A model generated the notes under the pieces. It did not search any database, was not told the DNA's origin, and saw nothing but the letters and a program-made list of their open reading frames with translations. A DNA stretch of 64,000 nucleotides from NCBI GenBank assembly GCA_002189035.1, contig NEEC01000019.1, forward strand, positions 744,001 to 808,000. The letters run 5' to 3'. This document shows positions 1-64,000 of the stretch, piece by piece (the first letter of the stretch is position 1; every line of letters begins with the position of its first letter). The translations under genes and the position numbers were made by a program. This stretch comes from Utricularia gibba. Lineage: Eukaryota > Plantae > Magnoliophyta.

Positions 1-2430
1 ACTACCCATTAACTACCCTCATTATTCCTCTCTCGCAATATAAAAAATAATAATAACAATAATAAATATGGCCAATATTTTAACATATATATCATGCAAT
101 AATCAAATTTATATCAAAAGGTAATATCGGACAAACAACCATAAAAACATTAAGAGCAAAAATCATGTAGTTATAATTTATAATTACGTCGGTGTAATAC
201 AACATTTTGTGGTATATAACGTTGGTTATTATTCTAATTAATTCAAATATATTATTAATTACGACACGTACTTAATTATGATTTCATAATGAAGTGACAG
301 TATGACTATTTAGTTCATCCACCTAATTAAGAGTGAATTATACCGTAGTCAATCATTTCGAAAATTGATTTCTCCCACATGTTTCAATAAAAAATTTATA
401 TATAGAGTAGTCATTTTTTTGATGTGTGGTGGAGCTCAAAATAGGCAAATGACACGTGGAGTTGGGTAAGGAGGAGGCTTACCAATTGTTAGATAGATAA
501 ATAATGAAATCGGCTTATTACAAACTAAATCGATCCATATAAAGGCCTTTATGCTGTATTGAAAAGTTGTCCCAAAATAACATACCGGTAAGTGTCAAAA
601 TTTGGCAGTACAAATTGAAAAGTAGTTAAATTACAATAATGTCAGAACAGTTGGTGTAATATTACCACAATACGATTGTCAGTCAGAAAGTAATCGACAT
701 TTGACAAAAATCAGAATTAGATCGAATTCACCTTTTTCATAAATATAAGAAAACTTGAAAAATAAATGATTGAAATTTCTATATTACTGCTTATACCCCC
801 TCCCACCCCCCATCTGTAACTAGAAAATCGGTCAAATCCCATAGAACCGATTTTCGACCCCAACACTTTGGCGTATATCTACTTTTCTAATTGATCATAA
901 CGTTTTAGGGGAAATACATTAAGAAGAAAAGGAAGGTTAATAAATCATTAAGAAAGATGGATATCGACTTTTATTGATGGTTAAGTATAGGTTTGAAATA
1001 TTGAGTTTATTGTAATTTTTTATTATATTTATTATAAAATATTTAAAAAATCACTGTACATGATCATTTCCAATTTTAAATTTTTTTATTTTTTTAAAAA
1101 TTTTATTATATCAAACCTATCATTATACTACTGAAAGCTGCTTCTAACACCTTTTTTATTTCTTTTTGTTTTTTCAAGGCATGAGAATGTTCAAATATAA
1201 TTTACATGTCACCTTTATTCTTTTAGAATATGTTTTTAAAATTATAAAAAAAAAATTCCGCCCGTCTTTCAAAATTCTATATGCAATTAAATAAATTTAA
1301 TTTTCCAATTCATAGTACGAAAGATTACTTTTCAATCATGAAATTTTTTAAAAACTCATTTAAAATAAACTATTAAACAGTTCCTAAATTATACTAAATA
1401 TGATGAAAATAAATGTTTGAATTTCTAATTGAATTTAATGGGAAAATGATCGAGCTTTGGGAATATTCGTTTCTGAAAAAAGAAAAATTCAAATTTGGGA
1501 ACATTGATAGCTAAGAATAGGGGGGGCAGGGAGTGATATGAATAATTAAACAATTATTTTGAAGAATAATTATCTTAATGATACAAAATCAAAAACTCAT
1601 ATCTTTTGAAAATTTGTTTGGATAATAATCATTATTATTAATAAATATAAATTAAATTCATTGAAAATATGTATATAGATAAAATTATTTATACTATATT
1701 CATTTTTTATTTTTACAATTAATATACATATAAATAAAAAATATTTATACTGATCTTCGTGGTTGTATATTATTTACAAAAAATAATAAAAAATATTGTA
1801 TTATTTTGTTGATTCCATATTATCTAGAAAAAAATGAATCATTCCAAAAAAAATGAACTATTTGGATATAACAGAAATATTTGGGAAATAGGTTTTTCAA
1901 AAAGAAAAATAGGTTATTATTTTTTGAAAGAAATTAATTTAAAATGATATTATTATTTTTCATTATTATCCTTTATGCCGCAAATTATGATTCACTAAAA
2001 TTACAAGTCAACAAAAAATATCCTTATATTATTCAAGTAAATCTTTAAAATAGATGATTTTTCAAAATTTATAATTTTAAAGTAATTATTCTTCAAAATA
2101 ATATAATAATTAAAGCATTCTTCTTTTTCTTAACCGATAACTAAATACGCTTTCCCTGTACTACTTATTCTTGTCAATTCGGCCATTAATCAAAAGCTGG
2201 AGGAGCGTTTAGCAATCATATAATTTTTTTTCACTCTTTTTTTCCTTATAATATATAAATAATCCCCACCGCATTTATGATTTTTTGATTATTCATTAAA
2301 TTGTTTTTTTTTTAAGTACGGCTGGAAAAATTCAATCTTGCAGCAGAGCAAAGGAAGCTGGAGGAAACGAAACAAGAGGAAAGCAAAACACAACAGCACT
2401 CTTGATCAGATGAGGGGGATCCTCAGGTCC

Positions 2431-3279
2431 TTAGAGAGCCTTGAGAATGTCTTCGGCACTTGAAACAGTGAACTCTCCACCAGACTCTATGTTTGCAACT
2501 GTAACCTTGAGGTCATCAACAAGAAGTGCAAACCTTTTTGAACGGATTCCCAGTCCCTTGTCACTGAGGTCTAGTTCAAGACCAAGCGCCTTTGTGTATA
2601 CTCCAGACCCATCAGCCAGAAACTTGACGTGCTCGTTCTCAGGGAATGTCTTCGCCCATGCCTTCATCACGAATGGATCATTCACTGCAAATTTAAATAC
2701 CCAACTCAAAATGTGTGGAATCGGCAAAATTAGAGTCACGGATGTACATCGAGATCAGGATGTTTTTATCTCCAAACTCAAATAGAAAAAGCAGCATCAA
2801 CTGCATCGAATGGAGATCACAATGCTTCCACCTCTAAATTCAGTAAAAGGGAGCACCAGTGGTATGGAATCAGCGAAAATGGGAGACGTCGATCTCGCTA
2901 TCTAAAATTTAATCTAAACCCCCATATAGTAGCACTAGATGTCAGAGTTCGTACCGCTGATGCAAATGACTTCTTGGACACCTTTAGACTTCAATTCCGG
3001 AGATTTCTCCACGAACCCAGGGACGTGTTTCAAGCTACAGCAAACCAGAACCAAGCGAAATCAACCAACACAGAATCGAAATCGAAGCAAGAAAAAGCGA
3101 GATCTCAGAATTAATCATCATTACCTGCAAGTAGGAGTAAAAGCTCCAGGAACGGCGAAAAGGACAACCTTCTTTCCGGCGGTGAGAGAATGGATAGAAA
3201 CGCTTTGAAGCTGATCATCCTCATCGAAATACGCAAGAGTTCCGTCGGGAATGCTGTCACCAACTGCGATCGGCGCCAT
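2431..3279 (-). CDS. PRXIIB: Type II (cytosolic) peroxiredoxin, 162 aa, 3 exons (3279-3125, 3034-2955, 2684-2431)
   Basis: Spliced translation [15 protein letters not shown]...[17 protein letters not shown]...[11 protein letters not shown]...[11 protein letters not shown]. All introns are GT-AG and exons total 489 bp. Confidence 0.96.
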
Positions 3280-4999
3280 TTCTGCGACTAAGAATTCGAT
3301 TCCGCTGACAGCGTGGTTAATGATCGGAGGTGTGTAGCGTGACAGATCGGGGCCGAGGTATTTATAGATAGGATCGGAAATGAAAACGATGACAGTGGGG
3401 ATTGCGGACTCCAAATTGTAGTCACTACGAATTGGATAAAACGTTCAAGTCCGTCGATTTGTTCGGGACACTCCCCACGAGCACATGCCCTAAAATAACC
3501 TCTATTTTTTACTTCATTTTTTAATCTCTAAATTTATCTCTTCTTTTATTTAAATTTTGAAAAAAATTGTCATATTTTCAAAAATTGTGAAATAAAAATA
3601 TAAATTAATACATATTTTACTAATTAAAAATAATTAAATAGCCCGTAATGTTGACTAGGTCAACGTCAACGGATGTTATAAGGTAGTGACCTAATATGAA
3701 AGGGCAACGCGCCGCGCCGTACGAGAAAATGAACGTCAATCGTTCACACAATTTGAACTAAACATAACTAATATGAAAGGGCATACCGTCGTAGAGAATG
3801 GGAATCTTTTTATTTATTTTAATATTAAAATATTATTATATTAAAAGAGTAATATTATTAATATATCAAATATTTTGGGATCGAAAAAAATTAAGTACAT
3901 TTATTTTATATTAAAAAAAATCTTCAATCGTATAATCGACTATTTAAATAAAATTATTTTATATTAAATAATAGATATTAAACATATATTTAATAAGAAT
4001 AAATTATATATTCAAGTAATTTTTAATTAATATTTAATATATGATTAAATATGAATTTATTTATCAAGTTAATTTAATTAATAGAATAATTATAAATATA
4101 ATTATTTTAAAAAATTATATCCAATTATATGTTTTGACTATTGCTATGCTAGATATATAATTTTTTTTTATTCTCTATAAAATATATTTATGTTCTTTTT
4201 AAATTGTTTATTTTTGTATAAATTAATTCTAATCATATCCAACAAACTAAAACATTGTATATATTTTATTGATGAGATTGCATGAGTTTAAAAATAGTAT
4301 TATAAATCATAAGGTGTATAGTTGATAGATTTTTAATAAATCTGGGATTACATAATTTTTTTAATCGCATGTATATAGATTTATTTAAAATCACATTACT
4401 CATTTACTTACTTAAAATCACTTAATTAAATTTCTAATTTCAATAACTAAATATTAATTAAAAAATTAATTCTACTACATCACTTTTATTTAAATTCAAA
4501 TAACTTAAACTTATTTTAAATCATTTGCTCAAATAAATATGTATAAAAGTTGTTGTTTTAGTGGTCAAAAAATAATCATTATTAATTAGAAGAATCAGTT
4601 TGGATTTGGGCTTTTATTAATGGGCTCAAATAGATTAGCTCGTTCTTTCAATATAAAATGGAGGTCTGAAAATTACAAGAATAGCATTGCTTTATGCGAT
4701 GGTTCGCAGCTGAATCTTTGTCGCATCTCCTTGTCTTCCCCTCACCGCATTTTTGTAAGGTCAATTCTAATGAAAAGAAAGACTCCCCATGGATTTCAGG
4801 GAAGAAACGAAATTCACAAGACTTGTAAAAGCCATAGCTTTGTGTGTTCGCGAATGTCAATGGCCCTTGGCCTATCAAATTGTAAAACTCGTGTCTTTGT
4901 GGACGTGGATGAGACGGGACAACTGGGTTGCTCAGGAGGATCCCTTGTCACCGGGGGGCGGCCAGTAAAACTCATGGGAAGAAACTTGTGGAGAGAGAT

Positions 5000-7001
<2,002 letters not shown>

Positions 7002-7229
7002 TTATTTTGCTCCACTCTATACGTCGATGTGTTGCAGTTGTGAGAAAGAACTTCAGTGGAACAAGGAGACATGGTGCTTGTAGATCGTTTTTCAGACATT
7101 CCCTTTATACACGTACTGTCGTCGCGGAATAAGCATTTTGTAGTCAAGCCAGCCGCTTTTGATGTCTTCTTTGTTGATTTGAACACCCAATAAGTCGGAG
7201 AACGGAAACGATTTTGTAAAGGTTTATGG

Positions 7230-9687
7230 ATGGATGGTTTCAGTGTGTCCCTGAGGCTCGAGCATGCTGCTGGTGTTGCCGCCTTTAGCTTTCCCTCCCA
7301 GTTTCCAATTTGTACCGCTTCACCTTCCTCTTCAGCGTTCACTTTCCGTTTGCGAAGTAATTTCCCCAATTTTCCGTCGAATTCGTCCGGAAGGTATTGC
7401 GCCTCCGCACAGACCCCTGAATCCGCTCCTCTTTTCCTCCCTTATCTTGAAACCCCGCAAATTCAGCATCCCGAAAACTGGGCTGAAGATGAAGATGACG
7501 ACGAGGATGACCCACTTGTCAGATTCTTCAAAACCCGGCCTCCTGAGCCGGACCCCAATTCGGAAGGGAAAATATCTCTTCAGAGAAACCGCCGGAGTTC
7601 TTGGCACCTAGCATCCACCTTCGAAAGCCCGCAAGAATCGGAAAATGAGAATGCCTTTTTCTCTTCTCACGAGGACGCAGAAACTGTTCCAGAAGTGGTG
7701 GGAGTTGTTGGGGAAATACTGGAGATTGCTAGGGCGTTGCCTGAAAATGTTACCATAGGGGAAGCACTGGAAAAGCATGATTTTGAAAGGGTATTAAGGG
7801 AGGAAGATACGGTTGAGGTGCTGAGAACTTTGTGTGAGGAGAACAACGTTATGGCTAGTTTGTACTTCTTTGAGTGGATGGGTTCAAGAGAGCCTTCTAT
7901 GGTCTCTCCAAAGGCTTGCTCTGTTATATTTCCGTTCCTTGGGAGAGCAGGGAAAGGAGATGAGATGCTGCTGATTTTCAATAATTTGCCTTTGAAGAAG
8001 AATCAGCTGTTTCAAGATGTTCGTGTCTACAATTCTGCTTTAACAGGACTTCTGCTTTGCAAGAGGTAGTCTAGCAGCTTCCCATTGTCATCCTGTTCGA
8101 TCATCTTTTATCAATATGAAATGTACCTGTTTTGTTCTGCAACTGCACCTCAAACTCAAACTTCATTGCCTTTGTGTGCCAAATGCTATCCCCGTGTGTT
8201 TCTGCAGTTTTCCATGCTTCTGACCTATACTTGATAAAAAGAGTTCGTTTTTGCTCAGTTTGTGTACAGTTTGAAACTTCCTGATAGTTACCAGTCTGTT
8301 CTTCTACCTTCCATATGATTCCCCTCCGATTTCCCAACTATTGAGATGAAGTGAACTTTTTTCTGGAAGGTATGGTGATGCTTGGAAAGTGTATGAGCTG
8401 ATGAAGCAAAGCAACATCCAACCAGACCATGTAACAGCTTCAATAATGATTACAGTCATGAGGAAGAAGGGGAACAGTGCCAAAGATGCATGGGAGTTTT
8501 TCAAGGAGATGGACAGAAATGGAGTCAATTGCTGGAGTTTGGAATCTGTGGGTGCCCTTATAAAATCCTTCTGCGATGAGGGTCTTCGTGAAGAAGCTCT
8601 CATCATCCAATCTGAGCTTGAGAAACAGGGGATTCCCTCAAATGTCGTCATCTACAACACGATCATGGACAGTTACAGTAAAGCAAACCAGGTTGAGGAG
8701 GCAGAAGGTCTTTTCAGGGAGATGAGAATAAAGGGGGTAGCCCCAACAACAGCCTCATACAACATTCTGATGGACGCTTACAGTAGACGAATGCAACCAG
8801 AGATTGTTGAGAACCTCCTTCAAGAAATGGAAACGGTTGGATTGGAAGCCAATGTTATATCATACACTTGTTTGATTAGTGCATACGGGAGGCAGAAGAA
8901 AATGAGCGACATGGCTGCAGATGCTTTTCTAAGGATGAAGAAAGCTGGGATCAAGCCTTCTTCACATTCATACACAGCTCTTGTTCATGCGTATTCAGTA
9001 AGTGGATGGCACGAGAAAGCATCAGCGGCATTCACCAGTATGCTGAGGGAGGGATTGAGACCCTCCATAGAGACGTATACAGCTCTCTTGGATGCACACA
9101 GACGAGCCGGTGACACCGAAACCCTGATGAAAATCTGGAAGACGATGATGAGAAGCAGAGCAGGAGGCACCCAAGTGACCTTCAACATTCTTCTGGATGG
9201 ATTTTCGAAGCAAGGATGCTATGTGGAAGCAAGAGATGTGATACATGAGTTTGGGAAGCTTGGGTATCACCCCACTGTGCTGACTTACAATATGCTGATG
9301 AATGCATACGCACGAGGCGGGCAAGAATCGAAGCTGCCCCAGCTGCTGAAAGAGATGATGGTGCTCGGCCTGAAACCGGATTCAGTTACTTATTCAACGA
9401 TGATCTATGCGTACATTCGTGTGCGTGATTTCAGGAGGGCATTCTTCTATCATAAAAAGATGATCGAAAGCAAGCAGGTTCCGGATCCGAACTCCTACAG
9501 GAAGATGAGGGAGATACTAGATGCAAAAGCTAAGGTCAAGAACAAGAAGGACAGAAGCGCCATCATGGGCATTGTGAAAAGCAGCATGGGACTGGGTAAG
9601 CCCAAGAGGAGAGGAAAGAAAGACGAGTTCTGGAAGAACCGGAAGTCTAGACCGGGAAGTCGCGCCCCTCCGCCCTCTCCCAGATGA
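7230..9687 (+). CDS. EMB1006: P-class pentatricopeptide repeat protein, chloroplast (At5g50280-like), 717 aa, exons 7230-8065 and 8370-9687
   Basis: Tandem PPR motifs plus family-typical segments YGRQKKMSDMAADAFLRMKK, YARGGQESKLPQLLKEM and KKDEFWK. One GT-AG intron joins the two ORFs in frame. Confidence 0.9.
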
Positions 9688-11233
9688 TCAACTCCGGTAA
9701 CTTACATGTGTGATACACAATGCACGCAAGCTGCTACGAGATAATGCTAAAGTTTTGACCTTTGTTGTGATTATGTTACGAGAAAAGGTATTGGGGCCGG
9801 CGTGCGGGGAAAAACTTTCATGGCGATGGACCCGAGGAGGACGAAGTGGTCGCCGGGAAAGCAGACGGAGATGAGCGAAGCGGTCAGGGCTGCCCCAAAT
9901 GCCTTCGACTGTGGTCCGGATCGGTATCCGGTACCCACTCCCTGAACCCGGTTTGAGTTAATTAATATTTTTTAATCATAAAATGATATTTTAAATCAAT
10001 TTTTCCAAAAAAAAAAAAGTGGGTTCCAGAGTACAAAGGAGCCCCCGTTGGCTGTTCTGCACCACCGAGACCCGATAGGGACATCACGTGCCACATTTCC
10101 ACGCCACCACTGCCCTCAATAATTACGAATGCAGTATTACATTATTTACTATTTTTTATTAGATTGGATCTAATATTTTTTTCATAAAAAAAGCTTCTTT
10201 AAGAATTTTCAATATTTTATATTTTAAATAAATTTAGATTCAACTTATTATAAAACATTCAATCCAAATTTATGGATTGAATACATTTTTGAAATAATTA
10301 TCTCAATATTGAATAATTTTTTGTATGTTGTTTAGTAGATGGGCTTTTCAAAATTGTATTTTGAGAGTAATGTTACTACAACAAATGATGCTTTCAGACA
10401 TAGTTTGCTTCCGACACAATATTTTTCAATTCGTAATGATTCATATTATCCACAGTGCATTATTTCGAGTCCAACGTATCGAGTCATGAAATGTCAATAA
10501 TACAATAAAACCTTAATGTTTGAAAGATAGTCCTATAATTAACCTTTTAGTTGAAGCATAAAGTGACCATGACACTCAAAATATTGCAATTCTTGACTCA
10601 GATCTTGTCATAAAGTTGACTTTAATTTCCAAAACATGCGAATATAGTAAAATAATGTAAAATTTTGGATTTTAAATAATCCTGTCCACTACTCCTAATG
10701 TGTTAGAATCCGAGGGACATCCTTAAAATAAGTGACGCCTTGTTCATTTTTTAAATCCTTGAAAAATTTAATAATCATCATGCTTTGTCTCTAATATCTA
10801 ATGTGATCCACTATTTTCATTTTATTATATAGATTGAGTTGCACGTGCGATTCGTAGCACATTAATTTGTCAAACATTAAGACCCCATTTGTTAATTTAG
10901 ACAGAAAATCATTGGCTTACAATTATTTAGTATATTCGATAAGTTTGACTAACAAATTTCCCATATTTGCTACATGAAAAATGAGAAGAAGTAAAAAAAA
11001 AAAAAAAAAAGATAACTCATATTTTTTGCATGTAACGTGAAAACCAAGAATTTAAATATGCGGATGAAGATTACTTATACCATTTTCATTAAACACTGAA
11101 GAATAATCGTATCAATTATCACAACTTTAGGAATTTATGCCGTGGAGTGCCCGAAACGTTGATGTACAAATTTCCTCTTATTCAACGAGGGCTCAAGGCT
11201 ACTACTTACTAGGCTAGGAAGGTACATACGGTC

Positions 11234-11315
11234 GGGTCGGGTCGGGTCAGGGGTATGGGGTTTGAGGGGGCGGGTCGGTGGTGGGAGGACTCATAAATTG
11301 GGTCGGGGCTGGGGT
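11234..11315 (+). other. G-tract cluster (potential G-quadruplex) with CGGGT repeats
   Basis: Seven G3-G5 runs with 1-5 nt loops in 11234-11274, plus four more to 11315. Confidence 0.6.
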
Positions 11316-12509
11316 TGTTTGGGCACATAATTGGTTTCCATTCCTACTGGGTTTAATACCAATTAATGGACCGCACATGCAACCCCTCATAATTATGTCA
11401 AATTATTCACTTATTTATATTATTACAGAAAAATCTAGGACACGACTCCGACACCCCCAGCATTCCTCAGATTCCCCATTATTTCTTTTTTCTGTTATTT
11501 TTTTTCCTTGTACGTGCGGAAATGGATGCTCACGCATTTCCCCTAATCCACGTGGCGCAACCACATTTTCAATTCAAACCCCTTTTTTATATTATCCCCC
11601 AACACAACATAATAATAATAAACTGTATTTAGTTTCGTAATTTTTAATTATTCTTTTGAAATAAAGACATTATTTTATTGAATAAAAGTGGGGATAAGTG
11701 TAATGACTCAACATCTCATTATATGATATTTTCTACATTGGGTATTCATTACTCTATTTTATGCAAAATTAAATGATATATTCTTATATAAATTTTTATT
11801 CTATCTTCATTTATAATCGATGTAAAATTCACCTAAAATTATTCCATACTTTTTTGGGTCAAGCTCTTCCCCCTGAAATTTAGCATCCTCCTTAAAATTT
11901 GTCTAGTAATCTATTATACGTTGTGATTTGATTACGATTATGTAAATTCTAGTTTATAATCGAAGTGATATTCGTCTAAATTCATTCTATTCGTTTGGTG
12001 GGTCGGGTTCCTGGGTCCCTTTTGGAAAATCAGCATCTTGTTAAGATTTACCTCACAATCTATTGGACTATGATAGTGAGACTTAAGAGAGTTTTTAGGT
12101 AGGTAAAATTCAGGCATTTAATTTAGGGTTTTCTTTTAGGTCGAGAACCACATTAAATGATGTAATAAAAAATAAATGGATCAACTGCGGGAAATTAAAT
12201 TAGGTGGGGCTTATGGAGTGATTTGACTGGCTGCTTTTTTTTTTTTTTTTTTTTTTGTTGAGGAGGGCAGCTCACTCGCTAGTGGAGCGCGTGAAATGGG
12301 CGGGGGCATTTTCCAGCGATGCTCCAATAATGAGCTCGCCCTAATTCCTAACGTAACTCCGAAGCAGGATCCGAACCAAGGCCCTCCTTCGCCGTTGAGC
12401 TTTAACTTTTCCCCCTTTTAACAAAACCCGAGCCTGCTTTTTCGTTTTACTTTCCCAACTTCCATTCCACTCCACTGAATATGGCCGCCGCTGCTTCTGC
12501 TCTGGGGAG

Positions 12510-14714
12510 ATGACGGTTGTCTGCTCCGATTCGTCAATGCCAGCGGCGATGCGGCTGTGTCTTGTTTTCTTTTTACTGTTGCTGGTGCTGGATCGGGCGG
12601 CGCCGGAGCCGACGTCGGATAAGCAGGCGCTACTCTCGTTTATATCGCAGGTTCCGCACGAGACTCGGATTAACTGGAATGCCTCGACATCGGCCTGTAC
12701 GTGGATCGGAATTGGTTGTGACCGGACGAATTCGTCTGTGTTCTACGTACGACTCCCCGGGGTCGGGCTAATTGGTGCGATTCCGCCGGATACGCTGGGG
12801 AGATTGAGTCAGTTACGCGTACTCAGTCTGCATTCTAACCGTTTGTCGGGTGAAATTCCGGCGGATTTTTCACGGCTCACGTTCCTGAGAAATGTTTATC
12901 TGCAGAATAATTTGTTTTCGGGTGGGTTTCCGGCGAGTTTTACCGAATTGACTCGGATCAGTAGGCTGGACCTGTCGTCCAACAACTTCACTGGCCCCAT
13001 TCCTTTCCCTCTGAACAATTTGACTCGTTTGACTGGGCTGTTTCTGCAGAACAATGGTTTTTCTGGTGCGATCCCGAGCATTGCGTTACCTGGGCTTCTT
13101 GGTTTCAATGTTTCGAGTAACCGTCTCAATGGATCGATACCTACGACGCTTGCGAGATTCCCGTCATCGTCGTTCTCGAATAATCTTGGATTGTGTGGGA
13201 GTCCTTTGCCTTCCTGCAACCCGTTTTTCCCGTCCCCAGCGCCTTCACCTGCATTTCCAGTACCATCCCCAAGAAGCAACAGAAGGATATCAACCGGCGC
13301 AATTATAGGGATTTGCGTCGCCGGGGGCGTTCTGATACTGTTGCTTCTGCTGGCGATCCTCTTTCTTCTCATCCGGAGGAGGAAAAAAGAGAGTGCTAAA
13401 GAGAAAAAGGTACCGGCAACCGCGGCAGCAAGCGCGCCGGGTGAAGCGGGCACTTCATCGTCGAAGGATGAAGTGGCCGGAGGATCGGCGGATGCGGCTG
13501 AGAAGAACAAGCTCATTTTCCTTGGAAACCGTGGAATGAGCTTCGATTTGGAGGATTTGTTGAGAGCTTCCGCGGAAGTGCTGGGAAAAGGAAGTATGGG
13601 GACCAGCTACAAGGCGGTTCTGGAGGAAGGAACAACTGTAGTGGTGAAGAGGCTCAAGGATGTTGGGGTTGGGAGAAAAGATTTTGAGCAGCAAATGGAG
13701 CAGCTTGGGAAAATTCAGCATCAACATCTGCTGCCTTTGAGAGCATACTACTACTCTAAGGATGAGAAATTGCTAGTCTTTGATTACATGCCTGCAGGGA
13801 GTTTATCTTCCCTTCTTCACGGTAAATCCCCTGCTTTTTACCTGAACCATGTATGATATGTTGCCTTGACATGTTAGGAATAAATTGTGTTGGTTTCTTT
13901 TTTGTTTAACGTCCTTGATCCTTGCAATGCTTGTTTGCTTTCATGCTCTCTGCAGTTATAGAAACATTGATTCTCCTTGGATTTTATGTCTACCCCTTAT
14001 TTTGTTCTCATGGCGAGTTTCGGGTGCATTCCTGTGTTTTCAGGCAGCCGAGGCTCCGGACGCAGCCCACTGGAGTGGGAAAGCAGATTGAGGATAGCAC
14101 AGAGTGCTGCAAGAGGGCTTGCACATCTTCATGTCGTTTCTAAATTAGTCCATGGAAACATCAAAGCCTCCAACATCCTTCTAAAGCAAGACAATGCCGA
14201 TGCCTGTGTCTCCGACTTCGGCCTCAACCCACTCTTCCTCCAATCCACCCCTCTGAATCACCGTGTCATGGGTTACCGAGCTCCTGAAGTGGTCGAAACC
14301 CGGAAGGTCACCTTCAAATCTGACGTCTACAGCTTCGGGGTCCTGATACTCGAACTCCTGACCGGTAAAGCCCCCAATCAGGCCTCTCTGGGTGAGGAAG
14401 GGATCGACTTGCCGAGATGGGTGCAGAGTGTGGTCAGGGAAGAATGGACTGCGGAAGTGTTCGATGTGGAGCTGATGCGCCACCACAACGTGGAAGAAGA
14501 GATGGTGCAGCTTCTCCAAATCGGCATGACCTGTGTGGCCATTGTGCCCGATCAGAGGCCAGACATGCCCCAGGTGGCCAGGATGATCGAGGAAATAAAC
14601 CGGGGCGAAACCGATGATGGCCTGCGCCAGTCATCCGACGACGCCACGAGAGGAGGAGGATCCGGCAGCCAGACGTCTCCCGCCAGAGCTTCCCCTCCCG
14701 GCCTCACTCCCTGA
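12510..14714 (+). CDS. LRR-III receptor-like pseudokinase (At2g26730-like), about 660 aa, exons 12510-13821 and 14044-14714
   Basis: Signal peptide, LRRs and TM helix ([26 protein letters not shown]), then [17 protein letters not shown]. The catalytic loop is HGNIK instead of HRD, i.e. an atypical kinase. Confidence 0.95.
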
Positions 14715-16464
14715 TCCTCAGCAGCCCATTCTCCAACTGTATAAAATGGGTTAACCAGTGAGTGACAAGAACCTCAAGTTGCCGCCATGTCACATTCTTT
14801 GTGTTGATTGTGGGTTTTCTTCCTTTTTTCATTTTTCTTGTGCTTTGGGTGCTCATTTTCTCATGAGCCGGGGACTGGAGGAGGCAGAGCTTAGGGTTCG
14901 GTGTGTTGATGCTGTTGCTGTTCATTAGTCTGTTAACAGGTCCCCCTGCTGCTACTGTCTTGTCATATTGAATTGTCTCATTTGTTATTATTAATTAACG
15001 GGTGTTTCATAGTTAAGTTTACATATTAATGATTGTTTGATTCATCAGTATATATATTTTAATCTTGTATAATTATATTAATTACATATTAATTTTTCAT
15101 CGTGTGTGTAAAATATGTAAATAAAAAAAGAGAATATTAATTATATATTCAAATTTGTATTTTCGAAATCTGACCGTACATGTTTGACAAAAAAATTGGC
15201 CTACAATAATGTATTCAAATTTGTATTTTCAAATAATATATATAATTATATATATATATATATAATTATACTATAATTTAGAATATTAATATCTTAATAT
15301 CATAATATCTCTTAGAAATCTTACCGTACCTGTTTGACAAAAAAAATGGCCTAAAATTTGTTCTATTTGAAGCAGTTTTAATCATTGAAAAATATTTTGA
15401 TTTTATTATTAAATATGAATTATTTTTTATTTCAAAAAGAATATAAATTTAGAATTATTTTTTAATTTCAATAAGATATAGAAATTCAATTTATATTTTA
15501 TTAAACATAAATTTAATTTCCTATACATTTTGTGGTAATAATTTCTGACTCTTTAAAAAAAAAGAGGATGGAAGAAAAAGCAGGGTGGGTTTACATTACC
15601 CTGACACGGACCAGGCCGACTATCGTAGTCTGAAGGCTGGCCCAGCCCGTCTAAAAAATCATTTCTCACGTGTGTCATTGTATCATTGTTTATATTATTT
15701 TTTATTAATGCAAAATAATCATTTGGTATTTTATAACAAAACTACTTCTTAATCATTTTTTAATAAAATAAACAAATTCTAATCTTTTTTGTTTTTTGAC
15801 TTTTTTTGCTATGATGCAACCAAATCAACCTTTCACCCCCTTGAAAAAAAAAACCTTTTTTTTTTTTTTGGTTTTGTGCCTCATGAAGTTGGAGATATTT
15901 GCAAGTGCAAAAGCCATGAGGAAAAATGGGAGAGGGGCTTTTGGAAAAGGGGCAGGCCACATTTGTATTATGAGATTAAAGCCATGCACTACGCTCCCCA
16001 CTCTCCCTCCTTTTTTAATTGCATGTAAATGGTGTTGACTGATGAAGTGCAAAGCAGTCAGCAGATAAGGATCAACAGGTTTCCTTTTGGAGTGCTGAGA
16101 TGATGATTGCTGACTGATTCATTGATTCGTATCTATCTCCAATGGCGGAGCCTCATCCTCGTTGGGATCAAAATATCTACCTGTCGGTCACTTCATTGCG
16201 GCCATAGATACTTTGGATCCAGCTCAGTTTGATCTCTCTTGTGATGCATGAATGATGGTGATCCTGTGTCATGTAAAGAAGTTTTGATCCCTCATTTCTC
16301 AAGAAATAGTATGTAGAAGTGCACTGTGGTGACATCTTTCTTGTTTCTTGCAAGAGTGCAACGAAGACATGCAAAACACACAAGCTGTTTCTGTTAAATC
16401 GATCCAATGTTGTTGTTGTTGCTGTTTCTCTGTGTTTGGGTTGAGCGAGTAATGGCGCCTCTCT

Positions 16465-18199
16465 TCAAGGAATCCTTGGGAGAGCTTTGCAAACTAAGGG
16501 GTGCTTCATTTCCATGGAGAGTTTCAAGGTTTCCGTTAGGTCTACTCCACATTCTCCGGCTGGCCTCCAGTTGAACCTCTGAAGAAGCTGAGCTAGCCAG
16601 AGGTGAGCCGTGGCGAGCCCCATCGCCTTGCCGGGGCAGACCCTGCGTCCTGATCCGAACGGGGCAAGCCTGAGATCAGACCCCATGATCGCCACATCCT
16701 GATCGAGAAACCTCTCCGGCCGGAACTTCTCAGGCTCCGGCCAAACCGCCGGGTCATGTGCGATCGCCCACATGTTGACCATCGCGGTGGTGCCGGCGGG
16801 GATGAAGTGGGCGCCGACATGAGTGTCGTGTATAGCGAGGCGCGCCCATGAAAGCAGAGGACCGGGAGGATGGACTCTGAGAGACTCCTTCACAATGGCC
16901 TGGATGTAAGGGAGGTTTACCAGATCAGTGTCGTCTACTGATCTCTCTGATCCGATGACCCGATCGATTTCCTCCTGAGCTTTGGATTGAATGTCAGGGT
17001 GAAGGATCATCCTGGCGAGAATCCATTCCAGCAGAATGGCTACTGTGTCAGTTCCCCTGAAGATCATTTCCTGAGCAAGAGCAGAAAAAAAGTTCTTTTT
17101 TATGGTAGGGATAACAATGCTGATAAGAGTTCACATCTGCATGCTGTAAATGCAAAAGTGACAGGACAAAATGAAGGTGTGAAAGGTATGCAGAGTCAAG
17201 GATCTTAAGAATTACCCAGAGAACAGCAATCATATCAGAGTCTGAGAGCAGGTGCTCCTCCTCCAAATCAAGCAAGACATCAACAAAATCATGGGAATTA
17301 TGGTGTTCTTCATCTTTTTCTTCTGCTGCTCTCTTGCTTGCTGCCCTTTTCACTCTGTGTTCATCAATGATCTTCCCCACATAGCAGTTTACTCTTTCAA
17401 CCAGGTTCTTGCTCCTTTTCCTCACTCCCTGAAAATCAAGCCATCTTATGAATGGGAAGTGATCGCCCCAGTTGAAAATCCCCAGTAGTTCATATCCTTC
17501 TCGGACTAGACTTTCTAACTCATCCCCATCTCCATTTTCATCGCTGAAGTCTTTGTAGATGCCGAAAACACTCATCATCACATTGTTGAGGGACCCAAAA
17601 TGGAGCAATTTTCTGGGCTCGATCTTGGAGTTCATCTCCATCTTCACCTTGATTTCTTCAACCATTTTCTCACCTATTTCCCTCCTGAAGGCCCCAAAAG
17701 AGGCAACTTTCTTTGGACTGAACATATGTGTCGCAGCGATTCTCCGCAAATTCCTCCAATATACACCGTAGGGCGCAAATCCCATGGCCCTATCAAACAA
17801 CAGCCCGTACGCAGACTCCTTCACAGGCCTATCTGCAAAAGCAGAGGCATTGAGAATCACTTTAGCAGTGTCAGGATCACTGGAAATCACCACACGCGTG
17901 AACCCAACAGAGAACGCCATCAAACCACCTCCAAATGTCTTGGACATCCTTCCCAGCACCCGATGCGCTGCCGCGTCAGCCAATACCAACGCGGAACCCA
18001 GAACCGGAAACCCCGATGGGCCAGGAATAGCTGCTTTGGACCGCCGGGAACAAATCGCCCATGCAAGGCCGCCGGGAACCAGCCAAAAGGCGAACACAAC
18101 AACAAGGAGAACGAAACACGTGAAGGGAAACAAGGAGAAGCTACACGGGTAGAAGAAGGCAGATGACGGGAAGAAGTGAAAACTGATGCCGGAAGACAT
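16465..18199 (-). CDS. CYP78A: Cytochrome P450 CYP78A (KLUH/CYP78A5-like), 529 aa, exons 18199-17216 and 17070-16465
   Basis: [11 protein letters not shown]-helix, ESLR, PERF and [10 protein letters not shown] heme motif, with the single intron at VLW|EMIF. Confidence 0.95.
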
Positions 18200-19542
18200 C
18201 GAGAGATTTTTCCTGGAAAATCCGGCCGGTAGATTCCTCAGCTCAAAAGCATGAACCCCGAGAGTAGTGGGGGTGGGGATATAAATAGACGAGGGTTCAG
18301 CGCGTGAAGAGCGAGTGGCAAAAACATTTATCCCATTTTACTATAATTATTTATTACTAAATAAATCCATTCCGATAATAACAAATGTTGTCCCCCTTTT
18401 CCTTTTCTGTCCAATTATTTCTCATTAAATAATAAAAAATTAACACAATAACGGAACCGTTGACCTGACCGTTACGGGAAGAAGCAGGCGCGCGGTTCAT
18501 GGGGGGCGCTTCCGCTGCCGCCTTTCCATTTATAAATCTAACCGTTTTCATGAGGACGGCGTTGGTCGGGCGCCATACGTCATCAACTATAATTACAATA
18601 TTAATAATTATTTTATTTTATTTTTCGGATCGGCATCACCATAACTTGATGCGTGACGTGCCGCTGACACGTGGCCATTAAATGTTAGATCCTCCCTCCC
18701 TCCCCCCAGATGGTCCCACACGGTAACACGTATGTCACTCCGTGTACCCGATTTATGTTACCAAAATTAATGAAAAATCAGATATAATCGATTTTCATTA
18801 ATCAATCTCTATTATTTCATAAGTTGCAATTTTTAGTTGTAATAAAATTAATTTTTATTATTTGGTAAACAGTTTGCTATACATAATTATGATATGTGAT
18901 TTTTATTTCTTTTTTTTTTTATCTTCCCACTTGAACCTATTCATTTCGCCCCCCCTTAAAAACTTAATATTCTCATTGAAGTTTATCTCATCATCAGTTA
19001 CAAATTTAGGTTTGGTTATAATATTAAATATAATAATTCATTCTCATCTTATAATGATATTATTTGATTCGAACATTATAATTGATATGGGATTCGTTTT
19101 GGTTTGCTCAACTTTGAGGTGTACTCGGAGGGCGACTAACGGGAGATGCTCGGAGGCGCAAGGTTGTACTTGGTTAGCGATCGTTTTCCAAGGTATTTAT
19201 GTGGGCGAGATGGATGGTTGAGGTGAAGCATGAAAGGTATGTTCCTAGTAGCAACTCTTGTTCACGGAGCATCTTCCCAATCCCCGCGATGAGAATGAAC
19301 CACAAATGCCGTGTGCATGTCGTGTGACGTGTCCAAACATTACCTCACACATTTTCTTTTATTTTATTTGCAATAAGTGTGGCTTATTGGGCCTTTAAGT
19401 CCAAAGCTATTGGGGTTGTGATTATCTTACAACCGCTGTCCGTATAGGCAGAAAAGTACGGCCTGTCCATTTATCTATTTACTAATTTACTTTTGTCTAA
19501 AATACTCTAGAAAACTATCCATTTCTTTTAAATACCCACAAC

Positions 19543-19849
19543 TAGAGATGATTATTAGGGTTAACTGAACCGAAATCAAACTTAATAAGTATATAAATTG
19601 ATAAGCTAAACCGAACCTAATTAAATCGGTTCCATTTCGAATTAACCAACTTAATCGATTTTTTTAAAAAAACATTGTTAAAAACGAAAATACATAAAAT
19701 TTATCTAATTATTTAAAAAAAACGATTAATTTGGTTAATAGTCGAACTAACCGATAACCGATTTATACCAAATTTTAATAATCGAATTTTTCGGTTTCGA
19801 TTCAATTCGACATAGTTCGATTAATTGGTTATTAAACAAAACAGCCCTA
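19543..19849. mobile_element. hAT-type MITE, 307 bp
   Basis: Termini TAGAGATG / CAGCCCTA (reverse complement TAGGGCTG). The 8-bp TSD is CCCACAAC (19535-19542) / CCCACAAG (19850-19857). Multiple AACCGA/TTCGG subterminal repeats. Confidence 0.75.
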
Positions 19850-20159
19850 CCCACAAGTCTTAACCCATGGAATTGAGCATTTGCACTGCATGCGACATTA
19901 CAACAATTCATGCTGCTTTCAAATTATTTTCTTGATATTAATTTCTAAGATTATATTCTTGGAATAGCTTCTGCTTATAAAATTAATATAAGTAGCCTCT
20001 GTCTAGTCAACGGTTTCAGAAACAAGTTAACTTCATCTGCTCTCCTCTGCTGTATCGTCGCCTCCTCCAGGGATATAAAAACGTTCTGTGGAATGGACTG
20101 TCCGGCGGGATGATGCTGTTACCTATTCAACGGTTTCTTGATAGCTGTTTCCCTTCGGA

Positions 20160-22784
20160 ATGGCGTACGCCGCCGTGGTTACGCTATTGCAGGATCTCCA
20201 GGAAATTGTCGAGTTATCTACTCCGGATTCAGCCGTACGACTCCGATTTATTCAGGAAAAGCTTCGGTCGTTGCTAGATTTCCTCGAGGATTCCGTCTCA
20301 GTGACCGAGCGAATTAGAGCCGCCGTTGAGAAAAGAGATGTGGAGAGGGAGATTAGAGATCTGGTTTACCGACTGCAAGATGTATTCGACTTCTTCATTT
20401 CTCAGAAGGAAGAAGATCCAGATGGATGCGAATCACCTTCGTATTTGAATCGAATGGAGCAGATTTTGAACCATCAACTTCCCTCTCTTGAGAAGAGGAT
20501 TTCGCAATTGCAGCAGGAAATCCCGAAGGGTCAGACGGTGCCGCCATTGCAGCAGGAGCCAATTTCCTATCGAGACGGGTCATTGGATGGGAAAAAGCTG
20601 ATCGGATTGGAAAAGGGATTGGATGAACTCCAGAAAAGGCTTTTTGGGCAAGTAAAGGAGCGAGAAATCATTGCTATTGTAGGGATGGGAGGATCGGGAA
20701 AGACAACCCTGGCAACGAGGTTGTACAAAGGTGGGCAAATGAGCAATCACTTTGACAGTGCTGCTTGGATAACAGTATCCCAGGAGTACGATAAGCGAGA
20801 AATCATGCTGCGAATGCTTGAATCCATGGAAATTCTTACTCCGGAAATGCGAGAAGAAGACGACATACGTTTGAACGAACATTTGTACAAACACCTACGA
20901 ACTAGGAGACACTTCATTGTTATGGATGATGTTTGGAGCAAAGATGCTTTTGATGATGTCAAAAATATGCTTCCCGATGACAGGTACAATAGAAGCAGAG
21001 TCTTGATAACCACACGGTTAATGGAGGTGGCCGGATATGCCACTTTGGGAAAGGGCTACTGCCATCAGATGAGGCTGTTGAATGAAGATGAGAGTTGGGA
21101 GCTCTTGTGCACAAGGACTTTCGAGGAGGAAGGAGGGTGCCCTGATCTCCTGGTGGAAACCGGTAAGAAGATTGCCTTTAGCTGCAAAGGACTTCCTCTT
21201 GCTATCGAAGTGATGTCTGGGTATCTCCGGAACAAAGGTAGAGAAAAGCTCATTTGGGAGGAAGTTGCCACCAAAATCAACAAGGACTTGAGCACAAACG
21301 GATTGATGAGGGAGATGGTACGCTTAAGCTATGGTGAATTACCTAACTTCCTGAAACATTGCTTCCTCTACTTCAGCATGTTTGCTGAGGATGAAAAACG
21401 CAATGCTTCCGATCTGGTCAAAATCTGGGAGGCGGAAGGATTTTTAATATCTTTGAGCTGGCTGAGTCCAGAGGAGTTTACCGTAGCATGTTTACAAGCG
21501 CTGAGTTATCGACATCTCGTGACTGCTGAGTATAAATGTGGAAGGATGGAGAGATGCAGCATCCACGATGTTCTGAGGGATCTGTGCTTGGAAATTGCCA
21601 AAGAGGAACAGTTTGCTGCAGCTCTACTCACCCATTCAGATGTGGGACAAAATGACATCAAACAACTCCGCAGGTTAGCTATTCATGGCGATCTTAGCAA
21701 AATGAGAAGCATGATACCACCTGAGGATCTTGTGCTTCTCCGTTCTTTTCGATGCAAAAAACAGCTGACTGAAGATGATCCATCCTCCTATTTGAACTCC
21801 TGCCATCTTCTCAGAGTGGTGGAGTTGCCGACACTGAATTTCTTTGGACATCGGATCGACATGCTGAAGCTTTCCCATTTGCGCTATCTCTCTGCGCCTG
21901 TTAAAAAATGGGTTATACCAGAGCATTTTGCTGATTATTTCTGGAACTTACAATCCTTGATCATGCGTGGGGCTACCGTTGCAGGCACCCAAGTGTTGTG
22001 GAAAATGCCAAGCTTGAGGCACATCTGTTTCGGTTCATCCGACATGAAATGCCCTGAAGATAAGGAGTTGAAGCTACCAAATCTTGAAACACTTCTATAC
22101 ATTAAAGCCTCCAATTGCTCCTCCGAGTTGTTCTCAAGAACTCCAAATCTCGTTAGACTGGGAGTCAAGATGGAAGAGCTGGGCTACAAACCCCTTGAAG
22201 AACAATGGAGTGCATTTTCTGTTGAGAATATCAGCAATTTCCCGAAACTCGAAATCCTCAGACTCAAGCGGCAGGATATTTTGACGTCTGGAGTTCCAAA
22301 TAGTTTCACCCTTCCGGACAGCCTTAAAAGGGTGACACTGAGTGATACTAGGCTCCCATGGGAATCACTCTCTGTCGTTGGGAGGCTGCCTAAACTCGAG
22401 CAGCTGAAACTCTTCCGTGATGCATGTATTGGTGGCACTTGGGTGACCAACGACGAGGAGTTTCAGCTGTTGAAGGTTTTGATTATCAATGGCTCAAATT
22501 TGCGATACTGGGAAACCAGTAGCGATCATTTTCCCCAACTGGTGCATCTAGTTCTATGGGATTGCGTCCTGCTCGAAGAAGTCCCCACTTGTTTCGAAGA
22601 AATCCCTACACTTAGATTCATCCAACTGGATGGTGCTAGTCCTTCCGCCGCAAGAAGGGCCCAGGAACAAGTAGAGAGATTCAGAGACAGTGGAATCCAG
22701 ATTGCTGTGGACGGAGGCAGGGCGGCTTTGCCACTTGAAAGACAAGTATTTGTTTTCTTTCACCCTAATCTCTGTCATATCTGA
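20160..22784 (+). CDS. CC-NB-ARC-LRR resistance protein (R1/RPP13-like clade); unspliced form 874 aa
   Basis: MAYAAVVTLL N-terminus, QDVFD (EDVID-like), P-loop GMGGSGKTTLA, kinase-2 IVMDDVW, RNBS-B SRVLITTR, GLPLA, CFLYFSMF, IHD (MHD variant) and LRRs. Confidence 0.95.
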   Translation: MAYAAVVTLLQDLQEIVELSTPDSAVRLRFIQEKLRSLLDFLEDSVSVTERIRAAVEKRDVEREIRDLVYRLQDVFDFFISQKEEDPDGCESPSYLNRMEQILNHQLPSLEKRISQLQQEIPKGQTVPPLQQEPISYRDGSLDGKKLIGLEKGLDELQKRLFGQVKEREIIAIVGMGGSGKTTLATRLYKGGQMSNHFDSAAWITVSQEYDKREIMLRMLESMEILTPEMREEDDIRLNEHLYKHLRTRRHFIVMDDVWSKDAFDDVKNMLPDDRYNRSRVLITTRLMEVAGYATLGKGYCHQMRLLNEDESWELLCTRTFEEEGGCPDLLVETGKKIAFSCKGLPLAIEVMSGYLRNKGREKLIWEEVATKINKDLSTNGLMREMVRLSYGELPNFLKHCFLYFSMFAEDEKRNASDLVKIWEAEGFLISLSWLSPEEFTVACLQALSYRHLVTAEYKCGRMERCSIHDVLRDLCLEIAKEEQFAAALLTHSDVGQNDIKQLRRLAIHGDLSKMRSMIPPEDLVLLRSFRCKKQLTEDDPSSYLNSCHLLRVVELPTLNFFGHRIDMLKLSHLRYLSAPVKKWVIPEHFADYFWNLQSLIMRGATVAGTQVLWKMPSLRHICFGSSDMKCPEDKELKLPNLETLLYIKASNCSSELFSRTPNLVRLGVKMEELGYKPLEEQWSAFSVENISNFPKLEILRLKRQDILTSGVPNSFTLPDSLKRVTLSDTRLPWESLSVVGRLPKLEQLKLFRDACIGGTWVTNDEEFQLLKVLIINGSNLRYWETSSDHFPQLVHLVLWDCVLLEEVPTCFEEIPTLRFIQLDGASPSAARRAQEQVERFRDSGIQIAVDGGRAALPLERQVFVFFHPNLCHI

Positions 22785-22822
22785 TTGGGAGGAAGTTCTA
22801 GTTTTTTTTCCCCATGCTGCAG

Positions 22823-23285
22823 GTGAGCTCCCTCATGACGATGCTGGAGGATCTCAAGCTCAGATATGGATTGGGTTTTTCACTGTGCCTCCTGCTCCTC
22901 ACTTCCCCTGCAGTGATCATGGTACATGTAACAGAGTACCTGGTGAGAGCCGCCGCCATGACTCCTCATCTCAAGTTATCTGTAAACCATTATCCATTTA
23001 ACTATGGGTTTCATGATGTAGGTGAGGTCCTTGATGGCAGCGTTGAAGGACATCAGGATTAAAATTGCACTGGGTTTTGTTTGGGGGATGCTGCTGATCC
23101 CAATATTTAATCTGCTGGTGGAGATTTTGGTGCACGCGCCGGAGTACCTGCTGAGCTGGTGGCGCCCGGCATCATCAACATCAGCAGGGTTCCAGGCCAT
23201 CCTCACCGGGCTCAAGGTACTACTCTGGTTGAATTTGGTAGCGATGATCTACATCAGAATGCTCATTCGCCCTTCCTTCCTTTGA
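22823..23285 (+). CDS. Predicted extra NLR 3' exons (22823-22942, 23022-23285) encoding a duplicated hydrophobic module; spliced product 989 aa
   Basis: Phase-0 donor CAA|GTATTT at 22746, acceptor TGCAG| at 22822, donor CTG|GTGAGA at 22943 and acceptor TGTAG| at 23021. The introns are 77 and 79 bp, and both exons are open in the NLR frame. Confidence 0.6.
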
Positions 23286-24131
23286 CAGCAAATATGTGAA
23301 ACACAACCAAAATCTAATGAGAAAATTGTAAGAATAACATTTCAAGTTTTAATTAATACAAAGAGTTTAATTTTAAGTTTTAAAATTGTAGAAGGAAAAT
23401 ATTTTAAGCTAGCAAAACTGTTCAATGATGAATCAATCGATTTTTAAATTTTTAAAAAATTAACTGGTTTACATCATGGTAAACCAACTCTGATTTCAAA
23501 CATAATAAAATTTTATGGTAAAGTTTTTTACCTTCAAGTTTTGATGAATAGAATGATATACTTAATAAAGTTAAATCACATTTATATCTTGTATGATTCT
23601 AAGTGATAATAATTATATCATATTTATGTTTCATATGATTTAAAATGATAATGATTATATTGGATCTCGTATGATATATTATTATGATGATGTTAAGGTT
23701 GACACCTATTAATTTTGATATTATGAAATATTAAATATATAATTTTATAAATTTTAAAATAAACTATTTATAGAAAAACAATTTGATGTAATTATAACGT
23801 AATTTCGAAACTTAAAAATTAAGCTCTTTATATTGTTTGTGAATTGAAGTTGATAAAATTCAATATAATTATCATGACACCAAAATTTATTATCTCATGA
23901 ATTTATTAATGCTTTTTAATTAAAACAAAATTCTTGTAAAGGTGCTGATGGAGGGAGAGGTCACGTGCGTGCGTGCGCCTATCCGAGGGGTGCATCTGGG
24001 CCCCATCTTATTCCCCTCTCCGTCATCCTCCTCAACGGCGGCCACTCCGCAACGGATAAAACAAAATTGACGGAGCGGACAAGTATATTTCGGTTCTCAA
24101 GTGGGAGGAGTAGTTTCACGATTTCGTGGAG

Positions 24132-27100
24132 ATGGGGAGCGAGGCTCCTTACAAGTCGCTCGACTGCATAACCGCTGCCGATATCACGGCGCTAGGCATT
24201 CCGATGAGCATCGCGGCTGAACTGCACCTTCAGCTTCATCGGATTATCAGTGTTTCTGGCGCTGGAACTCCGGAAACGTGGCGGAGCATATCGAAGGACC
24301 TCCTGACGCCGGAACTTCCGTTTTCTTGCCATCAAATGATGTACTATGGCTGCTACAAGAACTTCGGCCCTGATCCTCCTGCTTGGCTTCCTGATCCGTG
24401 AGTTTAAAAACCCGCGCTGTATTTTTCTTTTCCTCCGTTACTCATTTTGATTCAGTGTTTGAATGCAGTGATAGCGTTTATTCGACTAACGTTGGCAAGT
24501 TGCTGAAGGAGCATGGGAGAGAGCTTCTTGGATCAAAATATGTGGATCCTATTTCAAGCTTTCTTGATTTACAGGAACTTTCTGTTTTGAATCCTGAGGT
24601 TGGGGCACAATTTTCAATCTTCATGGCAATGAGAGTAGTTAGTGATACTGATGTAACTTTCTGTTTGCTTCTTAGGTGTACTGGAAAACCATATTAGAAA
24701 AAATAAATGTTTCCTTCTCGATTGCCCCTACATGTATTTTGCGTGAGGATCCTGATCTCCCCGGTGGTCATTGGCTTCCTGGTGCGACTACTAACCCAGC
24801 GAAAAATTGTTTGAATTTAAGTGGTAAGAGGACCCTCGAAAGTGTTGCTGTCCTATGGCGTGACGAAGGAGATGATGAAGCTCCAGTGAATAAGATGACT
24901 CTGAACGAGTTACGCACGTCGGTCTGGTAATGCATTTGTTTTCGAGTTTGAAGAAATTGTTTTTTCCTGAAGTTTTTGAACGCCCAAAATTGAAGATATT
25001 GCTGTGGTAAATGGGAATTTTTTTTTGGAAATTGTATTATAGGCGGGTTGCTTTTGCAATAGAAGCTCTGAATCTGGAAAAAGGATCTGCAATTGCTATA
25101 TGTATGCCCATGGATGTTGACTCTGTTTTAGTATACCTTGCAATAGTACTTGCTGGTTATGTAGTAGTATCAGTTGCTGATAGCTTTGCACCAGCTGAAA
25201 TATCAGTTAGACTCCGGATATCAAATGCAAAAGCAATTTTTACCAAGGTAATTATCCGGTTTTTTCTTTTTGCTGAAGGAATACTGCATCTTAATATTGA
25301 TTCGGGATCATTCCATTCTTCATGAAAAAAAATTGTGTTTTTTTTATATGAAAGTTATGAATATATCAGATTAGTGTGTTCAAACTTGAAACACTGTGCT
25401 TTTGAATGCTTTATACCATTAGACTTTTGCCTTCCTGTAGTAAAACCCTTTTTGATTTGTCATCCCCATTTATCCATTTCTACAATCTTTCTGGTCCTAT
25501 TCCATTGGAAAATGGCACTGGACCTTTTACGTTATCTTAAAAGAAGGCCTTAAAGAGGATTGGTTTTTTTTTTTTTCAATTTTATTTTTCAGGATCTCAT
25601 TATCCGTGGTGATAAAAAGATTCCATTGTACAGGTGATGCTCCCTTCAGGTTCTTTCTGTTATGTTTAAGTGCTTTCTCGCTGCTGCATTATAGCAATAC
25701 CTGTGTAAGTGCTACTCACATCTTTTTGTTTGAGCTCTGCAGGAGAATTGCAGAGGCTCAGTCACCAAAAGCAATTGTAATTCCTACAAATGGGTTCAGT
25801 TTCAGCATGGGATTGCGTGATAGCGATGTTTCCTGGCAATCTTTTCTCGAGGGTGCCAATGAATGCAAGTGAGGATGTTAATGAACTATATTAAGAGTTT
25901 TACATTTGATTTTGTGTGTAAAGTCTATTCCCTGCTTTAGCTGGTACGCCAATTATATGAGTGAGTCATTAAGCTTATCTGAATTGCTCTTAACTATCAG
26001 TAATTTTTGAATCACTGATGAGCAGATTGATGACCAGCATGGCAATTCTTTTGTTTTTTTTTTGTCAGGATCTTGTGATGCTCTTGACCTGATATAAAAT
26101 ATACTAATTGCAGGGACGTTGAGTTCATTGCCATAGAGCAACCCACTGATGCGATGACAAACATATTATTCTCATCAGGAACTACAGGTATATTAATGGA
26201 ATATGGCTTTTTTAGGATTTTGACAAAGATTGGTAGTCGAAGATATCGAAACTTACATTGCTTTTTGTCTTGAAAGTATGCGGCTGAGAAATTCCCACAT
26301 TAGTCATGACCTGAAAATTGGGCTGATCAAAGTTTATTACTCAGGGGAGCCAAAGGCAATCCCGTGGACTACTATTACACCCTTTAAGACTGCTGCTGAT
26401 GGTTGGTGCAACATGGACATTCAGGAAGGTGATGTAGTTGCTTGGTCAACTAATCTTGGTTGGATGATGGGCCCCTGGCTTCTCTATGCGTCATTACTGA
26501 ACAGAGCTTCAATTGCTCTTTATAATGGATCCCCTCTTGGTTCTGGCTTTGCTAAGTTTGTGCAGGTGAATATTTGCCTCTTCTTTTTTCTTCGGTGGAT
26601 TTACTGCTGAAGAATATTGGTCAAAATGGCATGCAAAGGATGGCTTTTGTTGAAATATTTGTTTCCACGTCATGGAAAAAAGAAATACTTTGCTGCCTGT
26701 GTGGATTTTTGTGGTATTTTTGCATTGTTAACTCATAATTTGGTTTAGGGTTTTATTATTTAATACTTAATTGCTTGCCATCCAAATGCAAATTTTAAGG
26801 ATGCCAAAGTGACAATGTTGGGTGTCATCCCTAGCATTGTGAGGGCGTGGAAAAGTACAAATTCAGTATCTGCAGATTGGTCATCTATCCGGTGGGTAAA
26901 ACTTGTATGCGATGTTTTTTTTAGAATCTTGCACTGCATTAGTATTTACACACCTTCTTGTGACATGGAAGGATTAGGAAGAAAATTCAGCTGCAGTTTC
27001 TGTTGTCTGCTTATCCATGCATCTTTTAACTAATTAATGAATTAACTTTCTTTAGTTGCTTTGCATCCACTGGCGAGGCATCGAATGTAGATGAGTACCT

Positions 27101-28234
27101 ATGGTTGATGAGCAGAGCTGGATACAAGCCTGTGATCGAGTATTGTGGAGGAACAGAAATTGGTGGCGCTTTTGTTACTGGTTCACTTTTGCAGAATCAA
27201 TGTCTTGCAGCTTTCAGCACACCTGCTATGGGCTGCAGCTTGTTGATTTTAGATGATAGCGGATATCCACTAGTAAGCAGCTTCACCAATCTTGTACCTC
27301 ATAAATAAATCTGGATGATACAATTCTCTGATTGTTTTGTCCATCTCTTTTTTATCAATCTATTAAACCAAAGCCACAAGACTCTCCCACCATTGGCGAA
27401 TTGGCTCTTTTCCCATTGATGTTTGGAGCATCAAGCACTTTGTTAAATGCCAATCACTATGATGTTTACTTCAAACAAATGCCAGTTTGGAATGAGAAGG
27501 TAAGCCTTCTGGCTTTAGTAAGGTATTTTGCCTCTGTGGCTTAGAGGCATTCTTTTATTTTCATGTGGAAACAGGTTCTCAGAAGGCATGGTGATGTATT
27601 TGAGCGGACTTTTAAAGGATATTATCGTGCACATGGTCGTGCTGATGATACCATGAATATTGGTGGTATAAAGGTCTGTTGAGAATGACTCTATCTAAAG
27701 TTAAGGTTCTGAATCTAGTAGATTGGTAGATTATAGAGCAAGGTTTTCAGGTGAGCTCTGTTGAGATCGAACGTGTCTGCAATGCCGTGAATGATTCTAT
27801 CCTGGAGACTGCAGCGGTTGGGGTGCCACCTCCTGACGGAGGGCCAGAGCAACTAGTTGTCGCTGTTGTGCTTAAAGATCCTCAAGGCCTTTCCAGCAAC
27901 TTAAACAATATGGCTGCTTTATTCAATACAGCTCTACAGAAGAAGCTGAATCCACTCTTCAAGGTACGTCAAGCTGTTGTTTTGGGTGTCTCACATGAAA
28001 TCAAAACCATGGTAAAACAGGTCCCGAAACCCCTAGGCATAGAGGTTCAATTCACTACTACTTTTTTTTTATTCTTTATGATAGAATAGCATTGAAATGG
28101 AGAGTCTCTTTGATGCTTTGCAGGTATCTGATGTGATCCTCCTGCAGTCTCTTCCCAGAACAGCCACCAACAAAGTGATGAGAAGGGTTCTCAGACACCA
28201 GTTCTCTCAGCGTCGTCAGTACTCCAAACTGTGA
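24132..28234 (+). CDS. AAE17: Peroxisomal acyl-activating enzyme 17-like, 14 exons, C-terminal PTS1 SKL
   Basis: YKSLDCIT...[20 protein letters not shown]-terminus, AMP-binding motif [20 protein letters not shown] and [15 protein letters not shown]. The protein ends ...QYSKL*, and all 14 exons walk in frame. Confidence 0.93.
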
Positions 28235-28439
28235 TGCACGATGCACACACGAACAAAATATATGCATGTGTATAGAATAATATGTACAATCATATGTATA
28301 GAAATATAGGAGTGCTTGTGCCATATCTTGTACGAGACTGCAACTGTGTATATCATGCAATAAAGCAGCGTCAAATTATGTGTAGATGCATCCATGTATG
28401 AATGCGTTTTTCCCTCAGACGAAAAGTATAGCCTTCCAT

Positions 28440-29050
28440 TCTCTTGCTTGGGTCATTAGGAGGAGCCATTTCATTGTTATGCTTGTGTTTGTGGATGCAG
28501 GAAGCAGCACGGGGAATGGGAATCGCTGATCTGCAGAGGAAGCCATTTCAAAGATCCGCAACCTTTCATGTCTGTATGTACTGCATGGTTTCATTCATAT
28601 TCCGGCATTGTATCATACACATCCGAGTGAACACATTAGAGTTGGTTTGCTGGTTGTTGAACAAGGTTATGTGGTTCAATGAGTAGCATCATCGAGACAC
28701 TGATATCTCAAGTGCCACCAGAACCAGATGAAATCATGTGGCCATTGATGTCAAAAACTCCTGCCGGATGCATAAGAGCAGCGAGTGGGCTGCTTATGCA
28801 CTCTTAAACACTGATATGATCAGAGATGCTGCATCCTCTGCCACCATCGCCATGATTTGCTCGGAAGCCCGTGATTGGTAACTCATGGCCGAGGTAAAGA
28901 AAGCCATCAGAGAACCAGGAGTTGGAAAAGCTCCTGCTACAGCTGGGTTGGAATAGAACGCAAGGTTCATGTACTCTCTTCCAATGGCACCACTCAGCCA
29001 TGGGATTAGAAAGAAGGTGGATGAGTACCCGCTCCTGAAGGATCAATCAA
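28440..29050 (+). pseudogene. Degenerate PLS/E-E+ PPR fragment (At3g02010-like)
   Basis: Frameshifted pieces PPEPDEIMW / NSCRMHK...IRDAAS...AEVKKAIREPGVGKAPA / YSWVGIERKVHVLSSN / IRKKVDE, with in-frame stops and deletions. Confidence 0.8.
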
Positions 29051-29463
29051 TCTTGTTCTTATGCCATCCAAAGGGAGATTACTGTTGTTGATGTGCTGGG
29101 CTTCATCGTTTTAAGCAGGGCTGTGCTGGTGTGGGATTTCTGGCCTAAACATCAGATGATCAGCTTATCCGGACATGATCCACACCGTAGGGACGATAAT
29201 TGGCATCAGTGTGCTTATTTATCCGTCGCATTTACACTTTTTTTTAATAGTTCGGATAATTAACTGGTGTATCCCACGTGCAATACGATCTCCAATCTCT
29301 GATATGAATTTAAAGGCTTGGGATCAGTCGGCGCTGCAGAGCTTCATCCCCTCTCCGCGGTCGCCGGTAATGTAAGATTTTTGCATGCAAGTGCGGTTTT
29401 GGGTCTTCGTTTACGTTGCAGATGGTACAGATCTGATACTGGGTCGATTCACTTATTGTTTGC

Positions 29464-30426
29464 ATGGCTTCGGATAAGCAGAAGCTGAAAATGAAGAAAT
29501 GGGCGTTTCAAGGAACGTCAATGGCGAGGGGATGTGCTGTAGATGGTGTGTTTTGCCCAGAGGCTCGAAGAATCGGCGCGCCGCTTCACGTTTCGGAGAT
29601 GGCGAGGCCAGCGCCTCGAGTCAGGTGGGATTTCTGTTCTGTTCATCTGTGGTTCTAATTGAAGCAATTTCGGTGTTATTTGTGATGGCATTCTCTGTTT
29701 TTTGCTTAGAGGTTTTCGTTCCCTCTTGCAGCAAGGATAGGGTAACGGAGGCACGGGACACCATTGGAATGGAAATTGTTGACATTATTCGAATGAAGGT
29801 ATTGTATGCCATATGTCGCCTAGTTGCAAAGGCTGGTCTATCTTGATTCACTGGTGCTGGTACTTTGAAGTGCTTTCTGTTTGACTTAACAGATAAAAAC
29901 CTGTGTTTTGCCCAGTTTTTGAACCAAAATCAGCTTGCTTCTTGCTCATATAGGACAACACTTCTGCATGCATTCTGGAAAAACCTTGGTGAAAAGCAAA
30001 ACCAAAGATTGTGTTTTAAATAGTTCTGCATGTAGTTTCTCCAGCTGCTGCTGGTTTTATGCACATCAATCCTCACTGAGTCAAGAAAAAGCATTTTTTT
30101 TAGTGGATTCAGATGAAGAACTTGGTTCCTTTTGTTCGTTCTGTGGAGGGTTGTTGTGTGGCTACACGAGCAACTGAAGCAGACTGTTACCTTATTTCCA
30201 ATGACAATTTCTTCAGGTTGCAGCCTCATCTCCACCCCTTTTCGGCGGCTCTCCTCCCTGCAGGACTTCAAACCCCATCATCCAAGATGAAATGTTCGTC
30301 AGTGCAGCGGAACCGCCATCGCCATCCCGTGGACGTGTTCTGGTCAAAATGAGGCCAAAGCCTGCTGCTGTGAGGATCGAAGGGTTCAACTGCAGGGACG
30401 ATTGCAGATTTTATGCTGTTGCTTGA
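29464..30426 (+). CDS. Plant-specific uncharacterised protein (At5g16110/At1g13390/At3g02555 family), about 145 aa, exons 29464-29624, 29732-29798, 30217-30426
   Basis: Family motifs VFCPEARRIG, GMEIVDIIRMK, SSPPLFGGSPPCRTSNPIIQD and KPAAVRIEGFNC, with a C-terminal ...AVA*. GT-AG introns are phase 2 and phase 0. Confidence 0.82.
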
Positions 30427-31601
30427 TAGGTACCACGTTTTTTTGGGAGTTCCGTTAGAGATGAGATGCTGAAACTGCAGAGTGAGGCGTATTTGTTTCT
30501 TCTATTGAGCATTTTGTACATATGATGATCTCATGATGATGTGTGAGTTGTGATCATGAGGAACTAGTCTTTTGGCAAGTGATGAATAAAGTTTTTGCTA
30601 TTTCATATGGTGGATAACAAACCTGTCCTCTTGTCCTCACAACCAACATAGAACAAGAAGAACATTGGTGGATGATGCATTCATCAGAAGCAACAATCAC
30701 AGTCAAACGGGCAAAGGCAGTACCTCCAGCACCAGCCTTCCCAAGTCCCAGTTCTTCTGTATAATCCACAAGCCCAACCGCCGCCCTCTTCTTCCTCGGC
30801 CGGGAGCTGCTCCTTGACTGCAAACCTTCATCTTTGCATCCTATTCTGGTCATGTTCCTTGCTCTGCTTTACTTTGACATCATATGCTTCCTCCTCCAGC
30901 GGTTAGATGCAGCAAATGTCACACAAAACTCACTGGAAGCTTTCTTAAGCTTCGTTTATTGCCTCTCCTGTGTGATCACAGCATTGCCCTCTGCTAGTTT
31001 ATCCTTCTTTTTCAATTTGGCACCTTTAACCACACCTGCTCGAGTAATCGAAATAAGACATCGGAAAGCAAAACCGGACATTGCTCTTTTCGGGAGGCCG
31101 TAATAAAATCTAATAAATTTACGAAACTCAAACAATACCGTGTTCCGGTTGGGAGCACTGACCTGGGGTTTCAATCACGCCACCGCCTAAGGTCTTGACT
31201 GGTGCTTCACAGTTTGTGCTTGACCGCCACCTAGAGTTCCGATAGGAGTTTCCCGAGAATGGCGGCGGCAACTAACTATATCCTCCAACTAATTTTCAAG
31301 AGTAACAGAAAGTTGTTCGAGGAGATGAAGAGGTAAGGGCATGTATATTGGTATCCAGACAATATGGATTCCACATTATATTTGTTTTATTTTTTTATAA
31401 TTATTTAATATAATAATAATATTAAGTGATACACATCATTTTTACTTTCTCATCCACATTAGTATCCAAACAATGGTGTATATAATATTTATATTTATTA
31501 ATTTTATACTAATTTACATAGATAATCAAATATAACAATAATATTTATTTAAAATAGAGAAAATTATTATTCAAACAATACATGATATAAAATATATAAA
31601 A

Positions 31602-34096
31602 TTAACTAAACTTATTCCAAATATGCTCAACCAAATCTGCTTTCAATTGTCTGTGCAATTTTGTTTTCTTGGATTTCACAACTCGAGCAAAATATGCTTC
31701 AAAAGCATGGATATTTTGTCCTAATAAATCAAGTGGCTCTTGTGTTATCTGATCATAGTCTTCAGTATCTGATTGAGTATTATGTCCTTCATCTTCAACA
31801 ATCATATTGTGTAAAATTATAGCAGCATATGATAAGTGATTTTGTGTCGTTTCAAAACATTTTCTTCCACTACTATTGAGTGTTGTTTTTACTTATCTTA
31901 GAACGCACTTTATCATTATTCTCAATTGTTTTTACATCTTTCACACTACTTTGATCTTTTTGGAGAGAAAGTGTATTTTGTGGATTTTTAGAATACTTTT
32001 GGATCAATTTGAGGAGAAATCAAGACCCATCAAATTATAGACTTGATGAGCCACGAATCTCAGCCCAAGACTCGATCAAACGATGAAGATTTGGTCCAAG
32101 ATTCGTGGATAAAATAGAGATATGAAGAAGATTTTCGAAGTTTTGGATAAAAGATTTAGATATAAGATCTCATCCAAGCCCATCGAATAAGCTCAATACG
32201 AAGACTTGGATCTACTCTCCTATAAATACCCCACCCTCTCAACCATTAGAGACATCTTTGACCACTTTTCCTTTGTACTTTTCCTATTTTCGTGTATATT
32301 TTCATGTTAGAGTCAAGTCTGCGTGTGTAGGTGCTTGCGGCTGAGGATCTACGGTGAAGCCTTGCTTGTGCAAGTCCCGCGCGTGTGATTGTTTTACTAT
32401 GTTTTTTGACATTTAAATTGAGGTTTGATTCTGTTTTTCGCAACGTTTTCTTTATCAACGTGCTCTTTAGTATCACATAACCCGAAGGGAGTGTGAGAGA
32501 ATCAAAGGTTGGTCTCAAGCACCTAAGGAGAAGGTCTCAATTGGACATCATTGGTAAGACATATTCTATCTAATCTATCTGCGATGTGTGAGGTGTAGGG
32601 GTTAGATTTGGGTGTGGGGAAAACATGGGTTATCACAAGAGGTGAAATGGCTCTGGTGGCGTGGTTGATTCTATAATCCCACAAAACAAGGGACAGTGCT
32701 ATAGCGGTCAGCGAGTAGCACTACTTTAGAATAACACCCCCGGAGCTTACGCAAGCAGATCAGTCTTCAAGGTTTACATACCCAAGTTTGGGCGAGTTTT
32801 AAGCAAGGTGAATCTTGGATCCAAGGTTAATTTTCTTAGTGTTTTCAAAACCAAATCTTTCTTGTGTTTTCGTTCTTTTTTCAGTTTTTGTTTTGAAAAG
32901 AAAATTTCAATAACAATTCTCTGTGGATACAATCTTATTTTATTACTTCGACGGTTTCTGTGCACTTGCAGAATCACCATCAGCATACATGATATTAACT
33001 AGAGTTTCATGATCCCACATGCAAGTAGGTGAATAAATAATTCCAAACCTTGCTTTTAATATTCCAAAAGCTCGTTCTACATATTTTCTTGCACTTTCTT
33101 GTCGAGTAGCAAAGAGCCTTGTTTTTGGATTCTGTAGAAGAGTAATAGTTTTCATAAAAACAAGCTATTCAGGATAAATACCATCAGCTAAGTAATATCC
33201 CATATCATATTTTTTTCTATTGACCAAGAATTCAACTGGAGGAGCCACACCTCGATGCAAGTCATCAAATAATGTTAAATGAGATAACACATTAAGATCA
33301 TTATTTGAACGTGGAGTACCAAAGAACGAATGCCATATCCACGTATCATTTGAAGCAACTGCCTCTAATATGACAATAGAAGACCCCATGTCCATGAGTA
33401 TATTGTCCTTTCCAAGCTACAGGACAATTTTTCCACTCCCAGTACATGCAATCTATACTTCCTAACATACCAGGGAACCCTCTTTCTTCACCCCATGATA
33501 GAAGTCTTTGAATGTCGCTTGGATTGGGGCGTCTCATATATTCTGTCTCAAACACTGTACGAATTCCGATTATAAAAGATCTTAAGCACTTGAGGATAGT
33601 TGACTCACCAATTCGAAGATATTCATCACAAGCATATGCACTGTCCATATGCCATCATTCGCATTGCAGCAGTACATTTTTGCCTTGTTGTTAAGGAGAC
33701 ACGACCGGTTGCATCTGGTTTCTCTTGTAGATATGGAACTATTTCCACAAGATTGGACATAATACGTTCGAACAAACTACGACGCATTCTGAAACGTTGA
33801 CGAAATATCTGATCATTGTAGGTGGCATTGATGGAGAAATAGTCTGCCACTAGGCAAGTGTTTCCAAACTCACGCCCACAATCAATGTATTCACGCTTTC
33901 CTCTATTTCTTCGGGGTTGATCTGGCTCATCTTCGAATATATACTCAACAGTAGCTTTAATAGCATCAATAGCTGCACTACTATGATGAGGCATAATGAT
34001 TGAAAAATCCTCTGGATCAAAATGCTCATTTCGAAAAGAAACATACTCTTCATTGTTGTGAGAATCCATTGAATTCATGAATGAATTCATTATCAA
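31602..34096 (-). pseudogene. Harbinger DDE transposase, frameshifted and split by a solo LTR
   Basis: GMLGSIDCMYWEWKNCP, YYLADGIYP, VERAFGILKARF and NIMYA|AIILHNMIVEDE. Two frameshifts and a TGG>TAG stop at 33165. Confidence 0.9.
31830..32982 (+). mobile_element. Solo LTR (Athila-like), 1153 bp
   Basis: TGAT...ATCA termini and a perfect 5-bp TSD GCATA (31825-31829, 32983-32987). TATA box CTATAAATA near 32220 and a GTGCACTTGC U5 motif. Confidence 0.9.
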
Positions 34097-34124
34097 TGGA
34101 ACAAGTTATATATAATGAGTGAGA

Positions 34125-34395
34125 TGTAGTTGGTATGATAGGTTGGTAGTTGTAAGATGTGGTTGGTGTGGTAGGTTGGTAGTTATGAGACGTGGTTGGT
34201 GTGGTAGGTTGGTAGTTAGGTGTGGTTGGCATGGTAAATTGATAGTTGGAAGGTGTGGTTGGTGTAGTGGATTGATAGTTGGAAAGGTATGGTAGGTATT
34301 GTGGATTAGTAGTTGGAAAATGTGGTTGGTGTGATAGATCAGTGGTTATGAAGTATGATTGATAGGATAAATTAGTAGTTGTAAGATGTGCTTAT
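34125..34395. repeat. Degenerate tandem repeat of about 33 bp inside the Harbinger
   Basis: Repeated GATGTGGTTGGTGTGGTAGGTTGGTAGTT-like units between the two ORFs. Confidence 0.75.
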
Positions 34396-34572
34396 TGATA
34401 TAGGTTTAATAAGTTAAATAAATTTTTCAATGCGATATAATAAACTAAATTGAAGTTGCATAGTTCAAAAAAGTTCAAGTTCAATCAAAATAAACAACAT
34501 GAGGGAAAATCAATCATCATTCTGACCACTATGTGGTTCCTGAAAACTGGGCTGTGGAGGAAGTGAACTAGC

Positions 34573-35456
34573 CTAAGTAGGAAGTGAATTATGTTGAACA
34601 TTCATACCAGATAATGCACGATTGCATGCCTCAGTATAGAGCATTCTTTGAAAGTCATCCATCTTTGACATATCCATCTCGATCAACAACCTCAACTCGT
34701 GTGCAGAGTTCACTACAATTTCTGCATTCTTCACTGCAATATGTTGTTGATACAATGTATTGTGTCTTGCCATTTCAATCCTATACTCATCCAATTTATC
34801 AATGAGGGCTTTGATATCATCTTTTTTCTCTTGAGAAATCCCGCTTGAGGTACTCCCCTGAAATCGTAGTTTTTTAGCATTCTTTTGTCCAATGGGGCGT
34901 TGTATAGTTGGAACCTCTAAATCCACTTGTTTTATCACATTTGGAGGTATAGTAGACTGAACTGATGAAGAGTCACTTGTGATACTTACTTTCTTTTTCT
35001 TCTTACTTCCATTGTCTACATCCTGTTTTCATACAAAACAATGAATTAATAAAAAAAAACAAGATGTAAATAACAAAGTATTTTACTGTCATCCATTTTG
35101 GTTGATCTTGCAATATTTTCCAAGCTTCCAAATATGTAAAGGGTTTACGAAGTTCTTACTTATATAACTTCAAGCTCATATCAATCAAGTCATAGTTGTT
35201 GTAACTGCTTGGATCCTGTCGGGAAATCCTATCATACATTCCAGAAAAAATTTGGACATTTGTACTTAAACTTTTCCACGTCTTCCTCAAGACTTCAGGT
35301 TCTCGAACTTTTCCATTCACAATAAAAAGAATCAATGGCTTTCCAAAATGACTCTACCTTTTGAGAATTACCGGTAATGAGATCAATGTAAGTATTTAAC
35401 CAAGCTGACAATAATATGTTGACTTCTTCATCTATCCATCTTGCTATTGAAGACAT
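34573..35456 (-). pseudogene. Harbinger Myb/SANT DNA-binding ORF with NAM-associated C-terminal region
   Basis: MSSIARWIDEEVNILLSAWLN..DLITGNSQKVESFWKAI...FTYLEAWKILQDQPKW...RPIGQKNAKK, with internal stops. Confidence 0.8.
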
Positions 35457-36180
35457 ATTAATCTAAAAATATAATTGAAAAAAATGATCAAATGAATATT
35501 TAAATAAATACATAACATAAATGCTATAAAATTAAATGCAATATATTGAAATGATTCTAAAAAATAAAAAAATTCGAAAATGCATATAAGGAAATAAAAA
35601 ATAATAATAGAATCAATAAATATTTAACATTAATCAAGTTTCATTAAATCTATGAGACATTACAAAAAAATAACTTTATATCATGATATATAACATAATT
35701 ATTCTACAAAAAATTATAATATGAACTGCAAAACATCACCAAATACTAGTTATTTCAAAATATTAAGCAAAAAAAAACAAGAATGTTTAGAAAATTTCGA
35801 AATCCTTAATATACTAATTGAAGATGAAAACTTTCATAATTTGTGAAAATATGAAAATCCTACATTACCAATAGCTACAAACAAAAAATTTGAAATGAAT
35901 TCTTTACCCTTTTGTCAAACCAGATCCGTCATGCAGGAGGAGAACGAAAAAATAGGGTTGTGTGTGAAGAAATAAGTATTTATATTAAATATATTTGAAT
36001 AAACAAAGAATTAAAAAAATAAAAAATTGATGCATTGTCCGCGGAGAGAGAGTGTACGTGGACCAAAAATGGCCCGGATAAAAATAGACCACACATTGTT
36101 ATCTGAAACATTTATTCATTTTCGTCGATCCACGTGTCCACCATGTCATCATTATACGAACACCAATGTACATGCACTAA

Positions 36181-36544
36181 TGCCGGAGAGAAGATAGAAC
36201 ATAATGGAAGAAAAGATATTCATTTCATAGTCATCGCAAATCATAAAAAACTACATATTTGTAGATAATAACTGCAACGGTCTTCTTCAAAAGTGATCTG
36301 CTTTGAGACCTAATGATGTTATCTAATTGGAGACCTAATGATGGCTATACTGCTTACTGACAGCTTGATTTAATGTTGAGTCTCCACTTTAAATTTTAGA
36401 AGGTCACCTATGGTGGCTTTTCTTGAACTTCATGTCTGTTGGGTTAATTCAGCTGAATTAACAAGTATATCTCCTCCTTGGTCGGGTTTGTCGTCTTTGC
36501 ATTTCTTCGATGTACTTGCACACTAAAAATCTATTTTTGTTACA
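36181..36544 (-). repeat. Main portion of the 3' LTR, to the right of the Harbinger insertion
   Basis: Colinear with 42997-43360 and ends TGTTACA. The adjacent GGGGTAA (minus strand) may be a PPT remnant. Confidence 0.9.
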
Positions 36545-36549
36545 TTACC

Positions 36550-37319
36550 CCGCGGATCGAGAGAGCCTTGACCCCAAGGCTCAAAGTCAGGAAAATGACG
36601 TCGAAGCCAAGAAGCATCTTCCCAAGTGGCGTGTGCTGGGTGACGGCTAGAACTTCGATTTCCACAGATCTACAGCCCATAGAAGCATCCTGCAACTTTT
36701 ATTTGCGCATTTTCTGCTCTTCCATTTTTGCGAGAACCTGTTATTGTTACTATTTTCATTTCTAAGCTTTATGCTGCTTTTTGGAACCTTGCTGCAAACG
36801 GGAAACTCGTTGTAGAACTTGCTTTAGTTTATAAACATGTCTCTGTTTAAGCTTTTCACATTTGCTTTTAAGCTTGATATGCCATTTACTGTTCATGCGC
36901 ACGCATACTCTGTTTTCGCATACTCTTACTCTGTTTTTAAGCGTTCTTAAGCTGGGTCTAAGCCTATGGGCTCTCTTGAGTGACACAAGAGTAGACCCTG
37001 GTGTAAAACCCAGCCAAGTTACTTTTATTTTATGTTTTCTGCACCTTGACTTTAATTTCAGTGCCCCTTTCAACCCTTCAACTCGTTTATTTTAGTCACT
37101 GTTATTTTAGATCTTACCCGCATTAGAACTAAACCCCAGGAAATCCCCATGTTTTCAGTAAATGCAATGAACTTTGAGAAATTACAATCATTACCTGTGG
37201 ATTCGACCATTGCTTGCCACACTACATTAATTCCTGTGATTTGTGTAGTATAATAACTAGGTTATAAGCGTTGAATGTGCTAGACCGCGACATTTAGCAA
37301 CTCATCCCAACGTTCATCA
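36550..37319 (+). mobile_element. 5'-truncated Athila-like LTR fragment occupying the position of RNaseH/integrase
   Basis: Ends ...CCTGTGGATTCGACC...TTCATCA exactly where the RT frame breaks (ISREG|). There is no PBS or TSD at the left end. Confidence 0.6.
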
Positions 37320-38123
37320 ACCTTCACGGGAAATGATGTAACCAAGGTATTCCACATGGCTAACGCCAAAGAAACACTTAGACATCTTGGCATATAAGGA
37401 GTAATGTTGTAGTATAGAGAGTAAAATGATGAGATAATGAAGATGATCTATCCAAGTTTTACTATAGACCAAAATATCATCAAAAAAAAGTAAAACATAT
37501 TTACGGATCACAGTGAAAAAAACCGAATTCATTAAAGATTGAAATGTTGAGGGAGCATTAGTCAACCCAAATGGCATAACCAAAAATTCATAATGTCCTA
37601 AATGGGTAGAAAAACTAGTTTTGTAAATATCTTCACTCTTCATCCTAATTTGAAAGTAGCCAGAAAGTAAATCAAGTTTTGAAAAAAACTGAACACCATG
37701 AAGTTCATCTAATAAATCATCAATTAGGGGAATGGGGAAAGGATGCTTTAAAGAGTTATCATTTAAAAAACGAAAATCAATGCATATTCTCCATCCTCCA
37801 TCTTTTTTTGGAACCAATAATATAGGGGAGGAAAAAGGGCTTTTACTTGGACGAATGAGTCCGGAAGCGAGTAATTCATCAATGATTTTCTCCACCTCAT
37901 GTTTTAGATGATGTGGAATGAAGGGGGGGGGGGGGGGGTAGCGTTTTGGGGTGACACCGGACGCTAGTGCGATCTCATGCTCAATCTCCCTATGTCGCGG
38001 AAGTTCCTTTGGTTCCTGAAATACACTAGAATATTCATTGAGCAAGGCAGCAATCTGAGGAGGAGACACCTGGGTGTCGTGTGCCAGCGGAGAAGTCATT
38101 AAGGCATAGAGGTGGCCCAACAA
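37317..38123 (-). pseudogene. Ty3/gypsy reverse transcriptase, truncated
   Basis: SPFSSPILLVPKKDGGWRICIDFR, FSKLDLLSGYFQI, MPFGLTNAPSTFQ, FFDDILVYS. Confidence 0.95.
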
Positions 38124-38800
38124 ACATATGGGTGTTGGAGATCATGTGGGGACACTTTAGATCCCGCAATGAGTGAAATGGGGGCGGTGGAGCCCAGGCA
38201 TGGAAAGGTGACCGTTTGCCCGTCCTTAGTGATAGAAAAAGTCATCGTCTTATATTTTGTCGGAGAAAGGATCATGTTCACTGAGAAAGCTGCCCCCGAG
38301 CACCATATCGTAATTTTTTTTAAAATCAAAGCTCCTGAAATCAAAACAGAATTCATGGGCTCTCATTTTCCAACAAAAATTTTTTGTTACCTGCTGGTTT
38401 ACGAAACGCTGTCCACCCGGCTCGGTTTCTAGAATTGGCTGAGTGGGCACTAATGGAAGAGATAATTTTTTGACCAAGCTTATATAAAGGAAACTGCTAG
38501 TTATGCTAGGGTCAAATAGAACTCTCAATTCTTGTTTTTGGTGAGATCCCAATAGTCAGAAGTGTTTCTCAGTGGTCTCTCCTCTAATGGCATGAATCGA
38601 GATTGTTTCCGAGGGGATTGCTACATACACAGGTGTTGGGGTGCTTGAGTGCATATCCTCATTCTGTTTTTCCAGGAAAACGTCATCTGCATCTAATAGA
38701 AACAATTGTTTGCCTGAACAACGATGCTCTCTAGAATAGGGATCCCCACATTTAATGCAAAGCTTCTTTTCCAATCGTTCTTTGACTAAGGCGTCGGGGA

Positions 38801-41780
38801 TAGGAATGGGCAAAAAATCCGACCTGTTGGATACCAATCTCAACCCAACCCGTGAGGGTCGGATTTTTAATGGATAAGGGGTAGATATGGATTTTAAAAT
38901 TTTAAATCCACCTTATAAAAATCCATCCCCGCCCCACATACCCAATTCATATGTTTTTTTTAAAAAATAATATAATAAATTTATATGAATTGAAGAGGGC
39001 ATGACAGAACGTCTGAACAATTTTATTAAATATTCATATTTTTTCTATTTGTTTCCCTTCTACTTTCCCTTTCACTTTAGGTTTCAGTTTTTTTCTGTAA
39101 AAGGGGGACGATGTTCTACAAAAGAAGCTAAGTTGGAGGGAGCTTGTGATACAAATTAGTAGGTTAAGGATTATGGAGATTGGAGAACTTGGCTATCACA
39201 AACATCTTTCACGGTGTGTATTATCTTCCTTTTAAAATTTCTCACCTCCTTAGATGTTTATTGCTTGCGAATGGGGTTTTGAAGGCTACAATAATAATGC
39301 TTCTTGCATGCTCTTTGGTGGGATAGGTCATTAAATTCATCCATTAAAAGACCCAAATTTATAATCAATGGCATATGGAATGAGCTTCTATTTCATGGTT
39401 CACGTTTCTTTATATTCTTGTATTAATTTGATATTTTTTTTCAAATCAAAGAAAGTGAGATTTCTTTTTTCAATCTTCTCATGCTCATTGTGTTGCTTTT
39501 ACTTTCACTTTCAGAGGCATGGCTTCAAATGAAGAAAATTCTATCTTTAGTCCAGATATTCAGTGCTCTAAAAATATAACAAAATCTGGTACTCCTTCAA
39601 CAAATAATCAAGAGGTAAAGCAGCATGATGGATATGATCATTCTAAATTGACATCTGAGGTTTGGCAGCATTTCAAAAAGGCACAAATTGATGAAAAGTG
39701 GAAGGCAATATGCAATTATTGTTCATCAGCACTTATTTTAGAACCAAAAAGTGGAACTTCACACTTGAAGCAACATTCTCAAAAGTGTAAAAAGCAATTA
39801 ATCCAAAGTTTGTGAGAAGTTGAGAATATTTCATGAGACTACAAAATTATTTTCAGGTATATCTTGTTAACTTTATTTTTTTTAATTTTATATGCTCATG
39901 ATTTTTAGATTTGACATTTAATAAATTTTTGTAGGGACATGTTATCCTACTGCAAATTTATTTTTTCCTCAATTATGTGAAATCAGATTGGTCTTAAACG
40001 AATGGATTAATGATCCAGATGAGTTGACACGGGATATGACAAGTAAGATGTTTGATAAGTTTATGAAATATTGGAATATGATTCATGGAATTATGGGAGT
40101 TGCTTGCTTGTTGGATCCTAGACATAAATCGTATCTTTTAGAATTTATTATGAGAAGTTTTATGGTTGGGAGAGTAGTACTCATGTTGAGAAAATTGTGA
40201 ATATTTGCTTGAGAATTTTGTTGGAGTATCAAAGACAAAAGGAAAGTACAAAGAACAATTTTTCATCAACTGAAGGATCTAGTTTTAGTGTTGGTTCATA
40301 TATGCAATCTTATGCTGATTTTGTTAGTTCTAAAAAGAGCAACAAGTCTAACTTCAAGTCAGAGCTAGATTACTACTTGAATGATGATGTTCTGCCGCTA
40401 TCTGAAAATTTTGCTATATTGGATTGGTGGAAAACAAATGGAGTGAAATATCCAACTCTCCAAAAAATTGCAAGAGATATATTAGCTATCCCTATTACGT
40501 TAGTGGCTTCTGAATCAGTTTTTAGCATAGGAGGCCGGATCATTAATCCACATCGAAGTAGATTACATTCATCTCTGGTTGAGGCTTTGGTTTGTTTAAG
40601 AAACTGGATATCCAATGAAAAAGGTAATACACTATTTATTATATGTTTTATTTATTTTATTTTATTTATTATTGAATAATTACGATTGAATCACTTAATT
40701 TTAGGATTTATGACTGCATTAACTCCATTTGTAACATTTTTGGAAGATGAGGAGGGAGAGGAAGAGACCTTAGAGTCTGAAGAAGAAGATCAAGAAATGT
40801 AGAACTTTTTTATATTAAGTGTAGACCTTGTTGTTATCGGTGTTCTTGTTGTTGTTTCTGTGGTGGGATTGCTGCTATTGTTGCTCGTGGAGTTGGTGGT
40901 AGCCACTCTCTGGCTTTATGGTTCTAAAACCAATAGAAGACTTTCTTGCCCTTGATCTTCCCAAAGGGGCAGAGCTATGCAGTGATATGCTGGATTTGTT
41001 TTATGATTTATTTTATTTATATGCATGTGATGGTGGGATTTACTTGTGTTTAATAGTACATTTTTCAACCAACACCTATCGGGGGTGGCTGATGGTGGAT
41101 GTTAAGTTTAATGTGAAGGAATTAAAGGTGACTTTGTAAATGTTCGGATATTCATGTGTTTCTTCTCAAGTTTCTTAACCATAACTGTTTACTCAATTCA
41201 AAAGAAATTCTAAAAATGGATTGTTTGAAACTCTTGTGATTTCTTTGTTTAATACCTGATTGTGAGGTTGCATCATGTCTTGATCCCTCAGTAAGCAATT
41301 ACTTACAATTGCTCGTGTCAAAACATGGTGCTTTGTGACCCATTGTTGTTGGATTTGTCAGATGGTGAGCTCAGAACAATGTTGGCCATTGTGTCCATCA
41401 TGTTGGATGGTGGTGGTTAGGGTCCCGGTAGATTGCACCATGAGTGATGATTAATTTTTCAATAGAAATTTTTGGTATGTTAATTATTAACTCATGCATG
41501 ATTTTGAAGAGGAACAGGCACATGAAAGATAAAACTTTTGATTTGTCAAGTTAATAATAGTTATATTGTATTGTAAAATTGCTTATTTACAATTTTGTTT
41601 CAATAGAATAATTAATGTGATGGATAATCATAATGGATGGATTACCCGATGGGACGGATTTGAATTTAAAAAGTAAAACCCATTGGAGGGGAGGGTTGGG
41701 TTTGGATTTGTTTTTAATAAAGATGAGGTGGGTGCGGGTTTGATAAAACCCGCCCCAAACCTGCCCCATGCCCATCCCTA
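38801..41780 (+). mobile_element. hAT (Ac/RICESLEEPER-like) internal-deletion derivative, 2980 bp, inserted in gag
   Basis: 12-bp TIRs TAGGAATGGGCA / TAGGGATGGGCA and 8-bp TSD GTCGGGGA / GTTGGGGA. It retains the BED finger (39519-39815), a DUF4413-like part and the hATC dimerization domain (WWK..KYPTL..ARDIL..ASES.FS.GG). Confidence 0.92.
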
Positions 41781-42907
41781 GTTGGGGATGTGTCCTCTTC
41801 AGGGATTATGATAAGATCGAGGCCACCCTTAAGAGAGAGAGTAGAACTTCGTCGTTGGAGTGCTGAGTATTCTGCTTCTTTAGAAAGAACGAAGCATATA
41901 ATTTCTTCTTCCGTTTGAAGTTTGGCACCACTGATAGCTTCTTGAAGCTCTTCCTTAAACCCACTAATTAAAATAGTCACATAATTCTCCAACTGATATT
42001 TAGGGAATAAGAGAGTAATTTGTGATCGATAATGATCATATTCATCCAAATACTCTGAAACTGAGCCTTTCTGCTTAGTAAGCATCCTGGTAGGGTCGAT
42101 TCGTTCAAAACGGAATACCAGAGATCTTACAAATTTATTCCAACAACGGGATTGCTCTATAGCTACATAACCAGCAACCCATTCGTCTGCCACACCAGTG
42201 AATCCTACACTTGCATAATCAACCCAATCGTCCTTATTGACTTGAGTTGCAAATCGAAAGAATTGAGTGATTCTCCGAATCTATCCTCTTGGATGTGTCC
42301 CATCAAAAGAAGGTAAGGTCATTTTCGGTAGATTGGCATGGCCCTTCCCATAAGAATCCAGGTTCTGATCCCATAAGTAGGGATTTGAGTTGGTTGATTG
42401 TGATTTGAGTTCCTTACCCCAAAATTGACCGTTCCTGTGCTAATGATTGAAGTTGTTGTGAGAGAGGTTGGAATTGGGCAGTAAATGCTGCAAGTGACTC
42501 CACCTGAACAGAACCGTTGCTACTGGGTTATGTGGACTGGATGGAGAAGAAGGACCCGCCTCAAAATGACCCGACTACGAGATCCGATCACTTTAATTTT
42601 TTGCTTTAAATACTGGTTGTGATTTTCTATTTTGTTCAAGTCAGTTACAGACGAATGCTGTTTTTTGTTTCGTGTATTTTTGTTTACCACCAAGCGTTTC
42701 TCTATCCGATCCTCAAAGAGGCATTGAGTTGTGCGAATATTTGTGTGATAGGTGGCTAATTCTTGAATCTGCTGATGCATATCCTCCAAGGGTTGAGGGT
42801 CTCCCACGTTTTCATGGGTATCGAGACGATATGCAGAATATTCATCTGCTTGATGAGAGGCCATAGAGCTAGTGATAATTTTGGACTTCCCAAGTGCCAG
42901 GATTATA

Positions 42908-42919
42908 GCTCTGATACCA
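42908..42919 (-). promoter_or_regulatory. Primer-binding site complementary to the initiator tRNA-Met 3' end
   Basis: Minus strand reads TGGTATCAGAGC, 3 nt inside the LTR. Confidence 0.92.
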
Positions 42920-42922
42920 CTT

Positions 42923-43360
42923 TGTTACAGCGTAACTATATCTTCCAACTAATTTTCAAGAGGAAGAGAAAGATGTTCGAGGAGATGAAGAGGTAAGGCA
43001 GGAGAGAAGATAGAACATAGTGGAAAAAAAGATATTCATTTCATAGTCATCGCAAATCATCAAAAACTACATATTTGTAGAGAATAACTGCAACGGTCTT
43101 CTGCAAAAGTGATATGCTTTGAGACCTAATGATGTGATCTAATTGGAGACCTAATGATGGCTATACTGCTTACTGACGACTTGATTTAATATTGAATCCC
43201 CACTTTAAATTTTAGAAGGTCACCTACGGTGGCTTTTCTTGAACTTCCTGTCTGTTGGGTTAATTCAGCTGAATTGACAAGTATATCTCCTCCTTGGTCA
43301 GGTTTGTCTTCTTTGCATTTCTTCTATATACCTGTACACTGAAAATCTATTTTTGTTACA
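42923..43360 (-). repeat. 5' LTR, 438 bp, TG...CA termini
   Basis: TGTTACA at both ends on the + strand. Matches 36181-36544 (about 24 mismatches in 364 bp by hand count, no indels) and 31273-31336. Confidence 0.92.
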
Positions 43361-43544
43361 CAGCTGTAGTTCTCGTCTTGGGAATGCTGAGGGCTTCCCT
43401 TTCACTTAGTGGGCTTTATTTGGGCCTGTTTATTTTTTGAACTGGCCCAGTTAATCCCGCTCCTCTTTTTTCACAATTCACACCATATATAACATCACAA
43501 CTCAAACCGTGAAGTCATCTGCTCTCTACGGCTATCGGAAAAAG

Positions 43545-44255
43545 ATGTTGCGGTCGGTTTTCTCTGGCCGCAAGAAACCCCTGACGATTCCCTTCGGCAG
43601 TTTTTACAATGATTGGGTTTCCAAACTCGCCGCCACTCTACTCCCAGACCTCCGCCGCGCGATTGCCTCTGCCGCCGTCGCGCCGATGCCCCTCGCCGTC
43701 CAAATAAACGCCGTGCACGAGCATTTCCAACTGTACTTCAACGCCCTCGACGAGGCGGCCGCCATAGACGTTGCCCAATGTCTCCTTCCGCAGTGGCGCA
43801 ACAGCCTCGAGAAGCCCTTCCTCTGGCTCGGGGATCTCCACCCGTATCTCTTCTCCAACCTCCTCCGCAAATTTCTTGACGATCAAGAAAACGAGGAAGA
43901 AGGCGACACCGACGCACAGTCGCAGATATGCTGCAGGGGATTCACGGAGAGGGTCGATCAGATCGAATGTGGCGTGAGGCTCATGGCGCCGGCGCTGGCG
44001 GCGCGTGCATTAGAAGCCCAGTTGAAGGTCGCAACAAAAATGGGTGAGGATTGGTTGGAGAAGAAAGATGATCTGAAGGAGAAAATGGCGGCGGAGATGG
44101 AGGAGCTCGCCGAAGTGGTGGTGGACGCTAACCGTCTGAGGAGAAGCGTTTTGGCTGATATTTTGACCGCAACGACGCCGTATCAGGGCGCCCTGTTTCT
44201 TCAGGCCCTGTGTGAATTCCTGGTTGGAATCCATGATGAAAAGCTTCATCACTGA
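43545..44255 (+). CDS. INP1: INAPERTURATE POLLEN1 (DOG1-domain), intronless, 236 aa
   Basis: FSGRKKP...FYNDW...LLPDLRRA...WRNSLEKPFLWLGDLHPYLFSNLLR...DQIEC..RLM.P...DANRLRRSV...ALFL..LCEFL. Confidence 0.88.
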   Translation: MLRSVFSGRKKPLTIPFGSFYNDWVSKLAATLLPDLRRAIASAAVAPMPLAVQINAVHEHFQLYFNALDEAAAIDVAQCLLPQWRNSLEKPFLWLGDLHPYLFSNLLRKFLDDQENEEEGDTDAQSQICCRGFTERVDQIECGVRLMAPALAARALEAQLKVATKMGEDWLEKKDDLKEKMAAEMEELAEVVVDANRLRRSVLADILTATTPYQGALFLQALCEFLVGIHDEKLHH

Positions 44256-44468
44256 ACCGCAGTGATTGTCTGATCAATGCTCTTGGACATGAAATAGCAT
44301 AGAATGCTGAAACACAATACACTCCGCGCGATCCAAAATAGTATAGAGCAAGCTGAAGCAAACTCAGTTCACAGCAGAAGAAAAGCTCAAGAAAAGGCAT
44401 TGGGGAAATTGCAGACTACAAAGAAGAATGCGCAATGCAGAAACTTACAAGCACAGTTAGTGTTTGAG

Positions 44469-45896
44469 TTAAGAGGTTTGAGGGGTTCTCGCGGGTTTCT
44501 TTGAGGCCTTCTTTGTATCAGAATTAGCTGCTTTTCTTTTGTCCTTTCTTTCTCTTTTCTTCAGAGATGTCATTCTGGCTTTCAAGATTGTGGCGTAACT
44601 TGACTGAAATCGTTGATGATCTTTCGGGCCAACCTGAAGATGAAGGAAACCAGTGATAAAATGAATATGAGGTGGGATATTGTACAAACCATTCCTCCAA
44701 GAATGAACCTTGCATGTTAGGAGACACTATGAATCAGGGAAAACAGAAGGATGAATGCATGTGAACGCCAACAGGGAGGAGCAATCAGCACGAGGGAAAA
44801 AGGAAATGTGCGCAAGAACACACCATACAATGCTTAAATTCTTCAGAAAAAAAATATAGAATGTGCTCTTAAAGGAAAAACATACACACTACTGCACCGA
44901 GCATCTTAAAGAATTATGGTCTCTCATGGGGTAAGCTCGAATCGTTGGATACATGGATAATTTTTTGCCAAAAAAACGCAAAATTGAGAAAAGAGGTGGA
45001 TGGTCCAGTCATATTTACCATAGTTGAAATTGTTTTCTTGCCGTCAGTTGCTCGAATAAGGCACTTGTACTCAACCTTTTCACCAGCAGTCACCATCTTA
45101 TTCCTTTTCACTTTAGACTTGTCTGAAGCTGAAGAGAGACCAATTGAAGAAATTAAAAGTTATGCCAATATCCAACAACGTGACTTTTATACACAAATGC
45201 TTGTGTAGTGTGAATTTCATCTAGTCGACAGAAGGGAAAGGAGACAGTAGGTTCAAAGAGCAACACTCACAGTGCTTCAACGTAACCCAGACAGACCCCT
45301 TTTCTGTAGTTCGTTCGAACATGTTGCTAAGTTCATTAAGAAAGGGATCAGGATGCAACCGCACCTGGACAATATCAACGCCCAAAAGCTAAAATATCAT
45401 CACGATACAGAGTTTCACGACCAGGCACATAACATGCAAAGAAAACTAGCAAAAACAGCATATTTCAGATCAATGGATTTCCTTGAGATCTTGTTAACTC
45501 AACGAAGGCAGATAATTCAGCTTTGGATAGTGCAGAGAGCAAGACCTGTGTTACCAAACCAAGCTTTCTCTGTTGCGCAAAATTCCCAATCCAAACAAGA
45601 AAATAAGGAATTTCAGTTTATCTCAATGCAACCAATGTACCTCGGAAACTCATCTCTGTTTAACACACTGGAAAACACCAAATATACTTATCTGACTGAC
45701 AAAACCAATGCGCTTGAGATTAGAATTTGGGAAAAAAATTCAAAATCAAGCATTAACTCATGAATTGTGATCCATAAACATGTCGAAAAACACAACGAAA
45801 TCCAATCCAACAATTGCAGCACATAACATTCACGAATCAACACAGAAAATGCTCGCAAACCGACTGAATTTCAAAATAATAAAAAAAATTCACCAT
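44469..45896 (-). CDS. SRP14: Signal recognition particle 14 kDa protein, 123 aa, exons 45896-45894, 45364-45271, 45128-45019, 44633-44469
   Basis: MVRLHPDPFLNEL..MFER..EKGSVWVTLK...YKCLIRATDGKKTIST.VGPKDHQRFQSSYATILKA.M..LKKRERK. Confidence 0.95.
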
Positions 45897-46314
45897 TTTT
45901 CGCTTGCAAAGAACGACGAAGAAGAAAAGCGCCGAAACGGGTTGATCTTCCCTTTTCCCAGGGTTTATTCACGAATTTGCTACTGCCTTACACTTCCCCT
46001 TTTAAAGCAATTTTTTAATAAAATTGTTTTAATATACATCATGCTTTGATATAAATAATTTACAATAACTAATATCAAGCCTAAATAAATAATTTATATT
46101 TTAAAAACATCATAAATTTAAAATCAATTATTACTTTCTATTTTATTAAAATCAACTCTCAAAAAACAATATGAGGAACATCAAATAATAATTCCAAAGA
46201 GAAATGCATTTCATTACTCAATTCCAAGAGACCTTCACAAACCACATGTTTCCATCAAATGGCAGCTTATTGCAGAAACTGAAGAAATAAAGCAGGTTCT
46301 TCAGGGGCAGGAAG

Positions 46315-48183
46315 CTACTCAGCAGAGAACTCAAACAACATGCTGTGCTTGTACTTCTCACCGGGACGAACAACGATCGACGGGAAGTTCGCCTGGTTGA
46401 TGGCATTGGGGAAGCCCTGAGTCTCAAGGCAACACGCGGAATGCTTCTCATAGACAGCGCCATCTTTCCCAACAATTCCATTCACATAGTTTGCAGTGTA
46501 AAACTGCATTCCGGGAGCAGTTGTCCACAGATCCAAGGTTCTGGAGCTGGCAGGATCCCTCAGTTTTGCCGCATACTTCAGGCCTGATTTTTCCACACCG
46601 CTGTCAAGAACATAGTTGTGATCGTAGCCTATACCCACCTCATGGACACGGCTGCCGATTGTGGCCTCGTTAGTGAAGTCAAATGGGGTGCCTTTAACCG
46701 GCAAGATTTCGCCGGTAGGGATGAGGTTTTCATCCACCGGAGTGATGTGGTCGCTGAATATCTGGATGGTGTGATCAAGGATTCTTCCAGAACTGTGGCC
46801 GGCTAAGTTCCAGTATGTATGTTGGGCTAAGCTGATTGGAGTTGGCTTGCTTCCAGGCACACCTTCCATGTCCAGCCTCAGTGTGGTACTGGAAATGAGT
46901 GTATAGGTTGCAGTGAAGGAAACGTCTCCTGGATAGCCTGCAATAGTAACAGCAGGAAGGAGTTTTGGTATGTAAAAACAATATCACTTTCGATTCCCTA
47001 AAATTCAGGGTGACCTTCTTCTCCATCATGGCTATGGTACTTGAATGTAATAGAAGGATGGTCGCCTTGCTTGTATTCAGCAACCTCCCAGGTGACTTTG
47101 TCATATCCCTTGTGCCCACCTTCAAATGTAATTGTTCAGTACATTACAGCAAATGAAAGGACATGCTGCCATTCTCCTCACACTTCCAGAATCATGCTTA
47201 ACGCAATGAAAGCAGGAAACCATTTACTGTTACAATGATGCCCATATATATGTTGCCACAACCATTTCCATAATGAAAAGCAAGTGACAGAGAACTGTGT
47301 GCAGGGGATTCCATCTTCATAACACAGAAAACATCTCCAACTCCCCACTTTTCACAGATAACACAAAGCTTGTAGAGCCAAAAAAATGAGAAAAAAGCGC
47401 ACGTTCAAGGCATTGGAGTCAAATCTAAATCAATGTTTCGAAAAATTTTTGAAAACTGTTTTTACTTTTCAAAATTATTTTAAAAAAAGTAAAAATAACT
47501 AACTTCATACTTTTTAAAAATAACTTTTATAGTATAATTTTAAAATTATTTTTAATAGAATTACTTTTATAATTAAAAATATTCTAAAACAAAACTATCT
47601 TACTTTTCAAAAATAGAAATAAATTTTAAAAATTTTCCAAAACACTACTTCATCAAATCCATCAGCATATATAGGATTCAAACAAAGAATGGTACCATGG
47701 AGACTATTAGGTGGCTTGTTAAGAGGCAAAGAATGTTCCATTCCATCTAGCGTAAACTTCCCATCTTTGATTCTGTTTGCCACCCGACCCACAATGCACC
47801 CAAAATAAGGTGCTTCACCTTTCTGGGCAGAACCAATCCAACTCAAATATGAGAACAGAACAAGGGGCATAAACAGTTCATTTCTACCACCAGATCCGTA
47901 TCAAAGGCAAGCGTTTGCACGAATAAAAGACAAGATCCCAATGCCACTGACCTGGTAAGGCTCTAGTGAGTCGAATCCAAGAACAACATCGGATAAATTT
48001 CCTGCAATTATGATCAGATTATAAAAATTTCTGACGATCAAGGAGTATGAGAAATCAGATTCAGGGGTATGGAATATTACCTTGTTTGTCGGGCACAAGC
48101 AAGGAGGTGATCGTGCAACCAAAGTTTGATACTTTGACTTGCATGGTACCATTGTTTAGTTCAAAGAGCTTCGCTTCCGCCAT
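46315..48183 (-). CDS. Aldose 1-epimerase (galactose mutarotase), 335 aa, 5 exons
   Basis: YFGCIVGRVANRIK, NSLHGG, LAQHTYWNL and catalytic CLETQ. The exon sum is 1008 bp in frame. Confidence 0.95.
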
Positions 48184-48567
48184 TGAATCAGTCGTAAATC
48201 ACCGATTTCTCTGCTTTCCGAACGCGTGGAGCAAATGAAACCGGGATCCGGGGGTTTGATACAGTAAAGGAAGTGAGACCGGAATCGGATCTCTGGATTA
48301 CTTTTTTATATAAAAAAAAGGGGAATAATAGTTGACATTTTTTAAATGGTGTCTGTAGAAATTCGTAGGTATTTAACCTATATTCGAGAAACTTTACGGT
48401 TCCCTTTCTCCGTCCCGCGGCGTACCCCTATCGAAATGCCAAGTCGGGATTCCTGGTGAAGGTTCTTTCTGAAAAAGAGTTACTTGAGATTTTTGGTGAA
48501 GATTTTTGGTGAAGGTTATTGCTGAACAAGGCTTAATTAATCTGCTGAATTGGGGTATTCTGGAAGC

Positions 48568-51500
48568 ATGGCGTCTTCATCTGCTAATTTGTGGGTTTTG
48601 TTGGGTCTTGGGATCGCTGGAATTTTGCTTATGACCAATAAGCTCAAGAAAGCGGTCAAAGCTGACTTTGGAGCCTTTATCCAGAGATTACAGCTTTTGC
48701 CTCCACCTCCGCCGGCGCCCCTAAAGCTCCGCATCCACTTACAGGCCTCTCCTTCGCGGTTTCTGATGTGTAAGCATTTCTTGTTTCATTTTGTTCTGTT
48801 TTTTCCAGTATATGCGAATGCTGATTTCTCTTATGTCTATGAAGTGCTACTGACTAGGTGTTCTCTGAAAGTATAAATTTTGCGATAATCTGAAACTTTT
48901 CCTCTGTATTGCATCATGATGATCGTTGCGCCAATTTTTCAGCTTTGATATTGAAGGTTTTGTGACTGGGTTTGGCAATCCAGACTGGTTGAGGACTAAG
49001 GAGCCTGCCGCACAGACATCTCCTGTTGTTACTACTCTTGTTGATGCTGGTGCCACTTGTATTGGGAAAACGGTGGTGGATGATTTGGCATTGAGGTGTT
49101 TTTGCTGATAACTTTAAGGTTTTTCCATTAAACATTACACTTCTCTTCTTTTGTAATCTTCTTTCTTTTATCCAGCATCTCTGGAGAAAACAAGCATTAT
49201 GGAACACCAACCAATCCAGCCTATCCTTCACGCGTACCAGGAGGAGCCTCAAGTGGTTCTGCAGTAGCTGTTGCTGCTAAACTTGCTGATTTTACCTTAG
49301 GTAGGATTCTTTTTTTTATATAATTTGGTTATTGCTGTGTCAAAATTGGAGTGTATCACCTCACTACCAATTCACATGTTTTTTGTACATTGCCTAGTGA
49401 AATGACTTGTCGCTGTCACTCGGTTATTCTTTCTATGAAATATGAAAAATTGCAGTCCAGTAAGGTATTAAAGCACAAGTACACATGTTGTATGACACTG
49501 CAAGAGAAAGCAGCAACTTTTCTTCCTGTGCATTTATGCCTATTCTTTTCCATCGAGCTGTTGTGCATTAAGTTATTTGTGAAAACAGTTTTCTGCAGCC
49601 CATCAACATAACTAATACTCGTGTTAGAAAAATGTTTCGTTTCTTGGATGGTGGATGGAGGCTTCTATATCTAGTTTTCCATACCGTGCAGGCATAGACA
49701 CTGATGGCGGTGTACGCATACCTGCTGCATATTGCGGGACTTTTGGGTTCCGGCCATCTCATGCAGCCATCTCTTCCTCCGGGATGATTCCAGTGTCTGG
49801 AAGTCTTGACACTGTAGGTGAGTTGATCTATGGCCAGAACAGTATTACTGCCTTTTTGTCATGCTTTTCTGCTTGCATGTTCCAACTCCTCCATCTAAAA
49901 CACAGGTGTCTGCTGAAAATTTTTCAGAATGAATTCTATGATCATATCTTCTTTCCAGTAATCCAAGATGATGAATTTTTTTACTGCAGGATGGTTTGCA
50001 AAGGATCCTAGCATACTTCGCCGTGTTGGTCATGTGCTACTTCAACTTCCTTTTGGTACACCACGCAATGCAAGGAGTATTTTCATAGCAGATGATTGCT
50101 TCAAGTTATTGAGAACCCCTGCTGATCAAGTTACACAAGCGTTCATAAAATCTGTCGAGGCAATATATGGAAGTAAGTTTTTTCTTCTCATAATTTTCGT
50201 TTCTTATACTGGATTTCTTATTAGCTCCCCTTTCAGGACAAGTTTTGAGGCACGAAAATCTGGGTGATTATATAAAGTCAAAGGTTCCTTCCTTGAGTAC
50301 CTTTCGTTCCAAGCAAGGTAATGCCGGAGGCGAATTGTCCCCAATAAGTCAGCTCGTGAGTGTGATGCAGCTAATTAGGAGGTAACCTGTTGGTTATGGC
50401 GAGGGTTATTCCCTGCAATTTCTCTTGACTGATGATATTTGAATTCTGGATATGGCCTTTAGGCATGAGTTCAGGGAAAATCATGATGAGTGGGTAAATT
50501 CTGTAAAGCCTGCTGTTGTTGCTGCTACTGCAAACCAAGATCCTGCAAAGCCAACCTTAACTGCTGATGACATTGAAAACTGTAATACAATCAGAAATGA
50601 TCTACGTTCAGCAATCAATGCTCTTCTAAAGGTATCCACTTCTCTCGTCTTCCAACTTCAAAGCACACGCAGTATTAAATGGTTTGACTCTACGCTATCT
50701 AAAGGGTCAGTGATTTGTAGATGAATCTATTTACAAGGACCCGTGTATGGTGAACACTACTTTGATCCATTTCCTCCACCTCTTCCCTCACATCTCTGCC
50801 ATAGTTTGAATATTTTCTAATCCATGTTGTTATGTCGTATAAAAAAAAAGATTTGTTTCTATGTGGAGTGAGATTTCTGGTGGCCGTTAAATGCTATCAT
50901 CAGTGTTGTCTAATGCTACATTCAATATTGTCCTTTTGCAGTATATTTGAATGGCCGACTTAATCTTTAAATTTATTGAGTAAAGATATATTGCTTGCCA
51001 TTTTTATGATTGTTTCCTGACCTATGAGATGACAGGATGATGGAATACTTGCAATCCCTACTTGTGATCCTCCTCCAAAACTTGGTGCAAAGGAAGTCTA
51101 TACAGAGGAATACCTATTTCAAACTTCGACTCTTTCTAGCATAGCTAGTTTATCCGGCTGTTGTCAGGTGGAGGCTTCCCTTCTGTTATCATGTATATTA
51201 TCCTCTGGTACTTTTTTTTTTGGTATTCTCAGTTGTTTTGCGTTCATGGTAGGTTGCAATACCAGTTGGTGTAAATGAGAAACACCCAGTTTCCTTATCT
51301 CTCCTTGCCAGGCATGGTGGTGATAGGTTTCTTCTGGATACCCTTCAAAATTTGTATCCATCTTTAACGGAGCAGATTGAAAAAGCTTCAAAGCCAAAAA
51401 CATCGAGTAAAGGTGTGTCAAAAGAGGAATTAGCTGAGATTGCAAAAGAACAGGTATATCCTGAAACCAGCATTATCACGTTTATATTGGATAGCTGCAA

Positions 51501-52087
51501 GTTTCCATCTTGTTGTTGGAAAACAGGGCAACCAAGCATTCAAGGATAGGCAATGGCAGAGGGCTATTGGACTTTACAGTGAAGCTATCAAGCTCAACTG
51601 TAACAACGCAACATTCTACAGTAACCGGGCTGCTGCTTATCTGGAGATGGGAAGGTATATGAACTACCAAATCACATTGATTTTGCAGTTTTCCTGATTT
51701 TATCCATGTTTCATAGCTTGTTCATCATCTGTAGTTATGTCCAAGCTGAAGCAGATTGCACTCAAGCCATTCACCTTGATAAGAAGGTTTCTCTTTCTCC
51801 CCTTAATCTCTTTTGGGCTCCCATTTTTCATTAAATCTTTTCTGGTTTGCAGAGCATAAAAGCGTATTTGAGAAGGGCAACAGCTAGAGAGATGCTGGGT
51901 TACTACAGAGAAGCTATGGAGGGTTCGTTGCTTGCATTCTCTCTACACTAGTATATGCAAAAACTCTTCCTGAAATGCATCCCATCCCTTTTTTTCTTTC
52001 ACAGACTTCAGATACGCGCTTGTTCTGGAACCCAATAACAAAAGAGCAGCACAGGCTGCTGATCGCCTCAGGAAGGTGTGCCAATAG
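48568..52087 (+). CDS. TOC64: TOC64-III-like outer envelope protein (TM + inactive amidase + TPR), 13 exons, with a 1-bp frameshift in exon 1 as given
   Basis: MASSSANLWVLLGLGIAG TM, amidase signature with the Ser nucleophile replaced (DTDGGVR), and TPR region GNQAFK..W..AI..YSEAIKL..NATFYSNRAAAYL. The frame breaks at the C4 run 48718-48721. Confidence 0.9.
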
Positions 52088-53207
52088 GTTGTTAGGAGGC
52101 TCCTTCGACAGCTTGCCTCCTAAACTCTAGCCTATGGAAACAGACAAAAACAGCCGCTCCTTTTGAGCAAGAGTTGCAGGAAGCAAGGAACCATTGCGAT
52201 TTTGGCCTTTAAATTTCACTGTTCTTTCGTGACAAGAATGAATTTTTTGTTCCACATCTTCTTATTCACTTCTCGGAATGCTTATAAACATTGTCTTCAA
52301 CATTCCCTCAAAAGATGTTTTTGATATGAACCATTACAAGAATGTGTGTGAGGCAAAGCCACAATGCTGATATTCCTGATCCAGATATCCACAGGTATTC
52401 TAAGTTGGGTATAACATTTCTACTACAGAAATGTACACACATGAACTATGCTGTAACATAACAGTACCATATGAAAAGTACAGAGGCACATAGGAGCGAA
52501 CAGAGCCATATTTAGTGGAATCTTTGACACAATTTCACTAGAGTGGCCCTTGCCCTTCACATGGCTCGCCTAGCTGGTTTTTTGACGGCTTCCCACAGGG
52601 AGCTGCTCAGTTTTTTAAGAGAAGGAAACGACACTGCCCCACACCACACAAAGGCCGTTTCTATTCTAGGAGCCAAGCAGAGATTTTTTAATTCTGATAT
52701 GTTGTTTTATGACCCAACTGGCTAAAAGCTCGCGCAAGGATGAAGCTACAACACAGACATGATTAAGGCAGCTGGATGGATGTTCAGTTCATTTTGAGTT
52801 ACAGAGTTACCGTGGAGGGTGGGGAGAAATGGAGACAAAAGGAGATGAAAAACTTGGAATATAAAGAGCAGCAGACTGGGAGTCTGAATGATATTCCCAT
52901 CTTGTGCTGTGTGACAGGAAAAGTAGTGCATGTGATTTATCATGAATTTCAGGTCATTTTGTTTGCTTCCAAGATGATTCACCCTGCTGCTTGGTAAAGC
53001 TAAAATTACTGCTCTGCAACTCCCCAAGTGTGTGTGTTTCTGAAGTAAGTTGTGAAAATCACAGGGGTGAAACTCTGCAAGTCCTTTTTTTTTTCTCTTT
53101 TAGTGTGGAAAAGATTAGGGGCGTGGCAAACTCCTTTATGTACCACTCCGATCCTGGGCTCCGGTGCGACTTCATCATTCCTAGCGAAACTCTCACCTGA
53201 GATAAGT

Positions 53208-53231
53208 GCCGCCGCCGCCGCCGCCGCCGCC
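53208..53231 (+). repeat. (GCC)8 microsatellite abutting the start codon
   Basis: Eight perfect GCC units directly precede the ATG at 53232. Confidence 0.95.
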
Positions 53232-54297
53232 ATGCCCAATTTCATCTTCATTTTGTTCTTCTCCTCCTCCTGCATTCTCCCTTCTATTCTCGCAATTCCC
53301 GATCATCCGGAACAAGGCCTTGCCGCGGTCCAAACCCAGACTCTCCGCCGTCCCCTTCCGGATATCACAATCCCAGCCTTCCCGGAGCAATCCTACGCCT
53401 CTATATGCCCATTGAACCTCCCCGATGGCTTCTTCCACAGCGTCAAATCAGCCTGCGTCTCACATCCCTTTTCCTCGGACCACCGGTCCCGCTGCTGCCC
53501 GGCACTTGCCGCCTGGATCTACTCTGGCTACTCAGACACCGCGCTGCGGGTCTCTGCCGCCGCCGCGAAGACCCATCAAACCGCGGCTTTCGAAATGCCC
53601 GTGCTCCCCGATGATTCGGAGACCTGCGTGGATACGCTGGAGAGAGCGTTGGGTACCAAGGGGATTCAGTTGCGGCGGCCGAACGCTACGTGCGACGTCG
53701 TTTATTGCTACTGCGGTATCAGATTGCACACTTTCAGCTGCCCGGAGGCGTTTAGGGTTAACCCCGATGGCCAATTAGAGGCAGGGGAATCCGTAAGGAA
53801 GCTGGAAACTGCATGCTCCGGCGGCGGTGGAGTCGCCGTATGCTCCAAATGCCTCCAGGCCCTGCATTCTGTAAGCACTTTTGGACATATTCATCCCAAG
53901 GCACCTCCAAATTCTACTTTTTCTTCATTCCAACGCTGCTCCGGCTAACAGCGTCGTCCTGATGCAGCTGAACGAGGAGAAAAGCGGAAGAAACAGCAAC
54001 AGAACAAGCAAGATGCACGGCCGGGACTGTGAGCTCATGGGACTGACATGGCTCCTGAACAAAAACAGCTCTGCCTACATCCACACCGCCACTGCCGTTC
54101 TGAGACAGATGATGAATGGCAACGAAACTTCACCCCAGAGTTGCAGTCCGCGTAACCAAGGCATGCCCGTCGCCGTCGATTCATCGGAAATCCACGGCCA
54201 AGCTCCGTCCTCATCCCAATTCCTGCATTCCTTCATCCTCCAGATGATCTCCTTCATCTTCTTCCATGCCTTCGTTATGTCTTCTTTGCTTACTTAA
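53232..54297 (+). CDS. GPI-anchored SPARK-domain protein (At3g18050-like), 322 aa, exons 53232-53870 and 53968-54297
   Basis: Signal peptide, TIPAFPEQS..CPL, RCCP.LAAW, PDDSETCVD, CDVVYCYCGIRLH, DCELMGLTWLL and a hydrophobic GPI signal tail. Confidence 0.9.
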
Positions 54298-55838
54298 GCT
54301 CTTTGTTGCTTACATCACTAATAACGGCCTTCTTCCATCACCATTCCCTCCGCCTGTAAGAATACCTAAACCCACTGAACCGACATAATCCGTACATCGT
54401 TTGTCCTTTTCTCCCTCTTCAATTCTAAAAATGAAATAGTTAACCCATTAAATATACACAATAAACTAATAATTTAAAAATATTTCACCTTTCAATTATT
54501 TTCGATTTAATAATATATTATTGATTACCCGAATTCCTGAAAAAAAAAAACCATATTGATGATATTCAATAATATACCCTTATTGGCATTATTTAAAATA
54601 CAATAATTAAATCATCATGAATTAGTATAAAATCATAATACGACCAAATTTTCATCATTCAACGTGATTGATTAAAAACAAACTTCAAAATTATATGTTG
54701 TGGAATTATTATAATTTGGAAGATATCGTGTTGTAAGCACCTTATCTTTTAAAATAATTAATTTATGTATCATAAATAATTGTAATTTTTCAAACATGTC
54801 ATTTTTATTAAAATTGATTGGGGATAGTAATTTGTGTAGGATTACATTTTGAAGAATCCATTCTGATTTCTGATATATAAATTTATGATTATATTCACAT
54901 TTTCGTAAATAATTCTAATCATTTCCTGTCTTCAAGTAAATTATAGTTTATAATTTTAAATGATAATCTTCATACAAATATGTTTCAACTATTATAGTAA
55001 TATAGAATATAGGCTGTGGATTTATAAAATATTTTTATAATAGATGATTTATATAGGAAGCAATTTATTTGATTTATCAATTTGTGACTTATTAGTACAA
55101 ATGACTTTGACTTATAAATTATAAAATTATAATGATAAGTGGAAAGTACTTAATTTTATTTATATAAAAGTAGAATTGATAAATGAGGAGTGCTTGATGA
55201 ATAAAATAAGTTTGCAGTTAATGATATATTTGATCGAATTCTCATTCAATCATATGAAAAAAATATTAATTCACTTATAAATATTTACTTAGTTTGTGTG
55301 TTAGTATGTTGATTTAACTATTTTAAATATTCGCATGATGATATTAATGTATATTTGATGGATTAGTTTAATAATACACGAGTATTTTACAAAATTACTG
55401 TAAAACAATTCAAACTAAGTTTTCTAAAGATCAACTTCTAGGTTTATTTTTTTAAATGGCCTAATTTATAAAATATTTATTTTAAACACATCTACCAAAT
55501 ATATTATTATTTTAAACATATATATATATAATTTATTTAATAAACTTAATATTAAATATATGATATATTTATTTATTTATTTATCTAAATACAAATAAAT
55601 CAAATATATTATTAATTATACTATACGAATAAACATACCAGTATAATTATAATAAATCATAATTTATTATATATATATATATATAAGTGAAACAAAACAT
55701 CTCCATAATATGATTTTAAATTTACGAGCAACATATAAATTGCTCCCAGTAAATAATATATATCTTAATCTTAATCTCTACGAACAGTCAGTATTTTTTC
55801 GCTGGTGCGACCAGGTAAGAGAAGAGGAGGAGAAAGCA

Positions 55839-56083
55839 TCATTCCTCCTTGGTGAGTGCGTAGATCGCGTAAAGTATGCCGGGAAGATACCCGAGGATCG
55901 TCAGCAGCAAACATATCCAGAACTCAACCTGAACCCAGAACGCATGCGCATGAACGAACACATGGGCATTTGGGAAAAGAGAGGGTTTTCAGGGTTTCTC
56001 ACCTTGCAGCCGAACTTCAGGAAGACGCCGAGCGGCGGCAGAAGGATGGCTACAATAATATCGACGCACGTCGCCGTCCCCAT
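55839..56083 (-). CDS. RCI2: RCI2/PMP3 (UPF0057) hydrophobic protein, 56 aa, exons 56083-56003 and 55928-55839
   Basis: MGTATCVDIIVAILLPPLGVFLKFGCK|VEFWICLLLTILGYLPGILYAIYALTKEE*. Confidence 0.96.
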
Positions 56084-56127
56084 TTCTGCCGTAATCTTAC
56101 ACGCAGAGGCGAGGACGAGCGCATTTT

Positions 56128-56180
56128 CGTTTTATAGGGGGGAGCCCGGCGCCGGAGCCGGTGATGTGACGCCACGTGGC
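56128..56180 (-). promoter_or_regulatory. RCI2 core promoter: TATA box plus palindromic G-box/ABRE
   Basis: CTATAAAA on the minus strand near 56130-56137 and GCCACGTGGC at 56171-56180. Confidence 0.7.
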
Positions 56181-58548
56181 ATGATTCTATTCGAACTATT
56201 TAACTTTTAATATTACATAATATATTTCAAAATTTTATTACATGCTTTATAGAGTGAGAATAGTGCAAAATATAATTATCATTATGTCTTATTAAATTTT
56301 CATAATATAGTACAAAAAATGTGCTATTTATTTTGTAAATACTAATCAAGCCTTAATGACACAACTGCATCATTAATGGCCAATAACTGACACGTATGAC
56401 CCAAGCAAGCCCAGAGTCAATAAGACACCAATTAGCACAATTAAAACCGCGTAGAAGATTTGTGTTCACATGAAGGATTCAAAGATTTATTGACCAACTG
56501 TTTTCAGACTCTGATTTCATTATTCCAACACTAAAAAGGCCATAGAGAAAGAAAACTTCCATGAGAAGAAAAGAGAAAGACAATTTGAGGAGTAGAATTG
56601 AATCTAATTTTATTGTTACTGTTTCGAATCGGAAATAGTAATTGATGAAGAACATGACTATAACTTTAATTTCTTTATATATTTTGAATATTTACTATTT
56701 TTTATTTAATTTCAAACATGGTTGTGAATATTTATCCAATTTCATATATGATGATGTTGGGAAATGATGAAATGTATCATATTCATATTATTTATGAATT
56801 TAATGTAATATGGTTGAGAATTTATCCCATTCATAGAAAATCTATAAAATTACGTTAAAAATGCCAATGTTAATATTTTGTTAAAATTAATTCATACTTT
56901 TTTATAAATTATATACAAAATCGATCCTCACCACTTACTGTATCAGATATAATTAATTGCTAAAATTTAGAGTATCGTCATAATTAATCTATGAATTTTT
57001 ATATTTTAAATATTTTACTACTTGAACACTAGACATACTATTCAATAAAGTAGTCATGATTAGTTGAAGATTAATTTGTAAAAATTGTAACCAATTGTCG
57101 ACTATAATTATTTCAAATAATGGAAATTTATTATTCTAAAATAATAGATACTTGATTCTTTGTGACTACTGTTTTAAATTGTCAAAAATAACCGTTAATT
57201 GCTTGTACAAATGGTTTGCAGTTTGAAAGGTTAAATATTAGTTTAAAATATGATTGAATCGTTAATTTTTTTTTAAAAAAAAACTGATTTTAAATATTTT
57301 GCTTATGAAAAATATCCAATCATAATTAAATCGTAGTTGAACTACGATCGAATCGTAATTATATCATGATTTTTTTTCTATTTTAAAGTGGTATGAATTT
57401 AACCCAGCCGCATTGATAAATAATTCATGGTTCAAACAGTTCAATGTGATTGACCCATGGTTTTTTAAAACAAAATTTTTTACCAATTTTTATGAATAAT
57501 GGTGATCAATTTTATCATTATTTGAAAAATAGGAGGATTAATTATTTCAATTTTTTAAATATTGGAGATAGCAGTAAAAATGTAAAAAATATTTTTTTAT
57601 AAATTTCATAAACAATGAAAATGAGGCTTTTGTTATATTTAAAAAACAAGGTGAATGCCCAAATATAAAAAAACCAATGGCTACATGTTGCTGGTGGATA
57701 AAGGTTATCAACTAAGGATCATGGTGCAGAATGGGACACGTCACTACCACCCATAATATATTTATTTTATGGGACCTAATTTTACTAATTTGGATCTAAA
57801 ATTGGGAGTTGATCAAAACATTCAGGTTTAGATTGGTAGGGAGTTGAATTTACTCAATACAAATACAGGTGGGAGTTTTTTTTTAATATCACAAATATAG
57901 ATGTATTTAATTTACACCAAAATAAGAAATTCAGAAAAAATTGAATGTATTCATAGAAATTTTTATACAGTAAAAATTATTAATTATGATAGGTTTGAAT
58001 TTTGATAAGAATTTTATAATTATATTAATAAATATTACCAAAGTATTCATTATTAAATAAATGTTGAATTTCTAACCTCAAAAAAGCTAAACTCATAACA
58101 ATAGTAAAACGTTAAAGATAGATAAATTATATATTAATAGAATCATAAATAAAATAAATTGATAATTGGCTAAAAATTATTTGAAAGGTAATATTATTTT
58201 TTTATATAATTAATTAAATTCAACTAAACATAAAGTTATGTTTTATTATGAATTATGTAGTAAAGAATAAAAATTATCTGAATAATGAATACAAAAAATA
58301 TTAAATATTATTTTTTTGTCTATAATATAAAAACCTTTTCAAATGTGGAAACACAAGTTGATAACCCTAGATTTGAATGGGAGACCTCTTCCTATTTTCG
58401 AAAGTTCAGATTTTGATTTGCAAAATGTAGGATTCGATCGGCATAGGGAGTAGAACTTTATTCTTGATGATGATGCGAGGAGAGTTGGTTGAGTCAGGAG
58501 CTGCTGAGGGGTGCAGCGTGTGAATCCGGTGGTGAAACTCACTCGTTT

Positions 58549-60285
58549 ATGAAGTCGCCGTTTCCGGTGAAACCTGCAGCTACAGTTTCTGGAATTTCAT
58601 TTTTTTCTTCAGCGCAATTCTGTGAGCTTCTCAGTACCGCTAATAGTTTGAAGCTTGCGGCACAGATTCATGCTCAGCTCGTCACCCGGAGCTATATTTG
58701 CTCCCCGATTTTGTTCAATAAACTCCTCGCCCTTTACTCAAAATGTGGCAAGATTTCGCACTCCATTTCTCTGTTTTCGGCTTCCAATTCAAGGACCCAG
58801 TTTGATAACACCAAGAATGTCTTCACGTATACCTCTATCATCACCCGCCTTTCTCACTGCAATTTACCGGCCAAAGCTCTGTCATTTTTCAATGAGATGA
58901 GGGAAAGGAATATTTATCCTAATCATTTTACATTCTCGGCCATTTTGCCAGCGTGTCGTGATTTGATTGCAGGTAAACAGATGCACTCCTTGATATGTAG
59001 GCATGGATTTTTACCCGATGTGTTTGTGAGTAGTGCGCTGGTAGACATGTATGCAAACTCTGGAGAAATAAACTGTGCGAGAAGGGTATTCGATGAAATG
59101 CCTGATAGAAATTTAGTTAGTTGGAACTCCATTATAGTTGGTTTTTTGCGGAATGGGTATTATCAAAGCTCGATTAGTTTTTTCTCTGGCCTTCTTGAGG
59201 ATGCCGGTGTTTCCCCTGATGAAGTGAGTTGCTCAAGTGTGCTCATAGCGTGTGCTAGTTTATGTGGGGTGACAATCGGGAGACAAGTGCATGGCATTGT
59301 GGTTAAGCATGGGCTCGAATTTTTGGCCTATGTGAAGAACTCTCTGATGGATATGTACTGCAAATGTGGTGTCCTTGATGATGCCAAATATTTGTTCAGG
59401 ACAATAGAGGACAGGGATGTGGTTACCTGGAACGTTATGGTGAAGGCTTTCGTTCAGAATGGTGAGTTTGAGGAAGCGTGCAATCAATTTTGGTTAATGA
59501 GACATGAAGGCGTATCCCCTGATGAGGTTTCCCTTTCAACCGCACTTCATGCTGCTGCAAATGCTGCAACACTAGGTCAGGGAAGCTTGATCCATGCACA
59601 CATAATTAAAGCTGGATTTGGATCCAATGCTCACGTTTCTAGCGCATTGATCTCAATGTATGCAAAATGTGGTAGTTTATTCGATGCAAGACAAGCATTT
59701 TCTGAATGCAAAGACCATAATGTGGTTACTTGGACAGCCATGATTTCTGCCTTGCAACAACATGGCTGCGGAAGGGAGGTGATAAAATCATTTGATGGCA
59801 TGCTTGCAATGGGTATAGAGCCTGATTACACAACATTCGTCTCTGTTTTATCCGCTTGTGCTCATACAGGACATGTTGATCATGGCTTCCATTACTTCAA
59901 CATGATGAGTAGCAGGTGCGAAATCAATCCCGGGCCTGAACACTACGCTTCCATGGTTGATTTGCTCGGCCGTGCTGGCCGTTTAGAAGATGCTAAAAAG
60001 TTTGTGGAAGAAATGCCAATTGAAGCCGATGCCTGTGTGTGGGGAGCCCTGCTTGCAGCCTGCAGAGAACATGGTGATCTTGACATGGCAAAACATGTAG
60101 CAGGGAAGCTTCTCCAAATCGAGCCGCGGAACCATGGAAACTATATGCTACTCTACGACATGTATGCTAGTGGAGCAAGACACCAAGAGGCCAACGAAGT
60201 TCGAAGAGCTATGGAATGCAACATGGCCAAGAAGGAGCCTGGATGCAGCTGGTTTGATATGAGGAACACAGCCCCATGTCCTTAA
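58549..60285 (+). CDS. PLS-class PPR protein ending after the E domain (no DYW), intronless
   Basis: Repeated LVDMYA.SG...RRVFDEMPDRNLVSWNS motifs, HYASMVDLLGRAG.LE.A, VWGALLAACR.HG and KKEPGCSW. Confidence 0.92.
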   Translation: MKSPFPVKPAATVSGISFFSSAQFCELLSTANSLKLAAQIHAQLVTRSYICSPILFNKLLALYSKCGKISHSISLFSASNSRTQFDNTKNVFTYTSIITRLSHCNLPAKALSFFNEMRERNIYPNHFTFSAILPACRDLIAGKQMHSLICRHGFLPDVFVSSALVDMYANSGEINCARRVFDEMPDRNLVSWNSIIVGFLRNGYYQSSISFFSGLLEDAGVSPDEVSCSSVLIACASLCGVTIGRQVHGIVVKHGLEFLAYVKNSLMDMYCKCGVLDDAKYLFRTIEDRDVVTWNVMVKAFVQNGEFEEACNQFWLMRHEGVSPDEVSLSTALHAAANAATLGQGSLIHAHIIKAGFGSNAHVSSALISMYAKCGSLFDARQAFSECKDHNVVTWTAMISALQQHGCGREVIKSFDGMLAMGIEPDYTTFVSVLSACAHTGHVDHGFHYFNMMSSRCEINPGPEHYASMVDLLGRAGRLEDAKKFVEEMPIEADACVWGALLAACREHGDLDMAKHVAGKLLQIEPRNHGNYMLLYDMYASGARHQEANEVRRAMECNMAKKEPGCSWFDMRNTAPCP

Positions 60286-63200
60286 ATCTCTTGATATGAA
60301 GAATAAATGCATGAAATGGTTGGAACCTTGGGTCTTGCTTGGCTTCTGACCCGACCCACCTTAACACAGGCGGGTTTCTGACCCGACCCACCAAACACGA
60401 TAATTTAGAAATTACAACATCTTATAATATATGATAAAATTAATATTTTTTATTATTAGAATAATAGTAGTTATAAATGGCCCCACTTCCTATGCCACTA
60501 ACAATAAAGAAGAATGATGTCTGTTACTACAAAATTAGTCGTATTTTAAGTGTGTGAACTACTTTTTTAAATGATCATGTCTCCCCCCTTTTTGATTCTT
60601 ATTTATCAAAGAATTCTAATTTTAATTCACCCAACAGCAATTTTCTACATAAAAAGCTTATTTTCATTTGATAAATACATAAAATTCATCATTATTTATT
60701 CTCAATTCCTTAAAATAAAATTGATTTCACGTGAAAGGAATTTCATTTGCGTGAGTTGAGGCTTTTAGTGATGGCGATAAGGGTGTCTGAAGCACGAGAA
60801 GAAAGTTGATCCCCGGTGTCTGATTGGACATTTAACGCAAGGCTCCACCGGACCGTACAGCAGTTCCCTGGCGGGCCACCGCCGGTGGGTGGGATGTTCG
60901 GTGGATGTCTTTTTCAAGACCTCCCAACAGCGGGTTTTTTTGAAAAATAACCATTGTGTTTTGACTATGTTAGAAATCTACCCATCCTTAGTGTATTTTT
61001 TTGTGGCTACTGTGTGTGAGAATTACCCCTCCCACAGCTGTCTGTCATGGCCATCTGCCCACATCATATAATATATATATAGTTACGAATATTATATGGC
61101 TGTGTTTGTTAGGATTCTTAGCTGGTAATTAAGTACTAAGTTCCGTATATAGTATGTAACATAATAAAATATTTTTGAATTTGTAATTGAAATATTGATT
61201 CTATGGAACTTGATCATATTAAGCAGTACTATTTTAAAATATAAAATCATAATAATTTTGAAATTATTATATTTTTCGTCTTATGTATACATTTTAATTG
61301 TAAAATATTTTTCCATTTGTTATTGAAGCAGATATTGTTTTTATTCATCCAAAAGGCCCGTATATATTTGTTCATTTTGATGTTTTATAAGTACATGATT
61401 AATATTTTTATTATTGTATTCTAAATTAAGAATATTGCTTATATAAAATAAAAAATTCATTATCAAATTGAAAAAAAAAACACTTTAATACAAGGTTACA
61501 AGAGAATGCATCCCCCCTCCTTTTCAAAAATCTCACTTTTTTTTTCTTACTCGACGCCCCTTATATCATCCTTCTTTACTTTTGGAAAGGTATCATCCTA
61601 ACCTTTAGAAACGTAAAGTGTGGTTTAATTAGATAACGTTTCCTTTGATAGAATACACAGTCATACAAAAATGAAAGTGACATAATCAAATATATAAGAA
61701 ATTGTAAATTACAAGTAATTGATTAAATTTAATCTTTTCTAATATTATTCATGTTTTTTATGTATTTAGATTTCATGTGTGATAGTCTGACTCATCGAAT
61801 CCTAAATTTCAACATCATTTTCATCGGGTATATGACTTAGCAGCCTCATGGGACCTTCATCAAGCAAGATATCATTTGGATTATTTTTGGTTTTAGGTTG
61901 AATTCTTTGTATAATGGATTGAATCTGGTTGAACCCATTATGAATATATTATAAAAATAGGTATTTAAATTAATGTTTTTAAATTTTAGATTTTTTTGAT
62001 AAAAAGTACTGAATTCGAACTCAAAAATCATGAAGTTGAGTCGAACATTGGATTCAATCTATAATTTTAAAACACTAGTCTCGAATATTTATGGGTAAGA
62101 TCATGCCATGCTCCTCATCAAATATGATTTTGAAGAATAACTATCACCATAGTTGTGTATTATAAATAATCATCCTTAATCATACCATTTTACCATAAAA
62201 ATATTAAATATAAATTTTTAAGTAGTTTTATATTTTATTTAAAATTTCAAAAACTATTCTCACTTCACTATATATATGAGAAAGAAAATATAGGATGATT
62301 AATTTTCAAAATAAGTCATTTTAATCTAGTGAGACTCATCCAACATGCTCACATTAGGTGCATGCTAGGTGAGCATATGCTTTTTCTATGTTTTTTTTCA
62401 AATATTATTTAATGATGATTTCGTGGCAATAAAATACCATACAAAATTGGGGTGATTGTAAAGAAAATTAAAAATTAAAAAATGTGATATATACTAGATA
62501 CTATTGATTGGCTTAATTATTGATTTAAATATAATTTTTGAAATTACCATCACTCAATAATATATTTTTATAAGATGAATATACATATTATAGAAATATC
62601 TATCAAAATTATTAATAGTATTATTTGTCATTGAAATTTATATTATAAAATAAATAAATAAATTGAAAGTAAATTAAAAATTAAATTTAGTTAAATTGTT
62701 TGACTGAAAAAATTAAAAAAACAGCGCCCATAATATAAATTTCTTACTGTAATGGATCAAAGAACTGGAATGGGAAGAAGATCATCCCGCAGGGCGTTCA
62801 ACTCACGAGGTTTTCATCACAGAAAATCACGGTGTTGCAGTTTCAGATGGCACGGAAGCTCATTAAATGCAACTGCATGAACAAGGATTCTTCTGTATTT
62901 TATCCACAACTTGTGGGTTTTTGGGTCCGTATAATAAAAACGCATATGCCCCGTTCATGGGTGAATGTGCCGCTGTCGGCTATCGGCTGGGCTCTGTGAA
63001 ACATACAAAGCCTGGGAACTCTCCTTGTATTCTTATCAGCCGAGGTTTGTGGGTGGTGAGTTCAAGGAGGCATACTCACTGCGTCCAGAAGAAAATGAAA
63101 TGGAACTCATGGCGGTGTCATTTCACGGCTGGAAGCGGGGCTCTTTCCAAGAAAAATGCTCGTGGGTACCTGCTGAAGTCAGGAAGTGAGGGAAAAAATT

Positions 63201-63591
63201 CTGGGCTTTTAATTTATTGCGAAATCCGATATGGGTTATTCGCGTAATGATGCGCCGGATTCGTTTTGAAAGGAAGTTGTGTGTTTTTTGTGCTTTATTT
63301 GGTAAAGTATGTAGACATCTAAGGCGGTTTGATTTTTGTATGGGGTAGATTGTCTATGCTCATGATTTTGACGTTGCTGTGTTTATTAGTAAAGTAATGG
63401 GGGAAGCTGCAAGTTGTATAAAAAAATGCATATCCGTGTATCTGTGGTCTATATTCTCTGTGCGTATGCCCCTTATCACCTCGTGGTGTCTTAATTGTTT
63501 CAGAGAAACCTCATGTGATTCATCTCATTTGGTCTGAATATTAAACTTTGAAGAGGTTGGATCTCAAGGACGGATAGTTTTATGAACCTGG

Positions 63592-64000
63592 ATGTGGTTC
63601 CAGTCCTGTGTGTTGAAGGATGCCTCAAGGTGAGTATTCAAGAATAGCTGGAAGAAGGCATGAATCTGGGAACTATTTTCCATTTCTTAATGGTTTTTCA
63701 TCCAGGTAAATGAAGTTGAGTTTCATAAGAATCCCTGAGGGCTTTTGTTTTTAATGCTGCTTATTTCCCTCAGGGTTGGTGGTGATTTGTCTGAGTTAGT
63801 CTGGGAGAATGGCCAGGTTACAGTGCAGGGACAATCCTCAAAACTCTCAAGACCTTCTCTTGTCACCAGTTTACCTTCTGGGGTTCCGAGTGAACCCATT
63901 GAAGGTCAAAAAATTGGTATCTTGCATGATATTTCGCCGGTAGTGCCACCGAGTGAATTAGATTTGTGTCTAACCAATGAATTGGCTCCATGGTTAGATT
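63592..64000 (+). CDS. PIF3: 5' part of a PIF3-like bHLH phytochrome-interacting factor; runs off the window
   Basis: An exon from 63774 encodes the APB motif ELVWENGQ..VQGQSS and a downstream ...LAPWL segment. The start exon 63592-63629 is tentative. Confidence 0.65.

Follow-up and report, generated by a model that had tools for sequence, protein, structure and literature searches.

The locus lies on the forward strand of the window, by which we mean the whole 64-kb stretch of DNA that was analysed, and all positions are counted from its first letter. The 5′ leader of the NLR mRNA occupies 20037 to 20159, with transcriptome contigs starting at 20037, 20040 and 20106; the sequence and the ORF list place two uORFs in it, one of 6 codons beginning at 20093 and one of 55 codons (20110-20277) that runs out of frame across the main ATG of the NLR. 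Exon 1 (20160-22745; 862 codons) is intact and encodes a full CC-NB-ARC-LRR body, and the contigs are colinear with it along its entire length. The ORF opened at 20160 reaches 22746 in phase 0, where intron 1 begins (22746-22822; 77 nt, GT..AG, phase 0). Exon 2 (22823-22942; 40 codons) has a charged or amphipathic start, VSSLMTMLEDLKLRY, followed by the first of three hydrophobic helices, and is separated by intron 2 (22943-23021; 79 nt, GT..AG) from exon 3 (23022-23285; 87 codons and TGA), which contains hydrophobic helices 2 and 3 with the loop EYLLSWWRPASSTSAG between them. A short 3′ UTR (23286-23362, with contigs ending at 23307-23362) is followed by an AT-rich spacer in which no transcription is seen before the next gene, at about 24005. 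The spliced product is 989 aa long, with 127 codons beyond exon 1, and retention of intron 1 leads to a stop at 22782-22784 and a product of 874 aa. The splice-site and stop coordinates, intron sizes, phase and protein lengths had been given by the first-pass annotation, and recomputation reproduced all of them.

The exon 1 product matched the Pfam families NB-ARC (E=4.7e-55) and WH_DRP (1.9e-09). Further matches, all below the curated cut-offs, were LRR_14 (7e-07; 28.8 bits against a cut-off of 40), LRR_R13L1-DRL21 and, weakly, Rx_N (E=0.02; 15.4 bits against 27.7). The translation contains the P-loop GMGGSGKTT, the kinase-2 motif FIVMDDVW, GLPLAI and an IHD motif of the MHD type, and the LRR terminates in the usual manner, with ...SAARRAQEQVERFRDSGIQIAVDG. 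Further, a profile of the first 150 residues, built from 88 relatives, matched residues 1-123 (20160-20528) at 4.4e-16. On these sequence features (NB-ARC motifs, an LRR and an N-terminal coiled coil), we assign the exon 1 product to the plant CNLs. The best matches, at 30-46% identity, are CNLs of the R1/Rx type from Lamiales and Solanaceae, and at this level of identity no orthologue is present in the databases. These homologous NLRs terminate within a few residues of the intron 1 donor site, and the stop reached when intron 1 is retained lies where the ancestral stop would be expected, and the 127-residue hydrophobic extension was absent from all 141 related NLRs fetched. We note that hydrophobic C-terminal tails also occur in a few unrelated NLR gene models (P0011, P0075 and P0126).

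The first-pass annotation had proposed that the extension is joined to the NLR by two splicing events, and this was examined in transcriptome contigs from four runs of two studies, X1-X3 (study P1) and X5 (study P2). Both joints, 22745^22823 and 22942^23022, were found in contigs of all four runs, and in X3 a single contig of 3101 nt (20106-22745 + 22823-22941 + 23021-23362) carries exons 1-3 in one piece. Contig depth was zero on both flanks of the locus, at 19800-19966 and 23474-23974, indicating that the contigs represent transcripts and not genomic DNA. Expression of the module was also seen in further RNA runs of studies P1 and P3. As the contig spanning exons 1-3 establishes, the module and the NLR share one transcript, and this gene, which carries an extra non-NLR module in the same transcript and frame, is an NLR-ID. 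We rejected the possibility that the module belongs to an independent downstream gene, since contigs never join it to the next gene, the intervening depth is zero, and the breaks in the contigs at 22823 are graph bubbles that separate the spliced path from the retained one.

Contigs retaining intron 1 (135 nt, 22718-22852) were present in X1, X2 and X5; both mRNA isoforms envisaged by the first-pass annotation thus exist. The depths of spliced versus retained intron 1 were 8.8/4.6 (X1), 15.7/5.2 (X2) and 30.4/5.2 (X5), and retained intron 1 was not found among the contigs listed for X3. By contig depth, which is a rough measure taken from contigs without direction, the spliced share amounts to about 66%, 75%, 85% and 100% across the four libraries. 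Retention of intron 2 was not seen among the contigs listed, and the arithmetic of the depths leaves no space for such a form. We conclude that the mRNA encoding the 989-aa protein is the major form (about 66-100% by contig depth) and the intron-1-retaining mRNA the minor one. As the frame of the spliced mRNA has no stop before 23283, ribosomes should read the module.

The three hydrophobic stretches quoted in the first-pass annotation are present, with 19-residue Kyte-Doolittle maxima of 2.11 for helix 1 (22868-22924, in exon 2), 2.28 for helix 2 (23064-23120, in exon 3) and 1.98 for helix 3 (23199-23255, in exon 3), the last of which stops 9 residues before the C-terminus. With hydrophobicity scales applied by hand, the approximate free energy of insertion was 0.26 and 1.29 kcal/mol for the exon 3 helices, as against at least 7.6 kcal/mol throughout the NLR. 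The insertion energies are borderline because every helix includes Pro or a polar or charged residue (K, N and E are among those inside the helices). A single-sequence AF2 model of exon 3 consists of two helices, 2-45 and 53-82, that form a hairpin (mean pLDDT 73.7). Further, an arrangement of three spans with a cytosolic NLR breaks the positive-inside rule, placing 6 K/R outside and 3-4 inside. Overall, insertion of the module into a membrane with two or three spans is predicted.

The first-pass annotation could assign the module to no family, and our searches bear this out. The module had no match in Pfam, NCBIfam, the PDB sequences or 1.84 billion protein representatives, and no free-standing homologue was found at 48-152 aa in a word-indexed set of 5.8 billion proteins or elsewhere in the 64-kb window, although it should be borne in mind that the sensitivity of homology searches is limited for an 87-aa hydrophobic query. 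In the ESM Atlas the top-ranking entries were bacterial membrane proteins of a generic kind (0.83, recognition being below threshold), and the structural comparison that the first-pass annotation had suggested, made here with exon 3, gave only values of E above 1 against the AFDB fold clusters. Metagenome contigs, searched with the module and with the LRR end, gave no match, and a search of RNA runs for orthologues returned matches from the same organism only. Two further ideas about the region found no support. First, five alternative ORFs, considered in case another frame or the opposite strand encodes something known, had no match in Pfam. Second, the sequence V.SLM..L.D with which exons 2 and 3 begin is not a copy of the N-terminus of the clade (MAYAAV.SLM.TLE.), since the profile of 88 N-termini, when run against the six-frame translation of the window, finds the true start only, with exons 2 and 3 outside the top 15.

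The 127 added codons have the properties of coding sequence. The module has no stop in frame, compared with 12 and 2 in the other forward frames, and only 0.3% of shuffles of its 381 nt remain open. The GC content by codon position is 0.50/0.36/0.68, which resembles the 0.53/0.36/0.50 of the NLR, with a GC3 above that of the NLR; the log-likelihood of its codon usage is +18 in frame 0 as against -36 and -1; and GC is 0.515 in exon 3 and 0.195 directly downstream. Further, exon 2 is an old and diverged copy, in the same frame, of codons 1-43 of exon 3 (its first half), as seen by tblastn within the window (39.5% identity, E=4.6e-05) and in a DNA alignment, which shows that the extension arose when an exon unit of about 200 bp was duplicated in tandem and in frame. 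The duplication was too diverged to be detected by Tandem Repeats Finder. The copies have diverged with fewer amino-acid-changing than silent differences (pN 0.34, pS 0.62; Fisher p=0.005), a ratio so low being reached in 1.8% of neutral simulations, and 27% of the simulations leave both copies open. In X5, which represents a second accession, the NLR differs by 18 synonymous and 18 non-synonymous codon changes (dS of about 0.03; 1.6% difference) and the module by at most 1 difference over about 310 nt; the local genealogy could also account for the low polymorphism of the module. The case for conservation is drawn from a single comparison between paralogous copies, over 40 codons, and from a single accession. 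A third partial unit, at +201 nt (family D2), is possible, with a signal too weak for a claim.

Taken together, this is one gene, the main mRNA of which encodes a 989-aa CNL with an extension of 127 residues, and we consider it probable that the extension is a lineage-restricted membrane tether. The receptor ends its LRR normally and continues into three long, moderately hydrophobic helices. Most likely, helices 2 and 3 enter the membrane as a hairpin whose two ends face the cytosol, an arrangement that agrees with the positive-inside rule, and helix 1 would then span the membrane as well or lie at its periphery. Such a tether would keep an otherwise cytosolic sensor NLR of the R1/Rx type at an endomembrane or the plasma membrane. 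A neutral or mildly harmful read-on, in which two introns in a former 3′ UTR bypass the ancestral stop, would likewise produce a hydrophobic tail, albeit one without a selected role that would at most serve as a degradation signal reducing the level of the receptor. The orphan status of the module in every search, the ends of the homologous NLRs near the donor site, the position of the retained-intron stop at the presumed ancestral stop, and the few unrelated NLR models with hydrophobic tails are what such a read-on would lead one to expect. However, the 127 codons have stayed open despite the near-saturated synonymous divergence of the duplicated units, pN is lower than pS (p of about 0.005-0.02), the module has codon-position GC structure and a GC3 above that of the NLR, its GC of 0.51 stands against 0.20 in the adjoining true non-coding DNA, and in X5 it varies far less than the NLR does. 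We therefore regard the read-on as unlikely.

The tethering reading treats the intron-1-retaining mRNA as a minor by-product. A stop more than 50-55 nt upstream of an exon junction marks an mRNA as a substrate of NMD. The retained-intron stop precedes the junction of exons 2 and 3 by 158 nt, so that NMD is predicted for this mRNA. Given this and its minor share, a soluble 874-aa isoform translated from it is possible and no more. It could be argued instead, in line with the idea in the first-pass annotation of a module switched by splicing, that the plant controls the ratio of spliced mRNA (for a membrane-bound protein) to intron-retaining mRNA (for a soluble one), perhaps in response to infection, with both proteins functional. 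Both mRNA forms do exist, their ratio varies among libraries, and alternative inclusion of TM helices has been described for wheat NLR-IDs (PMC7422411). In plants, however, incomplete processing most commonly takes the form of intron retention; here the retained form is always in the minority and a predicted NMD substrate, and the depths of contigs of 58-135 nt are noisy. Such a regulated localization switch thus seems to us distinctly doubtful.

The tail might also imitate a small host membrane protein targeted by effectors, the binding or modification of which would activate the receptor. The position after the LRR is common for integrated domains of NLRs, and the fusion is transcribed. Such domains, however, normally retain recognizable similarity to their source family, and no free-standing homologue of the module was found at 48-152 aa, among the 1.84 billion representatives or in the window; nor does the 64-kb window hold a partner NLR, since tblastn with the NLR across the whole of it returned the NLR alone. 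We give an integrated decoy, as raised in the first-pass annotation, little credence. Still less probable, to the point of being far-fetched, is a membrane-damaging effector in which the receptor oligomerizes and its clustered C-terminal helices would perturb the membrane, as happens with TM effector domains in certain STAND, CBASS and Pycsar defence systems of bacteria: the architecture (short hydrophobic helices with K, N and E on an oligomerizing NTPase) would fit, but no homology to such effectors was found in Pfam or NCBIfam, the N-terminal CC domain is intact, and R1/Rx-type sensors usually signal via helper NLRs.

In the usual view, plant NLRs are receptors of the cytosol, soluble or lipid-anchored, and the domains integrated in them are soluble decoys. 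In this case, verified by transcripts, a canonical sensor CNL has a main product with a hydrophobic module of several helices, of no known family, at its end, which is an unusual, though not unprecedented, receptor architecture. If the tail inserts as we propose for a tether, the gene would be a tractable system in which to study what attachment of the LRR end to a membrane does to recognition, oligomerization and helper signalling. We would go further only as a speculation that we hold to be improbable, namely that an orphan three-helix module, maintained by purifying selection, either positions the receptor on a specific membrane, as a new means to guard membrane-localized effector targets, or provides a second, C-terminal and membrane-perturbing output on oligomerization; if so, this would be a plant NLR integrated in the membrane by its C-terminus. 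To our knowledge, C-terminally membrane-integrated plant NLRs are a class without functional description so far. The locus also illustrates how new coding exons can originate at the 3′ ends of NLR genes, through duplication of an exon unit and bypass of the old stop. Standard pipelines, ORF-based or for NLR annotation, would yield a model of 874 aa that lacks the tail.

Among known systems, the R1/Rx-type CC-NLR sensors of asterids (late blight R1 homologues, Rx, Gpa2 and Rpi-amr1) resemble this protein across all of exon 1, sharing the MAYAA... N-terminus, the NB-ARC motifs, the winged helix, the LRR and a C-terminal ending of the ...SA.KIQEEQ...LQVQI type; it differs from them in an identity of only 30-46% and in the extension, found in none of the 141 relatives. 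Several NLRs are directed to membranes by N-terminal signals, i.e. the signal anchors of flax L6 and M and the acylation of RPS5, RPM1 and Tm-2-2. In these an intracellular immune receptor is held at a membrane, as we propose for the present protein; in the case of Tm-2-2 it is the plasma membrane (PMC7205312). Their anchors or lipid groups are N-terminal, whereas the putative anchor described here is C-terminal, follows the LRR and has several helices. Tail-anchored and C-terminal hairpin proteins likewise place hydrophobic helices at the extreme C-terminus of a large cytosolic domain, but a classical tail anchor is a sole TM helix in roughly the last 30 residues of its protein, and the module has three hydrophobic helices over 127 residues, of which just the third is near the C-terminus. 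The novelty implied by the first-pass annotation holds in that the module matches no family; it does not extend to TM helices toggled by splicing, since Andersen et al. (2020) reported wheat NLR-ID models whose TM helices occur in one transcript but not in another (PMC7422411). Those models share with the present gene a TM-helix module fused to an NLR and transcripts with and without it. They come, however, from gene-model surveys in a monocot, whereas in the present gene the integrated part consists entirely of the TM module, which is of no known family, is encoded by two mini-exons, is carried by the dominant isoform and bears signs of purifying selection.

The sequence matches exactly the exon and intron coordinates that the first-pass annotation had placed between 20160 and 23285 on the forward strand. 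Exon 1 (20160..22745), an 862-codon ORF up to a phase-0 GT at 22746, is followed by intron 1 (22746-22822, 77 nt, AG at 22822), exon 2 (22823-22942, 40 codons), intron 2 (22943-23021, 79 nt) and exon 3 (23022-23285, 87 codons, then TGA at 23283-85); introns in this region measure 71-79 nt, as fits a compact genome. The spliced product has 989 aa, and keeping intron 1 introduces a stop at 22782-84, giving 874 aa. Pfam and motif inspection revealed exon 1 to be a complete CC-NB-ARC-LRR receptor (NB-ARC, 4.7e-55; resistance-protein winged helix, 1.9e-09; matches to LRR families under curated cut-offs; a weak Rx_N match), with the P-loop, kinase-2, GLPL and IHD motifs all intact. The closest proteins, at just 30-46% identity, are Lamiales and Solanaceae CNLs of the R1, Rx, Gpa2 and Rpi-amr1 types; no orthologue was found in the searched protein databases and no second NLR within the 64-kb window. 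These relatives end a few residues past an ...IQEEQ...LQVQI motif, the equivalent of which here is ...AQEQVERFRDSGIQIAVDG, and the donor at 22746 therefore marks the site of the ancestral ORF end. Exons 2 and 3 (the module) thus add 127 codons after the LRR.

The 5' leader of the NLR, whose transcripts start at 20037-20106, carries two uORFs, one of 6 codons starting at 20093 and one of 55 codons (20110-20277) that spans the main ATG at 20160 in a different frame; both may regulate translation of the receptor. An inverted repeat (19641-19739; 31-nt arms, 90% complementary, 37-nt spacer) lies about 300 nt ahead of the transcript start, within AT-rich DNA rich in aaccga/tcggtt, and may be a MITE-like promoter insertion. 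Downstream, across a 700-bp spacer, the transcript of the next gene begins at ~24005-24103, with a start at ~24126 and first introns at 24398-24468 and 24597-24673; in three RNA runs (X1-X3), the 5' leader of this gene shows one additional G after 24102, which reflects either a polymorphism or an assembly error of 1 nt.

We placed transcriptome contigs from four runs, all of the same organism (X1-X3 of study P1 and X5, a second accession, of study P2) on 19800-24800; the run type (RNA) is the tool's guess and the contigs are undirected. The predicted junctions 22745^22823 and 22942^23022 were present in all four runs with GT..AG ends, the second being reported as 22941^23021, which is equivalent given a 6-letter ambiguity. 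One 3101-nt contig (X3, record 11) represents the full spliced mRNA (20106-22745 + 22823-22941 + 23021-23362). Contig depth was zero upstream of ~20037 and over 23474-23974, and the introns of the downstream gene were likewise spliced out, so the data are transcriptomes and not genomic. The zero depth between exon 3 and the next gene also bears out the proposal that the module sits on the NLR transcript and is not a separate gene. In a second run search, exon 3 was also present in other RNA runs of studies P1 and P3, and the DNA runs containing it came from the same organism only.

The suggestion of two mRNA isoforms was likewise upheld. Contigs retaining intron 1 (22718-22852) occurred in X1, X2 and X5 at a depth of 4.6-5.2, compared with spliced-junction depths of 8.8, 15.7 and 30.4, respectively, and X3 had no retained path; by these rough depths, the spliced form makes up ~66-100% of transcripts and is dominant. 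No retention of intron 2 was seen among the contigs listed (8 further records lie beyond them), and bin depths were consistent with its complete removal. A rival explanation, that intron 1 is a regulated splicing switch, draws on the presence of both mRNAs, and the retained form would possibly yield a soluble isoform. Set against this, translation of the retained-intron mRNA would stop 158 nt before the junction of exons 2 and 3, making this mRNA a predicted NMD substrate.

A second rival explanation is neutral read-on, in which the tail would have no selected role. As the spliced mRNA has no stop before 23283, the module is predicted to be translated of necessity. Frame 0 of the module is free of stops, whereas the two other forward frames have 12 and 2, and only 0.3% of shuffled module sequences stayed open. 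GC by codon position (0.50/0.36/0.68) follows the same pattern as in the NLR (0.53/0.36/0.50), NLR-trained codon usage gave log-likelihoods of +18 for frame 0 and -36 and -1 for the others, and GC is 0.51 in the module versus 0.195 in the spacer starting directly after the stop. These compositional features argue for a coding module and against accidental read-on.

Exon 2 and codons 1-43 of exon 3 are duplicates that have diverged (39.5% aa identity, E=4.6e-05 in a search of the window), one 9-nt in-frame indel separating the two. DNA similarity begins ~10 nt ahead of each acceptor (CATG.TG.AG^GTGAG.TCC) and extends to the exon 2 donor, GAGTACCTG^GTGAG, the exon 3 counterpart of which, GAGTACCTGCTGAG, is read through. 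By the Nei-Gojobori method, pS was 0.62 (near saturation) and pN 0.34 (Fisher p=0.005); of neutral simulations with an equal number of differences, 1.8% gave a ratio so low and 27% left both copies open. The duplication is old, and both copies appear to have evolved under protein-level constraint. A possible third partial unit (23236-23260 vs 23035-23059; 19/25 nt), offset in frame by 201 nt (67 codons) from the start of unit 2, aligns MAALKDIRI with VAMIYIRM and is too short to tell from chance.

Between 20291 and 22532, the NLR exon of X5 departs from the window at 42 positions, many in the LRR; 40 listed differences affect 36 codons, 18 synonymous and 18 non-synonymous (dS ~0.03). Across the ~310 nt covered of exons 2 and 3 there is at most one, where ~10 would be expected if neutral and ~5 if NLR-like, a pattern suggestive of constraint that local genealogy could also yield. 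Runs X6, X8 and X20-X23 (studies P3 and P5) contained just 0.56-0.59 of the sampled 23022-23300 words, and some accessions therefore carry exon 3 or 3' UTR variants.

The three hydrophobic stretches noted in the module were confirmed (Kyte-Doolittle 19-residue maxima 2.11, 2.28 and 1.98). Their approximate insertion energies on the Hessa scale are ~0.3-1.3 kcal/mol, compared with NLR windows never below 7.6, and each contains Pro or a polar residue, making them plausible yet borderline membrane helices. If all three helices spanned the membrane and the NLR were cytosolic, 6 positive charges (K+R) would lie outside and 3-4 inside; we infer that a hairpin formed by helices 2 and 3, both ends cytosolic, better fits the positive-inside rule, and only its short WWRPASS loop would have to cross the membrane. 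AlphaFold2 predicted long helices at 2-45 and 53-82 for exon 3 alone (mean pLDDT 73.7). On energies and charge count we favour, with some reserve, a C-terminal hairpin or three-helix membrane tether, which would anchor this sensor CNL to a membrane by its LRR end; a membrane-damaging output of the tail is a rival that would call on the same predicted helices.

In keeping with the view that the module has no assignable family, nothing known matched it in the libraries searched. There was no match in Pfam (alternative frames included) or NCBIfam, among PDB sequences, by HMMER against 1.84 billion representatives at E 1e-3 or better, or in a word-indexed search among proteins of 48-152 aa; power in such huge libraries is limited for a hydrophobic query of 87 residues, and relatives below ~40% identity could escape. 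The ESM Atlas returned only generic small bacterial membrane proteins, scoring as for shuffled sequence, and the exon 3 model only generic hairpins, all with E above 1. The module was absent from 141/141 related NLRs compared. Three of these gene models (P0011, P0075 and P0126) have unrelated hydrophobic tails past the normal LRR end, which may be independent tail gains or stem from gene models running on into T-rich DNA. A resemblance of the exon 2 and 3 starts to the clade N-terminus MAYAAV.SLM, as copies of it, failed a profile test. A further rival explanation, an integrated decoy, is unlikely because the searches found no parent family.

Compared with known systems, the NLR part belongs with the R1/Rx-type CNLs and the fusion has the structure that defines an NLR-ID; no partner NLR linked to the gene lies within the window. 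Membrane-targeted NLRs with N-terminal anchors are known, whereas here the putative anchor is C-terminal and has several helices. In wheat, TM helices have already been described in NLR-ID gene models, as has their inclusion or exclusion via alternative splicing (PMC7422411). New here are an orphan module confirmed by transcripts, its C-terminal position with several predicted helices, its inclusion in the dominant isoform and signs of purifying selection on it.
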